DNA of 44,097 nucleotides, taken from Candidatus Moraniibacteriota bacterium (lineage in GTDB: Bacteria > Patescibacteriota > Minisyncoccia > Moranbacterales > UBA9337). The notes under the pieces are model-generated. The model saw nothing but the letters and a program-made list of their open reading frames with translations. It was not told the DNA's origin and searched no databases. This document shows, one piece after another, positions 1 through 44,097 of the stretch. The translations under genes were made by a program, and so were the position numbers. The first letter of the stretch is position 1, and each line of letters starts with the position of its first letter. The stretch lies in contig JBBQOS010000002.1 of assembly GCA_038331135.1 (NCBI GenBank), forward strand, positions 1 to 44,097, in the 5' to 3' direction.

Positions 1-870
1 AAACTTAGCATTGAATTTAGGAATAAATACTTTTAACAGAAATTCATTGGCTTTAGGTATAGTGGATATTTTGTTTAAACGTAATTCCTTAATTAATCTA
101 TCTTGTAATGTTTTAAAGAGTCTTTCTACTCGGCCTTTAGCTTGACTACTGTTAGCGTTGATAACTCCGATATTCAATTGTTGCATAGCTCTTTGAAATT
201 GAGTTAGAGTATCAGGATTTTCTTTAGCAAGTTTATGATTCATAGAATAGGTTGAGAACTTATCTACGTAGATTTCATAAGGTTTTTCATTGATTTTGAA
301 ATATTCTTGCCAGAAATTGAAGGTTGGTTCTACTCCTTCATGGATATCAAATTTAGCGTGAGTGATTTTACCGGTAGCATCATCTATTGAAGCGATTAGA
401 CAACATTTTGGAGCTCTGTCTTCAAACCAGTATTCATATGAGCCGTCGTATTGCTCTAGCTCTCCATAGCTTGCCCTGCGTTGTCTCCAAGAGCGATACT
501 CTTGTTTCTTTTTCTTTTTAGGTTTCCATAATTCTTCTTCTATCATTATCGCTCTAATTGTTTTTGGGTCTCTGATGATGTTGTGGATTTCTTCTAATTT
601 TTCAGTTGCAAAGGTTGGTCCAAAATCTGCATAATATCTGTGGATCAGTTTCTTGATTTTCTCTTTTTCCTTATTGGAGATTTTTCTTGGACTAGCTTTT
701 CCTCGGTTAGCATGGATCAGTCCTTTAATTCCATCCTTAGAGACTTTCTTTTTTAATCTTCGAATATGTCTAGTTGTAAGTCCAAGTATCTCACTAGCTT
801 CTGTGTCTTTAATTTCTTTTTTAATTGTTTTTTGGATGATGTCATAACGACTTACTTCTTTTTGACTCAT
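1..870 (-). CDS. DDE transposase, ISNCY-family-like, partial (C-terminus runs off the left window edge)
   Basis: Minus-strand frame with ATG at 870..868; checked triplet by triplet, no stop through position 1. Absent from the ORF track because it is open-ended. Translation MSQKEVSRYDIIQKTIKKEIKDTEASEILGLTTRHIRRLKKKVSKDGIKGLIHANRGK... is an HTH N-terminus, followed by an rve/DDE-like core (..IASIDDATGKI..YVDKFSTY..SSQAKGRVERLFKTLQDRL). I recognise this pattern from ISNCY-type transposases. Confidence 0.6.
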   Translation of the reverse strand, partial: MSQKEVSRYDIIQKTIKKEIKDTEASEILGLTTRHIRRLKKKVSKDGIKGLIHANRGKASPRKISNKEKEKIKKLIHRYYADFGPTFATEKLEEIHNIIRDPKTIRAIMIEEELWKPKKKKKQEYRSWRQRRASYGELEQYDGSYEYWFEDRAPKCCLIASIDDATGKITHAKFDIHEGVEPTFNFWQEYFKINEKPYEIYVDKFSTYSMNHKLAKENPDTLTQFQRAMQQLNIGVINANSSQAKGRVERLFKTLQDRLIKELRLNKISTIPKANEFLLKVFIPKFNAKF

Positions 871-985
871 GATAATGTATTTGTCCATTAGATTAATATT
901 AAGGATTAACCTAATATCTTATCTTATTAAAGCGGACATTTCTATTTCCCGCTAATAGGACATTATCATTTCCGTGTAACACAAA
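1..985 (-). mobile_element. Partial insertion sequence (transposase plus its 5'-proximal end); exact terminus uncertain
   Basis: Transposase ORF. Subterminal imperfect direct repeats ggacatttctatttccc (934-950) and ggacattatcatttccg (958-974) sit just beyond the start codon, as expected for transposase-binding sites near an IS end. The other end is outside the window. Confidence 0.4.
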
Positions 986-1112
986 ATATTTTGACCGTTT
1001 TTCATTCTTTCAATATCCGTCACAATCTCATCAATCGCGGTGCGGAGTTCCTATGCGTTGACCGCAAATGCAGTGGAGGATTCTTACGATTTCAAAAAAA
1101 GTGAAAATTGGA

Positions 1113-1136
1113 GGAGAGAGAGGGGGGGAGGGATTC
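1113..1136 (-). repeat. Degenerate duplicate of the tRNA-Ser 3' end
   Basis: Plus strand ggagagagaggg[gggga]gggattc matches plus-strand ggagagagagggattc at 1265-1280 (the tRNA-Ser 3' end). On the tRNA strand the copy ends TCTCTCC-T-CCA. Confidence 0.4.
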
Positions 1137-1263
1137 TGTCACAAGTAAATTTTTTGCTAAAAATTTCTTTCGACCCCATCTCGCGGCGCCCAGGCGCATC
1201 GCTCCGATCTTCTCATCCCTACGAAAGCCAAACTCTTGGCTTTCTCTCTTCCTTGCTTCGCTG

Positions 1264-1350
1264 CGGAGAGAGAGGGATTCGAACCCCCGGTACCCGTAAA
1301 GGCACAACAGTTTTCAAGACTGTCGCTTTCGACCGCTCAGCCATCTCTCC
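1264..1350 (-). tRNA. tRNA-Ser(UGA)
   Basis: 87-nt cloverleaf read on the minus strand: GGAGAGA acceptor, anticodon stem ACAGT/ACTGT with loop CTTGAAA (anticodon TGA), long variable arm, T-loop GGTTCGAATCC, discriminator G. No encoded CCA. Confidence 0.9.
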
Positions 1351-1420
1351 ATATTTATCCAAAATTAATCACCATAAAAATAATATCAATAAAATTAGAT
1401 TAAGGCAAGTTGTATATTTT

Positions 1421-1469
1421 ATGTTGCATGTCACATGCCACATGACTCATGTTATGTGTTTCATGTTTT
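1421..1469 (+). repeat. Seven tandem heptamers, each beginning ATG/GTG
   Basis: ATGTTGC ATGTCAC ATGCCAC ATGACTC ATGTTAT GTGTTTC ATGTTTT, strict 7-bp period, immediately upstream of the -10 of the 1518 gene. Confidence 0.85.
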
Positions 1470-1478
1470 ATATACTTG

Positions 1479-1487
1479 TGTTATAAT
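1479..1487 (+). promoter_or_regulatory. Extended -10 promoter element (TGtTATAAT) for the 1518 gene
   Basis: TGT at 1479-1481 plus TATAAT at 1482-1487, 30 nt before the ATG at 1518. No good -35. Confidence 0.4.
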
Positions 1488-1517
1488 TTAATCATAAAAA
1501 ATATTACTTAAAATAAA

Positions 1518-2081
1518 ATGGATTTACATACAAAAAATAAACCCAAAAGAGATATGCACATCAATCACGAGGGAGAATATCTTGAAAATCCACATGACTT
1601 CATGCTGGAAAAACATGGTCATGGCACTTTGATACATTGGCAAGGTCCCGAATATGAACACTACCCAAAAGAAAAAGTTTGGTATTCAGTGGCGGCTTTG
1701 ATTTTATCGGCCATTGTTATCTATGCCCTTGTCACTAATAGCCCCATTATGGCTATGACTTTCATCTTAATTGGAGTAGTCGGCTATATTCAATTGGAAA
1801 AATTTCCTCGAGTTTTGGATTTTAAAGTTACTCACGATGGTGTAATGGCTGGAAGAGAGCTCTATGAATTTGATAATATAAAATCGTTTTGGATTTTTTA
1901 TGAACCACCTCATACTAAAATCCTAAGTCTTCACACTGACGCAATGATGACTCCTTTCATCCACATCCCTGTTCATCAAATAGATCCCGTCGAATTAAGA
2001 GAAATCCTAATGGATTTCATTCCTGAAGAAAAACAAAAACCCACCCTTGTAGATACTATCGAAAGACTTCTACATATATAA
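1518..2081 (+). CDS. Hypothetical membrane protein (His-rich N-terminus, two predicted TM helices, soluble C-terminal domain)
   Basis: 187-aa ORF with its own -10 and a strong terminator. Hydrophobic stretch VWYSVAALILSAIVIYALVTNSPIMAMTFILIGVVGYI. No family recognised. Confidence 0.55.
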   Translation: MDLHTKNKPKRDMHINHEGEYLENPHDFMLEKHGHGTLIHWQGPEYEHYPKEKVWYSVAALILSAIVIYALVTNSPIMAMTFILIGVVGYIQLEKFPRVLDFKVTHDGVMAGRELYEFDNIKSFWIFYEPPHTKILSLHTDAMMTPFIHIPVHQIDPVELREILMDFIPEEKQKPTLVDTIERLLHI

Positions 2082-2088
2082 AAAATAA

Positions 2089-2124
2089 GGCTCTAAGAGC
2101 CCCCTTGGGCTCTTAGAGCCTTTT
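2089..2124 (+). terminator. Rho-independent terminator
   Basis: Perfect 14-bp stem ggctctaagagccc / gggctcttagagcc, loop cctt, then tttt; 8 nt after the stop codon. Confidence 0.85.
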
Positions 2125-2173
2125 CATTTGCATATTAATATGCTAGGATATCCTAGTATTCAAACACAATGTT

Positions 2174-2245
2174 GCTCTCGTAGTTCAACGGATAGAACGC
2201 GAGTTTGCGGAACTCGTAATTGAAGTTCGATTCTTCACGAGAGCA
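2174..2245 (+). tRNA. tRNA-Arg(GCG)
   Basis: 72-nt cloverleaf: GCTCTCG acceptor, D-arm GTTC/GAAC with A20, anticodon stem CGAGT/ACTCG, loop TTGCGGA (anticodon GCG), T-arm TGAAG-TTCGATT-CTTCA, discriminator A. Confidence 0.9.
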
Positions 2246-2275
2246 CAAAGAGAAAATAAAATAAAAATTTTGTAG

Positions 2276-2304
2276 AGACGTAGCACAGCTGCGTCTTTAT
2301 TTTT
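2276..2304 (+). terminator. Rho-independent terminator after tRNA-Arg
   Basis: 8-bp stem agacgtag / ctgcgtct, loop cacag, then tttattttt. Preceded by the GTAGAG flank shared with the two minus-strand terminators nearby. Confidence 0.7.
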
Positions 2305-2397
2305 ACAAATGTTTTTGTATTAAAAAGAATAGAAAAAGTTTAAAATTTTCAGTCATTTATAAACATACGCGCAAATTGACTGAACTTCTGATTAACG

Positions 2398-2427
2398 CAA
2401 AAAGACGCGACACCGCCTCGTCTCTAC
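2398..2427 (-). terminator. Second of two tandem terminators after murF
   Basis: Minus strand gtagagacg-aggcggtgtcg-cgtcttttt: GC stem plus T-run. Confidence 0.45.
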
Positions 2428-2436
2428 ATTTAAATG

Positions 2437-2466
2437 TAAAAAGGCGTAATAATGCTACGTCTCTAC
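2437..2466 (-). terminator. First terminator after murF
   Basis: Minus strand gtagaGACGTAgcattatTACGCCttttt, 20 nt after the murF stop. Confidence 0.5.
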
Positions 2467-2485
2467 GCTATGCCCATATAAAATT

Positions 2486-3787
2486 CTAACTCTGCACAAA
2501 TTCTGTTTTCCTCCATTTTTTAGATTGGCGACATAAAACTTTTTCTATCTCTTCCGATTCTGAAATTATTTTTTCTATCACTTTTTCCATCCTCATCCCT
2601 TGAGAACCTTTTACTAAAATCAAATCACCTTCTTTCATAGTATTTTTTATTATCCTCCCTGCCTCATCGGGATTAGAAAAAAACAAAACACTTTTAATGC
2701 AATTATTTTTTCCGAGTAATTCTTGAGCGGACTTGTGCATTCTCGTACCAACCAAAATTAATTTATCAAATTTTCCCTCCAAAACGGCTCTTATTACTTC
2801 CATATGTCCACTTTCTGAATCCTCTCCCAATTCAAACATATCTCCCAAAATAAGGATTTTTCTCTTGGCATTTATTTGACTCATAGTATCAATAGCAGCT
2901 AGCGTTGAAATTGGTGAAGCATTATAAGTATCATCAATTATAAGACTCTTATTGATACCAGAAATTAAATTCATTCTTCCATTGGGAGATTGATAATTTT
3001 CCAGCGCAGCTAGCGCCTCAATTATATTAACTTTAAAATATTCACCCACGCCTACCGCAGACAAAGCCGCATACAAATGATGTTTGGCAATTACATGAGG
3101 CAATCTCAAAGGAATTATTTTATGGTCATAATTAAGCTTGAAACTTAATCCTTTAGAGTTACCATTTTCATCGTAATTAAAACGAATATCAGTCACTCGC
3201 ATGTCGGCACCTTCGTTAAATCCATAAGAGATAACTTTGGTCTTTATAGTAGCTCTTTCTTCTTTAATAAAAGCATCATCTGTATTTAAAATAGCCACTC
3301 CATTTGCAGAAATTGATTTTACGAGGATGCTTTTTTCTTTGACAATCGCTTTTATGTTTTTAAAAAATTCCAAATGGCTTGAGGAAATATTTGTAAGAAT
3401 TCCCAAGTCTACTGGAATAAAACTCATTAAATATTTCATATCCCCCGGTCTATCTATCGCCATTTCTAAAATTAAAATTTTTGGATAACCAAAAGGAGCA
3501 ACTAACCAAAAAATCCATTTAAAAAAAACCAAAATCCATTTAAAAAAATTCCGTCCTCCAGTTTTGGCTCCAATAATAGTAAGCGGAATACCTATCTCAT
3601 TATTATAATTTTCCTCATTCTTCCTGACTTTAAAATCATTTTTTAAAACCAAAAAAATAGCTTCTTTGGCAGAACTTTTTCCAACTGAGCCTGTTATCCC
3701 CACTATTTTTGGCCTATGCCTCTTTAAAATAGCCACCGCCATAAAGCGTAGGATTTTTTCCAGATAAATTATTTTTTTCTGTTTCAT
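2486..3787 (-). CDS. murF: UDP-N-acetylmuramoyl-tripeptide--D-alanyl-D-alanine ligase (MurF)
   Basis: 433 aa. Mur-ligase P-loop GITGSVGKSSAKE, TNISSSHLEFF, and MurF-type IDDTYNASP. Directly follows ftsI in the mraZ cluster. Confidence 0.8.
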   Translation of the reverse strand: MKQKKIIYLEKILRFMAVAILKRHRPKIVGITGSVGKSSAKEAIFLVLKNDFKVRKNEENYNNEIGIPLTIIGAKTGGRNFFKWILVFFKWIFWLVAPFGYPKILILEMAIDRPGDMKYLMSFIPVDLGILTNISSSHLEFFKNIKAIVKEKSILVKSISANGVAILNTDDAFIKEERATIKTKVISYGFNEGADMRVTDIRFNYDENGNSKGLSFKLNYDHKIIPLRLPHVIAKHHLYAALSAVGVGEYFKVNIIEALAALENYQSPNGRMNLISGINKSLIIDDTYNASPISTLAAIDTMSQINAKRKILILGDMFELGEDSESGHMEVIRAVLEGKFDKLILVGTRMHKSAQELLGKNNCIKSVLFFSNPDEAGRIIKNTMKEGDLILVKGSQGMRMEKVIEKIISESEEIEKVLCRQSKKWRKTEFVQS

Positions 3788-3793
3788 AAAAAT

Positions 3794-5575
3794 TTAAGGT
3801 ATTAAAGGTTGAACTTCTTTTACTATCGGCTCGGTCGGTTCCACATTATAATAATTCAAGAGAAATTTCATTACCTCTCCAAAGGTAGGAGCAGCGCTAG
3901 ACTCCGCCCATTGTATTTCCTTGGGATTATCTACTTTAACTATAACCGTAAATCTAGGATTATCCAACGGGGCAATCCCAGCAAAAGATCCAATGCTAAT
4001 CCCATCTTCATATCCACGACTTCCCGTTTTAGCCACCTGTGCAGTTCCAGTTTTTCCCCCTACTTTATAACCACTTACGGCAGCTCGCTTTCCATGACCG
4101 TTTACTACTACACTGCCCAATATATCTATCATTTGATCAGCAACTTCTTTTTTTATAACCCTTCTGATTATTTTGGATTCCACTATTTCTTCTTTCCCAT
4201 TGGAATAAATTTTTTTCTCCACAATTTGAGGTTTCATCAAATTTCCCCCGTTGGCAATAGCTGAATAAGCATTTAAAATCTGCAAAGGCGTAGTAGTTAT
4301 CCCTTGACCAAAAGAAGCGGTAAAAAACTGAATATCACTTTTTAAATTATTTAAATTGCGAATATCACCCGCCGATTCATTGGGCAATTCAATCCCCGTT
4401 TTTTCACCGAAACCAAAATCTGAAATGTACTCCGAAAATCTTTTATTGCCAATTAATTTTTCAATAAAAATAACTCCCGTATTTAGAGATTTCTCCAACA
4501 CTTCAATCATGGTTTGTTCTCCATTGGATTTATTGTCTGAGTTTCTGATACTATAGCCTGCCTCAACTACCACCCCTGTATCAATATATTTAGTATTGGG
4601 CGATATTACTCCAGCGTCAATACCGCTTGCCATAGTAATAGTTTTAAATACTGATCCGGATTCATAAGCATTTGCTATGGCTGGATTTATAAAAACGCTC
4701 ATATCTTCAACTCTTCCAAATTCGTTGGGATTAAAATTTGGATAATTGGCCATAGCTAAAATTTTTCCTGTGCTTGGCTCCTGAACCAAAATACTTCCTC
4801 CATCGGCTTTGTATTTTTCAATAGCAGTTTTTAATATTTTTTCTACTTCATATTGAACCGCCTGATCAATTGTCAAAACTAAATCGACTCCATCTTGAGC
4901 TGGAATTTTTTTTCTATCAGTAGTTGATATCCATCTTCCAGCACTATCCCTTTCTTGAAAGATACTTCCATTTGTTCCTTGCAACTGCTCTTCCCAAAAA
5001 GATTCGAGTCCATAGCGACCAATCTCTTTTTCTCCGTTGGAACCGACAAAGCCCACTATTTGAGAAGCTAATTCTTTTCCGGGATAATATCGATAATTTT
5101 CTGATAACAGCTTTACACCTTTAAGTTTCAAGTTTTTTATTTTATCCGCCTCCTCTTGGGAAATTTTCTTTTTTACTATTTCAAACATATCTTCCGGATT
5201 AGATAACTTTTTTTCAATTTCCCCTCTCTCTATCCCCAATATATAGCTCAATTCACTAATTACTTTATCCTTATCTGTCACCATTTTGGGCTCCATAAAA
5301 ATCATCGGATATTCTTTATTTACAGCCAAGGGATATTTTTCATCTCTATTTTTCAGATAAATTTCTCCTCTTCGAGCCGAAAGTTCGCTAAAAGCTTCGT
5401 GCTGGTCTTCTGCCATAGCCCTAAACCGTGAGTAATCAAGCACTTGCAATATATAAAGTCTAGCGATAATAATTATCCCCATCAAAAAAACAGCAACAGC
5501 CAAAAAATAAATTCTCTGGCTGCTTACCAACTTATCATCTTCATTTTTCTTTATAGTTAAAATAGTTTTGGGCAT
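3794..5575 (-). CDS. ftsI: Peptidoglycan D,D-transpeptidase FtsI (class B PBP)
   Basis: 593 aa. N-terminal TM; transpeptidase motifs SVFK (SxxK), SDN (SxN), KTGTAQ (KTG). Position after ftsL in the dcw cluster. Confidence 0.85.
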   Translation of the reverse strand: MPKTILTIKKNEDDKLVSSQRIYFLAVAVFLMGIIIIARLYILQVLDYSRFRAMAEDQHEAFSELSARRGEIYLKNRDEKYPLAVNKEYPMIFMEPKMVTDKDKVISELSYILGIERGEIEKKLSNPEDMFEIVKKKISQEEADKIKNLKLKGVKLLSENYRYYPGKELASQIVGFVGSNGEKEIGRYGLESFWEEQLQGTNGSIFQERDSAGRWISTTDRKKIPAQDGVDLVLTIDQAVQYEVEKILKTAIEKYKADGGSILVQEPSTGKILAMANYPNFNPNEFGRVEDMSVFINPAIANAYESGSVFKTITMASGIDAGVISPNTKYIDTGVVVEAGYSIRNSDNKSNGEQTMIEVLEKSLNTGVIFIEKLIGNKRFSEYISDFGFGEKTGIELPNESAGDIRNLNNLKSDIQFFTASFGQGITTTPLQILNAYSAIANGGNLMKPQIVEKKIYSNGKEEIVESKIIRRVIKKEVADQMIDILGSVVVNGHGKRAAVSGYKVGGKTGTAQVAKTGSRGYEDGISIGSFAGIAPLDNPRFTVIVKVDNPKEIQWAESSAAPTFGEVMKFLLNYYNVEPTEPIVKEVQPLIP

Positions 5576-5711
5576 AATATCATATTCTTAGAAAAATATA
5601 ACTTAGCTTTAATTTTATTTTTCCAAATCTCCATCCTTCGGACATATCTCTTATTCAACAACAAGCATACTCTGTTCGAATTTATAGCGGATTCAAACTA
5701 TTTGCTAACGA

Positions 5712-6029
5712 CTATTTTTTTATCGCTACTACCCCTTCATTATCATCGATATACACCACTTCATCAACCTCTACCATATTTAAATTTCCAATATTATCTT
5801 TTATGTTGTAAAAAGAATTCAATTCCGCTTCCTGAATTTGCAGTTGTTTATTTTCCTTTTTGAGCTCCTCTATTTTTTGTTCAACTTTTTTGATTTCATA
5901 TCCTTTTACTGCGCTAGTATTAATAATTCCCAAATAAATCGCCGGCACCAAAAAACACAAGAATACCACTAACATTTTTATTTTAGCAAAACTAAAATTA
6001 TTTTTACTTTTAATTTCTTCGTTATTCAT
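5712..6029 (-). CDS. ftsL: FtsL-like cell division protein
   Basis: 105 aa. Single N-terminal TM followed by a coiled-coil (KKVEQKIEELKKENKQLQIQEAEL). Canonical position between rsmH and ftsI. Assignment is positional and architectural. Confidence 0.5.
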   Translation of the reverse strand: MNNEEIKSKNNFSFAKIKMLVVFLCFLVPAIYLGIINTSAVKGYEIKKVEQKIEELKKENKQLQIQEAELNSFYNIKDNIGNLNMVEVDEVVYIDDNEGVVAIKK

Positions 6030-6121
6030 TTTTTTTAATTTTATTTTTATTTTTTTTAAAATCTTCTTTTTTTGAATTGCTCTTGTTTGACTGGTTTTTT
6101 TATTTTATTAATTTAATTTAT

Positions 6122-7114
6122 CTAAATTTTTTCCACTATTCTTAGTTTGGCGCTACGCGCTCTGGGGTTTTCTATCAATTCTTTTTCTAAAGCCGTAATT
6201 GGTTTTTTGGTAATAGCTTTTATCCTGGCTCGAGTTGTGCAGCGACAAACAGGAAATTCTACTGGACAAATACAATTTACCTGAGCTTCTTTAAAAATAT
6301 TCTTAACTATTCTGTCTTCTCCTGAATGGAAAGAAATCACTGCGAGTCTTCCGCCTGAATTTAATTTTTCAATTGCCGTCTGTGTAAATTTTTTAATGCT
6401 TTCTAACTCTTGGTTAACCTCCATCCTAATAGCTTGAAATGTCTTGGTTGCATAATGAATTTTTTTGTGTTTGTATTTCTCTGGGATAGCTTGAGCAATA
6501 ATTTGTACCAATTCATCGGTATTTTTTATTTCCCCAAGCTCCCTAGCTTGAACTATTTTTTGAGCAATTCTACCAGCTAATTTTTCTTCGCCCAAATCTC
6601 TAATGATTTTATTTAAATTTTCTCTTGAATATTTATTTACAATATCTCTAGCAGTTAACTCTTGGCTTTTATCCATGCGCATATCGAGTGCAGTTTCAGA
6701 ATTAAAACTAAATCCTCGCTCTTTATCATCCAGTTGATCGGAAGATAACCCAAAATCGGCCATTATCGCATCCACTTTATCTACCGGCAAACAGGCCTTT
6801 CCAATATTTAAACTTTCTAAAATATTATCTAAATTGGAAAAATTATCATTAACCAGAATAATGTTTTGGAATTTAAAAATTGGAATTTCTGATTTATTTG
6901 GAAATTGGAAATTGGAAATTGGAAATTCAGCGAACTTTTTTATCGCTTCGATATCTCGATCAAAAGCAATTAATATTCCTTTATCACCTATTTTTTTTAA
7001 TACTTCGCGAGAATGTCCTCCGCCACCGAGAGTTGCATCTATAACTACCAGTCCCTCCTTTAAATTTAATCCATTGATTGTTTCTTCTAGCAATACTGAT
7101 TTGTGAATTGTCAT
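6122..7114 (-). CDS. rsmH: 16S rRNA (cytosine1402-N4)-methyltransferase RsmH (MraW)
   Basis: 330 aa. HKSVLLEE..IDATLGGGGHS SAM motif, DLGLSS-type DFGLSSDQLD, SFHSGEDRIVK. Follows mraZ. Confidence 0.9.
   Translation of the reverse strand: MTIHKSVLLEETINGLNLKEGLVVIDATLGGGGHSREVLKKIGDKGILIAFDRDIEAIKKFAEFPISNFQFPNKSEIPIFKFQNIILVNDNFSNLDNILESLNIGKACLPVDKVDAIMADFGLSSDQLDDKERGFSFNSETALDMRMDKSQELTARDIVNKYSRENLNKIIRDLGEEKLAGRIAQKIVQARELGEIKNTDELVQIIAQAIPEKYKHKKIHYATKTFQAIRMEVNQELESIKKFTQTAIEKLNSGGRLAVISFHSGEDRIVKNIFKEAQVNCICPVEFPVCRCTTRARIKAITKKPITALEKELIENPRARSAKLRIVEKI
6867..6927 (-). repeat. Heptamer microsatellite inside the rsmH coding sequence
   Basis: GGAAATT x4 in perfect tandem (6900-6927), plus tggaattt at 6867 and 6881 (14-bp spacing). 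Encodes the extra loop FAEFPISNFQFPNKSEIPIFKFQN. Confidence 0.85.
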
Positions 7115-7170
7115 ATTTTTTCAATTCGCATATTTGCATCATTCGCATCTATTCGCGTATTTGTATTATT
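7115..7170 (-). repeat. mraZ-rsmH spacer built of five ATT(C/T)G(C/T)(A/G)T units
   Basis: Plus strand: ATTCGCAT 7124, ATTTGCAT 7132, ATTCGCAT 7141, ATTCGCGT 7151, ATTTGTAT 7159 (spacing 8-10 bp). Coding strand reads ATGCGAAT/ATGCAAAT. Confidence 0.8.
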
Positions 7171-7605
7171 TTAATATACTCCGAGTTTCCCCAACTGCTC
7201 AGCTATCTCATCACTGCTTTTCTCAGCTTTATTTTTATAAGCACTCCATTTGGATTTATCCCAAATCTCCAATCGGTCGAATAATCCTGCCACAGTTACA
7301 TCTTTTTTCAGTCCTGCGTATTCTTTTAGATAATCAGGAATTAGCACTCGTCCTTGTTTGTCCAGATCCACATCAACCGCTCCAGCTAGCATTAAACGAA
7401 TGAAACTCCTAGTTCCCGATTCTCCAACTGGCAGACTGCCTAATTTTTCGGCTAATTTTTCCCAAGTCTTCATCGGATAAACAAATAAACACTTATCCAT
7501 TCCGCGAGTTATCACCACCTTTTTCCCAAGTTCAACGCGGCATTTCGATGGCATCGCAACTCTTTTTTTGAGATCAATTGTATGTTGATATTCTCCGATA
7601 AACAT
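7171..7605 (-). CDS. mraZ: Transcriptional regulator MraZ
   Basis: 144 aa. MFIGEYQHTIDLKKRVAMPSKCR and a second SpoVT/AbrB-like half (DKQGRVLIPDYLKEYAG). First gene of the dcw cluster. Confidence 0.9.
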   Translation of the reverse strand: MFIGEYQHTIDLKKRVAMPSKCRVELGKKVVITRGMDKCLFVYPMKTWEKLAEKLGSLPVGESGTRSFIRLMLAGAVDVDLDKQGRVLIPDYLKEYAGLKKDVTVAGLFDRLEIWDKSKWSAYKNKAEKSSDEIAEQLGKLGVY

Positions 7606-7730
7606 ACTATTTTGTCCGCGGTTGAAGTGAGTGGATACAAAATATTATCCCGCACTATCTTTTGGACAAATTAAAATTCTTAAATCTTAAAGTTTACACT
7701 TCGTAGTGGCTACATATTTCATATAGATTT

Positions 7731-7794
7731 CCCACTATCCCCCACCTAGCTACATCTCAATCCCATTTTACCCCACTTGGTCATATCTTGTCAA
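7731..7794 (-). promoter_or_regulatory. Pmra promoter with four MraZ-box-like GTGGG repeats
   Basis: Minus strand TTGACA (7794..7789), 18 nt, TAAAAT (7770..7765). GTGGG/TGGGA boxes lie at 7776..7772, 7765..7761, 7745..7741 and 7735..7731 (10/21/10-bp spacing), overlapping and just downstream of the promoter. Confidence 0.6.
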
Positions 7795-7844
7795 CACTTT
7801 TCAAAACAGTTTAATAACAAAAAATTTAATATTGCAATAAATAT

Positions 7845-7886
7845 AAAAACAGCTCATTGATCGGCGAATCAATAAGCTGTTTTTAT
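7845..7886. terminator. Bidirectional rho-independent terminator
   Basis: 12-bp stem acagctcattgat / atcaataagctgt (one mismatch), loop cggcga, A-run before and T-run after. Confidence 0.7.
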
Positions 7887-8016
7887 TTCTAAACTCTGCT
7901 GATTTATATAAATTGATAAGTTTCCATCACTCAATATTTATCCCAAATTAGATGACTAACTAAGGATAAAAATTGGGTAATTGAAATTTACGCTGAATTG
8001 TCAAGAAACAAACTAA
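7845..8016 (-). ncRNA. Candidate small RNA (orphan promoter-to-terminator unit, about 170 nt, no ORF)
   Basis: Near-consensus promoter at 8051..8023 and terminator at 7880..7845 on the same strand. The longest ATG ORF between them is 7 codons. Confidence 0.3.
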
Positions 8017-8022
8017 CTTAAA

Positions 8023-8051
8023 ATTATAGCACAAATATTATAAAAAGTCAA
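8023..8051 (-). promoter_or_regulatory. Near-consensus sigma70-type promoter (TTGACT-17-TGcTATAAT)
   Basis: Minus strand: TTGACT = 8051..8046, 17-nt spacer, TGC then TATAAT = 8028..8023. Confidence 0.6.
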
Positions 8052-8088
8052 TACCTTGTATTTACCTGTGTTTACCTGGTACTTACCT
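8052..8088 (-). repeat. Four helically phased AGGTA repeats abutting the -35
   Basis: Plus-strand TACCT at 8052, 8063, 8073 and 8084 (spacing 11/10/11 bp). Minus strand reads AAGGTAAGTACC AGGTAAACAC AGGTAAATAC AAGGTA-TTGACT. Confidence 0.7.
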
Positions 8089-8154
8089 TAAAAAGTACTT
8101 TTTTTTCCAATTAGCACAGTATAAAAGATGAATTTTGTTAACACCTAAAAAATG

Positions 8155-8185
8155 CAAAAAAACGAGTCAACCAAATCAACTCGTT
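8155..8185 (-). terminator. Terminator of the GT2 gene
   Basis: 7-bp stem aacgagt/actcgtt with 11-nt loop; T-run on the minus strand (A-run 8156-8162 on plus); 30 nt after the stop. Confidence 0.55.
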
Positions 8186-8215
8186 AATTTATCAGACTAT
8201 TGAATTTAAAAAAAA

Positions 8216-9169
8216 TTAATTAATGCTAATTTCTTTAATATGATATCCTCGATATTTTTTGGCTTTGAAATAATTTTTAATTAAAATATCTGCCAAAAGT
8301 CCTGAAATAAAGAGTTGTACTCCCACCAACACAAACATCACCCCAATCATCGGCCAGATTCTTTCTCCAATAGATTGATTAAAGAAAACTTTTTCCACAA
8401 ACATCCAAGCTAAAATTATCACGCCCAAAGAAGACAAAATTATTCCACTAGCGCCAAAAAGATGTAATGGTCGATTGGCAAACTTTCGCCAAAACCAAAT
8501 TGAAACCATATCTACAAAACCCTTAAAGGCTCTTTTCCAATTATATTTTGTCACACCATGAATGCGAGGATGATGAGAAACTTTTACCTCAGCTACCTTG
8601 AATCCATCCATCTCCAAAAGCGCCGGGATGAACCGATGCATCTCTCCGAAAAGTTCCAAATCAACAAAGCATTCTTTTTTGTAAGCCTTGAGACTGCAAC
8701 CGCTATCATGAATATTATCTTCAATCAAAATTTTTCGTAACAAATTAGCCCCGCGAGAAAATATTTTTTTACTCATAGAATCCTTTCTCTTAAATCTCCA
8801 ACCGCTGACTACGTCGTATCCTTCTTCTATTTTTTCTAATAACTTAGCGATGTCTGCCGGGTCATTTTGCAAATCGCCATCCATCGTTACAATTACTTCA
8901 CCTCTTGCGACTTGAAAGCCAGCATCAAAAGCGGCCGTTTGTCCATAATTTTTACGAAATCTTATCAGTTTCAATGGACTAAGATTTTGACACATTTTAA
9001 CAGTTCCATCGCTTGAACCGTCATCAATAAAAATTATTTCAAAACTTTTTTTTATTTTTTTGCATTCTTCTAAAATTCGACTATGCAACTTTTCCACATT
9101 ACCCTCCTCATTATACACTGGAACTACTATCGAAATATCCAGCTTATCTTCTTGATTTTTTTCTTGCAT
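8216..9169 (-). CDS. Family-2 glycosyltransferase, polyprenyl-phosphate sugar transferase type (GtrB/ArnC-like)
   Basis: 317 aa. VVPVYNEE...IFIDDGSSDGT...MDGDLQND GT-A motifs plus two C-terminal TM helices. Confidence 0.75.
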   Translation of the reverse strand: MQEKNQEDKLDISIVVPVYNEEGNVEKLHSRILEECKKIKKSFEIIFIDDGSSDGTVKMCQNLSPLKLIRFRKNYGQTAAFDAGFQVARGEVIVTMDGDLQNDPADIAKLLEKIEEGYDVVSGWRFKRKDSMSKKIFSRGANLLRKILIEDNIHDSGCSLKAYKKECFVDLELFGEMHRFIPALLEMDGFKVAEVKVSHHPRIHGVTKYNWKRAFKGFVDMVSIWFWRKFANRPLHLFGASGIILSSLGVIILAWMFVEKVFFNQSIGERIWPMIGVMFVLVGVQLFISGLLADILIKNYFKAKKYRGYHIKEISIN

Positions 9170-9267
9170 AATATTTTACTAATTTATAATAATTAAAACT
9201 ACTGCGAAATCTGTACTGTAGAATATAACGCAATTTTAAAACTCTTCCGTTTTCAAATTCCCAATTT

Positions 9268-9969
9268 TTAAACCGTTAGTCCCACTATGTACTTAAAAAA
9301 TAAAGATAAAATAGAACTCATTAAATACCATATAGGGGTTGAAAGAAAAAATATAGCAAACAACAAAAACACAAATCCATATTGCTCCAAGAATAATTTT
9401 GTTTGCTCTTTAATTGGAACAAATGCAAATAACAACTTCGATCCATCCAGTGGTGGGATAGGAATAAGATTAAAAACAGCTAAAAAAATATTAATAGTCA
9501 AAATCATCATAAATAGCCAAAAGAATATAGCCAAAAAAGATCCTGACAAAAGTATGTTTAATTCGCTAAAATTAAAAATATTATTAGTTATCGCCAACTT
9601 AACCGAATCACTAAGTGGGATAAGATTAGCTCCTAGCGCAAAAATTGTAGCTGTTATAATGTTTGATGCTGGTCCCGCTAATGCCACCCAAGCTGGTCCC
9701 CTTTTTTGATCTCTCAAATTATATGGATTATATGGAACTGGCTTGGCCCAACCAAAACCAAAATTAAAAGTAAAAATCATAAAAATCGGAACAATAAACG
9801 AACCCCATAAATCGAAATGTTTGATGGGATTTAGGGTTAACCTATCGGCATATTTGGCTGTTGGATCACCCAATTTAAGAGCCATAAGACCGTGTGCCAC
9901 TTCATGTATCACCACCGACATTACCAATATAAATACTTGAAATATAATTAAAACAATTTCTCCTGACAT
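9268..9969 (-). CDS. Site-2 protease family (peptidase M50) membrane metalloprotease
   Basis: 233 aa polytopic membrane protein. HEVAHG (HExxH) in the first TM helix; NLIPIPPLDGSKL motif. Confidence 0.75.
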   Translation of the reverse strand: MSGEIVLIIFQVFILVMSVVIHEVAHGLMALKLGDPTAKYADRLTLNPIKHFDLWGSFIVPIFMIFTFNFGFGWAKPVPYNPYNLRDQKRGPAWVALAGPASNIITATIFALGANLIPLSDSVKLAITNNIFNFSELNILLSGSFLAIFFWLFMMILTINIFLAVFNLIPIPPLDGSKLLFAFVPIKEQTKLFLEQYGFVFLLFAIFFLSTPIWYLMSSILSLFFKYIVGLTV

Positions 9970-10118
9970 AAAAGATATATTTTACAACTTAATATTTAAT
10001 TTCTCTTTACAAAATACACCTATTATGATAATCTAAATCTTGTAAATAAGCAAACTAATTTAAGGACATAAATCATCCAAATATGAAGGTGGTTATTAAT
10101 TTGTTCTGTAATATACTT

Positions 10119-10289
10119 ATGAGTAGAACTTGTGAAATTTGTAATAGAGGAACCGCTTCAGGACATTCTAGAAGTCATTCCAATATCGCTACTAAAAGAA
10201 AATTTAAAGTAAATATTCAACAAAAAAAAGTGGATGGCCAAAAGAAAAAAGTTTGTACCAGATGCATCCGCACTATGAATAAAGCTTAA
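10119..10289 (+). CDS. rpmB: 50S ribosomal protein L28
   Basis: MSRTCEICNRGTASGHSRSHSNIATKRKFKVNIQ... is a typical L28 N-terminus. The track ORF starts 12 codons earlier (10083) with non-L28 residues. Confidence 0.85.
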   Translation: MSRTCEICNRGTASGHSRSHSNIATKRKFKVNIQQKKVDGQKKKVCTRCIRTMNKA

Positions 10290-10311
10290 GCTTAAAAACA
10301 CTTTATAAAAT

Positions 10312-10340
10312 AAAACCCTACTTTTGAAGGGTTTTATTTT
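10312..10340. terminator. Bidirectional terminator between convergent rpmB and ispG
   Basis: Stem aaccct/agggtt, 8-nt loop, flanked by A-run and T-run. Confidence 0.65.
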
Positions 10341-10379
10341 ATAAGCTGAAAACTAGCAATTATAAACCAACAACCATTT

Positions 10380-11435
10380 TTAAAACTTCTCTATTTCCTT
10401 CATAAATTCCTCCAGTAAATCTTTTTCATCCACCTTTTTAATGATCTTTCCTTTTTTAACGATTAATCCCACACCCCTTCCTCCAACTATTGCCAAATCC
10501 GCCTCTCTGGCTTCACCAGGGCCATTTACCACACAACCCATTACCGCTACACGCATATCTTTTTCAACGCCTTCCAATAGCTTTTCTACTTTTCCTACCA
10601 ACTTTATTAAATCTATCTGAGTTCTTCCGCAAGTAGGACAACTGGTTACAGAAATTCCTCTTTTTCTAAGTCCTAAAGATTTTAATATTTCCCAGGCCAC
10701 TTTTATTTCCTCTACCGGATTAGCTGTAAGAGAAACTCTAATTGTATCTCCAATTCCGTCATAAAGTAATATTCCAAATCCCACTGACGATAAAATCGTT
10801 CCTCGAAAAGTAGTCCCAGCTTCAGTTATTCCGATGTGCAAAGGATAATCCACTTCTTTAGAAAGTAGCCGGTAAGCCTCAACTGTCCTCTCGACATCAT
10901 TGGCTTTCAGAGAAATCGCTATATCAAAAAAATTATTTTTTTCTAAAATTTTTATATGACGCATGGCAGATTCTACCATCCCATCAGGAGTAACCTCATT
11001 GTTATATTTTTTCAAAATATCTTTTTCTAGTGATCCTCCGTTAATACCTATTCGAATAGGAATATTTTTTTCTTTGCAAGCCTGAACCAACATAGCTACT
11101 TTGTTTTCATCGCTGATATTGCCCGGATTAATTCTCAGCTTATCAATACCTTGATGAATGGATTCCAGCGCACACTCAACTGAAAAATGAATGTCTGCTA
11201 CAATTGGAATATTAATTTGTTTTTTTATTTTACCAATCGCTTTAGCTGCTTCCATGTCGGGAACAGCTATTCGGACTATCTCGCAACCGGCTTGAATGAG
11301 TTCTTTGATTTGAGCCACTGTCGCATCCACATCTCTGGTGTCAGTATTGCACATTGATTGAATAACAATGGGCGAATCTCCCCCAATAAAAACATTACCC
11401 ACTTTAATTTTTCTAGTTTTTCGTCTTTCTATCAT
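10380..11435 (-). CDS. ispG: 4-hydroxy-3-methylbut-2-en-1-yl diphosphate synthase (IspG/GcpE)
   Basis: 351 aa. RRKTRKIKVGNVFIGGDSPIVIQSM; Fe-S cysteines CPTCGR and GCVVNGPGE. Confidence 0.9.
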   Translation of the reverse strand: MIERRKTRKIKVGNVFIGGDSPIVIQSMCNTDTRDVDATVAQIKELIQAGCEIVRIAVPDMEAAKAIGKIKKQINIPIVADIHFSVECALESIHQGIDKLRINPGNISDENKVAMLVQACKEKNIPIRIGINGGSLEKDILKKYNNEVTPDGMVESAMRHIKILEKNNFFDIAISLKANDVERTVEAYRLLSKEVDYPLHIGITEAGTTFRGTILSSVGFGILLYDGIGDTIRVSLTANPVEEIKVAWEILKSLGLRKRGISVTSCPTCGRTQIDLIKLVGKVEKLLEGVEKDMRVAVMGCVVNGPGEAREADLAIVGGRGVGLIVKKGKIIKKVDEKDLLEEFMKEIEKF

Positions 11436-11595
11436 AATATTATATTTAAAAAATTATTCATTATTTTAGCTTGATTATAGCATGAGAAAATTTTTTATTA
11501 AAAATTTCTATCCTTATCTTTATGAGTTATTACGCTTCCTCCAATTTTTAGAATATACAGCGGTTTTTTCATATTATTTAAAAAAATTAAAAAAA

Positions 11596-12666
11596 TTAAA
11601 TTTCTCGTTGCGCCATATAATCTGCCAAAGCTAAGAGAATTTTTTCAGTTTTTTTATCAAAACCGATACTAGCTAATTCTGCCTTGCCTTCAGAAATTAA
11701 TTTTTTAGCTAAAGCGTTAGCATATTCAAGAGATTTAGTTTCTCGAATAATTTTTCTAAATTCTTCTATTTCTGCCTTGGTTATATCTTTTTTGCCCAAT
11801 AGATTATCTAAAACTTTTTTTTGCTTTTTATTGGCATTTTTCTGAGCCCTTACTACCAAAATAGTTTGCTTTCCCTCTCGAATATCAGAGCCCACTGGTT
11901 TTCCGATTTTTTTTTCATCACCAAAAATTCCCAAAATATCATCTTGAATTTGAAAAGCCACTCCAATAGGCACGGCGAAATTGCTAATTTTAGACAGTAG
12001 CTCATCACTTGCTCCACCCAAGATAGCGCCCAAATGCAACGGTCCCTCAATTGTATATTTAGCCGTTTTGTTTTTATACATATCCAAAACTTCTTTTTCA
12101 TTGGCTACTCGACTATGCTCAATAAAAACATCCTGCGCTTCACCTACCGCCACCCTAGCGATGATATCTTGTAATCTGGACAAAGCTTTGATAATTAAAG
12201 TCGCATCAAATTTAGAATTAAAAAGAACCTGATTTCCCAAAGCGTTCACGATATCGCCCACGACAATACCGATTGAATTTCCAAAATGAGTTGAATCTCT
12301 TTTTCCTTTGGCAATAAATTTTCCCAATTTCTTATATTTACAATGAATAGTCTCTACCCCATGGCGTTTGGGATCATTATCAATAATATCATCATGAATT
12401 AATAAAAAAATATGAATCAATTCGATGCTCACGGAAGATTTAATAATTCTTTTCTCATTTTGGCCTCCAACTCCCTGATAACCCCAATACATCAGAGCCG
12501 GTCGCAATCTCTTTCCTCCGGACAAAGTTATTTTTTTAACATGCTTCAGTGCTTCCGTAGTGATAAAATTATTTTTTTTAGAATCATTTATGACCTTATC
12601 GAAAAAAAATTCTAATTCTGGGTTAATCCTATCTTGAAATATCTTTAATTCTTCTTTAATATTCAT
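11596..12666 (-). CDS. Polyprenyl diphosphate synthase (trans-isoprenyl, GGPP/FPP synthase-like)
   Basis: 356 aa. First and second Asp-rich motifs LIHDDIIDND and FQIQDDILG. Confidence 0.8.
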   Translation of the reverse strand: MNIKEELKIFQDRINPELEFFFDKVINDSKKNNFITTEALKHVKKITLSGGKRLRPALMYWGYQGVGGQNEKRIIKSSVSIELIHIFLLIHDDIIDNDPKRHGVETIHCKYKKLGKFIAKGKRDSTHFGNSIGIVVGDIVNALGNQVLFNSKFDATLIIKALSRLQDIIARVAVGEAQDVFIEHSRVANEKEVLDMYKNKTAKYTIEGPLHLGAILGGASDELLSKISNFAVPIGVAFQIQDDILGIFGDEKKIGKPVGSDIREGKQTILVVRAQKNANKKQKKVLDNLLGKKDITKAEIEEFRKIIRETKSLEYANALAKKLISEGKAELASIGFDKKTEKILLALADYMAQREI

Positions 12667-12705
12667 AAAAAATAATTTTAGTTAATTATCAATTCCCCTC
12701 CAAGT

Positions 12706-14577
12706 CTACCGCGAAAAATACCACTTGTAAACCTCGTTGGTCACAGGCACAGCGTTGAAACCATCTTCCTCCTGACCCTCTACTAAGATCACCATTACAA
12801 TCTCCGGATTTTCATATGGAGCAAACGACACTAACCAACCATGTGCTTTTTTTTCATTTCCAAACTGAGCGGTACCTGTTTTACCTGCCACCTCCACGGG
12901 CAAATCTTTAAGCATCTGAGCGGTTCCTTCTGTGACAGTCATTCGCATTCCTTCCTTAATTATTTTTAAAATATCTGCGTTAATGAACCCATCTCTAATT
13001 ATTTCTGACTTATTGTAAATAGTTTTGTCGGATTTTTTTATTTGAGAAACTAAGCGCGGTTGATAAAGCTTTCCTCCATTGGCCACGACAGCCACACTGT
13101 TGGCTATTTGAAGTGGCGTAGCAGTTATATAACCCTGTCCAATTGAGGCATGATAAGTATTTCCAATATACCAGCTTTCATCAAATTTTTCTTCTTTCCA
13201 TTCCTTGGTTGGTAAAAATCCACTTACTTCTCCAGGAATGTCCACACCGGATAATTCTCCATAACCAAACATATTAGCATATTTTTTTATATTTTCTATT
13301 CCTATCCCCCGAATCGATCCATAACCTCCGCCCACTGAATAAAAAAATACATCACTAGAAACAGCTAAAGCTCTTTTTACATCTGTAAATCCGTGAGCTT
13401 TCCAGTCTCCAAAAAACCAACTTCCTACACTGATGCCCCCCTTGCTCTCTATTTGAGTACTAGGAGTTATCACCCCTTCAGTGAGAGCCGCTGATGCCAT
13501 TACTGGCTTAAATGTTGAACCTGGAGCATATTCGCCCGAAATCGCCCGATTAAACATTGGTTTACTTTCATTGTTTAAAAGACTGGCGTAATCATTATTG
13601 GAAATTCCTTTGGCAAATAAATTATTATCAAAACTAGGTATGCTTACCATAGCCAAAACCGCCCCACTTCTAGGATCTAGTGCCACAGCTGCTCCAGCCT
13701 TGAGATTTTCTTTTTCCAAAACACCAGACAGACTATCAAATATTTTTTTCTGCAATTGACTATCAATATTAAGCACCAAATCACTACCTGCCTCTGGGTT
13801 AACTACGCCCAGTTCTCTAACCACATGCCCCAAAGAATCCACCTCTACATTAATTTTTCCGGGAACTCCGCGCAAATCTTTTTCATAATATTTTTCCAAT
13901 CCCTTTTTACCAATCGAATCCGTCATCAAATAACCTGGATTTTCCTCTAGCTCTTCTTTTTTTATCTTTCCTTCGTATCCAATAATGTTGGAAAAAATTA
14001 AACTATCTGAATAATCTCGAATAGCCGTTTTGGTCACTTGAATTCCAGGAAGTTTTTGGTAACTTTCCATCACTAGCAACGCCTGCGTCTGATTAATATT
14101 TTTCAAAAGCAAAATAGCATTGTCTTCTTTATTTTTATTTTTAAAATTTTCCGCAAGTTCATCAAATCTATCAGGAAATATCTTTTTAATTTTCTCTAAA
14201 ACTTCTGGCGAAAATTCAAATCCGGCGCTAATTCCGCGAATATCTACAATTAAATCCAAACTTGGAATATTATACACTAACACATTTCCAAATTTATCAA
14301 ATATTTTTCCGCGCGGAGCCTTTATGTAAGCAATTCTGAGTCTATTTTCTTTGGCTACTGCCTGATAATACGCACCCTTAACCACAGCTAAAAAAGCAGT
14401 TCTGCCAAAAAGAAGTATGAGAGCTAAAATTATAGAAAACCAAAAAATATTTAGCAACCCCTTGTTAAAAGGAATTTCTATCCTACCCACTTCCGAACCG
14501 CTCAACAAAACAGAATCTGCTATTTCATCGATTTCTTTGGAAGTTTTTAATTTGTATTTTTTACTAAAGAGTCCCAT
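12706..14577 (-). CDS. mrdA: Penicillin-binding protein 2 (elongasome transpeptidase MrdA)
   Basis: 623 aa. STFK (SxxK), SSD, KTGTAQ. Immediately downstream of mreBCD. Confidence 0.85.
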   Translation of the reverse strand: MGLFSKKYKLKTSKEIDEIADSVLLSGSEVGRIEIPFNKGLLNIFWFSIILALILLFGRTAFLAVVKGAYYQAVAKENRLRIAYIKAPRGKIFDKFGNVLVYNIPSLDLIVDIRGISAGFEFSPEVLEKIKKIFPDRFDELAENFKNKNKEDNAILLLKNINQTQALLVMESYQKLPGIQVTKTAIRDYSDSLIFSNIIGYEGKIKKEELEENPGYLMTDSIGKKGLEKYYEKDLRGVPGKINVEVDSLGHVVRELGVVNPEAGSDLVLNIDSQLQKKIFDSLSGVLEKENLKAGAAVALDPRSGAVLAMVSIPSFDNNLFAKGISNNDYASLLNNESKPMFNRAISGEYAPGSTFKPVMASAALTEGVITPSTQIESKGGISVGSWFFGDWKAHGFTDVKRALAVSSDVFFYSVGGGYGSIRGIGIENIKKYANMFGYGELSGVDIPGEVSGFLPTKEWKEEKFDESWYIGNTYHASIGQGYITATPLQIANSVAVVANGGKLYQPRLVSQIKKSDKTIYNKSEIIRDGFINADILKIIKEGMRMTVTEGTAQMLKDLPVEVAGKTGTAQFGNEKKAHGWLVSFAPYENPEIVMVILVEGQEEDGFNAVPVTNEVYKWYFSR

Positions 14578-14590
14578 AAATAAAAATAAA

Positions 14591-15136
14591 TTAAAAAGAA
14601 ATATTTAATCTGTTTTCGCTTCTGGCAATATATTTTTCTATTTTATTTACAAAAGTATAAATTATAAAAAAGGAAATACCTGAAATGATATTGGCTACAA
14701 TAAAAGTGTTCCAATTTATAAAATAATCTTTTATTGTGTAAAGCAAAACTTCGCTAAACATATTCGAATTAATAAATAAAATGTTAAAAATGCTTCCCAT
14801 AAAATTTCCGACTAAAATAAAAATTACCACCAATAAAAATCCAGACCAACGCCTCTCAATCATAAAACTTTTTGAAACAAAACTTATTAAATAAGCAGAC
14901 AAGACAAAAAATAAAATGTTAGGACCTATTTTTTCGGCTAAAAATATGTCGTTAAAAAATCCTAGCAAAACAATCCAGCGCCACATTTTATCAAAACCAC
15001 TAACAATTATCCAGGCGATTACGGTTAATATTGATAGATTAACTAAATTATTTTTTAAAAAAATTAAATCCAAAAAATTTATTTGAATAAAAATAATCAA
15101 AAAAATTATAAAGATTCTCAATAAAAATTTTTTCAT
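14591..15136 (-). CDS. mreD: Rod shape-determining protein MreD
   Basis: 181-aa polytopic membrane protein. Start overlaps the mreC stop by 1 nt; position between mreC and mrdA. Confidence 0.65.
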   Translation of the reverse strand: MKKFLLRIFIIFLIIFIQINFLDLIFLKNNLVNLSILTVIAWIIVSGFDKMWRWIVLLGFFNDIFLAEKIGPNILFFVLSAYLISFVSKSFMIERRWSGFLLVVIFILVGNFMGSIFNILFINSNMFSEVLLYTIKDYFINWNTFIVANIISGISFFIIYTFVNKIEKYIARSENRLNISF

Positions 15137-15954
15137 TAGTTATTATAATTTTTAATTACAAAAACAAAACGCAATTTAAAGAAATCAACTGGCGGAGCAA
15201 TTATGGCCTTTTGAAATAACTCGTTTTTGGCCAAATCAATTTCCCTTATTTCCCCCACTAGCAACCCTCTAGGCACGTCTTGGCTGATATCTGAAGTAAT
15301 TACCCTGTCTCCAATTTTTAAATTATCTGTCTGTAAAACCAAGTCCATAGTTAACCCCAACCCATAATTTCCCCTGGCCACGCCCACTGCTCCCGTTTCA
15401 ACAGTCTCAACATTAATATTCATTAATTTCTCAGTGATAAAAATCACTCGAGCAGTCGAATCAAAAACTTCTTCAACTTTTCCTACCAAAATTCCGTCAG
15501 CAACTATCACAGACATTCCTTTTTCCAAACCATTTCTTTTCCCCTTATCAATTAATATCCAACTATTGTTATTATAAATATCTCTTCCTATTATACGAGC
15601 TGACTCCAAATTAAATCCTTCCTGAGATGAGATATTTAATTGACTGCGCAAACCTTCATTTTCTTTCATGACATCTGCAACTTTTACATTTTGAGCTTTT
15701 AATCTCAAATTTTCCTCCATCAAATTCTTATTTTCTTTTTTTATTTTACCGATAGAAGAAATTGCTTCGCCAAAAGAATAGGTTCTATTCGCCAAGCTAG
15801 AAAAAAGTTTTTGCACTGGCAAAGTAATTCCGACAAAAAAAGTTCTTGTCCCGTTAAAAAAATTATTTGGATTCCAAAGTATCAATAAAGTTGCTAGTAT
15901 GCAAACAGCCGTTACTTTGAATATTTTTTTAGAAGTAATTTTTTTTACAGGCAT
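15136..15954 (-). CDS. mreC: Rod shape-determining protein MreC
   Basis: 272 aa. N-terminal TM, coiled-coil (KKENKNLMEENLRLKAQN), beta-rich C-terminal half. Follows mreB. Confidence 0.8.
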   Translation of the reverse strand: MPVKKITSKKIFKVTAVCILATLLILWNPNNFFNGTRTFFVGITLPVQKLFSSLANRTYSFGEAISSIGKIKKENKNLMEENLRLKAQNVKVADVMKENEGLRSQLNISSQEGFNLESARIIGRDIYNNNSWILIDKGKRNGLEKGMSVIVADGILVGKVEEVFDSTARVIFITEKLMNINVETVETGAVGVARGNYGLGLTMDLVLQTDNLKIGDRVITSDISQDVPRGLLVGEIREIDLAKNELFQKAIIAPPVDFFKLRFVFVIKNYNN

Positions 15955-15967
15955 AGTTTATTTTAAA

Positions 15968-17056
15968 TTAACGCAGTGGGCTATCATCATATTGATTGGC
16001 GGCCAAGACTTCTTTGAGTGATTCCAAATCTTCCAACACAATTCCTGTTCCCCTTACTACCGCCGTCAATGGATCTTCCATGGTACGCACCAATATACCA
16101 GTTTGATTGGCAATTAATTTGTCCAGACCGCGAATTAAGCTTCCTCCTCCAGCTAAAATTATTCCCCTTTGCATAATATCAGCGATTAATTCTGGCGGAG
16201 TATCTTCAATTATAATTTTAATGTTATTGACAATTATTCTAATAGAGCGTGAAAGAGCTTCTCTAATTTGCTCATCATTGATTTTTATTTTTTTTGGAAG
16301 ACCGCTTACTAGATCTCGCCCTCGAATATCCATAGTAAGTTTTTTCTCTTGCGGATAAGCGCTCCCGATACTAATTTTAACATCCTCAGCAGTCCTTTCT
16401 CCTACGAGCAAATTAAATTCATCTCGACAATATCTAATGATATCTTCATTCATCTCATCTCCGGCAATGCGCAAACTTCTCGAAGAGACTACTCCGCCCA
16501 AAGAAATGACAGCTATTTCAGCTGTTCCTCCTCCGATATCTACAATCATATTTCCAGCGGCTGTCGTTACTGGCAGATGAGCTCCAATTGCAGCTGCCAT
16601 CGGTTCGTCAATAATATAAGCCTCTCGTGCACCAGCACTGATAGCTGCATCGATTACCGCTCTTTTTTCTACTTCAGTAACTTCTGAAGGAATTCCAATC
16701 AAAACTCTGGGGCGAGGCAAAATAGAAAAAGAATCTTGATGTACCTTATCAATAAAGTATCTTAGCATTTGTTCAGTCACCTCAAAATCGCTTATTACCC
16801 CATCCACTAGCGGACGAATCGCTACGATATGACTAGGCGTTTTACCTACCATTTGCTTGGCTTTTTTCCCAATTGCCAAAATTTGTCCGGTTTTTTTGTT
16901 TATAGCTACCACGCTTGGCTCGTTGATAACTATTCCTTTGCCGCTAACATACACCAATGTATTGGCCGTTCCCAAATCAATTCCAATATCCTTAGAAAAA
17001 TTTCCAAAAATCTTTCCCGTTATCTTTCGATACACATTTCTAATTTTTTTAAACAT
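15968..17056 (-). CDS. mreB: Rod shape-determining protein MreB
   Basis: 362 aa actin-fold ATPase: GIDLGTANTLVY, VDIGGGTAEIAV, ILAGGGSLIRGLD. Confidence 0.95.
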   Translation of the reverse strand: MFKKIRNVYRKITGKIFGNFSKDIGIDLGTANTLVYVSGKGIVINEPSVVAINKKTGQILAIGKKAKQMVGKTPSHIVAIRPLVDGVISDFEVTEQMLRYFIDKVHQDSFSILPRPRVLIGIPSEVTEVEKRAVIDAAISAGAREAYIIDEPMAAAIGAHLPVTTAAGNMIVDIGGGTAEIAVISLGGVVSSRSLRIAGDEMNEDIIRYCRDEFNLLVGERTAEDVKISIGSAYPQEKKLTMDIRGRDLVSGLPKKIKINDEQIREALSRSIRIIVNNIKIIIEDTPPELIADIMQRGIILAGGGSLIRGLDKLIANQTGILVRTMEDPLTAVVRGTGIVLEDLESLKEVLAANQYDDSPLR

Positions 17057-17129
17057 ACAAACAAATCCTCTAGAAATAATGCAGTAGAGGTTTTTTATTT
17101 AAAGAATTATTTTTGTTTTCACTTACTAA

Positions 17130-17158
17130 ATCATACCAAAATTAAGCCTCGGTGTCAA
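17130..17158 (-). promoter_or_regulatory. Promoter of the mreBCD-mrdA operon (TTGACA-17-TGgTATGAT)
   Basis: Minus strand TTGACA = 17158..17153, 17-nt spacer with TGG, TATGAT = 17135..17130; about 73-nt leader. Confidence 0.6.
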
Positions 17159-17252
17159 AATGAAAAAGCTTGACTAAAATCTCACAAACCTTTACCTTAT
17201 AGTTAGTAACTTCGATGCAAATCACAAAATTTTATTCATGGAGGAATCGGAC

Positions 17253-17618
17253 ATGAATCTAGAAGAAAGAGCAAAAAAATTACAAGAAGATGTCCTATTG
17301 GGCACCATTGATTCGCTAAAAGCAGAAACAGAATCTTTGGAAAATCAGTTATCTCAGCAAAAAATAATTTTTCAAGAACAAATAGAGCAACTTCAAGCTT
17401 GCAACAATTTGCTTTTTGAACCAACCAAAGAAGCAGAATTGTCACAAGCAACCGAGGAGATAATTCAACTCAAAGAAGAATTAATTAAAAAAAATGCACA
17501 AATAAAAAAGCAAAACCAGCGAATTAAACTTCAGCTACAAGAGATTACCGAGTTCATAAACGAAAATGATAAGTTAAACCAAGAACTTATGAAATTAAAA
17601 ACGACCAGTCGAAAATAG
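17253..17618 (+). CDS. Hypothetical coiled-coil protein
   Basis: Heptad-rich sequence (LEERAKKLQEDV..LKEELIKKNAQIKKQNQRIKLQLQEI). GGAGGA lies 7 nt upstream of the ATG at 17253; the track start at 17238 sits inside that SD. Strong terminator follows. Confidence 0.5.
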   Translation: MNLEERAKKLQEDVLLGTIDSLKAETESLENQLSQQKIIFQEQIEQLQACNNLLFEPTKEAELSQATEEIIQLKEELIKKNAQIKKQNQRIKLQLQEITEFINENDKLNQELMKLKTTSRK

Positions 17619-17653
17619 GAGGTGATGCACCCCACCCTCCTATACGAAGTAAA

Positions 17654-17695
17654 AAGAGCCAGAGAAACAGCGATTTCTCATGGCTCTTATTTTTT
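17654..17695 (+). terminator. Rho-independent terminator
   Basis: 13-bp stem agagccagagaaa / tttctc(a)tggctct, then tatttttt. Confidence 0.75.
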
Positions 17696-17777
17696 CCAAG
17701 TATTTTAAAAAACCTACTTTAAAAAATAATACTAAGATATCAAATAATAAGTTATTTGTAACGAAAAAATAATCCAC

Positions 17778-17822
17778 AAAAAAAAGATGACCACGCCTAT
17801 CTTTTAGTTAGTGTGGTCATCT
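17778..17822 (-). terminator. Terminator of the lysine-rich gene
   Basis: 10-bp stem agatgaccac/gtggtcatct; T-run on the minus strand (A8 on plus at 17778-17785); 11 nt after the TAA at 17836..17834. Confidence 0.6.
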
Positions 17823-17833
17823 AATTTTTACCT

Positions 17834-18004
17834 TTATTTCTTTTTTGTTTTTTTAGCTGTTGTTTTTTTAGCTACTTTTTTTACAGCTTTTTTAACTGTT
17901 TTTTTAGTTGCTTTTTTAGCTGTTTTTTTCTTAGCTACTTTTTTTACAACTTTTTTCACAGCTTTTTTAACTGTTTTTTTAGTTGCTTTTTTCTTTGTTG
18001 CCAT
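17834..18004 (-). CDS. Lysine/alanine-rich histone H1-like small basic protein (56 aa; not in the ORF track)
   Basis: ATG 18004..18002 to TAA 17836..17834, translated codon by codon: MATKKKATKKTVKKAVKKVVKKVAKKKTAKKATKKTVKKAVKKVAKKTTAKKTKKK. Has its own terminator and duplicated upstream promoters. The 68-aa plus-strand ORF is its poly-Phe antisense shadow. Confidence 0.6.
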   Translation of the reverse strand: MATKKKATKKTVKKAVKKVVKKVAKKKTAKKATKKTVKKAVKKVAKKTTAKKTKKK

Positions 18005-18100
18005 ATTTTTATTTTAGGCTAGCCAGCGATTTCTCACTGGATTATTTTTTTATTTTTAACTGAGAAGTCCGACCGCTTCCCACATATTTCTTTTGTATAT

Positions 18101-18254
18101 TTTTATTATACAACAATAAAAAATTTATACAACTATTTTTTTGAAAACTTTTTTTATTTTTTCTAAAAAATATTTTCTAAATATTTTTATCTACTTTTAT
18201 TATACAACAATAAAAAATTTATACAATAGTTTTTTTATTTTCTAAAAAATATTT
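18101..18254 (-). repeat. About 94-bp tandem duplication carrying two copies of a TTGTAT-16-TATAAT promoter
   Basis: Identical 32-mers ttttattatacaacaataaaaaatttatacaa at 18101-18132 and 18195-18226. The second shared block tttttttatttt(tt)ctaaaaaatatttt follows each. On the minus strand each 32-mer reads TTGTAT-16 nt-TATAAT. Confidence 0.7.
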
Positions 18255-18311
18255 TAAGAAATTATTTTTATTTTAAAATTTTATTATAATTATTTTTTAA
18301 AAATAACAAAT

Positions 18312-18340
18312 AAAAAAACTCTTCTCAATTTATGAAGAGC
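18312..18340 (-). terminator. Terminator of the DUF3467 gene
   Basis: Stem ctcttc/gaagag; A7 on plus (T-run on minus). Confidence 0.55.
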
Positions 18341-18411
18341 AAAAAATATTTTTTAATTTAAGATTTTACATCTTCAACAATTCAAACAGCTACGATACTT
18401 AGAACATCCTA

Positions 18412-18708
18412 TTATCCCCTAAAGCCAATTTCATTTTTTGGTGCATCAGCTATTTCTATTTTTCCAAATTGATCTTCATATTTTTTTAAGTTCTCATCCA
18501 TAGCTTTCATCATTCTTTTAAAGTGCCCAGGAGAAACAATCATTCGAGAATTTAAAGTTCCTGTCGGTGGAAAAATATTTAAAAAATCTAAAACAAATTC
18601 TTCTTTAGTGTGTAGTATTTGCATTACATTAGAATACTCTCCTTTTAATTTTTCATCAGTGGCTTTGATTTGGACTTGTGGTTGTTGATTTTGGTTTGAT
18701 TGATTCAT
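18412..18708 (-). CDS. DUF3467 domain protein
   Basis: 98 aa. YSNVMQILHTKEEFVLDFLNIFPP...SRMIVSPGHFKRMMKAMDENLKKYEDQFGKI matches the DUF3467 pattern as I remember it. Confidence 0.65.
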   Translation of the reverse strand: MNQSNQNQQPQVQIKATDEKLKGEYSNVMQILHTKEEFVLDFLNIFPPTGTLNSRMIVSPGHFKRMMKAMDENLKKYEDQFGKIEIADAPKNEIGFRG

Positions 18709-19079
18709 ACAATTTATATTGTTAAATAGTTAAATTATTATATTGTTTTTTATCTCGTCCTCCCGCTCGCCTGCCCCGTCAGATATTATTCCAATGTGAG
18801 GTACTCAAGAAAATATATATACCTCTTTCCCCTCCTCTTTGTACTCAAGGGGGAGGCTGGGAGGGGGTTTCTTTTGCCATCGTGACAAAAACAAACCCCA
18901 GAAATTCTAGTACAATCAAAAGCCTTTTCAAGATTAACTTTCTTTCCTTGCCCCACATGAACAACCGCTTTATCGCGCATTTCTTTTATTTTATTAGCAG
19001 AGGTCTGCCTAGTGGTAAAAACAATCACATCACCTTCACCTTTATCAAAAAAATCTCCATTTAATTTTTTATTTTAACT

Positions 19080-19342
19080 TTAATACCCTCGTCTATCTCT
19101 CCTTTTATTATACAACCTTTCTGTGAATCCGCCCTCATTCAAAAGCTCCCGCTCAAGTTTTTTTAATTGTTGATCTAGCAAATAATTAAATTAGTTTGAT
19201 GAATTATGCAAATTAACATATTAGCTCCCTGCTCTCCATTTTTCAGATAAGACCTATAGGACGCATAGGACAAATTTCCATAACAAAGATTTCTAACTTT
19301 TTTTGCTTCGATATCTTCCTTTGTCCAAGCTCTAAATTTATT
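19080..19342 (-). pseudogene. Fragment of a four-helix-bundle-suffix-domain gene (N-terminally truncated, one frameshift)
   Basis: Two minus-strand frames: ..RAWTKEDIEAKKVRNLCYGNLSYASYRSYLKNGEQGANMLICIIHQTNLIIC* then FNYLLDQQLKKLERELLNEGGFTERLYNKRRDRRGY*. Intact family members read ..LICLIHQTNYLLDQQL..LE..F..EGGFTERLY. The frames join with a 1-nt indel near 19186-19192. No start codon. Confidence 0.55.
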
Positions 19343-19343
19343 T

Positions 19344-19375
19344 CAAAAAAAAGCGGGACGAATAAACGTCCCGCT
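19344..19375 (-). terminator. dnaK terminator
   Basis: 8-bp GC stem gcgggacg/cgtcccgc; T8 on the minus strand; 8 nt after the dnaK stop. Confidence 0.8.
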
Positions 19376-19382
19376 AATTAAA

Positions 19383-21350
19383 TTATTTCTTTGTTTCTTC
19401 ATCTTTAGATGACTGGGATTTATCTTCTTCCTTTTTATCCCCTTCTTTCTTATCATCCTCTTTTTTTGGTTCTGTCTCGGCGTCTTTTACTTCTCCTTCT
19501 TTCTTTGTTTCGTCCGTAGCTTCAGCGGAGGGCTCTGGCTGAGCGGCCTTATAAAGCTCTTCGCCAATCTTTTGCGCTTCGGTTGAAAATTCTTCCGTCG
19601 CTTTCTTTATTTCTTCAGTAGTAGATTCCTCTTTTTTCAAAACTTCTTTAAGCGCTTCCATTTTTTCAACGACTGGTTTCTTTTTATCTTCAGAAATTTT
19701 CTCGCCTGATTCTCTTAGCGCTTTCTCAGTAGAATAAACCAAGCTCTCGGCAATATTTTTTGCTTCTACTTTTTCTTTACGCTTCTTATCTTCTTCGGCA
19801 TGATCCTCAGCATCTTTTTTCATTCTTTCAATTTCTTCTTTACTTACCCCACTAGAAGCTTCGATGCGAATAGATTGCTCTTTGCCAGTCGCTTTATCTT
19901 TGGCACTCACACTTAAAATTCCATTAGCATCAATATCAAAAGTTACTTCTACTTGTGGAATTCCACGCGGAGACGGAGCGATACCGTCCAAAATAAATCT
20001 GCCCAAAGTTTTATTCCCCTGCGCAATTTCTCTCTCTCCTTGGAGCACATGAATCTCTACGCTAGGTTGATTGTCAGCTGCGGTAGAAAATATTTGTGAT
20101 TTCTTGGTTGGCACAGTTGTGTTTCTTTCGATAAGTGCAGTAGAAACTCCTCCCATTGTCTCAATTCCCAAAGTCAACGGAGTTACGTCTAGAAGTAAAA
20201 CATCTTTAACATCTCCCGCCAATACACCTCCCTGAATTGCAGCTCCCATCGCTACAACTTCATCAGGATTTACACTTGAATTTGGTTTCTTGCCAAAAAA
20301 TTCTTCAACTTTCTTTTGCACCAAAGGCATACGAGTCATTCCTCCTACCATCACGATTTCATTGATATCTTTGGTTTCAAGTTTTGCATCCTTTAAAGCT
20401 TTTTTAACCGGCTCCATCGTGCGAGCCACCAAATCTCCCACCAATTCTTCCATTTTAGAACGAGAAATTTTCATCACCAAATGCTTGGGACCATTAGCAT
20501 CTGTGGTAATAAAAGGTTGATTGATTTCAGTTTCCTGCGCAGTCGAAAGTTCAATCTTAGCTTTTTCAGCCGACTCTTTAATTCTCTGCAAAGCTAAATT
20601 ATCTTTGCTCAAATCAATGCCTTCTTGTTTTTTGAACTCATCAATGATCCAGTTAATTAAAACTTGATCAAAATCATCTCCTCCCAAATGAGTATCTCCA
20701 TTAGTTGAGATTACTTCTACGGTGTCATCGCCAACTTCCAAAATACTAATATCAAAAGTTCCACCCCCCAAATCATACACGGCAATTTTTTCATTTTTCT
20801 TTTTATCAAATCCATAAGCCAGAGCAGCGGCAGTTGGTTCATTGATAATTCTTTTTACTTTTAATCCGGCGATTTCTCCAGCTTCTTTGGTTTCTTTTCT
20901 TTGAGAATCATCAAAATAGGCCGGCACGGTAATCACTGCTTCTTCAATTTTCTCTCCCAATTTTTCCTCAGCGTCCGCTTTGAGTTTTTGCAAAACCATC
21001 GCCGAAATTTCGCGAGGAGTATATTCTTTATCTCCCATTTTTACATTAATTCCACCGTTTGCTGCTTTGGAAATTTTATATGGCATCAATTTAATATCCT
21101 CTTGAACATCTTTGTCATCAAACTTTCTTCCAATGAGTCGCTTAATAGAAAACAAAGTGTTTTCGTGATTGGTCACCGCTTGTCTCTTAGCAAGAAGTCC
21201 CACTAATCTTTCTCCATTTTTGCTTACGGCAATCATTGAAGGAGTGGTTCTGTTACCTTCCTTATTTTCAATGATTTCTGGTTTACCACCTTGAATAATT
21301 GACATAGCACTGTTAGTGGTGCCTAAATCGATTCCTAATATTTTACCCAT
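19383..21350 (-). CDS. dnaK: Molecular chaperone DnaK (Hsp70)
   Basis: 655 aa. [29 protein letters not shown]; Lys/Glu-rich C-terminal tail. Confidence 0.97.
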
Positions 21351-21431
21351 ATTTTTTTAGCTTTTATTTAATTATCTTTTTAGTTAATTAAATAAAATCT
21401 TACTACTTAATTATTTAAATTATTGAATCAT

Positions 21432-21460
21432 TTGACTTTTTGAGTAATATATGCTAAGTT
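21432..21460 (+). promoter_or_regulatory. Plus-strand promoter inside the grpE-dnaK spacer (TTGACT-17-TGcTAAGTT)
   Basis: TTGACT 21432-21437, 17-nt spacer ending TGC, TAAGTT 21455-21460. Confidence 0.45.
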
Positions 21461-21466
21461 CTAGGT

Positions 21467-21648
21467 ATAAGAACTGAGCGGACTACTAGATATGGTGAGA
21501 TCATCTCTGGAATGCCATCTCTAAGGACTTCTGCTCAGCCACTCTTTACACTACCCCCCCCTAGTAAAAAATTTCTTGCTTTCCCTTACGGAAAGAATCA
21601 ATATCATTTGATACACAACAAGAAAATTTACTACGGGGGCTTTTTTTA
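21467..21648 (+). ncRNA. Candidate structured RNA antisense to the grpE-dnaK junction (about 180 nt)
   Basis: Promoter upstream. Hairpin 1 is closed by CTGAGC (21473-21478) and GCTCAG (21532-21537). Hairpin 2 has an approximately 20-bp stem cccccctagtaaaaaatttcttg (21555-21577) / caagaaaatttactacggggg (21618-21638), followed by cttttttt only on the plus strand. GC visibly above local background. The only ORF is a low-complexity 61 aa running into grpE. Confidence 0.3.
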
Positions 21649-22581
21649 TTCCACAATTACTCGAGAGGCACGAATCACCTTTTCTCCAATCTTGTAACCC
21701 CGCAAAATCACTTTCTTTATTTTATTTTTAAATTTCTTCTTCTCTTTGCATTTATCATCTAGACATTTCTCATCATGGCAACAGCTATCCGAGACTGCTT
21801 CACAATATTTAGTATCAAAATTATCTCCTTCTTTTAAATTAATTTCTTCCACCCCGTTTTCTGTCAGCACATTTTCCAGTTGTTTTTGGATATACATTAT
21901 TCCAGTCACCCACGGATTATCTTTTTGATCTTCGGGAATGTGTGCGGTAGAAGTTTGGAAATTATCAATTACGGGAATTATCTGCATTACGATATTTTCA
22001 GTCGCATAACGGATTCTATCTTTTTGACTTTCGGCTTGCATTTTTTTATAATTTTCAAATTCTGCTAAGCTTCTTTTCCAACCATCCAGCGCCATTTCCA
22101 TTTCCAGATATTTTTTGGCTGCCTTTATCGTTTCCATTTTTTCTTCTTCGAATCCATCACCTGTATTTAATTTATTTATCGCCTCATCAAAACTTAACCA
22201 CTCATACTCGCTATGCTCACGAGGATTCAATCTTATCTCACCTCCGTTGTAATAGACTATGAATCTCAAAGCCTTTAAGCTATCCAATTTTTCATGACCT
22301 TTTGGATATTCACTTATCCTAATAACTGCTCCGATTTCTATATTATCTAAACCTAATTCTTCTTTTATCTCTCTCTGAAGGGAATTATGAGATGTTTCTC
22401 CTTTTTCCATTCCCCCTCCGGGCAAATCATATTTAGAACTATTGGTTATTTCTTTATCGGCTCTTTTAAGCAGCAAAACTTTATTCTCTTTATCAACTAC
22501 AACTGCTTTAATCGTTAATTGCATCGGCCAACCTTTTCCAATCTCTATTTCAATTTCTTCTTTTTTATTTTCCTTTTTCAT
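21646..22581 (-). CDS. grpE: Nudix hydrolase-GrpE fusion protein
   Basis: 311 aa. Residues about 20-145 carry a Nudix box GGGMEKGETSHNSLQREIKEELGL. Residues about 160-311 are GrpE (WKRSLAEFENYKKMQAESQKD..IIPVIDNFQ..GDNFDTKY.EAV..ILRGYKIGEKVIRASRVIV) with a Cys-rich insert SDSCCHDEKCLDDKCKEKKKFKNK. Confidence 0.8.
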   Translation of the reverse strand: MKKENKKEEIEIEIGKGWPMQLTIKAVVVDKENKVLLLKRADKEITNSSKYDLPGGGMEKGETSHNSLQREIKEELGLDNIEIGAVIRISEYPKGHEKLDSLKALRFIVYYNGGEIRLNPREHSEYEWLSFDEAINKLNTGDGFEEEKMETIKAAKKYLEMEMALDGWKRSLAEFENYKKMQAESQKDRIRYATENIVMQIIPVIDNFQTSTAHIPEDQKDNPWVTGIMYIQKQLENVLTENGVEEINLKEGDNFDTKYCEAVSDSCCHDEKCLDDKCKEKKKFKNKIKKVILRGYKIGEKVIRASRVIVE

Positions 22582-22616
22582 AATTCATAATTCTTAATTC
22601 TTAATTCTTAATTCTA
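22582..22616 (-). repeat. Five tandem heptamers filling the hrcA-grpE spacer
   Basis: Plus strand AATTCAT AATTCTT AATTCTT AATTCTT AATTCTA starting 1 nt after the grpE start codon. The spacer is 46 nt in total. Confidence 0.9.
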
Positions 22617-22627
22617 TAAAACAAAAT

Positions 22628-23386
22628 TTACCAAATCAGAAAAGTACATCCATTTACGACCAATATCGTTACACCTACAGAACCCATCATCTTTTTAATA
22701 TATTCAATCAACGATTTATTCTTGGCATATTTCATCCGCTTGGGACCAATTAAGGCCAATACTCCCCGCTGTCCATTTTTTAATTTGTAGGGCGAAACAA
22801 TCATCGAACAACTAGAAATTTTGCTAACTGGATTTTCGGCTCCGATAAATATTTTAGTCTCTCCTTCTTTTATCTCTTTTACAATCTTATCAAACATTTC
22901 GTCTATATAGTCCATGGTTTCAGTAAGACGACAAATTTCATCCAATTTTTGAAATTCCGGTTCACTCAAGAGATCTCGCATTCCAAAATCATCAAATTCA
23001 TCTTTATCTAACATTCCACCAATAGCTAGATTTCCCGTTATTCCCGAAAGCAACTTGGCACTCGTTCGAGAAAGACGCATATTTTTGGCTTTCAGTTTCA
23101 GTAATTCTTCCTGTAATTTTAGCTGCTCTTTTTTACTCAACTCTTTATCTTTCATTATTTCTTCTACAAAATAACGATAACCTTTATCAGTCGGGATTCT
23201 ACCGGCACTAATATGAGGCTGATACAAATAACCCATTTCTTCCAATTCTGACATTTCATTTCTAATTGTGGCACTACTAGCATCAACTCTATACTTTTCT
23301 ACCAAAATTTTTGAACCTATAGGAACGGCAGTCGAAGTATATTCTTCAACAATGCACTCTAAAATTTTTTGCTGCCTAGTATTCAT
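22628..23386 (-). CDS. hrcA: Heat-inducible transcription repressor HrcA (short form)
   Basis: MNTRQQKILECIVEEYTSTAVPIGSKIL...ATIRNEMSELEEMGYLYQPHISAGRIPTDKGYRYFV. The track ORF begins 7 codons earlier (23407) at an ATG that is part of an ATTGTTAC ATTGTTAA repeat. Confidence 0.85.
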   Translation of the reverse strand: MNTRQQKILECIVEEYTSTAVPIGSKILVEKYRVDASSATIRNEMSELEEMGYLYQPHISAGRIPTDKGYRYFVEEIMKDKELSKKEQLKLQEELLKLKAKNMRLSRTSAKLLSGITGNLAIGGMLDKDEFDDFGMRDLLSEPEFQKLDEICRLTETMDYIDEMFDKIVKEIKEGETKIFIGAENPVSKISSCSMIVSPYKLKNGQRGVLALIGPKRMKYAKNKSLIEYIKKMMGSVGVTILVVNGCTFLIW

Positions 23387-23436
23387 ATATTCTTTATTAC
23401 CAAACATTTAACAATGTAACAATTTTCTATAATTTA

Positions 23437-23445
23437 ATTATAACA
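23437..23445 (-). promoter_or_regulatory. Extended -10 (TGtTATAAT) of the hrcA-grpE-dnaK operon
   Basis: Minus strand ttTGTTATAAT. The CIRCE right half sits where a -35 would be. Confidence 0.5.
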
Positions 23446-23450
23446 AAAAA

Positions 23451-23477
23451 TTAGCACTCGTCAAGTGCGAGTGCTAA
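23451..23477. promoter_or_regulatory. CIRCE operator (HrcA binding site)
   Basis: Perfect consensus TTAGCACTC-gtcaagtgc-GAGTGCTAA, 65 nt upstream of the hrcA start. Confidence 0.92.
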
Positions 23478-23542
23478 CTGATTACTATCAGCATCAGAAT
23501 ATCAACCTATTGAATTATATATACCTGCAAATAATAAACGCT

Positions 23543-24283
23543 TTAGATACCTGTTCTCCTTATCATCTGGGCAACCACCAACGCCTTAGCATGATGATCG
23601 CCGAATCTATTTATTTTTATCTCTTCTATTTCATCCCCATATCGTAATCTAAACGATATCCCAGTTGCTTCTTTTTTAATTCCTTCTATGCTTCCATTAA
23701 TTTCAGACGAATTGATTCCGAAATAAAGAACGGGCACTTTGGAATATTTTTTTAAACTTCTAACTTTTTCATTATCCCAATTTAAAATAAGTCTTCCTCC
23801 TTTTTTAACATTTTTTGCCAAATAAATATATTCACTTACCAATTTATCCATTCCTGAAAATGATTCTATATAACGCTGATTAATTTCCGTCACGATTGCT
23901 ACTTTTGGGTTTACCAATGAAAGCAAATAACGCATATCTCCTTTTTGCGCCACCCCCAATTCCAACACCAAATATTTAGGAAAATTATTTTGAAAAATTG
24001 ATTTAGCCGCACTCACAATAACAGGCAACCATCTCCGATAAGAATTATATCCACTCTCCATATTTAAAATCGCTAGAGGCAACCCAATTTCTGTATTAAA
24101 ATTTTTAGGATTAGCGCGAACGGTTTTTCCCTGAGCTTCCAAAACTCTTCTAATCTCGTCTCTCACAAAAGATTTATTTACACTTCCGCTGATGGCGATA
24201 ACGATTGGACGATGTACCCACAAAACTATTTTAACAATAATTTTAAGATAATATTGTAGTATAATTTTAAAAATTTTTTTCAT
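23543..24283 (-). CDS. Mur ligase family paralog: short (no C-terminal domain), with degenerate catalytic motifs
   Basis: 246 aa, collinear with the first ~245 residues of the MurF at 2486-3787, including the same hydrophobic insertion. P-loop is ISGSVNKS (GK replaced by NK). TEINQRYIE replaces TNISSSHLE. Ends where the C-terminal domain would begin. Confidence 0.6.
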   Translation of the reverse strand: MKKIFKIILQYYLKIIVKIVLWVHRPIVIAISGSVNKSFVRDEIRRVLEAQGKTVRANPKNFNTEIGLPLAILNMESGYNSYRRWLPVIVSAAKSIFQNNFPKYLVLELGVAQKGDMRYLLSLVNPKVAIVTEINQRYIESFSGMDKLVSEYIYLAKNVKKGGRLILNWDNEKVRSLKKYSKVPVLYFGINSSEINGSIEGIKKEATGISFRLRYGDEIEEIKINRFGDHHAKALVVAQMIRRTGI

Positions 24284-24448
24284 AAGGCAAGCATACTAGC
24301 ACGTTAGCATATCAACGTATTAACATTTTAGCATTAAAACAATTTAACAACATAGCCCTGTAATAATTTTATTCATTCACATATTTTCAAACTTCCAGAT
24401 TTCCAAATTCATACTTTACAAACCTTAGGAACCTTACAAGCTTTATAA
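24284..24448 (-). repeat. 165-nt spacer with 8-bp periodicity throughout (21 octamers including the start codon)
   Basis: Plus strand from 24281: CATAAGGC AAGCATAC TAGCACGT TAGCATAT CAACGTAT TAACATTT TAGCATTA AAACAATT TAACAACA TAGCCCTG TAATAATT ... TTCCAGAT TTCCAAAT TCATACTT TACAAACC TTAGGAAC CTTACAAG CTTTATAA. Confidence 0.8.
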
Positions 24449-25630
24449 CTATTTTAGAAACTTCTTCATTCTTCTAAATGATTCGTTGATATCTTTTTCA
24501 CTTCTGCCAAAACTCATTCGGATATGGTGCTCTCCGTTGGGCCCAAATGCTACCCCCGGCACTACTGCCACCTTGGTTTTTTCCAATAAATTCAAGGCAA
24601 ATTTCCAAGACAAACTTCCGCCGTGATCACTATCTACATAATCAACATTTTCTAACATTATTTTAGGAAAAACAAAATATGCACTCTCTGGTCTGACATA
24701 AGAAAAAACATGTGATAATTCATCTAAATGCTTGCAAATTAAATCTCTGCGCTGGCGATATTCTTGATTCATTTCCAATAAATCTTTATCTCCCATCTCC
24801 AAAGCTCCCATCGCTCCAAATTGAGAAATTACCGGCGCGCAAGTTACCAAAGAATCATGCACTTTTAAAATTTCCTTAACTACACTTTCATCACCATGCA
24901 AATACCCCACTCTCCATCCAGTCATCGCGTAAGATTTAGAAAAGCTAAATAGTCGAATCACTTTTTTTCTCAATTTAGGAATCTCAGCTAAACTAAATAT
25001 TTTTTGCTCCGGCTCAAAAAGAAAATCCTTATAAACTTCATCTGAAATTAAAAATAAATTATGCTCCTCCGCCAACTGTGCCAATCCCATCAACTGGTCT
25101 TTTGAATAAATTGTTCCGGTGGGATTATTGGGATTGCAATAAAAAATCGCTTTAGTTTTTGGCGTTATTGCTTCTTTAAATTTTTCCAAATCAAACGCCC
25201 AGCCTTTTTCTTCATCCAGCGAAACAAAAACAGGGGTGCAACCAGCTAGCGTTATTACTTCTCGATAAGAGGTATAAGTCGGTTGAGGAATAATAACCTC
25301 ATCGCCTGGATTCGTAAGTGCCAAAATGGTCGCCGTGATTCCCTCAATTGAACCGGCTGTAACTATAATTTCTTTTTCCCAATCATAAAACATATTACCC
25401 TGGGCCAATTTAATTTCAATTAACTCCCGAAGTTCGGAAATTCCCGGCGATAAAGAATATTTAGCCACCATCCCTTTTTTTAGGGCTAGCTCCACCCTCC
25501 TCTTAATACATTCTGGCGTATCAAAATTTGGTACACCTTGCGCTAGGGAAATTACATCCGGATATTTAGAAGCGCGCAATTCCATCTGCTTAATTACGGA
25601 GAGATTTAAATTTTTAGTCCGTTCAAACAT
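24449..25630 (-). CDS. Pyridoxal-phosphate-dependent aminotransferase, class I/II (aspartate/aromatic-type)
   Basis: 393 aa. NPNNPTG and SFSKSYAMTGWRVGY (PLP-lysine motif). Confidence 0.8.
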   Translation of the reverse strand: MFERTKNLNLSVIKQMELRASKYPDVISLAQGVPNFDTPECIKRRVELALKKGMVAKYSLSPGISELRELIEIKLAQGNMFYDWEKEIIVTAGSIEGITATILALTNPGDEVIIPQPTYTSYREVITLAGCTPVFVSLDEEKGWAFDLEKFKEAITPKTKAIFYCNPNNPTGTIYSKDQLMGLAQLAEEHNLFLISDEVYKDFLFEPEQKIFSLAEIPKLRKKVIRLFSFSKSYAMTGWRVGYLHGDESVVKEILKVHDSLVTCAPVISQFGAMGALEMGDKDLLEMNQEYRQRRDLICKHLDELSHVFSYVRPESAYFVFPKIMLENVDYVDSDHGGSLSWKFALNLLEKTKVAVVPGVAFGPNGEHHIRMSFGRSEKDINESFRRMKKFLK

Positions 25631-25731
25631 AGTGGCATTTTAGCAATTTAACATATTAGCACGTTAACATAAAAACAAATTAACATTAAGCTATGAAAAC
25701 AATTTCAACAGCTAGCACACCTACAACGTTC
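25631..25731 (-). repeat. Array of 13 octamers in exact register from the argS stop to the next ATG
   Basis: Coding strand after TAG: GAACGTTG TAGGTGTG CTAGCTGT TGAAATTG TTTTCATA GCTTAATG TTAATTTG TTTTTATG TTAACGTG CTAATATG TTAAATTG CTAAAATG CCACTATG(start). 101 nt + 3 = 104 = 13 x 8. Confidence 0.9.
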
Positions 25732-27456
25732 CTACATCCTCTTTACAGTTTCAATCCCCAATAATTCCAATCCATTTTTTAAAGTTATTTGCATCGCTTT
25801 TACCAATGCCAAGTTATTTTTAAAATCAGGGTTGGTAGCATCGAGAACTTTCGTCTGGGCATAAAAGGAGCTAAATTCAGAAGCGAGATTATAAAGATAA
25901 TTAGCTAAATGATGGGGCGAATAATCTTTTAAAGATTCTTCTATAGATGCTGGAAATTTTAGAATCATTTTTTCTACTTTGGGCGTTTCATTTTTTCTAT
26001 CTGTTGTTTCTGTCTCATTTTCAATTTTCAAATCCTGGGCATTATTTAAAATTGAATTAGTTCTAACAAGTGCATATTGGAGATAAGGTCCAGTGTCGCC
26101 TTCAAATGCGGTAGCTTTTTCCATATCAAAAACAATATTTCTTCCTGCACTGCATTTTAAAATAGAATATTTAAGCGCCCCTATTGCCACCTTCTCCGCT
26201 ATTTCATTTTTCTCCTCTTGCGAGAAATCTTGCTCTTTTATTTTTTCTAAAATTTTATTTTTCGCCAACTCGATCAAATCTTCGGCCAGTGGCACATTTC
26301 CAAAACGGGAAGACATTTTGACTCCCGAAAAAGTAAGTCTACCATGCTGTATATATTCACTTTTATCCGACCACTCTTTATTTATAATCTCAGCCGCTTT
26401 TTTTACCAATTTAAAATGCTCTTTTTGCTCCACGTCTGTAATGGTAATTGATTTATCGAATTTAAATTTATCGAATTTTATTTTTAAAAGTCCCATATCT
26501 TTAGCAAGATACGTCCCGAAACCTTGAGAATTTATAAAAACATTATCAAACAATCCATGTTCCGAACCAGGGAAAATTATTGCCCCCTCTGATTCTCTAA
26601 ATACATTGGGAATATTATTTTTAACAATTTCTTTGCCCACTTTCTCTGATTCTGACTCAAAAATTAAATCATCAAAAGTTGATCCTAGTCTTTTGGTTAT
26701 TTCCTTAAAATAACCCAGAGAAAGCTTTTGTCCCTTTTTATAAATCTCAAGTTCATCTGATTCTTCTTTTAAATAAAGTTTTTTATTAATACTATCAATC
26801 TCCTCTTTGACTTTTTCATTTTCTTTATATTCGCTGCTTCCAAAAACATAAGCTTCACCGATTTTTTCAATTGTCATTTCATTTTCCCATTTTTTTTCTT
26901 TTATCGCCCAGACAGTTTTGGCAATTCCGGGAGAAATATCCGATGGGAAAGATAACGTAATTAAACTAGCCATTCCTGATTTTTTTATAATCCTAACTAT
27001 GGATTCTCCAATTGAATTATTAACCAAGTGTCCCACATGAAACGGTTTAAATAAATTTGGAGACGAATGTTCAAAAATATAATTCTTATTTTCCAACTCT
27101 TTTGTCTCGCCCCATTTTTCACCTAAAACTAACACACTTTTAATTTCATGATTAAAATATTCTTTGGATAAATAAAAATTAATATAGCCAGGAGTAACCA
27201 CTTCTATCTTGTCCACATTCTCAATATATTTAGTTTCTAGTATTTTTGCAATTTCAACTGCTATCTCCACGGGGCTGGTTTTTAATTTACCTGCCAAAAT
27301 CATAGCAATGTTCGAAGACCAATCTCCAAATTTCGCATCTTTTGTATAATTTATTTCAAAAGTTAAATCTCCCAAATCGATATCTGCCCAATCTTTATTT
27401 CTTGAAATAATTTCTCCAATGACTTCCGTCACTTTGCTTTTTATAATTTCTTTCAT
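25732..27456 (-). CDS. argS: Arginine--tRNA ligase
   Basis: 574 aa. PFHVGHL (HIGH-type), KMSSRFGN (KMSKS-type), anticodon-binding C-terminus ending ..GIETVKRM. Confidence 0.9.
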   Translation of the reverse strand: MKEIIKSKVTEVIGEIISRNKDWADIDLGDLTFEINYTKDAKFGDWSSNIAMILAGKLKTSPVEIAVEIAKILETKYIENVDKIEVVTPGYINFYLSKEYFNHEIKSVLVLGEKWGETKELENKNYIFEHSSPNLFKPFHVGHLVNNSIGESIVRIIKKSGMASLITLSFPSDISPGIAKTVWAIKEKKWENEMTIEKIGEAYVFGSSEYKENEKVKEEIDSINKKLYLKEESDELEIYKKGQKLSLGYFKEITKRLGSTFDDLIFESESEKVGKEIVKNNIPNVFRESEGAIIFPGSEHGLFDNVFINSQGFGTYLAKDMGLLKIKFDKFKFDKSITITDVEQKEHFKLVKKAAEIINKEWSDKSEYIQHGRLTFSGVKMSSRFGNVPLAEDLIELAKNKILEKIKEQDFSQEEKNEIAEKVAIGALKYSILKCSAGRNIVFDMEKATAFEGDTGPYLQYALVRTNSILNNAQDLKIENETETTDRKNETPKVEKMILKFPASIEESLKDYSPHHLANYLYNLASEFSSFYAQTKVLDATNPDFKNNLALVKAMQITLKNGLELLGIETVKRM

Positions 27457-27459
27457 AAC

Positions 27460-28086
27460 TCAATCTCTATATTTATATTGTAAAAACTTTTTTAATAATC
27501 GGCTAAAAATTCCTTCCTTTTTCTTTTTCATATAAAAAAATCCTGCCACACTCACCACCATCGCTCCGGTGACATCCATCATCAGGTCTGTCATGGTATC
27601 TACTATACCACTTTTTTGCATGGTGAAACCAAAAAAATAATCCATAAAAAATTCAATTATTTCCCAAAGCACACCAATAAAAACAGAAAAAGACAAGGCA
27701 AAAAGTGAAGCCGAAATCGGCTTAGTAGACATCTTGCTGGTGAGTAACAGCGAGTAAGCCAAAATAAAACCCAGAAATCCAAGAATTATACTATTTCCAA
27801 AATGTAAAAAAATATCCCACCAAAAAATTTTTGTATAAAAATGATTATACTCCCCTAAAAAGAAATGCAAATAAAGCAATGAAGTCAACACAAAATCAAT
27901 TTCAATCGGCAATCTAATGCGATAATTTTTGCTCACAATTGTGGGCAAAAAAGAAAAAAACAAAACCACCAAAGAGGCTGAAGTCAAAAAAAGCTCTTGC
28001 CGGAACGCACTAATCAAAACTAAAAAACCCATCATTATCTTGAGAGCCATTGATATTCGGTATTGTATAGATTCAGATTTATCCAT
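27460..28086 (-). CDS. Hypothetical polytopic membrane protein
   Basis: 208 aa, about 6 TM helices; WWDIFLHFGNS and WEIIEFFMDYFFG..DTMTDLMMDVTGA motifs. 3-nt gap to argS suggests co-transcription. Family not confidently recognised. Confidence 0.55.
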   Translation of the reverse strand: MDKSESIQYRISMALKIMMGFLVLISAFRQELFLTSASLVVLFFSFLPTIVSKNYRIRLPIEIDFVLTSLLYLHFFLGEYNHFYTKIFWWDIFLHFGNSIILGFLGFILAYSLLLTSKMSTKPISASLFALSFSVFIGVLWEIIEFFMDYFFGFTMQKSGIVDTMTDLMMDVTGAMVVSVAGFFYMKKKKEGIFSRLLKKFLQYKYRD

Positions 28087-28142
28087 TTTTTATTCTTAGT
28101 TAAAAATCATTATATTCATATAAATTCTACACTTAACTACCC

Positions 28143-28167
28143 AAAAAATCAATTATGCATTGATTTT
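28143..28167. terminator. Weak AT-rich bidirectional hairpin terminator after the ABC cluster
   Basis: Stem aatcaat/attgatt, loop tatgc, A6 before and T4 after. Confidence 0.4.
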
Positions 28168-28211
28168 CTGCGAAATACCAGATTATGAATGGAAATATTA
28201 CTAAAATTACG

Positions 28212-28251
28212 ATGTTGTTAAATTGTTTTTATGTTAATTTATGTTTATGTC
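28212..28251 (+). repeat. Octamer array in the opposite orientation to the others
   Basis: Plus strand ATGTTGTT AAATTGTT TTTATGTT AATTTATG TTTATGTC, directly downstream of the permease stop. Contains TTGTTAAATTGTTTTTAT, 17/18 identical to 18-mers at 24333-24350 (reverse complement) and 39636-39653. Confidence 0.75.
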
Positions 28252-28263
28252 AAAAGTTAAGTC

Positions 28264-29556
28264 TTATTCCTTACGAAGTGCTTCTGCTGGAGTTAATTGA
28301 GAGGCCTTGCGGGCGGGATAAAACCCAAAAATTAATCCGACAATTGTAGAAAATCCAACCGCAATTAAAACCGATAAACCTGTAACTTCAAATTTTACAT
28401 CATATCCGTAACCTTCAATAATATAAGTAGCCAATTCTGAAAAAAATATCCCAATTATTATGCCAATTATTCCGCCCAAGAGTGTTAAAAATATAGCCTC
28501 AAAAACAAATTGCCATAAAATATCAATATTCCTGGCACCCACCGATTTTCTCAGTCCGATTTCCTGAGTTCTTTCCGTTACAGCCACGTACATTACGTTC
28601 ATAATTCCTACTCCACCCACTACCAGAGAAATAGAAGCTAAGCTAATTAAAAGAATGTTGATTGTGCTAAATATTTTTTCTAAAATTTCTTTCGCCTCGG
28701 CAATCGACATTACTGCGAAATCATCATCGATGCCATCTTTTTTATCCACTTCATTGTCATATTCTATATCATGCTTATCTCGCATAATCATTCGCATTTC
28801 CTCCATGGTTTGATCCAATGAATCCATATTTTTCACTTTAAAAATCGCAAACTGAATATGGTCTATACCCATTATTTTTTTCTGCAAAGTTTCCACGGGA
28901 ATAAAAATTATTTTATCAAAATCAAATCCCCCAGTTGAGCCACGTTCTTTCAAAACTCCCGTTATTTTATATTTTTTTCCTCCTATTTTTATGCTTTCTC
29001 CAACAGCATCTTCGCCCGGAAAAAACAAATCTTTTATCTTACTGCCCAACACTGCTACTTGTTTTAAATCTCGACCATCTTCTTTAGAAAAAAAACTTCC
29101 CCCTGCCAATTTTGCGCCTCCATCCGCTTCCATCATTTGAGATGTAACTCCAAAAATAAAAGACTGCTCATTTTCATCATCTCGAGTAGTGATTTGCTGA
29201 CTCAATATTCCGCCATACCAAGCACCCAAATTTGATAATTTTGCCACATCCGCCATCTCATCTAGTTTTAAAGTAGTTATTTGCATTCCACCTGCCATAG
29301 AGCCAGCATTTTGCGAAGACATATGCGAAGTTTTGGGAGTTTTTACCTCTATTTGAACGACATCAGTTCCAAAACTTTCAACCTGACCCACTACAAAATT
29401 TCGAAGGCCATTTCCCAAAGATAAAATCAAAATTACCGAAGTAACTCCGATTACCACACCCAAAAGCGACAAAGCAGTTCTTACTTTATTACTATAAAGA
29501 TTTCTCAAAGCTAATTTAATTGAAATAAAAAACTTTTGCATACTGACATTTAACAT
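28264..29556 (-). CDS. ABC transporter permease, MacB/FtsX family
   Basis: 430 aa. N-terminal TM, large periplasmic MacB-type domain, C-terminal FtsX 3-TM bundle (RTQEIGLRKSVGAR). The likely true start is the MQKFF Met at 29541. Confidence 0.8.
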   Translation of the reverse strand: MLNVSMQKFFISIKLALRNLYSNKVRTALSLLGVVIGVTSVILILSLGNGLRNFVVGQVESFGTDVVQIEVKTPKTSHMSSQNAGSMAGGMQITTLKLDEMADVAKLSNLGAWYGGILSQQITTRDDENEQSFIFGVTSQMMEADGGAKLAGGSFFSKEDGRDLKQVAVLGSKIKDLFFPGEDAVGESIKIGGKKYKITGVLKERGSTGGFDFDKIIFIPVETLQKKIMGIDHIQFAIFKVKNMDSLDQTMEEMRMIMRDKHDIEYDNEVDKKDGIDDDFAVMSIAEAKEILEKIFSTINILLISLASISLVVGGVGIMNVMYVAVTERTQEIGLRKSVGARNIDILWQFVFEAIFLTLLGGIIGIIIGIFFSELATYIIEGYGYDVKFEVTGLSVLIAVGFSTIVGLIFGFYPARKASQLTPAEALRKE

Positions 29557-29665
29557 TTAATTTTTTCAACTATTCGAATTATTATCGTTAGATATTTTAT
29601 AATTTTTTATTGTTTAGTTAACGAGTTATTTAATCATTAAATCATTAAAAAATTCATTATACCCA

Positions 29666-30913
29666 TTAATCATAACGTAACGCTTCCATCGGACTAATTT
29701 TGGCCGCTTTTAGAGATGGATAAAGTCCAAAAATTATTCCAATTAAAACTGAAACCGAGACTGCCACCATTATTGAATCTATTGAAATTAAAAACTGCCA
29801 ATTGTACCCCATTGAATTAACAATTACTGAGGCTAAAAAAGAAACCGCGATACCAAAGATTATTCCAATTGCTCCCCCTAAGAAAGAAATTGTCGCTGAC
29901 TCTATTAAAAATTGAATCATTACATCAATATTTCTCGCTCCTACTGCTTTTCTAAGACCAACTTCTTTTATTCTTTGACTTACCGCAATTAACATTACAT
30001 TCATCACCCCCACACCTCCCACAATCAAAGAAATTGTACCGACCGCTAAAAGAAAATATCTCATCGCAGTCGTAATTGTCCCTACGATTTTTACCGCCGA
30101 AGCTTGGTCACGCACCGAAAAATCCTCATCACTAGGATCATCGATGTCGTGCCTGTCTCTAAGTATAGCAGCGATATCATTTTTAGCTACTGCAATATTT
30201 TCCACTGTATCAATTTTTAATCTCAAATAACCCAAATGATTTATGTTTAATAATAATTTTTGTGCAGTAAAAATTGGCACAAAAGCACTATCATCCTGAC
30301 TAGACACTCCAAAAGCGGACGAGGCTCTTTCTTTTAAAATTCCAATTACTGTAAATCTATAATCATTAATTTTTATTTTTTTACCGATGGGATTGTTTTC
30401 TCCAAATAAATCTTTGGCAGCCGCTACTCCCAAAACTACCACTCTTGATAAATTGGTTTCCTCTTCTTCACTAAAAAATCTTCCTTGCTGCATGCTAGTA
30501 CTTTCTACCTCTGGGTATTCGGAAGTAACTCCCGAAAAAGACACCCCTAGTTCTTCATCATCATTTTTTACTGTTCCTATACCTGTTACATAAGCCGATC
30601 CTGCCAATACCCCTGTAACATTTTTGGATTTTTTCAACTCCAAGAAATCTTCGTACTTAAGAGTCGTAACTACAACCCCCATAGCCGCCGCTGGAGGACC
30701 ATTCTCATTAGAGGCTCCAGGCAAAACTCCTATTAGATTTGAACCCACTCCCCTGATTTGATCTAAAATTAATTCCTGTGCGCTTTGCCCTACGGCAAAA
30801 ATAATAATTACCGAGGCTACTCCAATAATGATTCCTAGAATAGTCAAAAAAGAGCGGAACTTAGCCGCCATCAAATTTTTAAAAGAAATTTTTATGGGAA
30901 TAAATATATTCAT
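29666..30913 (-). CDS. ABC transporter permease, MacB/FtsX family (second copy)
   Basis: 415 aa. Same architecture (RIKEVGLRKAVGAR). Confidence 0.8.
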   Translation of the reverse strand: MNIFIPIKISFKNLMAAKFRSFLTILGIIIGVASVIIIFAVGQSAQELILDQIRGVGSNLIGVLPGASNENGPPAAAMGVVVTTLKYEDFLELKKSKNVTGVLAGSAYVTGIGTVKNDDEELGVSFSGVTSEYPEVESTSMQQGRFFSEEEETNLSRVVVLGVAAAKDLFGENNPIGKKIKINDYRFTVIGILKERASSAFGVSSQDDSAFVPIFTAQKLLLNINHLGYLRLKIDTVENIAVAKNDIAAILRDRHDIDDPSDEDFSVRDQASAVKIVGTITTAMRYFLLAVGTISLIVGGVGVMNVMLIAVSQRIKEVGLRKAVGARNIDVMIQFLIESATISFLGGAIGIIFGIAVSFLASVIVNSMGYNWQFLISIDSIMVAVSVSVLIGIIFGLYPSLKAAKISPMEALRYD

Positions 30914-30925
30914 TACTATCTTTCC

Positions 30926-30950
30926 TCCCCTCCTTATTAAGGGCAGGGGG
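30926..30950 (-). promoter_or_regulatory. GC-rich hairpin whose 3' arm is the only strong SD-like sequence in the cluster
   Basis: Minus strand CCCCCTGCCCTTAATAAGGAGGGGAGG-aaagatagta-ATG. The arms CCCC(TG)CCTTA / TAAGGAGGGG can pair. Confidence 0.3.
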
Positions 30951-30963
30951 TTGAAGAATAATT

Positions 30964-31692
30964 TTACTTTAAAAGCTCTCCTTCCGCCGCTCTTTTTCTA
31001 TCTTTAACTATTTCATCAGAAACTATCTTTCCATCTTTTACATTTAAAATTCTTTTAGAATGCTGAGCGGTAAATGTTTCGTGGGTAACCAAAATAATAG
31101 TATGACCCTCGTCATTTAATTTTTGTAAAATCTGCATTATTTGAATGCCACTTTTAGAGTCGAGATTTCCCGTGGGCTCATCGGCAAAAATTATCTCCGG
31201 ATCAGTTACCAATGCTCTAGCAATCGCCACTCGTTGTTTTTCTCCGCCCGAAAGTTGATTGGATAAATATTCAGTACGATGGCTCATCCCGACCGATGTC
31301 AAAGCTTCAGTAATTTTTTTCTTATTAACCTTACTGCTAATGTTTCTATTATAAAGAAGTGGTAGCTCCACATTTTCATAGACACTCGTTCTCGGCAAAA
31401 GATTAAAAGTTTGAAATACAAAACCTATCTTGCTATTTCTGGTTTCAGCCAGCATATTATCAGTAAAATCCTTGGTGTCTTTTCCCTCCAATAAATACGT
31501 TCCGCCTGTGGGTCTATCTAATAATCCTATAATTTGCATCAATGTTGATTTGCCACTTCCGCTTGGGCCCATAATGGCTACAAACTCTCCTTTTTCAATA
31601 CTAAAAGAATTCTCACACACAGCCAGAGTTTCCACCTCGCCATTAATGTAAGTCTTAGTTAAATTTTTTATTTCTATAATTGGTATTGACAT
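30964..31692 (-). CDS. ABC transporter ATP-binding protein (MacB/LolD-type)
   Basis: 242 aa. Walker [10 protein letters not shown], signature [15 protein letters not shown], Walker [13 protein letters not shown]. Confidence 0.9.
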
Positions 31693-31702
31693 AGTCTATT
31701 GA

Positions 31703-31727
31703 GAATTTAGGAGGTTAGGAATTTGGG
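31703..31727 (+). repeat. Left inverted repeat of the four-helix-bundle cassette
   Basis: GAATTTAGG-N7-GAATTTGGG (units 16 bp apart), 10 nt upstream of the ATPase start. Confidence 0.65.
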
Positions 31728-31749
31728 GATATGAGAGTGAGTAGATAAA

Positions 31750-32130
31750 TTAAGATTTTAAGAATGTTTTTGTTTTAGATATAAACAAATTAAGAAGTTT
31801 ATGAGTGGAATTAATTCTTCTCAAAATTTCATCAAAATAATTTTTTGACAAATATCTTATGTCCCTAGCGATTAATATTTGATTTCTTAATTCAGAAATT
31901 GAACCTAAATATATATAATAAAATTGCAATTTTTCCTTATATCCCTTTCTGCCAAATCCTTCCGCCATATTTGAGGTGATAGAAACGGCAGATATTCTTA
32001 TTTAATTAGTAAGTCTATAGACCTCACTTTGTGGAAAACTATTTTTAATTTCATATATGCACACAATTATTTTGTGTCCTTCTTGTCAAACAATTAAATC
32101 TGTAAAAACTTTTATCTTTTCTCTTTTCAT
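31750..32130 (-). pseudogene. Four-helix-bundle protein gene (23S-IVS-protein family) with two in-frame stop codons
   Basis: Single frame from ATG 32130: MKREKIKVFTDLIV*QEGHKIIVCIYEIKNSFPQSEVYRLTN*IRISAVSITSNMAEGFGRKGYKEKLQFYYIYLGSISELRNQILIARDIRYL... TGA (32088..32086) lies at the conserved Trp of DL.VWQ. TAA (32004..32002) lies at the conserved Gln of L.sQirR. No indels. The track shows only the 72-aa tail. Confidence 0.7.
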
Positions 32131-32171
32131 ATTTATAATTTTCAAATTTAAATCATTAAAGTTCTTACATT

Positions 32172-32205
32172 CCTAAATTCACATATTCCTAAATTCTTAA
32201 ATTTC
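32172..32205 (-). repeat. Right inverted repeat of the cassette
   Basis: CCTAAATTC-N7-CCTAAATTC-TTAAATTTC; same 16-bp unit spacing as the left repeat, opposite orientation. Abuts the adaptor gene stop. Confidence 0.65.
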
Positions 32206-33221
32206 TACTTTTCCTCCTTCACAAAAGTTACAACTTCTTCTCCACCGATTAGTCCAGAAATAATTTCTGTCATTCCATTGTCTCCTCGAAGTCCCACTTT
32301 TACATCGACTTTCTCAGTCTTTCTTTCTCCTTCTGATACTTGCTTTAAAACTTCCACATATTTATTGCCTTCATCATTTTTTACCGCTTGGTTAGAAACT
32401 GCCAGCACATCTTTCTTTTCAGAAGTCAAAATATCAATATCCGTACTCATCCCCGATTTTATCCGACTATCTTCTTTTTCCATTTTAAAAGTCACTTCAT
32501 AATAAACAACATCCAAGATAACTGTCGCTGCCGGCTCTATGTCGGAAACTGTAAAATAAAAAATTTCATCCGATTCGAAGGCATCAAAAGTAGCCTCGCC
32601 TCTCTGTCCTAAATTAATCTTATTAATATCTGATTCAGGAATGTCCGCGCTTATCTCAAAACCTTTTTCGCCCGAAATACTAATAAGCGGAGCGCCTAGT
32701 GAAGACATCTCACCCACTTCAATATATTTTTTTACAACAAGTCCCTCCATCGGGGCATACACAATGTTTTTCTTTAATTGCTTTTGAATTGTCCAAGTTG
32801 CCGCTCTGGCGCTTTCTACTGCCAATTTAGCAGCTTCTTTTTCTTCAGGCTTGTACATATCCCACTTACGCCTCTTCAGATCCAATTGCTCTTGCTGAAT
32901 TTTTAAAGCGATAACAGCCTCATTTAGTTGAGCTCTTGTTACGGCATCGTTTATTTTGGCAATTCGCTGTCCCTTGGTAACTCTATCGCCCACCTCTAAA
33001 CTAAGCTCCTCCACCACACCTCCCATCTCTGCAGACAGCTCGATTCTACTAGTATCGCTTACCTCACCTGTCACCGAAACTGTTTGCAGCACATCAGTTT
33101 TAGTTACTTTTTCGGTTACATATTCTGGACCAGTTTTTTTGGGTTTAAAATAATAATAAGCGCCAGCGCCCAAAATCGCCAGTATAATTATCCAAATTAG
33201 TATTTTCTTTCTTTTTCTCAT
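32205..33221 (-). CDS. Efflux transporter periplasmic adaptor subunit (HlyD/MacA family)
   Basis: 338 aa. N-terminal TM, lipoyl-like half motifs, central coiled-coil (LNEAVIALKIQQEQLDLKRRK), beta-barrel C-terminus. Confidence 0.8.
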   Translation of the reverse strand: MRKRKKILIWIIILAILGAGAYYYFKPKKTGPEYVTEKVTKTDVLQTVSVTGEVSDTSRIELSAEMGGVVEELSLEVGDRVTKGQRIAKINDAVTRAQLNEAVIALKIQQEQLDLKRRKWDMYKPEEKEAAKLAVESARAATWTIQKQLKKNIVYAPMEGLVVKKYIEVGEMSSLGAPLISISGEKGFEISADIPESDINKINLGQRGEATFDAFESDEIFYFTVSDIEPAATVILDVVYYEVTFKMEKEDSRIKSGMSTDIDILTSEKKDVLAVSNQAVKNDEGNKYVEVLKQVSEGERKTEKVDVKVGLRGDNGMTEIISGLIGGEEVVTFVKEEK

Positions 33222-33312
33222 ATTTTATTAAGAATTATGAATCATGTATTATAAATAATATATTTTTATTGTTTATTGATTAGTTAACGAGTTAAAGAAT
33301 TGTGCCAGACGT

Positions 33313-33337
33313 GAATTTAAGAATTTAGGAATTTAGA
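33313..33337 (+). repeat. Three tandem GAATTTAR octamers
   Basis: GAATTTAA GAATTTAG GAATTTAG A, directly after the rnhA stop and about 92 nt upstream of the adaptor start. Same motif and orientation as 31703-31727. Confidence 0.75.
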
Positions 33338-33339
33338 TT

Positions 33340-33825
33340 TTATTTGACATTTGGAATTGGGTTTTTGACATTCTGCAAGAGTCTCTCTTGTATACATTCC
33401 TTATCCAACGCTTCGTTTACCATCCCATCGGCCACTGTATTTTTTTCTCTAAAAATATGTTTAAATTCAACTTTTTTAAAATCCAACATTAAATTCCAAA
33501 TTTCAATAAAATATTTCTGGATTCTTTCTTCTTTTATTTTATACTCATGACTAAGTTGCTTTACTACCAACTCACTGTCTAGGAAACATTCTATCTCGAA
33601 CTGCTTAGCTTTAGCTTTTCCTAGCAAAGCTTTAACTTTTTTCAAACCAAAAATCAATGCTTCATACTCGGCATCATTATTTGTTTTTATTCCTATGCAC
33701 TCACCGTATTTTTTATCTAATGTTTTTATCCAAACACCAATTCCAGCTGGCCCAGGATTTCCTCGTGAACCGCCATCTGTATAGATTATTATTTTATCAT
33801 TCATCATATAGATAAATAATAGCAC
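33340..33825 (-). CDS. rnhA: Ribonuclease HI
   Basis: IIIYTDGGSRGNPGPAGIGVWI...NNDAEYEALIFGLKK. The true start is probably one of the Met codons at 33807/33804. Confidence 0.85.
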   Translation of the reverse strand: MLLFIYMMNDKIIIYTDGGSRGNPGPAGIGVWIKTLDKKYGECIGIKTNNDAEYEALIFGLKKVKALLGKAKAKQFEIECFLDSELVVKQLSHEYKIKEERIQKYFIEIWNLMLDFKKVEFKHIFREKNTVADGMVNEALDKECIQERLLQNVKNPIPNVK

Positions 33826-33831
33826 ACAAAT

Positions 33832-33862
33832 AAAAAACCGCCCATATCGGAGCGATTTTTTT
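33832..33862 (-). terminator. Terminator after rplA
   Basis: aaaaaa-ccgcccatatcggagcg-attttttt: short GC hairpin between A- and T-runs. Confidence 0.5.
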
Positions 33863-33881
33863 ATCTAAAGTTTTTCTAAAA

Positions 33882-34553
33882 TTACTTCACTCTCAGCCCG
33901 GGTCCCATCGTAGAACAAAGCACTGCTTTTTCTATCAATTTTCCTTTAACTGCTTCTTGTTTAGCTTTTTCTAGCGCCTCAATTAAAGAATTGAAATTCT
34001 CAGTTAATTGAACTTCGCTAAAAGATGCTCTACCAATAACTTGGTGCACATTTCCAGTATTGTCATTTTTAAAGCTCACCTTTCCTTTTTTTAGCATTTC
34101 AACCGCTTCTTTTATTTTATCAGTTACGGTATCAGTTTTTGGATTGGGCATAAGTCCCTTTGGTCCAAGGATTTTAGCTACAGAAGCCAACTTAGGCATC
34201 ATTTCTGGAGTAGCTACTAAAATATCAAAATCAATTTTTCCTTTTTTAATATCATCGATCAATTCTATTCCCGCTACAATATCTGCTTTAGCCTCCTTAG
34301 CCTCTTTGGCTTTGGTAGTTGTAATAACAGCAATCTTTTTCGCCTTTCCTGTTCCATGTGGAAACACCACTGAACCGCGAAGTTGTTGGTCACCTTTTTT
34401 AGGATCAATGTTAGTTTTTACATGCACTTCCACTGATTCATCAAAACTGGCAATCTTGCTCTCCTTAACGATTTTAATCGCTTCTTCCAAAGAATAAAGT
34501 TTATTCTTCTCTATTTTTTCCATGACTACTTTGTACTTTTTTCCTCTTCTCAT
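33882..34553 (-). CDS. rplA: 50S ribosomal protein L1
   Basis: MRRGKKYKVVMEKIEKNKLYSLEEAIKIVKE..FDESVEVHVKTNIDPKKGDQQLRGSVVFPHGTGK. The track ORF has 18 extra N-terminal codons. Confidence 0.92.
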   Translation of the reverse strand: MRRGKKYKVVMEKIEKNKLYSLEEAIKIVKESKIASFDESVEVHVKTNIDPKKGDQQLRGSVVFPHGTGKAKKIAVITTTKAKEAKEAKADIVAGIELIDDIKKGKIDFDILVATPEMMPKLASVAKILGPKGLMPNPKTDTVTDKIKEAVEMLKKGKVSFKNDNTGNVHQVIGRASFSEVQLTENFNSLIEALEKAKQEAVKGKLIEKAVLCSTMGPGLRVK

Positions 34554-34710
34554 ATTTTTTCGTGGTAAACGGAAATAGTTAATAAAATTTTTAAAGTTAA
34601 TCCTCAAACTTTTAATTTTTAGCTAATCTCCTCCCACAAATATATTTTAGTTAATTACATATTGTTCTAAAATCACATATTTTCGAATTCTTAACTTCAT
34701 AAATTCCCAA

Positions 34711-35127
34711 CTATTCAACCTTTATCCCCATTGAACGGGCTGTACCTTCAATGATTTTCATCGCAGCCTCTACATCATCAGCATTTAAATCTTCCATTTT
34801 TTTCTCAGCAATTTCTCTTACCTGGTCTTTAGTAACTTTTCCTACCTTATCCTTTAATGGATTACCAGCCCCTTTTTCTACTCCGGCAGCTTTCTTTAGT
34901 AAATCAGAAGCAGGAGAAGTTTTCATCACAAATGAGAAACTCCTGTCTTCATTTACTGTAATTTCAACTGGTACAATATCTCCCATTCTCTCTTGGCTCT
35001 TATTGTTAAACTGAGCGCAGAAGTCTTGGATATTAACACCATGTTGTCCCAAAGCTGGTCCGACTGGTGGAGCTGGGTTTGCTTTTCCAGCTGGTATTTG
35101 AAGTTTTATAACTGTTTTCTTTGCCAT
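34711..35127 (-). CDS. rplK: 50S ribosomal protein L11
   Basis: [33 protein letters not shown]. The track ORF has 12 extra codons. Confidence 0.92.
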
Positions 35128-35226
35128 AATGATATAAATCTCTAATCTACTCAAACCTTTCACTAATTTTTTCTAATCCATTTGTGATTATTTGAGTTAA
35201 TCAGAGTCGATTCGTGATTTAAATAA

Positions 35227-35772
35227 TTATATTTTCTTAATTTGTAAAAAGTCCAATTCGACCGGAGTCTCTCGACCAAAGATTGAAACTGAAACCTTTA
35301 CTTTTCCTCTTTCTTCATCAATTTCTTTTACCTTTCCATCATGATCTTTAAATGGTCCATCGGTAATTTTAACTGATTCTCCCTCCTTGATATCCAATTT
35401 ATATTTTGGCTCAGATACTCCAATTCTCTTTTTGAGAGCCTTAACCTCCTCCGGGTCAATAGGGGTGGGAGTTGTGCCTAGTCCGATAAATCCTGTAACA
35501 TTGGGTGTGTTTCTAACCACATACCAAGAAGCGTCTGTTACAATCATATCCACTAGAACATATCCAGGATAAATTCTCTCTTCTATCGTTACTCGTTTAC
35601 CACTTTTAATCTTAATCTTTTTTTCTTTTGGAACAATCACATCAAAAATTAAATCCTGCATATCCATAGATTCAATTCTTTGCTTTAAGTTATAGGCTAC
35701 GTTATCTTCATAACCGGAATAAGTATGAAGCACATACCAAGCGCGACCATGATGTTGACTTTGTTTTGCCAT
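35227..35772 (-). CDS. nusG: Transcription termination/antitermination factor NusG
   Basis: 181 aa. WYVLHTYSGYEDNV NGN domain, C-terminal KOW (GESVKITDGPFKDHDGKVKEID). Confidence 0.9.
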   Translation of the reverse strand: MAKQSQHHGRAWYVLHTYSGYEDNVAYNLKQRIESMDMQDLIFDVIVPKEKKIKIKSGKRVTIEERIYPGYVLVDMIVTDASWYVVRNTPNVTGFIGLGTTPTPIDPEEVKALKKRIGVSEPKYKLDIKEGESVKITDGPFKDHDGKVKEIDEERGKVKVSVSIFGRETPVELDFLQIKKI

Positions 35773-35865
35773 ATTATTTAGTAATCAGTGACTAGTATTT
35801 AGTAACTGGTAAAAATTATTAATAAATTAAGAGATAGGTTCAAATATAATTTCAAATACTGTGAA

Positions 35866-36048
35866 CTAAATCACGAAATTCTTCAAAATTCCGCCAAACA
35901 GGTAATCTAAGCTTCCCAGAAACAAAGAAATTACCACGCTAACTGCAAGTATTATCAGGGTGTAGTTTAATGTCTGTTTTTTGGTAGGCCAATTAACTTT
36001 TAATAATTCTGCCTTTGCTTCTATGATAAAATCAAAAATTTTTTTCAT
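35866..36048 (-). CDS. secE: Preprotein translocase subunit SecE
   Basis: 60 aa. ELLKVNWPTKKQT followed by a single TM. Upstream of nusG. Confidence 0.8.
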   Translation of the reverse strand: MKKIFDFIIEAKAELLKVNWPTKKQTLNYTLIILAVSVVISLFLGSLDYLFGGILKNFVI

Positions 36049-36086
36049 TGATTTTTTTTAATTTTTATGGATGTTATTTAGCCTTT

Positions 36087-36110
36087 TTTAAAAAGCCCTT
36101 TGGGGCTTTT
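36087..36110. terminator. Bidirectional hairpin (aaaagccc-tttg-gggctttt)
   Basis: 8-bp stem with A/T runs on both sides, in the udg-secE spacer. Confidence 0.45.
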
Positions 36111-36353
36111 ACATTTATAAATATATAGCATAATGAGTAATTTGTCAAATGCGATTCCCTACGAAGTTACCTGCCTACTGGCAGGCAGGCGAATTTATAC
36201 AAAATTACTAATTTCACTATTTTTCACCCGTCATTGCGAGAGGAGTTTATAATTAAATAAAATCTATCCATCTCAATTTACATCATTCAATTAATTTATC
36301 TATTAGCATAACGCCAATCTAAAATTCATAAATCTTAAACCTTAAATCTTAAA

Positions 36354-36947
36354 TCATCTTGTATTTATCTGCGCTAAAATCTTAGGAATTTTCTTGAAAT
36401 CTTTAATCAAAGTCTGTCGCATCCCGCCATTATAAAGAGCGGCAGCTGGATGATATAGTGTGAAGAAAACTTGTTTTCCTAACCCAGGAAAATATTTGTA
36501 CAAAGCCTTGCCATGTGCTTCAGATATCTTTAATTCAGGCAAAAATAAATTCATCGAATGTCTGCCTAGGGTAACAATAATTTTAGGCGCTACAATCGAA
36601 ATTTGTTTTTCGAGCCATTTCCAACAGATATCCTTTTCTTCTTGAGAAGGGTCGCGATTTTCTGGTGGACGACACTTAACCGTGTTGGCGATATAGACGT
36701 CTTCTCTTTTTAATTTTATAATTCCCAGCATTTCATCCAAAAATTTTCCTGCTGCTCCCATAAAAGGCACACCCAATTCATCTTCTTTTTTTCCTGGAGC
36801 TTCTCCGACAAACATAATCTCAGCTTTCGCGCTCCCCGCCCCTGGTACCACCTGATTGCAACTATTTCTAAGGGTACACTTTGTGCAAGCTAACATTCGT
36901 TTATTTAGTTTTTCCAATTCTTCTTTTTTATTCATAAAATTAATCAA
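36354..36947 (-). CDS. Uracil-DNA glycosylase, family 4
   Basis: 197 aa. CTKCTL..C Fe-S cysteines, FVGEAPGKKEDELGVPFMGAAGKFL, HPAAALYN. Confidence 0.85.
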   Translation of the reverse strand: MINFMNKKEELEKLNKRMLACTKCTLRNSCNQVVPGAGSAKAEIMFVGEAPGKKEDELGVPFMGAAGKFLDEMLGIIKLKREDVYIANTVKCRPPENRDPSQEEKDICWKWLEKQISIVAPKIIVTLGRHSMNLFLPELKISEAHGKALYKYFPGLGKQVFFTLYHPAAALYNGGMRQTLIKDFKKIPKILAQINTR

Positions 36948-37085
36948 TTGAACATTAAAGCAACTAAGTCAACAGTCATCAACGGTACTTCATTTTAAAG
37001 TAGCTAGTATTATGTATTGAGTATAAATTCTTAAATCATAAATAGTACATCTTAAATCTCAATAATCAATTCATTAAGTAAATAA

Positions 37086-37628
37086 TTATCTTTTCAAATC
37101 ATGTATTTTTATCAATTCAAATTTATCATCCTCGGTGTTCCACGTGGCAAAAGTCGGTAAATAATAATCCCCTGCCACGTTGCCGGGATTAAGCATCATA
37201 CAACTAAACATATATTGTTTTTTCCTAGTTTCAACGATAGAAGTCCAGGGCTTGTGCGTATGTCCATAAAAAACAAAATCATATTTCCCACTTTCTGCTA
37301 AACGTTGAGCTTTATCAGGAAAATGAACAAAGACTACTTGCTTACCATCAATTTCTATCTCCCCAAAATTTCTAAATAAATTTACATTTTTATAAACATC
37401 TACATATTGGAATTCCCTGAGCTGTTCATTATCCATATTGCCAAAGGTATAATAAATCTCTCCGCCAGCTGGCGGATTAAAATTATCGGCCATAAAATCC
37501 AAAGTTTCGTCTGAAGCCAAATCTCCGCAACAAATAATTTTTTTAATTTTTTTCTCCTTGCAATAATTCAAAACTTTTTTTAAGTTTGTCTCATTATTGT
37601 GAATATCTGAAATAATCGCTATTTTCAT
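37086..37628 (-). CDS. Metallophosphoesterase, YfcE/MJ0936 family
   Basis: 180 aa. ISDIHNN, CCGDL, GNMD, GHTHKP. Confidence 0.8.
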   Translation of the reverse strand: MKIAIISDIHNNETNLKKVLNYCKEKKIKKIICCGDLASDETLDFMADNFNPPAGGEIYYTFGNMDNEQLREFQYVDVYKNVNLFRNFGEIEIDGKQVVFVHFPDKAQRLAESGKYDFVFYGHTHKPWTSIVETRKKQYMFSCMMLNPGNVAGDYYLPTFATWNTEDDKFELIKIHDLKR

Positions 37629-37671
37629 ATTTTTCGTCTTAATATCTTATCACGCAACTCTTCTTAATTTA

Positions 37672-37680
37672 ATTTTAACA
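37672..37680 (-). promoter_or_regulatory. Extended -10 (TGtTAAAAT) upstream of the phosphoesterase gene
   Basis: Minus strand tgtaTGTTAAAATtaa, about 44 nt before the ATG. Confidence 0.4.
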
Positions 37681-37703
37681 TACAATAAAACAATTTTATA
37701 CTC

Positions 37704-37775
37704 TATTCTTAATCATTATTTTTAATCTATTCTTAATCTATTTTTAATCTATTTTTAATCGTTATTCTTAATCAT
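37704..37775 (-). repeat. Six iteron-like direct repeats (TATTYTTAATC) at 11-13 bp spacing
   Basis: TTAATC at 37709, 37722, 37733, 37744, 37755 and 37768. Minus strand reads GATTAAGAATA / GATTAAAAATA. Confidence 0.85.
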
Positions 37776-37794
37776 CACCATTAATAACATTTAC

Positions 37795-37852
37795 ACTAAC
37801 CAATACTTCTCAAATTTGTGCATATGCACAAATTTGAGAAGTATTGGTTAGT
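37795..37852. repeat. 58-bp perfect palindrome
   Basis: actaaccaatacttctcaaatttgtgcat|atgcacaaatttgagaagtattggttagt: 29-bp arms, no spacer, no mismatch. Confidence 0.95.
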
Positions 37853-37892
37853 TTAATAAAAAAATTAAAAATACAATATTTTTTAGATATTT

Positions 37893-38507
37893 CTATAATT
37901 TAAAATTTTTTCTAATCTTATCTTCGTGCAATATTTTTTCAGCAGTAATAATTTCAATATATTGTTGAACGTTAAATAGTTCAGCTACAAAAAGTATTTC
38001 ATCCTCACATTCATAAGGATAGACCCAGACACTTTTTTGTATTTGAAAAAAATTTAATTTTTTTATTTTATTTCTTAGTGCATTTCGTGCTTGATTATAA
38101 TTATTTGGTTTTGTAGGAATATCAAAAATTAACACTCTCCATTTTCCATCCCATTTAATAGGCTTTTTAATCTCCAAGAACTTAACAGAAAACTCCATTA
38201 ATCGTTTTTTTCCTTTATTGGTCAGCTGGACTTTAACCGTATCATCACCAACTTTAAGTATTTTAATAAACTTTCTGTATTGTAAATTCTTACAAGCATT
38301 CTGAACCTGCTTTTTTGAATATCTTTTGGGATTATTATCAAATGATTTTGTGGCCTGAAGCAAGCCAGGAAGCACAGCTCCTACCAATAATAATGGTCCT
38401 GCTGCCAAGGAAGCCAATAAAAATTTAGAAGCAGTTGCTAAGACATTATCGTTATATAAAAATTTTTCCTCAAACAATTCTTTCACAGTTAATTTTTTAG
38501 CTTTCAT
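37893..38507 (-). CDS. PaaX-like (Cas2-fold effector domain) putative transcriptional regulator with N-terminal TM helix
   Basis: WDGKWRVLIFDIPTKPNNYNQARNALRNKIKKLNFFQIQKSVWVYPYE matches the PaaX central/C-terminal W.G.W..v.FdiPe...R..lR..L...GF..lq.svwv.P pattern. Preceded by a wHTH-like segment and the TM LLASLAAGPLLLVGAVLPGLL. Start taken at MKAKKL (38507) because the 16 upstream codons lie inside the palindrome. Confidence 0.6.
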   Translation of the reverse strand: MKAKKLTVKELFEEKFLYNDNVLATASKFLLASLAAGPLLLVGAVLPGLLQATKSFDNNPKRYSKKQVQNACKNLQYRKFIKILKVGDDTVKVQLTNKGKKRLMEFSVKFLEIKKPIKWDGKWRVLIFDIPTKPNNYNQARNALRNKIKKLNFFQIQKSVWVYPYECEDEILFVAELFNVQQYIEIITAEKILHEDKIRKNFKL

Positions 38508-38528
38508 ATATTTCTTAGTATATAACAC

Positions 38529-38570
38529 ACCTCTCTCAATATCGTGCATATGCATGATATTGAGAGAGGT
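38529..38570. promoter_or_regulatory. 42-bp near-perfect palindrome (candidate operator)
   Basis: acctctctcaatatcGtgcat|atgcaTgatattgagagaggt, one mismatch. Lies between the -10 boxes and the start codon. Shares TCTCAA-N4-GTGCATATGCA-N5-TTGAGA with the 58-bp palindrome. Confidence 0.6.
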
Positions 38571-38580
38571 TTGTTTTTAA

Positions 38581-38612
38581 ATTATAGTATATATTTATTA
38601 TAGTATATATTT
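38581..38612 (-). promoter_or_regulatory. Tandem 16-bp duplication giving two TATAAT boxes
   Basis: attatagtatatattt x2 on plus; minus strand aaatatatacTATAAT x2. The proximal -10 is 10 nt from the palindrome. Confidence 0.5.
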
Positions 38613-38675
38613 AATATAAAGATTATTTGAGGATATGGGCGAGTCTGCATATTTTTTTTTACAGCTGAACAGACA

Positions 38676-39512
38676 CTAGCAGCTATCCCGCATTACCCTT
38701 AGTAATTTAATATCTTCCATCACCCCATCGTGCTTGGTTTCTAAAATCATATCGATTTTGTTTTTCTGGGCGAAAACTATTATTTTTTTAAAAACTTCCA
38801 AACCAATTAAGCCTTGGCCAATATGAGCATGTCTATCTTTATTGGAGCCACATTCTGTCAGACTATCGTTAGCATGAATTAATTTAATATTTTTTAAACC
38901 AATTTCCTTATCTATTCTTAAGGCGGTTTTATCAAAATCTGTCCAATCATAGCCTGAAGCAAAACTATGCTGAGTGTCCAAACAAATTCCTGCGATATTT
39001 TTATTTTTTACTTTTTTTATAATATGCGCTAACTCTTTTAAATCATCTCCAATTATCGATCCGGCACCCGCACTATTTTCTAAAAGTAATTTAGCACTTC
39101 CATTATAATCTTTCAAAGTTTTAATCAACATTTCAACCACTTTTTCTCTCCCCGCTTTCTCCCCCAAATCTTTGGCTGAACCTAGATGCGTCATTACATA
39201 TTTAGCTCCCAATAAACTAGCTCGCGCCAATTCTTCCTTAATAGCATTTACTGAGCCATAGCGGATACGGTTATCGGCTGAAGCAAAATTGATATAATAA
39301 GGGGAATGAATATAGACAGCTTTTAATTTGTATTTTTTAGCTTGTAGTTTGAACTCTGCTACTGTGGCAGGAGTAAGTTCGGGAGTTTTGCCTCCTTGCG
39401 GAGAACGCGAAAAAATCTGCATCACTTCGCAACCCAAATCATACGCTCGCTCTGGCGCATTAAAAACTCCCCCCGCAATTGACACATGGCAACCTATTTT
39501 CATATTTTTCAT
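38676..39512 (-). CDS. nfo: Deoxyribonuclease IV (endonuclease IV)
   Basis: 278 aa TIM-barrel. IGCHVSIAGG, YIHSPYYINF, HLGS, DTQHSFASG, DRHAHIGQG. Confidence 0.9.
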   Translation of the reverse strand: MKNMKIGCHVSIAGGVFNAPERAYDLGCEVMQIFSRSPQGGKTPELTPATVAEFKLQAKKYKLKAVYIHSPYYINFASADNRIRYGSVNAIKEELARASLLGAKYVMTHLGSAKDLGEKAGREKVVEMLIKTLKDYNGSAKLLLENSAGAGSIIGDDLKELAHIIKKVKNKNIAGICLDTQHSFASGYDWTDFDKTALRIDKEIGLKNIKLIHANDSLTECGSNKDRHAHIGQGLIGLEVFKKIIVFAQKNKIDMILETKHDGVMEDIKLLRVMRDSC

Positions 39513-39552
39513 TTTAACATTTTAGCAATCTAGCATATTGGAATTTTAACAT
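39513..39552 (-). repeat. Five octamers abutting the nfo start codon
   Basis: Plus TTTAACAT TTTAGCAA TCTAGCAT ATTGGAAT TTTAACAT. Coding strand ATGTTAAA ATTCCAAT ATGCTAGA TTGCTAAA ATGTTAAA ATG. Confidence 0.85.
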
Positions 39553-39675
39553 ATAATTGGAGAAGATATAAGATTTATGATTTAAAAAAATGCATCTACT
39601 ATACATCATATAATATAAAACATTTACTTTTAAATTTGTTAAATTGTTTTAATACTAATTTGTTGTCATGTTTAT

Positions 39676-39704
39676 TTGACTTTTACTAAAAATTGTAGTA
39701 TTAT
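39676..39704 (+). promoter_or_regulatory. Sigma70-type promoter TTGACT-17-TATTAT
   Basis: TTGACT 39676-39681, 17-nt spacer, TATTAT 39699-39704. Confidence 0.6.
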
Positions 39705-39753
39705 CATTTGGGTTTACGTTACAACAATCAACCTCAACAAAGGGGAGGGTACC

Positions 39754-39951
39754 ATGACACCTCAACAGCAACAAATATCCCAATTTACCAAGGATGGGGA
39801 GATCCTTGCCACGGTGCACGCCTTAGCCCAAAAACTGGAACGCAAGCTTCAGGCAGGGAATTTTTGGAGCATTGAAGAGCTCCAAAAGATAATAACCAAA
39901 ACCCAGGAAGAAATCGAAGCTGTAAAAAAGGTGAATTCCTTATATGTCTAG
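39754..39951 (+). CDS. Hypothetical 65-aa protein in a locally GC-enriched island
   Basis: ATG at 39754 preceded by aaaGGGGAGGGtacc. MTPQQQQISQFTKDGEILATVHALAQKLERKLQAGNFWSIEELQKIITKTQEEIEAVKKVNSLYV. Own promoter and terminator. The track start at 39676 overlaps the promoter. Confidence 0.5.
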   Translation: MTPQQQQISQFTKDGEILATVHALAQKLERKLQAGNFWSIEELQKIITKTQEEIEAVKKVNSLYV

Positions 39952-39971
39952 GAGAATTCGCCACACAAAAA

Positions 39972-40012
39972 ACGGAAGCGCGACAAATTCGCCTTCCGTT
40001 CAATTATTTTAT
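39972..40012 (+). terminator. Hairpin terminator after the small ORF
   Basis: acggaag(c)gc / gccttccgt stem, then ttcaattatttt. Confidence 0.5.
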
Positions 40013-40042
40013 ATTACAAATTTTAAAATATTCTTAATCACA

Positions 40043-40086
40043 CTTTTAACAACTTGAACATTTGCAACATTTTTAACATTTTTAAC
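40043..40086 (-). repeat. Five tandem 9-mers (TTTTTAACA family) abutting the nrnA stop
   Basis: Plus ttttaaca acttgaaca tttgcaaca tttttaaca tttttaaca. Coding strand TGTTAAAAA TGTTAAAAA TGTTGCAAA TGTTCAAGT TGTTAAAA. Confidence 0.8.
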
Positions 40087-40088
40087 AA

Positions 40089-41078
40089 TTAAACAATTTT
40101 CCAACCATTTTTGTTTTCTACAATTTTTCCTTTTATTTCAAAACCACTAGCTAGCTTATGCCCGCCACCGCCAAATTGATGAGCGATTTCTGAGACATCT
40201 ACGCCTTTATATTTTTCACTCCGCAAACTTCCCTTAATAATCCCGCCCTCTCTCTCGGATAATACAAGCGAAAAATTTGTATCCGGCACTGTGTTTAAAA
40301 TTGAAGCAATTTCAGCCGTATCATCATAACTCGCCTGACAATCTGCTAAATCTTTTTTAGTTATCACGGTAGAAATCATTTTGTTATTCGGGTTTATTTT
40401 GGCTTTTTCCAAAGCACGTCCCCATAATTTCAAAGTAGAAAAGCGATTGCTTGAAAAAATCATTTTAGAAATCTTAGCCACTGAAGCTCCTCGATTTAAT
40501 AATTTTGCCACTGCATTCATAACCTTTGGAGTAGTATTGGAATGTTGCAAATTGCCAGTATCTCCCAATATCCCCATTAAAAGAAGTGTAGCAATCTGAC
40601 TGCTTATTTTTAAATTATGAAACTCAAAAAAATCAAAAATTATTTCTGACACTGATGAATAGCTAGCATCCATAATGTTCAAATCTCCATCTCCTTTTAT
40701 ATCTGGATGATGGTCCACCAATACTATTACTTGATTTTCCAAGAGATTATCCCGTGCCTTATCAAAACCTCTTTCAACACTGTCCATAGCAATTATGGAG
40801 TCAAAGCTTTTCAAATCAATTTCTGAAGGATTTTTTAAATCATAGTAAGTAAAAATCCTGAGATACTCCGGCATTTGATCAAAGCACGCCACTACCACAT
40901 CTTTGCCGATATCTTTGAGATAATGATATAGAGCTAAATTTGAACCAATGGTGTCAGCATCTGGACGACTGTGCGCAAAAAGCAAAATCTTATCCGATTT
41001 TTTTATTATATATTTGAGTGTATTAAATTCTTTTTCAAATTTCATAATTTTACTTGGTGAATTATCATAGCTATTCAA
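40089..41078 (-). CDS. nrnA: DHH-family phosphoesterase NrnA (oligoribonuclease / pAp phosphatase)
   Basis: FAHSRPDADTIGS, VDHHPD, GDTGNL, GGGGHKLASG. The track start is TTG at 41078; the in-frame ATG at 41045 (MKFEKEF) is an alternative. Confidence 0.85.
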   Translation of the reverse strand: MNSYDNSPSKIMKFEKEFNTLKYIIKKSDKILLFAHSRPDADTIGSNLALYHYLKDIGKDVVVACFDQMPEYLRIFTYYDLKNPSEIDLKSFDSIIAMDSVERGFDKARDNLLENQVIVLVDHHPDIKGDGDLNIMDASYSSVSEIIFDFFEFHNLKISSQIATLLLMGILGDTGNLQHSNTTPKVMNAVAKLLNRGASVAKISKMIFSSNRFSTLKLWGRALEKAKINPNNKMISTVITKKDLADCQASYDDTAEIASILNTVPDTNFSLVLSEREGGIIKGSLRSEKYKGVDVSEIAHQFGGGGHKLASGFEIKGKIVENKNGWKIV

Positions 41079-41151
41079 TTGCTAGTCAAACAAAAAAAGC
41101 CAACCAGAAAAGATCGACTATTCAAAGCTTCAAATCCTAAAAACCAGCATG

Positions 41152-41490
41152 CTATTCGTTTTCTATCTGTCTTAAAATTTTCTCTATCTCATCAGCCTCT
41201 ACTTCGGTTTTATCCAGCTTAAAGACTATTTTAGGGAGCATTTTCATGTGTAATTTTTTATTTAGAATTCTTTGAATGTTGCTCTTTTCGTTTTTTAATG
41301 CCGTCATTACATAAGTATCTTCTTTTTCTGGAAAAACACTTACGAATACGTTAGTGTAGCGCAAATCACTAGTGGTGTCAACTTTAAACACTGTCAAAAA
41401 AACTCCTGATTTTAAATCAAGTTCTCGATTGAGAATCTCCCCCAACTGCTCCCGTATCAGCGAATTAACTTTTTGCATTCTAAAAGACAT
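41152..41490 (-). CDS. rbfA: Ribosome-binding factor A
   Basis: MSFRMQKVNSLIREQLGEIL..LTVFKVDTTSDLRYTNVFVSV. Follows infB. The track ORF has 9 extra codons. Confidence 0.85.
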   Translation of the reverse strand: MSFRMQKVNSLIREQLGEILNRELDLKSGVFLTVFKVDTTSDLRYTNVFVSVFPEKEDTYVMTALKNEKSNIQRILNKKLHMKMLPKIVFKLDKTEVEADEIEKILRQIENE

Positions 41491-41608
41491 AATATTATTC
41501 CAAATAACAAATTCCAAGATGCAAGAAACAAACGAATTAAAATATTTATATTTTAATTTTTAATTTGAAATTTGTTTGGAAATTGTTTCTTACCACTTGT
41601 TTCTTGCC

Positions 41609-43399
41609 TTATAATTTTCTTCTTACCTCTTCTTCTTTATATGAATATAAAACATCGCCCACCATTATTTTAGTTCCTCCAGCAAAAGTAACCCCGCATT
41701 CATTTCCAGATTTTACTTCATCAGTAGCTTTTTTATTTTGTTCCAAATTTTCCAAAACGCCCGTACCAATTATTTCTTTTTCTCTTTTTACCTCCAACAA
41801 AGATTTTTTAACAATTTTTCCTTCGATAATTTTGCCTCCCACAATCATATCCGTTTTTCCATGTTTAAAAATAGCCAACACCTTTAATCTTCCGAAATCT
41901 GTTCGGACAATTTCTGGTGGTAGCAAATCAGCCATATCATTTTTTACCACTTCCACCAATTCATAAATAACATTAAAAGATTTAATTGTCACTTTGGCCT
42001 TTTCGGCCATTCTTTTGGCTACAGTCGTAGCTGTAATACTAAATCCAAAGATAATCGCCCCGGTACTTTCAGCCAATTTCACGTCGGACTCAGTAATGTT
42101 TCCCACACCCGTATTTACATATTCTAAAATTACTTCTTCTGATGTTACGCCCGAGAGAAGCTGATCAATTGCTTCCAAAGATCCTGGCACATCAGCTTTA
42201 ATAATTACATTCAATCTTTTTAATTGATCATTATCTAAGTTTTGATATAAGTCTTTCTTGCCCCTAATCACATTTCTTCCAATAGTTGAACCGAACCCTC
42301 CCTTGGATCTCATTTTCAAAACTGTTTCTTTTTCTGCTACCTGAATAATATCATTAACTTCCGGCGTACCATTAATACCCATAATAACCACTGGCTCAGA
42401 TGGTCCAGCTATATCAATTTGTTTACCGGTAAAATCTTCCATTCTTTTAATACGGCCAAAAGTTTTTCCAATTACAATATCCTGCCCTACTTTTAAAATT
42501 CCAGTTTTAATCAAAACTGTTGAAATTGGTCCAGCCTTTGGGTCAAGATGCGATTCCAAAATAACTCCTAGCCCATTATTTTTTCGGCTAGCTTTAAGTT
42601 CTAAAACTTCGCTAACCAATAAAATATTATCCAACAACTCTTTGATTCCAATATTATTTTTGGCGCTGATTTCATTGGCAATCACTTGTCCGCCCCATTC
42701 TTCAATTACGATTTCCAATTCAGCCAACTCTTGCTTTACTCTCTGCGGATTAGCCTCAGGTTTATCAATTTTATTAATCGCCACAATAGTCGGGATTTTC
42801 TTTTCTTTCAAATAATTAATAACTTCCTTGGTTTGCGGTCGGACACCATCATCAGCGGCCACCACCAAAATAGCCACATCGGCTATACTTACTCCCCTTT
42901 CGCGCATTGCGCTAAAAGCCTCATGTCCAGGAGTATCCACAAAAGTAATAACTTGTCCCTTTTTCTTTACTTGATAAGCACTAATATGTTGAGTAATGCC
43001 TCCCGCTTCGCCGGCTGCTACATTGCCCTTGCGTATAGTATCCAAAAGAGTAGTTTTACCATGATCCACATGTCCCAAAATCGTCACAATCGGAGCTCGC
43101 GGTGGAAATTTTTCATCCGAGTCCTGTTCCTTTTTACAAATATCAATTAATTTTTCTAAAGTTATCGCCTCTCCCTCCGTAACATCCAAATCTTCTTCTG
43201 TTTTAAAACCCAGATCTTGGGCAATAATGCTAGCTGTATCAAAATCAATTTCCTCATTAATAGTCGCCATTATTCCATTTTTCATCAATTCAGTAATTAC
43301 AGCCGAAACAGACAAATTCAAAATCTCAGCAAATTTTTTTACAGTTACTGGATTGGGAATTTTTACCACCTTTAGTTCTGCTGTTTTTTCTTCTACCAT
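41609..43399 (-). CDS. infB: Translation initiation factor IF-2 (short form)
   Basis: G-domain GHVDHGKTTLLD, DTPGHEAF, NKIDK. Start taken at MVEEKTAELKV (43399); the track ORF has 17 extra codons. Confidence 0.92.
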   Translation of the reverse strand: MVEEKTAELKVVKIPNPVTVKKFAEILNLSVSAVITELMKNGIMATINEEIDFDTASIIAQDLGFKTEEDLDVTEGEAITLEKLIDICKKEQDSDEKFPPRAPIVTILGHVDHGKTTLLDTIRKGNVAAGEAGGITQHISAYQVKKKGQVITFVDTPGHEAFSAMRERGVSIADVAILVVAADDGVRPQTKEVINYLKEKKIPTIVAINKIDKPEANPQRVKQELAELEIVIEEWGGQVIANEISAKNNIGIKELLDNILLVSEVLELKASRKNNGLGVILESHLDPKAGPISTVLIKTGILKVGQDIVIGKTFGRIKRMEDFTGKQIDIAGPSEPVVIMGINGTPEVNDIIQVAEKETVLKMRSKGGFGSTIGRNVIRGKKDLYQNLDNDQLKRLNVIIKADVPGSLEAIDQLLSGVTSEEVILEYVNTGVGNITESDVKLAESTGAIIFGFSITATTVAKRMAEKAKVTIKSFNVIYELVEVVKNDMADLLPPEIVRTDFGRLKVLAIFKHGKTDMIVGGKIIEGKIVKKSLLEVKREKEIIGTGVLENLEQNKKATDEVKSGNECGVTFAGGTKIMVGDVLYSYKEEEVRRKL

Positions 43400-43705
43400 A
43401 ATAAAAAAATAATATAAATCCCGTCGTTCGCGAGTGACTGGATAAACCAAAACAACCCTTTCGCAGGTTTGCTTTTACGTAAGTTAATTAATTTGTCTTA
43501 TTTATAGGCTAACATTTAATTAAAGATTATGCAACAGATATATTGACTGTATTCAGTCTATACAAATTAACGGATTAAGGAGTTAAGATAAATGCATCTA
43601 TAAAATCAAGGATTTAGTACTAATAAATGATTATTGGGTTATTTTTTATAATTTGTTAACTCGTTGGTGTGTTACTAAATAATAAAAAATTCTGTGCAAA
43701 AATAG

Positions 43706-43734
43706 TTGACAAAAAGGTAAAAATATGCTAGTAT
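43706..43734 (+). promoter_or_regulatory. Sigma70-type promoter TTGACA-17-TAGTAT
   Basis: TTGACA 43706-43711, 17-nt spacer, TAGTAT 43729-43734. Confidence 0.6.
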
Positions 43735-43839
43735 TAAATGTTATCAGATATATTGCCCTTTTCGTGTCTAAACCGCATTTTTATGCAAATCAACACGATT
43801 AGCTAAGCATTATCTAATAACCCAGTAGGCACTTAATTG

Positions 43840-43860
43840 GAGCCTTCTCGGAGGCTCTTT
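43840..43860 (+). terminator. Leader hairpin (possible attenuator or end of a short RNA)
   Basis: gagcct-tctcgg-aggctc followed by only ttt; 28 nt upstream of the ATG at 43889. Confidence 0.3.
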
Positions 43861-43888
43861 GACAATTTAAAATGAAAGGGGAATAATC

Positions 43889-44097
43889 ATGACAGATAAG
43901 AAAAAAGAAGTCAATGATCATGAAACACCAGTAAAAAAAGCGGAAAAGTTTTCCGAGACACTCCAATACTTGGGGATCATCGGGGCGATTGTGATGGGTC
44001 TACGGCAACCACCAAAAGCAGGTGAATCCGTAGTTGGGGACAAACAAGTTCCAAGTTGGATTCTATCGGCTTTCCCAAGTTTGACGGATGAAGATGA
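43889..44097 (+). CDS. Hypothetical protein, N-terminal fragment (continues beyond the right edge)
   Basis: ATG preceded by gaaaGGGGAataatc. Open for 69 codons to the window end: MTDKKKEVNDHETPVKKAEKFSETLQYLGIIGAIVMGLRQPPKAGESVVGDKQVPSWILSAFPSLTDED. GC visibly above background. Not in the track because it is open-ended. Confidence 0.5.
   Translation, partial: MTDKKKEVNDHETPVKKAEKFSETLQYLGIIGAIVMGLRQPPKAGESVVGDKQVPSWILSAFPSLTDED

Follow-up and report, generated by a model that had tools for sequence, protein, structure and literature searches.

The DNA examined here is a stretch of 44,097 nucleotides (the window, abbreviated W) from an uncultivated Candidatus Moranbacteria bacterium (CPR/Patescibacteria); sequences of relatives carry labels such as L002 or L037. 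On the minus strand of the window a spacer of 101 bases (25631-25731) parts two housekeeping genes. The upstream gene is argS, encoding an arginyl-tRNA synthetase of 574 aa (25732-27456; ORF list; Pfam domains Arg_tRNA_synt_N, tRNA-synt_1d and DALR_1). It ends with the stop codon TAG at 25734-25732. The downstream gene encodes a class I/II aminotransferase of 393 aa (24449-25630; Pfam Aminotran_1_2) and starts with ATG at 25630-25628. This start codon is confirmed by about 30 orthologues in which the N-terminus MFERTKNL is kept and divergence begins immediately upstream.

The octamer array

An earlier note on this DNA had described the spacer as thirteen octamers in perfect register from the argS stop codon to the aminotransferase ATG. 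The octamers and their coordinates were transcribed correctly: from TAG to ATG the sequence splits into 13 units as written, and 11 of these end in TG. The regularity was overstated, because the clean array comprises units 6-12 only, and the proposed consensus unit YTAAnnTG is matched by just five of the 13. The "register" shared with the start codon results from a spacing of 6 nt (N6), which places the TG of the last box 16 nt, i.e., two units, ahead of the TG of the ATG. At other genes the spacing differs from that at the aminotransferase (N7 at nfo, N9 at the Mur ligase gene, see below).

Units 1-5 (GAACGTTG TAGGTGTG CTAGCTGT TGAAATTG TTTTCATA; 25692-25731, minus strand) form a weak, C-poor sub-array next to the stop codon. 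When aligned, they are homologous to the sequence past the argS stop codon in L002 and L004, with a different number of units. Units 6-12 (25636-25691, minus strand) are supported by TRF, autocorrelation and in-phase TG statistics. In the register used here the unit reads TGYTAAnn, which is equivalent to YTAAnnTG in the register of the earlier note, and a higher-order period of 16 nt is superimposed. We call this repeat family F4.

The periodicity exceeds that of shuffled sequence by two measures. Compared with 5000 dinucleotide shuffles, the spacer has autocorrelation z-scores of 3.2 (lag 8), 4.4 (lag 16) and 3.9 (lag 24), and its maximum over lags 2-24 is matched by only two of the 5000. The best in-phase dinucleotide is TG at period 8, present in 10 of 12 positions (shuffles: mean 5.9, maximum 9; 0/2000 reach 10). 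TRF reports a 16-nt period with 3.2 copies and 77% matches (25636-25686). Units 9-10 and 11-12 represent a 16-nt duplication; head-to-tail neighbours are the most similar copies. A global excess of YTAAnnTG was considered and rejected: the window contains 73 occurrences where 92 are expected, and only the local phasing is unusual. A structured RNA element (riboswitch, T-box, leader) was likewise discarded. A comparison of the whole window with Rfam at gathering score was negative, as was one of 25550-25800 at E <= 1, and the predicted fold of the spacer RNA is without significant structure (z = -1.67). L036, one further assembly of the same strain with 2 mismatches in 5772 nt, has an identical spacer.

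The repeat unit and the extended -10 box

The earlier note had observed that five unit junctions read TGnTAnnnT, and they do. A logo of 48 phase-extracted array units gives T47 G47 Y46 T47 A38 A36 n n: T1, G2 and T4 are 98% invariant and positions 7-8 are free. The informative positions are those of an extended -10 box. In promoter terms, T-12 is represented by T4 (47/48), A-11 by A5 (38/48, 79%) and T-7 by the T1 of the following unit (47/48). With a period of 8 nt, a 9-nt element of the form TGnTAnnnT therefore overlaps its neighbour by one base.

The copy nearest the ATG, TGCTAAAAT (25637-25645, minus strand), contains the hexamer TAAAAT at 25642-25637, five of six positions in accord with the consensus, preceded at -15/-14 by TG one base 5' of the hexamer (25645-25637). 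It is a candidate promoter lacking a -35 box. Between the hexamer and the start codon lies a 6-nt discriminator, GCCACT (25631-25636, minus strand). With T at -1 and A at +1 it fits the pyrimidine/purine rule for transcription start sites.

Conventional signals were sought in the spacer. No two-hexamer sigma-70 promoter (-35/-10 pair) was called in it; at spacings of 16-18 nt its hexamers match TTGACA at no more than one position, i.e., a -35 box is absent. Array units were tried as a -35 box for the proximal -10 and rejected, with spacers of 11 or 19 nt and TTAACG at 19 nt as the best case. No intrinsic terminator was found between argS and the aminotransferase gene. Thus, a canonical -35/-10 promoter and a terminator were both dismissed as components of this spacer. 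Neither GGAG nor GAGG occurs in it, i.e., there is no Shine-Dalgarno (SD) core.

The earlier note had spoken of stacked internal promoters. The junctions indeed fit the extended -10 pattern; a good hexamer, however, exists in the last unit only, whereas the upstream units match TATAAT at three to four of six positions. Given these weak hexamers, the conservation of A-11 at only 79% and the loss of TG from two units of the L043 nfo array, the upstream copies are probably for the most part not functional as promoters. The combination TGCTAAAAT-N6-ATG occurs twice in the window (0.02 expected), both times at a called gene start. The second instance is at nfo, as noted earlier, with its ATG at 39512; the start conserved among relatives is, however, probably the second ATG at 39503, 9 nt downstream.

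Mini-ORFs inside the array

The 16-nt unit generates short reading frames automatically. Two of them have four codons: ATG TTA ACG TGC TAA (MLTC*, 25656-25670, minus strand) and ATG TTA AAT TGC TAA (MLNC*, 25640-25654, minus strand). It had been claimed that each ATG opens a four-codon ORF which ends 1 nt before the next NTG. This holds for two of the four ATGs, those of units 8 and 10; the ATG of unit 6 opens 12 codons, and that of unit 12 opens 10 and crosses the real start out of frame. All F4 arrays that are well formed yield the M-L-x-C* frame (L037, L040), and the unit sequence accounts arithmetically for the mini-ORFs.

Orthologous spacers and other F4 arrays

The nearest relative, L037 (92% aa identity), has an orthologous array before its aminotransferase gene in the same register, TGCTAAAA TGTTAATA TGCTAACA TGCTAATA TGCTAACG TGTTAATA TGACACT followed by ATG, so that TGTTAATAT is located at N6. 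Relative to L037, the array of W is shifted by two units. In other close orthologues G-free arrays without TG abut the same ATG: CTAAnnAA types in L018, L002 and L039, TAATTCA in L007/L008, and a mosaic in L038. The comparison of orthologous spacers suggested by the earlier note thus has two outcomes, retention of the N6 geometry in L037 and its absence from L018, L002, L039, L007/L008 and L038. The promoter is consequently not a conserved property of the aminotransferase gene, and the spacers of its orthologues are overall not alignable. In L018, L003 and L006 a gene of 201 aa sits between argS and the aminotransferase gene, and F4 arrays recur upstream of it as well. Alignment makes it plausible that the start-proximal array of W derives from the one before the 201-aa gene; we do not claim this, F4 arrays being alike everywhere.

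The array at 25636-25691 shares its repeat family with one at 24284-24356. This second F4 array (24284-24358, minus strand) adjoins a Mur-ligase-domain gene (23543-24283), with the proximal element TGCTAGTAT-N9-ATG. The array and TGYTAnnnT at N9 (N8 in L002) are kept in W and seven relatives at 65-82% aa identity (L007, L003/L008, which are one genome, L037, L009, L010 and L002).

A third F4 array (39503-39551, minus strand) adjoins nfo and contains TGCTAAAAT-N6-ATG (39512) and TGTTAAAAT-N7-ATG (39503). The proximal element is at N7 in W, L040, L041, L043 and L044/45, with its TG lost in L043; in L042 AGTTAATAT is found at N6 of an upstream ATG. An intrinsic terminator (-18.7 kcal/mol, z = -4.25) and a small ORF on the opposite strand precede the nfo array, hence nfo needs its own promoter, and the array adjoins the gene. 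A weak two-hexamer site farther upstream (39634-39605, 9/12 matches) is an alternative location for this promoter. A ribosome-binding element which acts at the RNA level would likewise predict a conserved spacing of 6-9 nt before an ATG.

In relatives the F4 arrays are kept before the same genes with variable copy number, and some units have decayed. Among orthologues the number of units ranges from 1 to 11 (Mur ligase arrays 1-9, nfo arrays 3-11). This variation supports slippage as the origin of the arrays, neutral slippage having been one of the readings of the earlier note; neutral decay does not explain their persistence.

Start signals and repeat families in the clade

Enrichment statistics for the clade were obtained with a home-made ORF caller from about 160 genes, and orthologous loci among these are not independent. 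SD cores at -18 to -6 are present in only 16 of 191 clade genes. Start codons are set in an A-rich context, and T occupies -1 in 69% of 163 genes. The spacing between TAnAAT and ATG peaks at 6 nt (7 observed, background 1.4, P = 6e-4), and spacings of 5-9 nt total 17 against 6.9 expected (P = 8e-4). In spacers TGnTAnAAT occurs 31 times in sense and 3 times in antisense orientation. Among candidate two-hexamer promoters of the clade 12 of 36 have TG at -15/-14, mostly as TGT or TGC.

Tandem arrays with units of 7-9 nt are common in these genomes. TRF finds 96 arrays in the intergenic spacers of the clade and about 14 in shuffled sequences, i.e., approximately seven times more. The units are very diverse, the periods peak at 7, 8 and 9, and 47 of 69 arrays are within 12 nt of a gene end (23.6 expected). 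Pairs of F4 units in phase, TGYTAAnnTGYTAA, were counted in about 204 kb from the 10 closest sequences and in a wider set of 29 de-duplicated sequences. In the 10 closest sequences, co-directional spacers contain 13 sense pairs and no antisense pair, and 162 kb of CDS contain none; across all 29 the counts are 13 in sense orientation, 1 in antisense orientation and 2 within CDS. Over the 29 sequences 10 F4 arrays are in sense and 1 is in antisense orientation. Since nearly all genes share one strand, strand composition and the direction of replication are confounding factors for this ratio. Eight arrays are start-proximal and two stop-proximal, unlike the other repeat families, which are mostly stop-proximal (Fisher p = 0.007). 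F4 arrays are thus not equally common in both orientations and contexts, and the periodicity of the spacer exceeds that of shuffles; the earlier note had named equal frequencies, or periodicity no better than shuffled sequence, as outcomes that would refute a function. The idea that stop-side arrays are C-poor and start-side arrays G-free was marginal (25:7 vs 15:13, Fisher p = 0.058); G exceeds C at both spacer ends, and this idea was dropped as evidence.

Interpretation

We tentatively propose, with a probability of roughly 0.45, that slippage built the array and that its ATG-proximal copy TGCTAAAAT serves as a promoter without a -35 box for a leaderless mRNA. Degenerate head-to-tail units of 8 nt (TGYTAAnn) would arise by slippage-type tandem duplication, of which steps of 16 nt are visible. 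Each unit plus the first T of the next spells an extended -10 box TGnTAnnnT. TGCTAAAAT, the sole copy with a strong hexamer, would act 6 nt ahead of the aminotransferase ATG as a sigma-70 promoter. Transcription would start at the A of the ATG and produce a leaderless mRNA in an organism which rarely uses SD sites. The upstream copies are paralogues of TGCTAAAAT and may be either redundant or weak auxiliary registers for binding of RNA polymerase. Polymerase binding, the start at the ATG, leaderless translation and any role of the upstream copies are inferred from the letters of the DNA. Of the four readings offered by the earlier note, the extended -10/leaderless one has fared best, on account of the logo, the lack of a -35 box and of an SD site, the spacing and L037.

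A broader proposition, which we regard as doubtful, is that Moranbacteria, and perhaps other Parcubacteria, punctuate their genes with arrays of 7-9-nt units, each family having its own position and orientation. TGYTAAnn arrays would then be concatenated extended -10 boxes overlapping by one base, multi-register promoters without -35 boxes which launch leaderless mRNAs, with slippage tuning the copy number. The families GAATTAW, GAATTTAR and AGTTTATAA would mark the region just past stop codons.

Several competing explanations must be weighed. Possible, if rather unlikely, is an action at the RNA level: a joint argS-aminotransferase mRNA would carry UGYUAA units as an unstructured leader for SD-independent ribosome loading or binding of a regulator. 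The spacer holds no terminator and its RNA is not significantly structured; SD sites are rare in the clade and starts have an A-rich context with T at -1; and 6-9 nt to the ATG is the typical range of a ribosome-binding site. Forward repeats which end 1 nt before start codons in Beggiatoaceae are a precedent (PMC4679880). Furthermore, other orthologues have different short arrays against the same ATG, which makes "some repeat before the ATG" a more general rule than a TG-containing box. Yet the conserved T, G, T and A are those of an extended -10 box, TGnTAnAAT is biased 31:3 towards the sense strand, at nfo a promoter must be near since the array is preceded by a terminator and an opposite-strand gene, and no candidate binding partner was found. 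Protein binding to the DNA itself is less probable still. TGYTAA direct repeats would then serve a clade-specific regulator, a nucleoid protein or a single-strand-binding factor controlling the downstream gene. The core hexamer is conserved, arrays recur before the aminotransferase, Mur ligase, nfo and 201-aa genes, and the arrays of L003, L007 and L042 contain a perfect 14-nt palindrome, CCGCCAGCTGGCGG, immediately 5' of the proximal box, the expected location of an operator. However, successive units spaced by 8 bp are rotated by about 274 degrees on B-DNA and hence face different sides of the helix, in contrast to the spacing of 10-11 bp at the sites of known direct-repeat regulators; the analysis yielded no candidate protein, and the downstream genes have unrelated housekeeping functions.

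It is unlikely that the array is a neutral by-product of slippage in a genome which is rich in AT and undergoes short tandem duplication at a high rate, with features resembling promoters, starts and stops appearing by chance from the unit sequence. The abundance and diversity of arrays in clade spacers (96 vs about 14, periods 7, 8 and 9), copy numbers from 1 to 11, decaying units and the unalignable spacers of aminotransferase orthologues speak for this explanation. The invariance of T1, G2 and T4 next to free positions 7-8 speaks against it, as do the 10:1 orientation and start-proximal placement, the gene-specific spacing to the ATG conserved across 65-92% aa identity, the lack of any in-phase pair in the 162 kb of CDS of the 10 closest sequences, and the clustering of arrays within 12 nt of gene ends (47/69 vs 23.6). 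A termination-reinitiation relay, in which ribosomes leaving argS would hop along four-codon mini-ORFs (ATG YTA Ann TGY TAA) to the aminotransferase ATG, is highly improbable. The array does contain two consecutive MLxC* frames, with a single nt between the end of each and the ATG that comes next, and the arrays of L037 and nfo obey the same frame logic. The geometry is unsuited to translational coupling: the first ATG is 46 nt past the argS stop codon and opens 12 codons, and the chain fails to bring ribosomes to the start because the last mini-ORF overruns it out of frame. Moreover, position 6 is T in 8 of 48 units, which hence lack a stop, arrays also occur where no upstream ORF is translated (nfo, behind its terminator), and the frames follow arithmetically from the unit.

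Comparison with known systems

Extended -10 (TGn) sigma-70 promoters of leaderless mRNAs which lack a -35 box have reportedly been mapped in Mycobacterium, Streptomyces and Deinococcus. Like these, TGCTAAAAT has TG one base 5' of TAnnnT and no usable -35 box. As in leaderless promoters, 6 nt separate the hexamer from the A of the aminotransferase ATG, an SD site is absent, -1 is a pyrimidine and +1 a purine. Unlike the mapped promoters this candidate element occurs in six or more head-to-tail copies with an overlap of one base and variable copy number, and it belongs to a CPR/Patescibacteria bacterium. In the literature on CPR/Patescibacteria we came across neither leaderless nor SD-independent initiation and nothing specific on intergenic repeats; leaderless translation is mentioned for YchF only (PMC12641178).

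Beggiatoaceae, cyanobacteria and Bacteroidetes have direct repeats of the heptamer TAACTGA before start codons (MacGregor 2015, PMC4679880). Each genome has many such loci, mostly intergenic and forward, with 2-6 or more copies of which the last is no more than a few nt from a start codon lacking a ribosome-binding site; the repeats have no proven function (PMC4679880). F4 arrays resemble them in being forward and close to such start codons at many loci (10:1 sense, 8:2 start-proximal). They differ in that the F4 unit TGYTAAnn is 8 nt long, degenerate and -10-like, whereas TAACTGA is 7 nt long and repeated exactly; furthermore, the Moranbacteria clade possesses several additional unit families with different positional preferences.

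The short tandemly repeated repetitive (STRR) heptamers of heterocystous cyanobacteria are another parallel, a few 7-nt families of unknown function in many intergenic regions. The tandem-repeat families of the clade are similarly scattered over many intergenic regions; unlike F4, STRR units have other sequences and are not known to be tied to start codons or -10-like motifs. In phase-variable contingency loci, promoters of Neisseria and Haemophilus contain tetranucleotide or dinucleotide tracts which can retune expression by slippage. The common trait is a tandem repeat in a promoter region, here a candidate one, with slippage changing its copy number. Contingency tracts, however, are perfect, hypervariable between strains and associated with surface or virulence genes, whereas F4 units are degenerate and precede housekeeping genes, and the spacer of the same-strain assembly L036 is identical.

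Significance

To our knowledge, the start of transcription and translation in CPR/Patescibacteria is almost unknown because few of them are cultivated. If the promoter reading is correct, extended -10 promoters without -35 boxes, 6-9 nt before ATGs, give rise to leaderless or near-leaderless mRNAs in bacteria which use SD sites rarely, and these promoters are built and remodelled by slippage in steps of 8 or 16 nt. Gene calling and the choice of start codons in thousands of metagenome-assembled genomes would be affected, nfo being an example. The arrays offer concrete sequences to be examined in metatranscriptomes or, in vitro, with the RNA polymerase of E. coli. Should the arrays be neutral, they would still record an unusually strong slippage regime of 7-9 nt which shapes most spacers of the clade. 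Should the broader punctuation proposal hold, it would amount to a new, repeat-based punctuation of transcription and translation in bacteria largely without SD initiation. The promoter reading, if true, would reveal a simple route to the birth and tuning of promoters in reduced genomes.

The argS-aminotransferase spacer

The minus strand carries the genes of this part of the window. On it argS (25732-27456) ends with the stop codon TAG, and a class I/II aminotransferase gene (24449-25630) starts 101 nt downstream. An earlier note described the intervening spacer (25631-25731) as thirteen octamers of the consensus YTAAnnTG. The spacer indeed splits exactly as written and 11 of the 13 units have the terminal TG, yet the clean repeat comprises units 6-12 only; units 1-5, counted from the argS stop, form a weaker stop-proximal stretch. 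Five of the 13 units fit the consensus, the remaining ones do not, and YTAAnnTG is not over-represented window-wide (73 vs. 92 expected). AT-rich sequence as such does not explain the 8-nt periodicity. Judged against 5000 dinucleotide-preserving shuffles, the autocorrelation is elevated at lags 8, 16 and 24 (z = 3.2, 4.4 and 3.9), and the observed maximum over lags 2-24 is matched in just two shuffles. The best in-phase dinucleotide is TG at period 8 (10/12), a value reached in 0 of 2000 shuffles (mean 5.9, max 9). TRF places a repeat of 16-nt period and 3.2 copies at 25636-25686. Neither a two-hexamer promoter nor an intrinsic terminator was found inside the spacer.

About 30 aminotransferase orthologues open with MFERTKNL or a close variant, and their similarity ends directly upstream of the ATG; by this comparison the start codon is secure. 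The ArgS relatives (75-81% identity) belong to Candidatus Moranbacteria/Moraniibacteriota and Parcubacteria-group MAGs; Moranbacteria are also the source of the closest aminotransferase relatives. In several related loci (L018:9089-10000, L003, L006, L038) a gene of 201 aa (MTKYILNSG...) separates argS from the aminotransferase; it is absent from the window, L002 and L011. In L018 this gene is preceded by a TGYTAAnn array similar to that at 25631-25731.

Tandem arrays across the clade

All window spacers were read, and degenerate tandem repeats with short units turn up in many of them. A set of 286 spacers (59 kb), drawn from the window plus 28 non-redundant related loci, holds 96 arrays by TRF, compared to about 14 in dinucleotide shuffles, with periods peaking at 7 (36 arrays), 8 (21) and 9 (13). 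In co-directional spacers 47 of 69 arrays are no more than 12 nt away from a gene end; random placement predicts 23.6. A few families of units are shared between loci and between genomes: F1 (GAATTAW), F2 (GAATTTAR), F3 (AGTTTATAA) and F4 (TGYTAAnn).

F4 arrays are not equally common in both orientations (10 sense, 1 antisense), and eight are start-proximal vs. two stop-proximal. F1-F3 arrays are 17 sense vs. 6 antisense, and the sense ones are 13 stop-proximal vs. 4 start-proximal (Fisher p = 0.007 for the difference in placement); here as in the other counts the genes come from a simple ORF-picking step, loci that are orthologues do not count as independent, and with nearly all genes on one strand gene orientation is inseparable from the effects of strand composition and of replication direction. 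Among the 10 closest sequences, F4 pairs in phase number 13 sense and 0 antisense in co-directional spacers and 0 in 162 kb of coding sequence; in all 29 sequences the numbers are 13, 1 and 2 (in coding sequence), where our own calculation from base composition expects about 0.1.

Other degenerate 7-9-nt families (GAATTAW, GAATTTAR, AGTTTATAA, GATTAAAAATA, TGTTAAAAA) occupy most spacers of the window and of L002-L045, mainly in sense and starting about 10 nt or less past the upstream stop codon. In the window they are present at 22582-22627, 24360-24448, 31693-32204, 33222-33339, 34608-34710, 35773-36353, 36948-37085, 37629-37892 and 40040-40087. The 46-nt hrcA-grpE spacer, with four copies of GAATTAA, is almost identical in the window and L018. 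Heptamer arrays ACTAGTT/ACTGATT (35164-35226, 35773-35815) abut the ATG of a nusG-like gene (35227-35772) and are kept in L002 and L006; they differ by one base from the published TAACTGA repeat.

The F4 unit resembles an extended -10 element

A logo of every consecutive octamer, taken by phase from eight F4 arrays (n = 48), gives T 47, G 47, Y 46, T 47, A 38 and A 36, while positions 7 and 8 are unconstrained. Read across the junction the unit is TGnTAAnnT, i.e., TG, a variable -13, T-12, A-11 and T-7; in extended -10 numbering constraint is weakest at -9 and -8. The 8-nt period thus equals a 9-nt extended -10 element with one base of overlap. TG stands at -15/-14 in 12 of 36 candidate two-hexamer promoters of the clade, mostly as TGT or TGC, and TGnTAnAAT occurs in spacers 31 times in sense vs. 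3 in antisense. Both observations independently fit the extended -10 reading of F4. In the aminotransferase array the strong hexamer (TAAAAT) is limited to the last unit; the upstream units have 3-4 of 6 matches to TATAAT. One example of the TG-bearing two-hexamer promoters is the strong hrcA promoter TTGACG-N16-(TGT)TATAAT, which overlaps a CIRCE operator (TTAGCACTC-N9-GAGTGCTAA, 23437-23479) upstream of hrcA; the operator is kept in L018, L037, L039, L002, L003, L004 and L006.

Shine-Dalgarno (SD) cores are scarce: GGAG or GAGG at -18 to -6 precedes 16 of 191 genes. A few genes nevertheless have a very strong SD sequence, e.g., AAGGAGGGGAGG before 30913. Across positions -20 to -1 of about 290 genes of the window and loci, the context is A-rich at -2 to -7, and -1 is T in 69% (dropping to 56% in more distant relatives). 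TAnAAT most often stands 6 nt before the ATG (7 vs. 1.4 background, P = 6e-4); distances 5-9 total 17 vs. 6.9 expected (P = 8e-4). Sigma-70 initiation favors a pyrimidine at -1 and a purine at +1. At a distance of 6 nt the predicted transcription start falls on the ATG's A and has this pyrimidine/purine step.

Spacing and conservation at three genes

The window has two instances of the combination TGCTAAAAT-N6-ATG noted earlier, where 0.02 would be expected, and each stands at a called gene start. The aminotransferase array owes its perfect register to N6, because the TG of the box then lies 16 nt, two units, from the TG of the ATG; it is no general rule. At nfo (array 39503-39551) the element is present, but the ATG at 39512, a longest-ORF start, is probably wrong: it is GTG in L040, L041, L043 and L044/45, and the six relatives examined (81-84% identity) begin with MKIGCHV, the window's second ATG (39503). 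Most nfo homologues among the 120 matches listed have 273-275 aa. All nfo relatives examined have F4 arrays of 3-11 units, with the proximal element at N7 in the window, L040, L041, L043 and L044/45; L042 has AGTTAATAT at N6 of an upstream ATG instead. Units can decay: in L043, whose proximal element lacks the TG, two units have lost it. Upstream of nfo are an intrinsic terminator (-18.7 kcal/mol, z = -4.25) and a small opposite-strand ORF, therefore nfo needs its own promoter; an alternative to the array is a weak site with two hexamers, some 100 nt upstream. The ORF (39676-39951, plus strand; about 65 aa from ATG, MTPQQQQISQF...; strong SD GGGGAGGG) sits between terminator and array, and 59-84-aa ORFs take the same place in L040-L045.

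The Mur-ligase-domain gene (23543-24283) is abutted by an F4 array (24284-24358). Here the window and seven relatives (L007, L003/L008, L037, L009, L010, L002; 65-82% aa identity) have 1 to 9 units and a proximal TGYTAnnnT (AGTTAAAAT in L003/L008) at N9, or N8 in L002. The element-to-ATG spacing is gene-specific (N6, N7, N9) and conserved. At the aminotransferase L037, which is the nearest relative at 92% aa identity, reads TGCTAAAA TGTTAATA TGCTAACA TGCTAATA TGCTAACG TGTTAATA TGACACT, then ATG; family and register are shared, with TGTTAATAT-N6-ATG, and compared with the window its units seem displaced by 16 nt. TGYTAAnn arrays are interrupted at L003:6485, L003:14141, L007:5562 and L042:1279 by a perfect palindrome of 14 nt, CCGCCAGCTGGCGG (CCGCCGGCTGGCGG in L042). 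Its context is invariably GCTAAT^palindrome^AGYTAA, directly upstream of the proximal -10-like box, at different genes and in more than one genome; an operator and a tiny mobile palindrome are two possible readings.

Further features of the window

A tandemly repetitive coding stretch (17845-17995, minus) specifies a 57-aa Lys/Ala-rich basic protein (MATKKKATKKTVKKAVKK...) of histone H1-like composition. GrpE (21646-22581, minus) is an unusual fusion with an N-terminal NUDIX domain (Pfam NUDIX residues 22-137, GrpE 147-310). The long ORF running off the left edge (1-1039, minus; N-terminal part only, MSQKEVSRYDIIQKTIKKEIKDTEASEILGLTTRHIRRLKKK...) resembles an HTH-domain transposase or integrase; being cut by the window edge, it is missing from the ORF list.

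Origin and function of the array

We favor, with a probability of roughly 0.45, the reading that slippage of an extended -10-like octamer built the aminotransferase array. The ATG-proximal copy would act as a -35-less promoter for a leaderless mRNA, adding to possible read-through from a conserved promoter (28152-28124) upstream of a 208-aa gene; the upstream copies may be redundant or auxiliary. A tentative second candidate is an SD-independent leader acting at the RNA level. It is kept alive by other close orthologues in which the arrays adjoining the same aminotransferase ATG are G-free and have no TG: CTAAnnAA-type in L018, L002 and L039, TAATTCA in L007/L008, a mosaic in L038. Having some short repeat ahead of an SD-less ATG is therefore a wider phenomenon than the promoter-like family. 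Such a leader would have a parallel in Beggiatoaceae, whose TAACTGA heptamer repeats run in forward orientation and end beside start codons without a ribosome-binding site (PMC4679880). The spacer has no Rfam match and its RNA fold is not significant (z = -1.67).

Somewhat less probable still is a neutral product of slippage, against which the sense bias and conserved spacing of F4 speak. An array of protein-binding sites we consider improbable. We give hardly any credence to a termination-reinitiation relay. The 4-codon ORF expected at each ATG is seen at two of four upstream ATGs (MLTC*, MLNC*), the others having 12 and 10 codons, and the last mini-ORF crosses the real aminotransferase start out of frame.

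The components of the favored promoter reading, extended -10 promoters, leaderless mRNAs and start-proximal direct repeats, are known; a literature search found no description of overlapped tandem -10-like arrays kept before housekeeping genes in a CPR lineage. The aminotransferase array is a member of F4 and as such one case of a clade-wide class.
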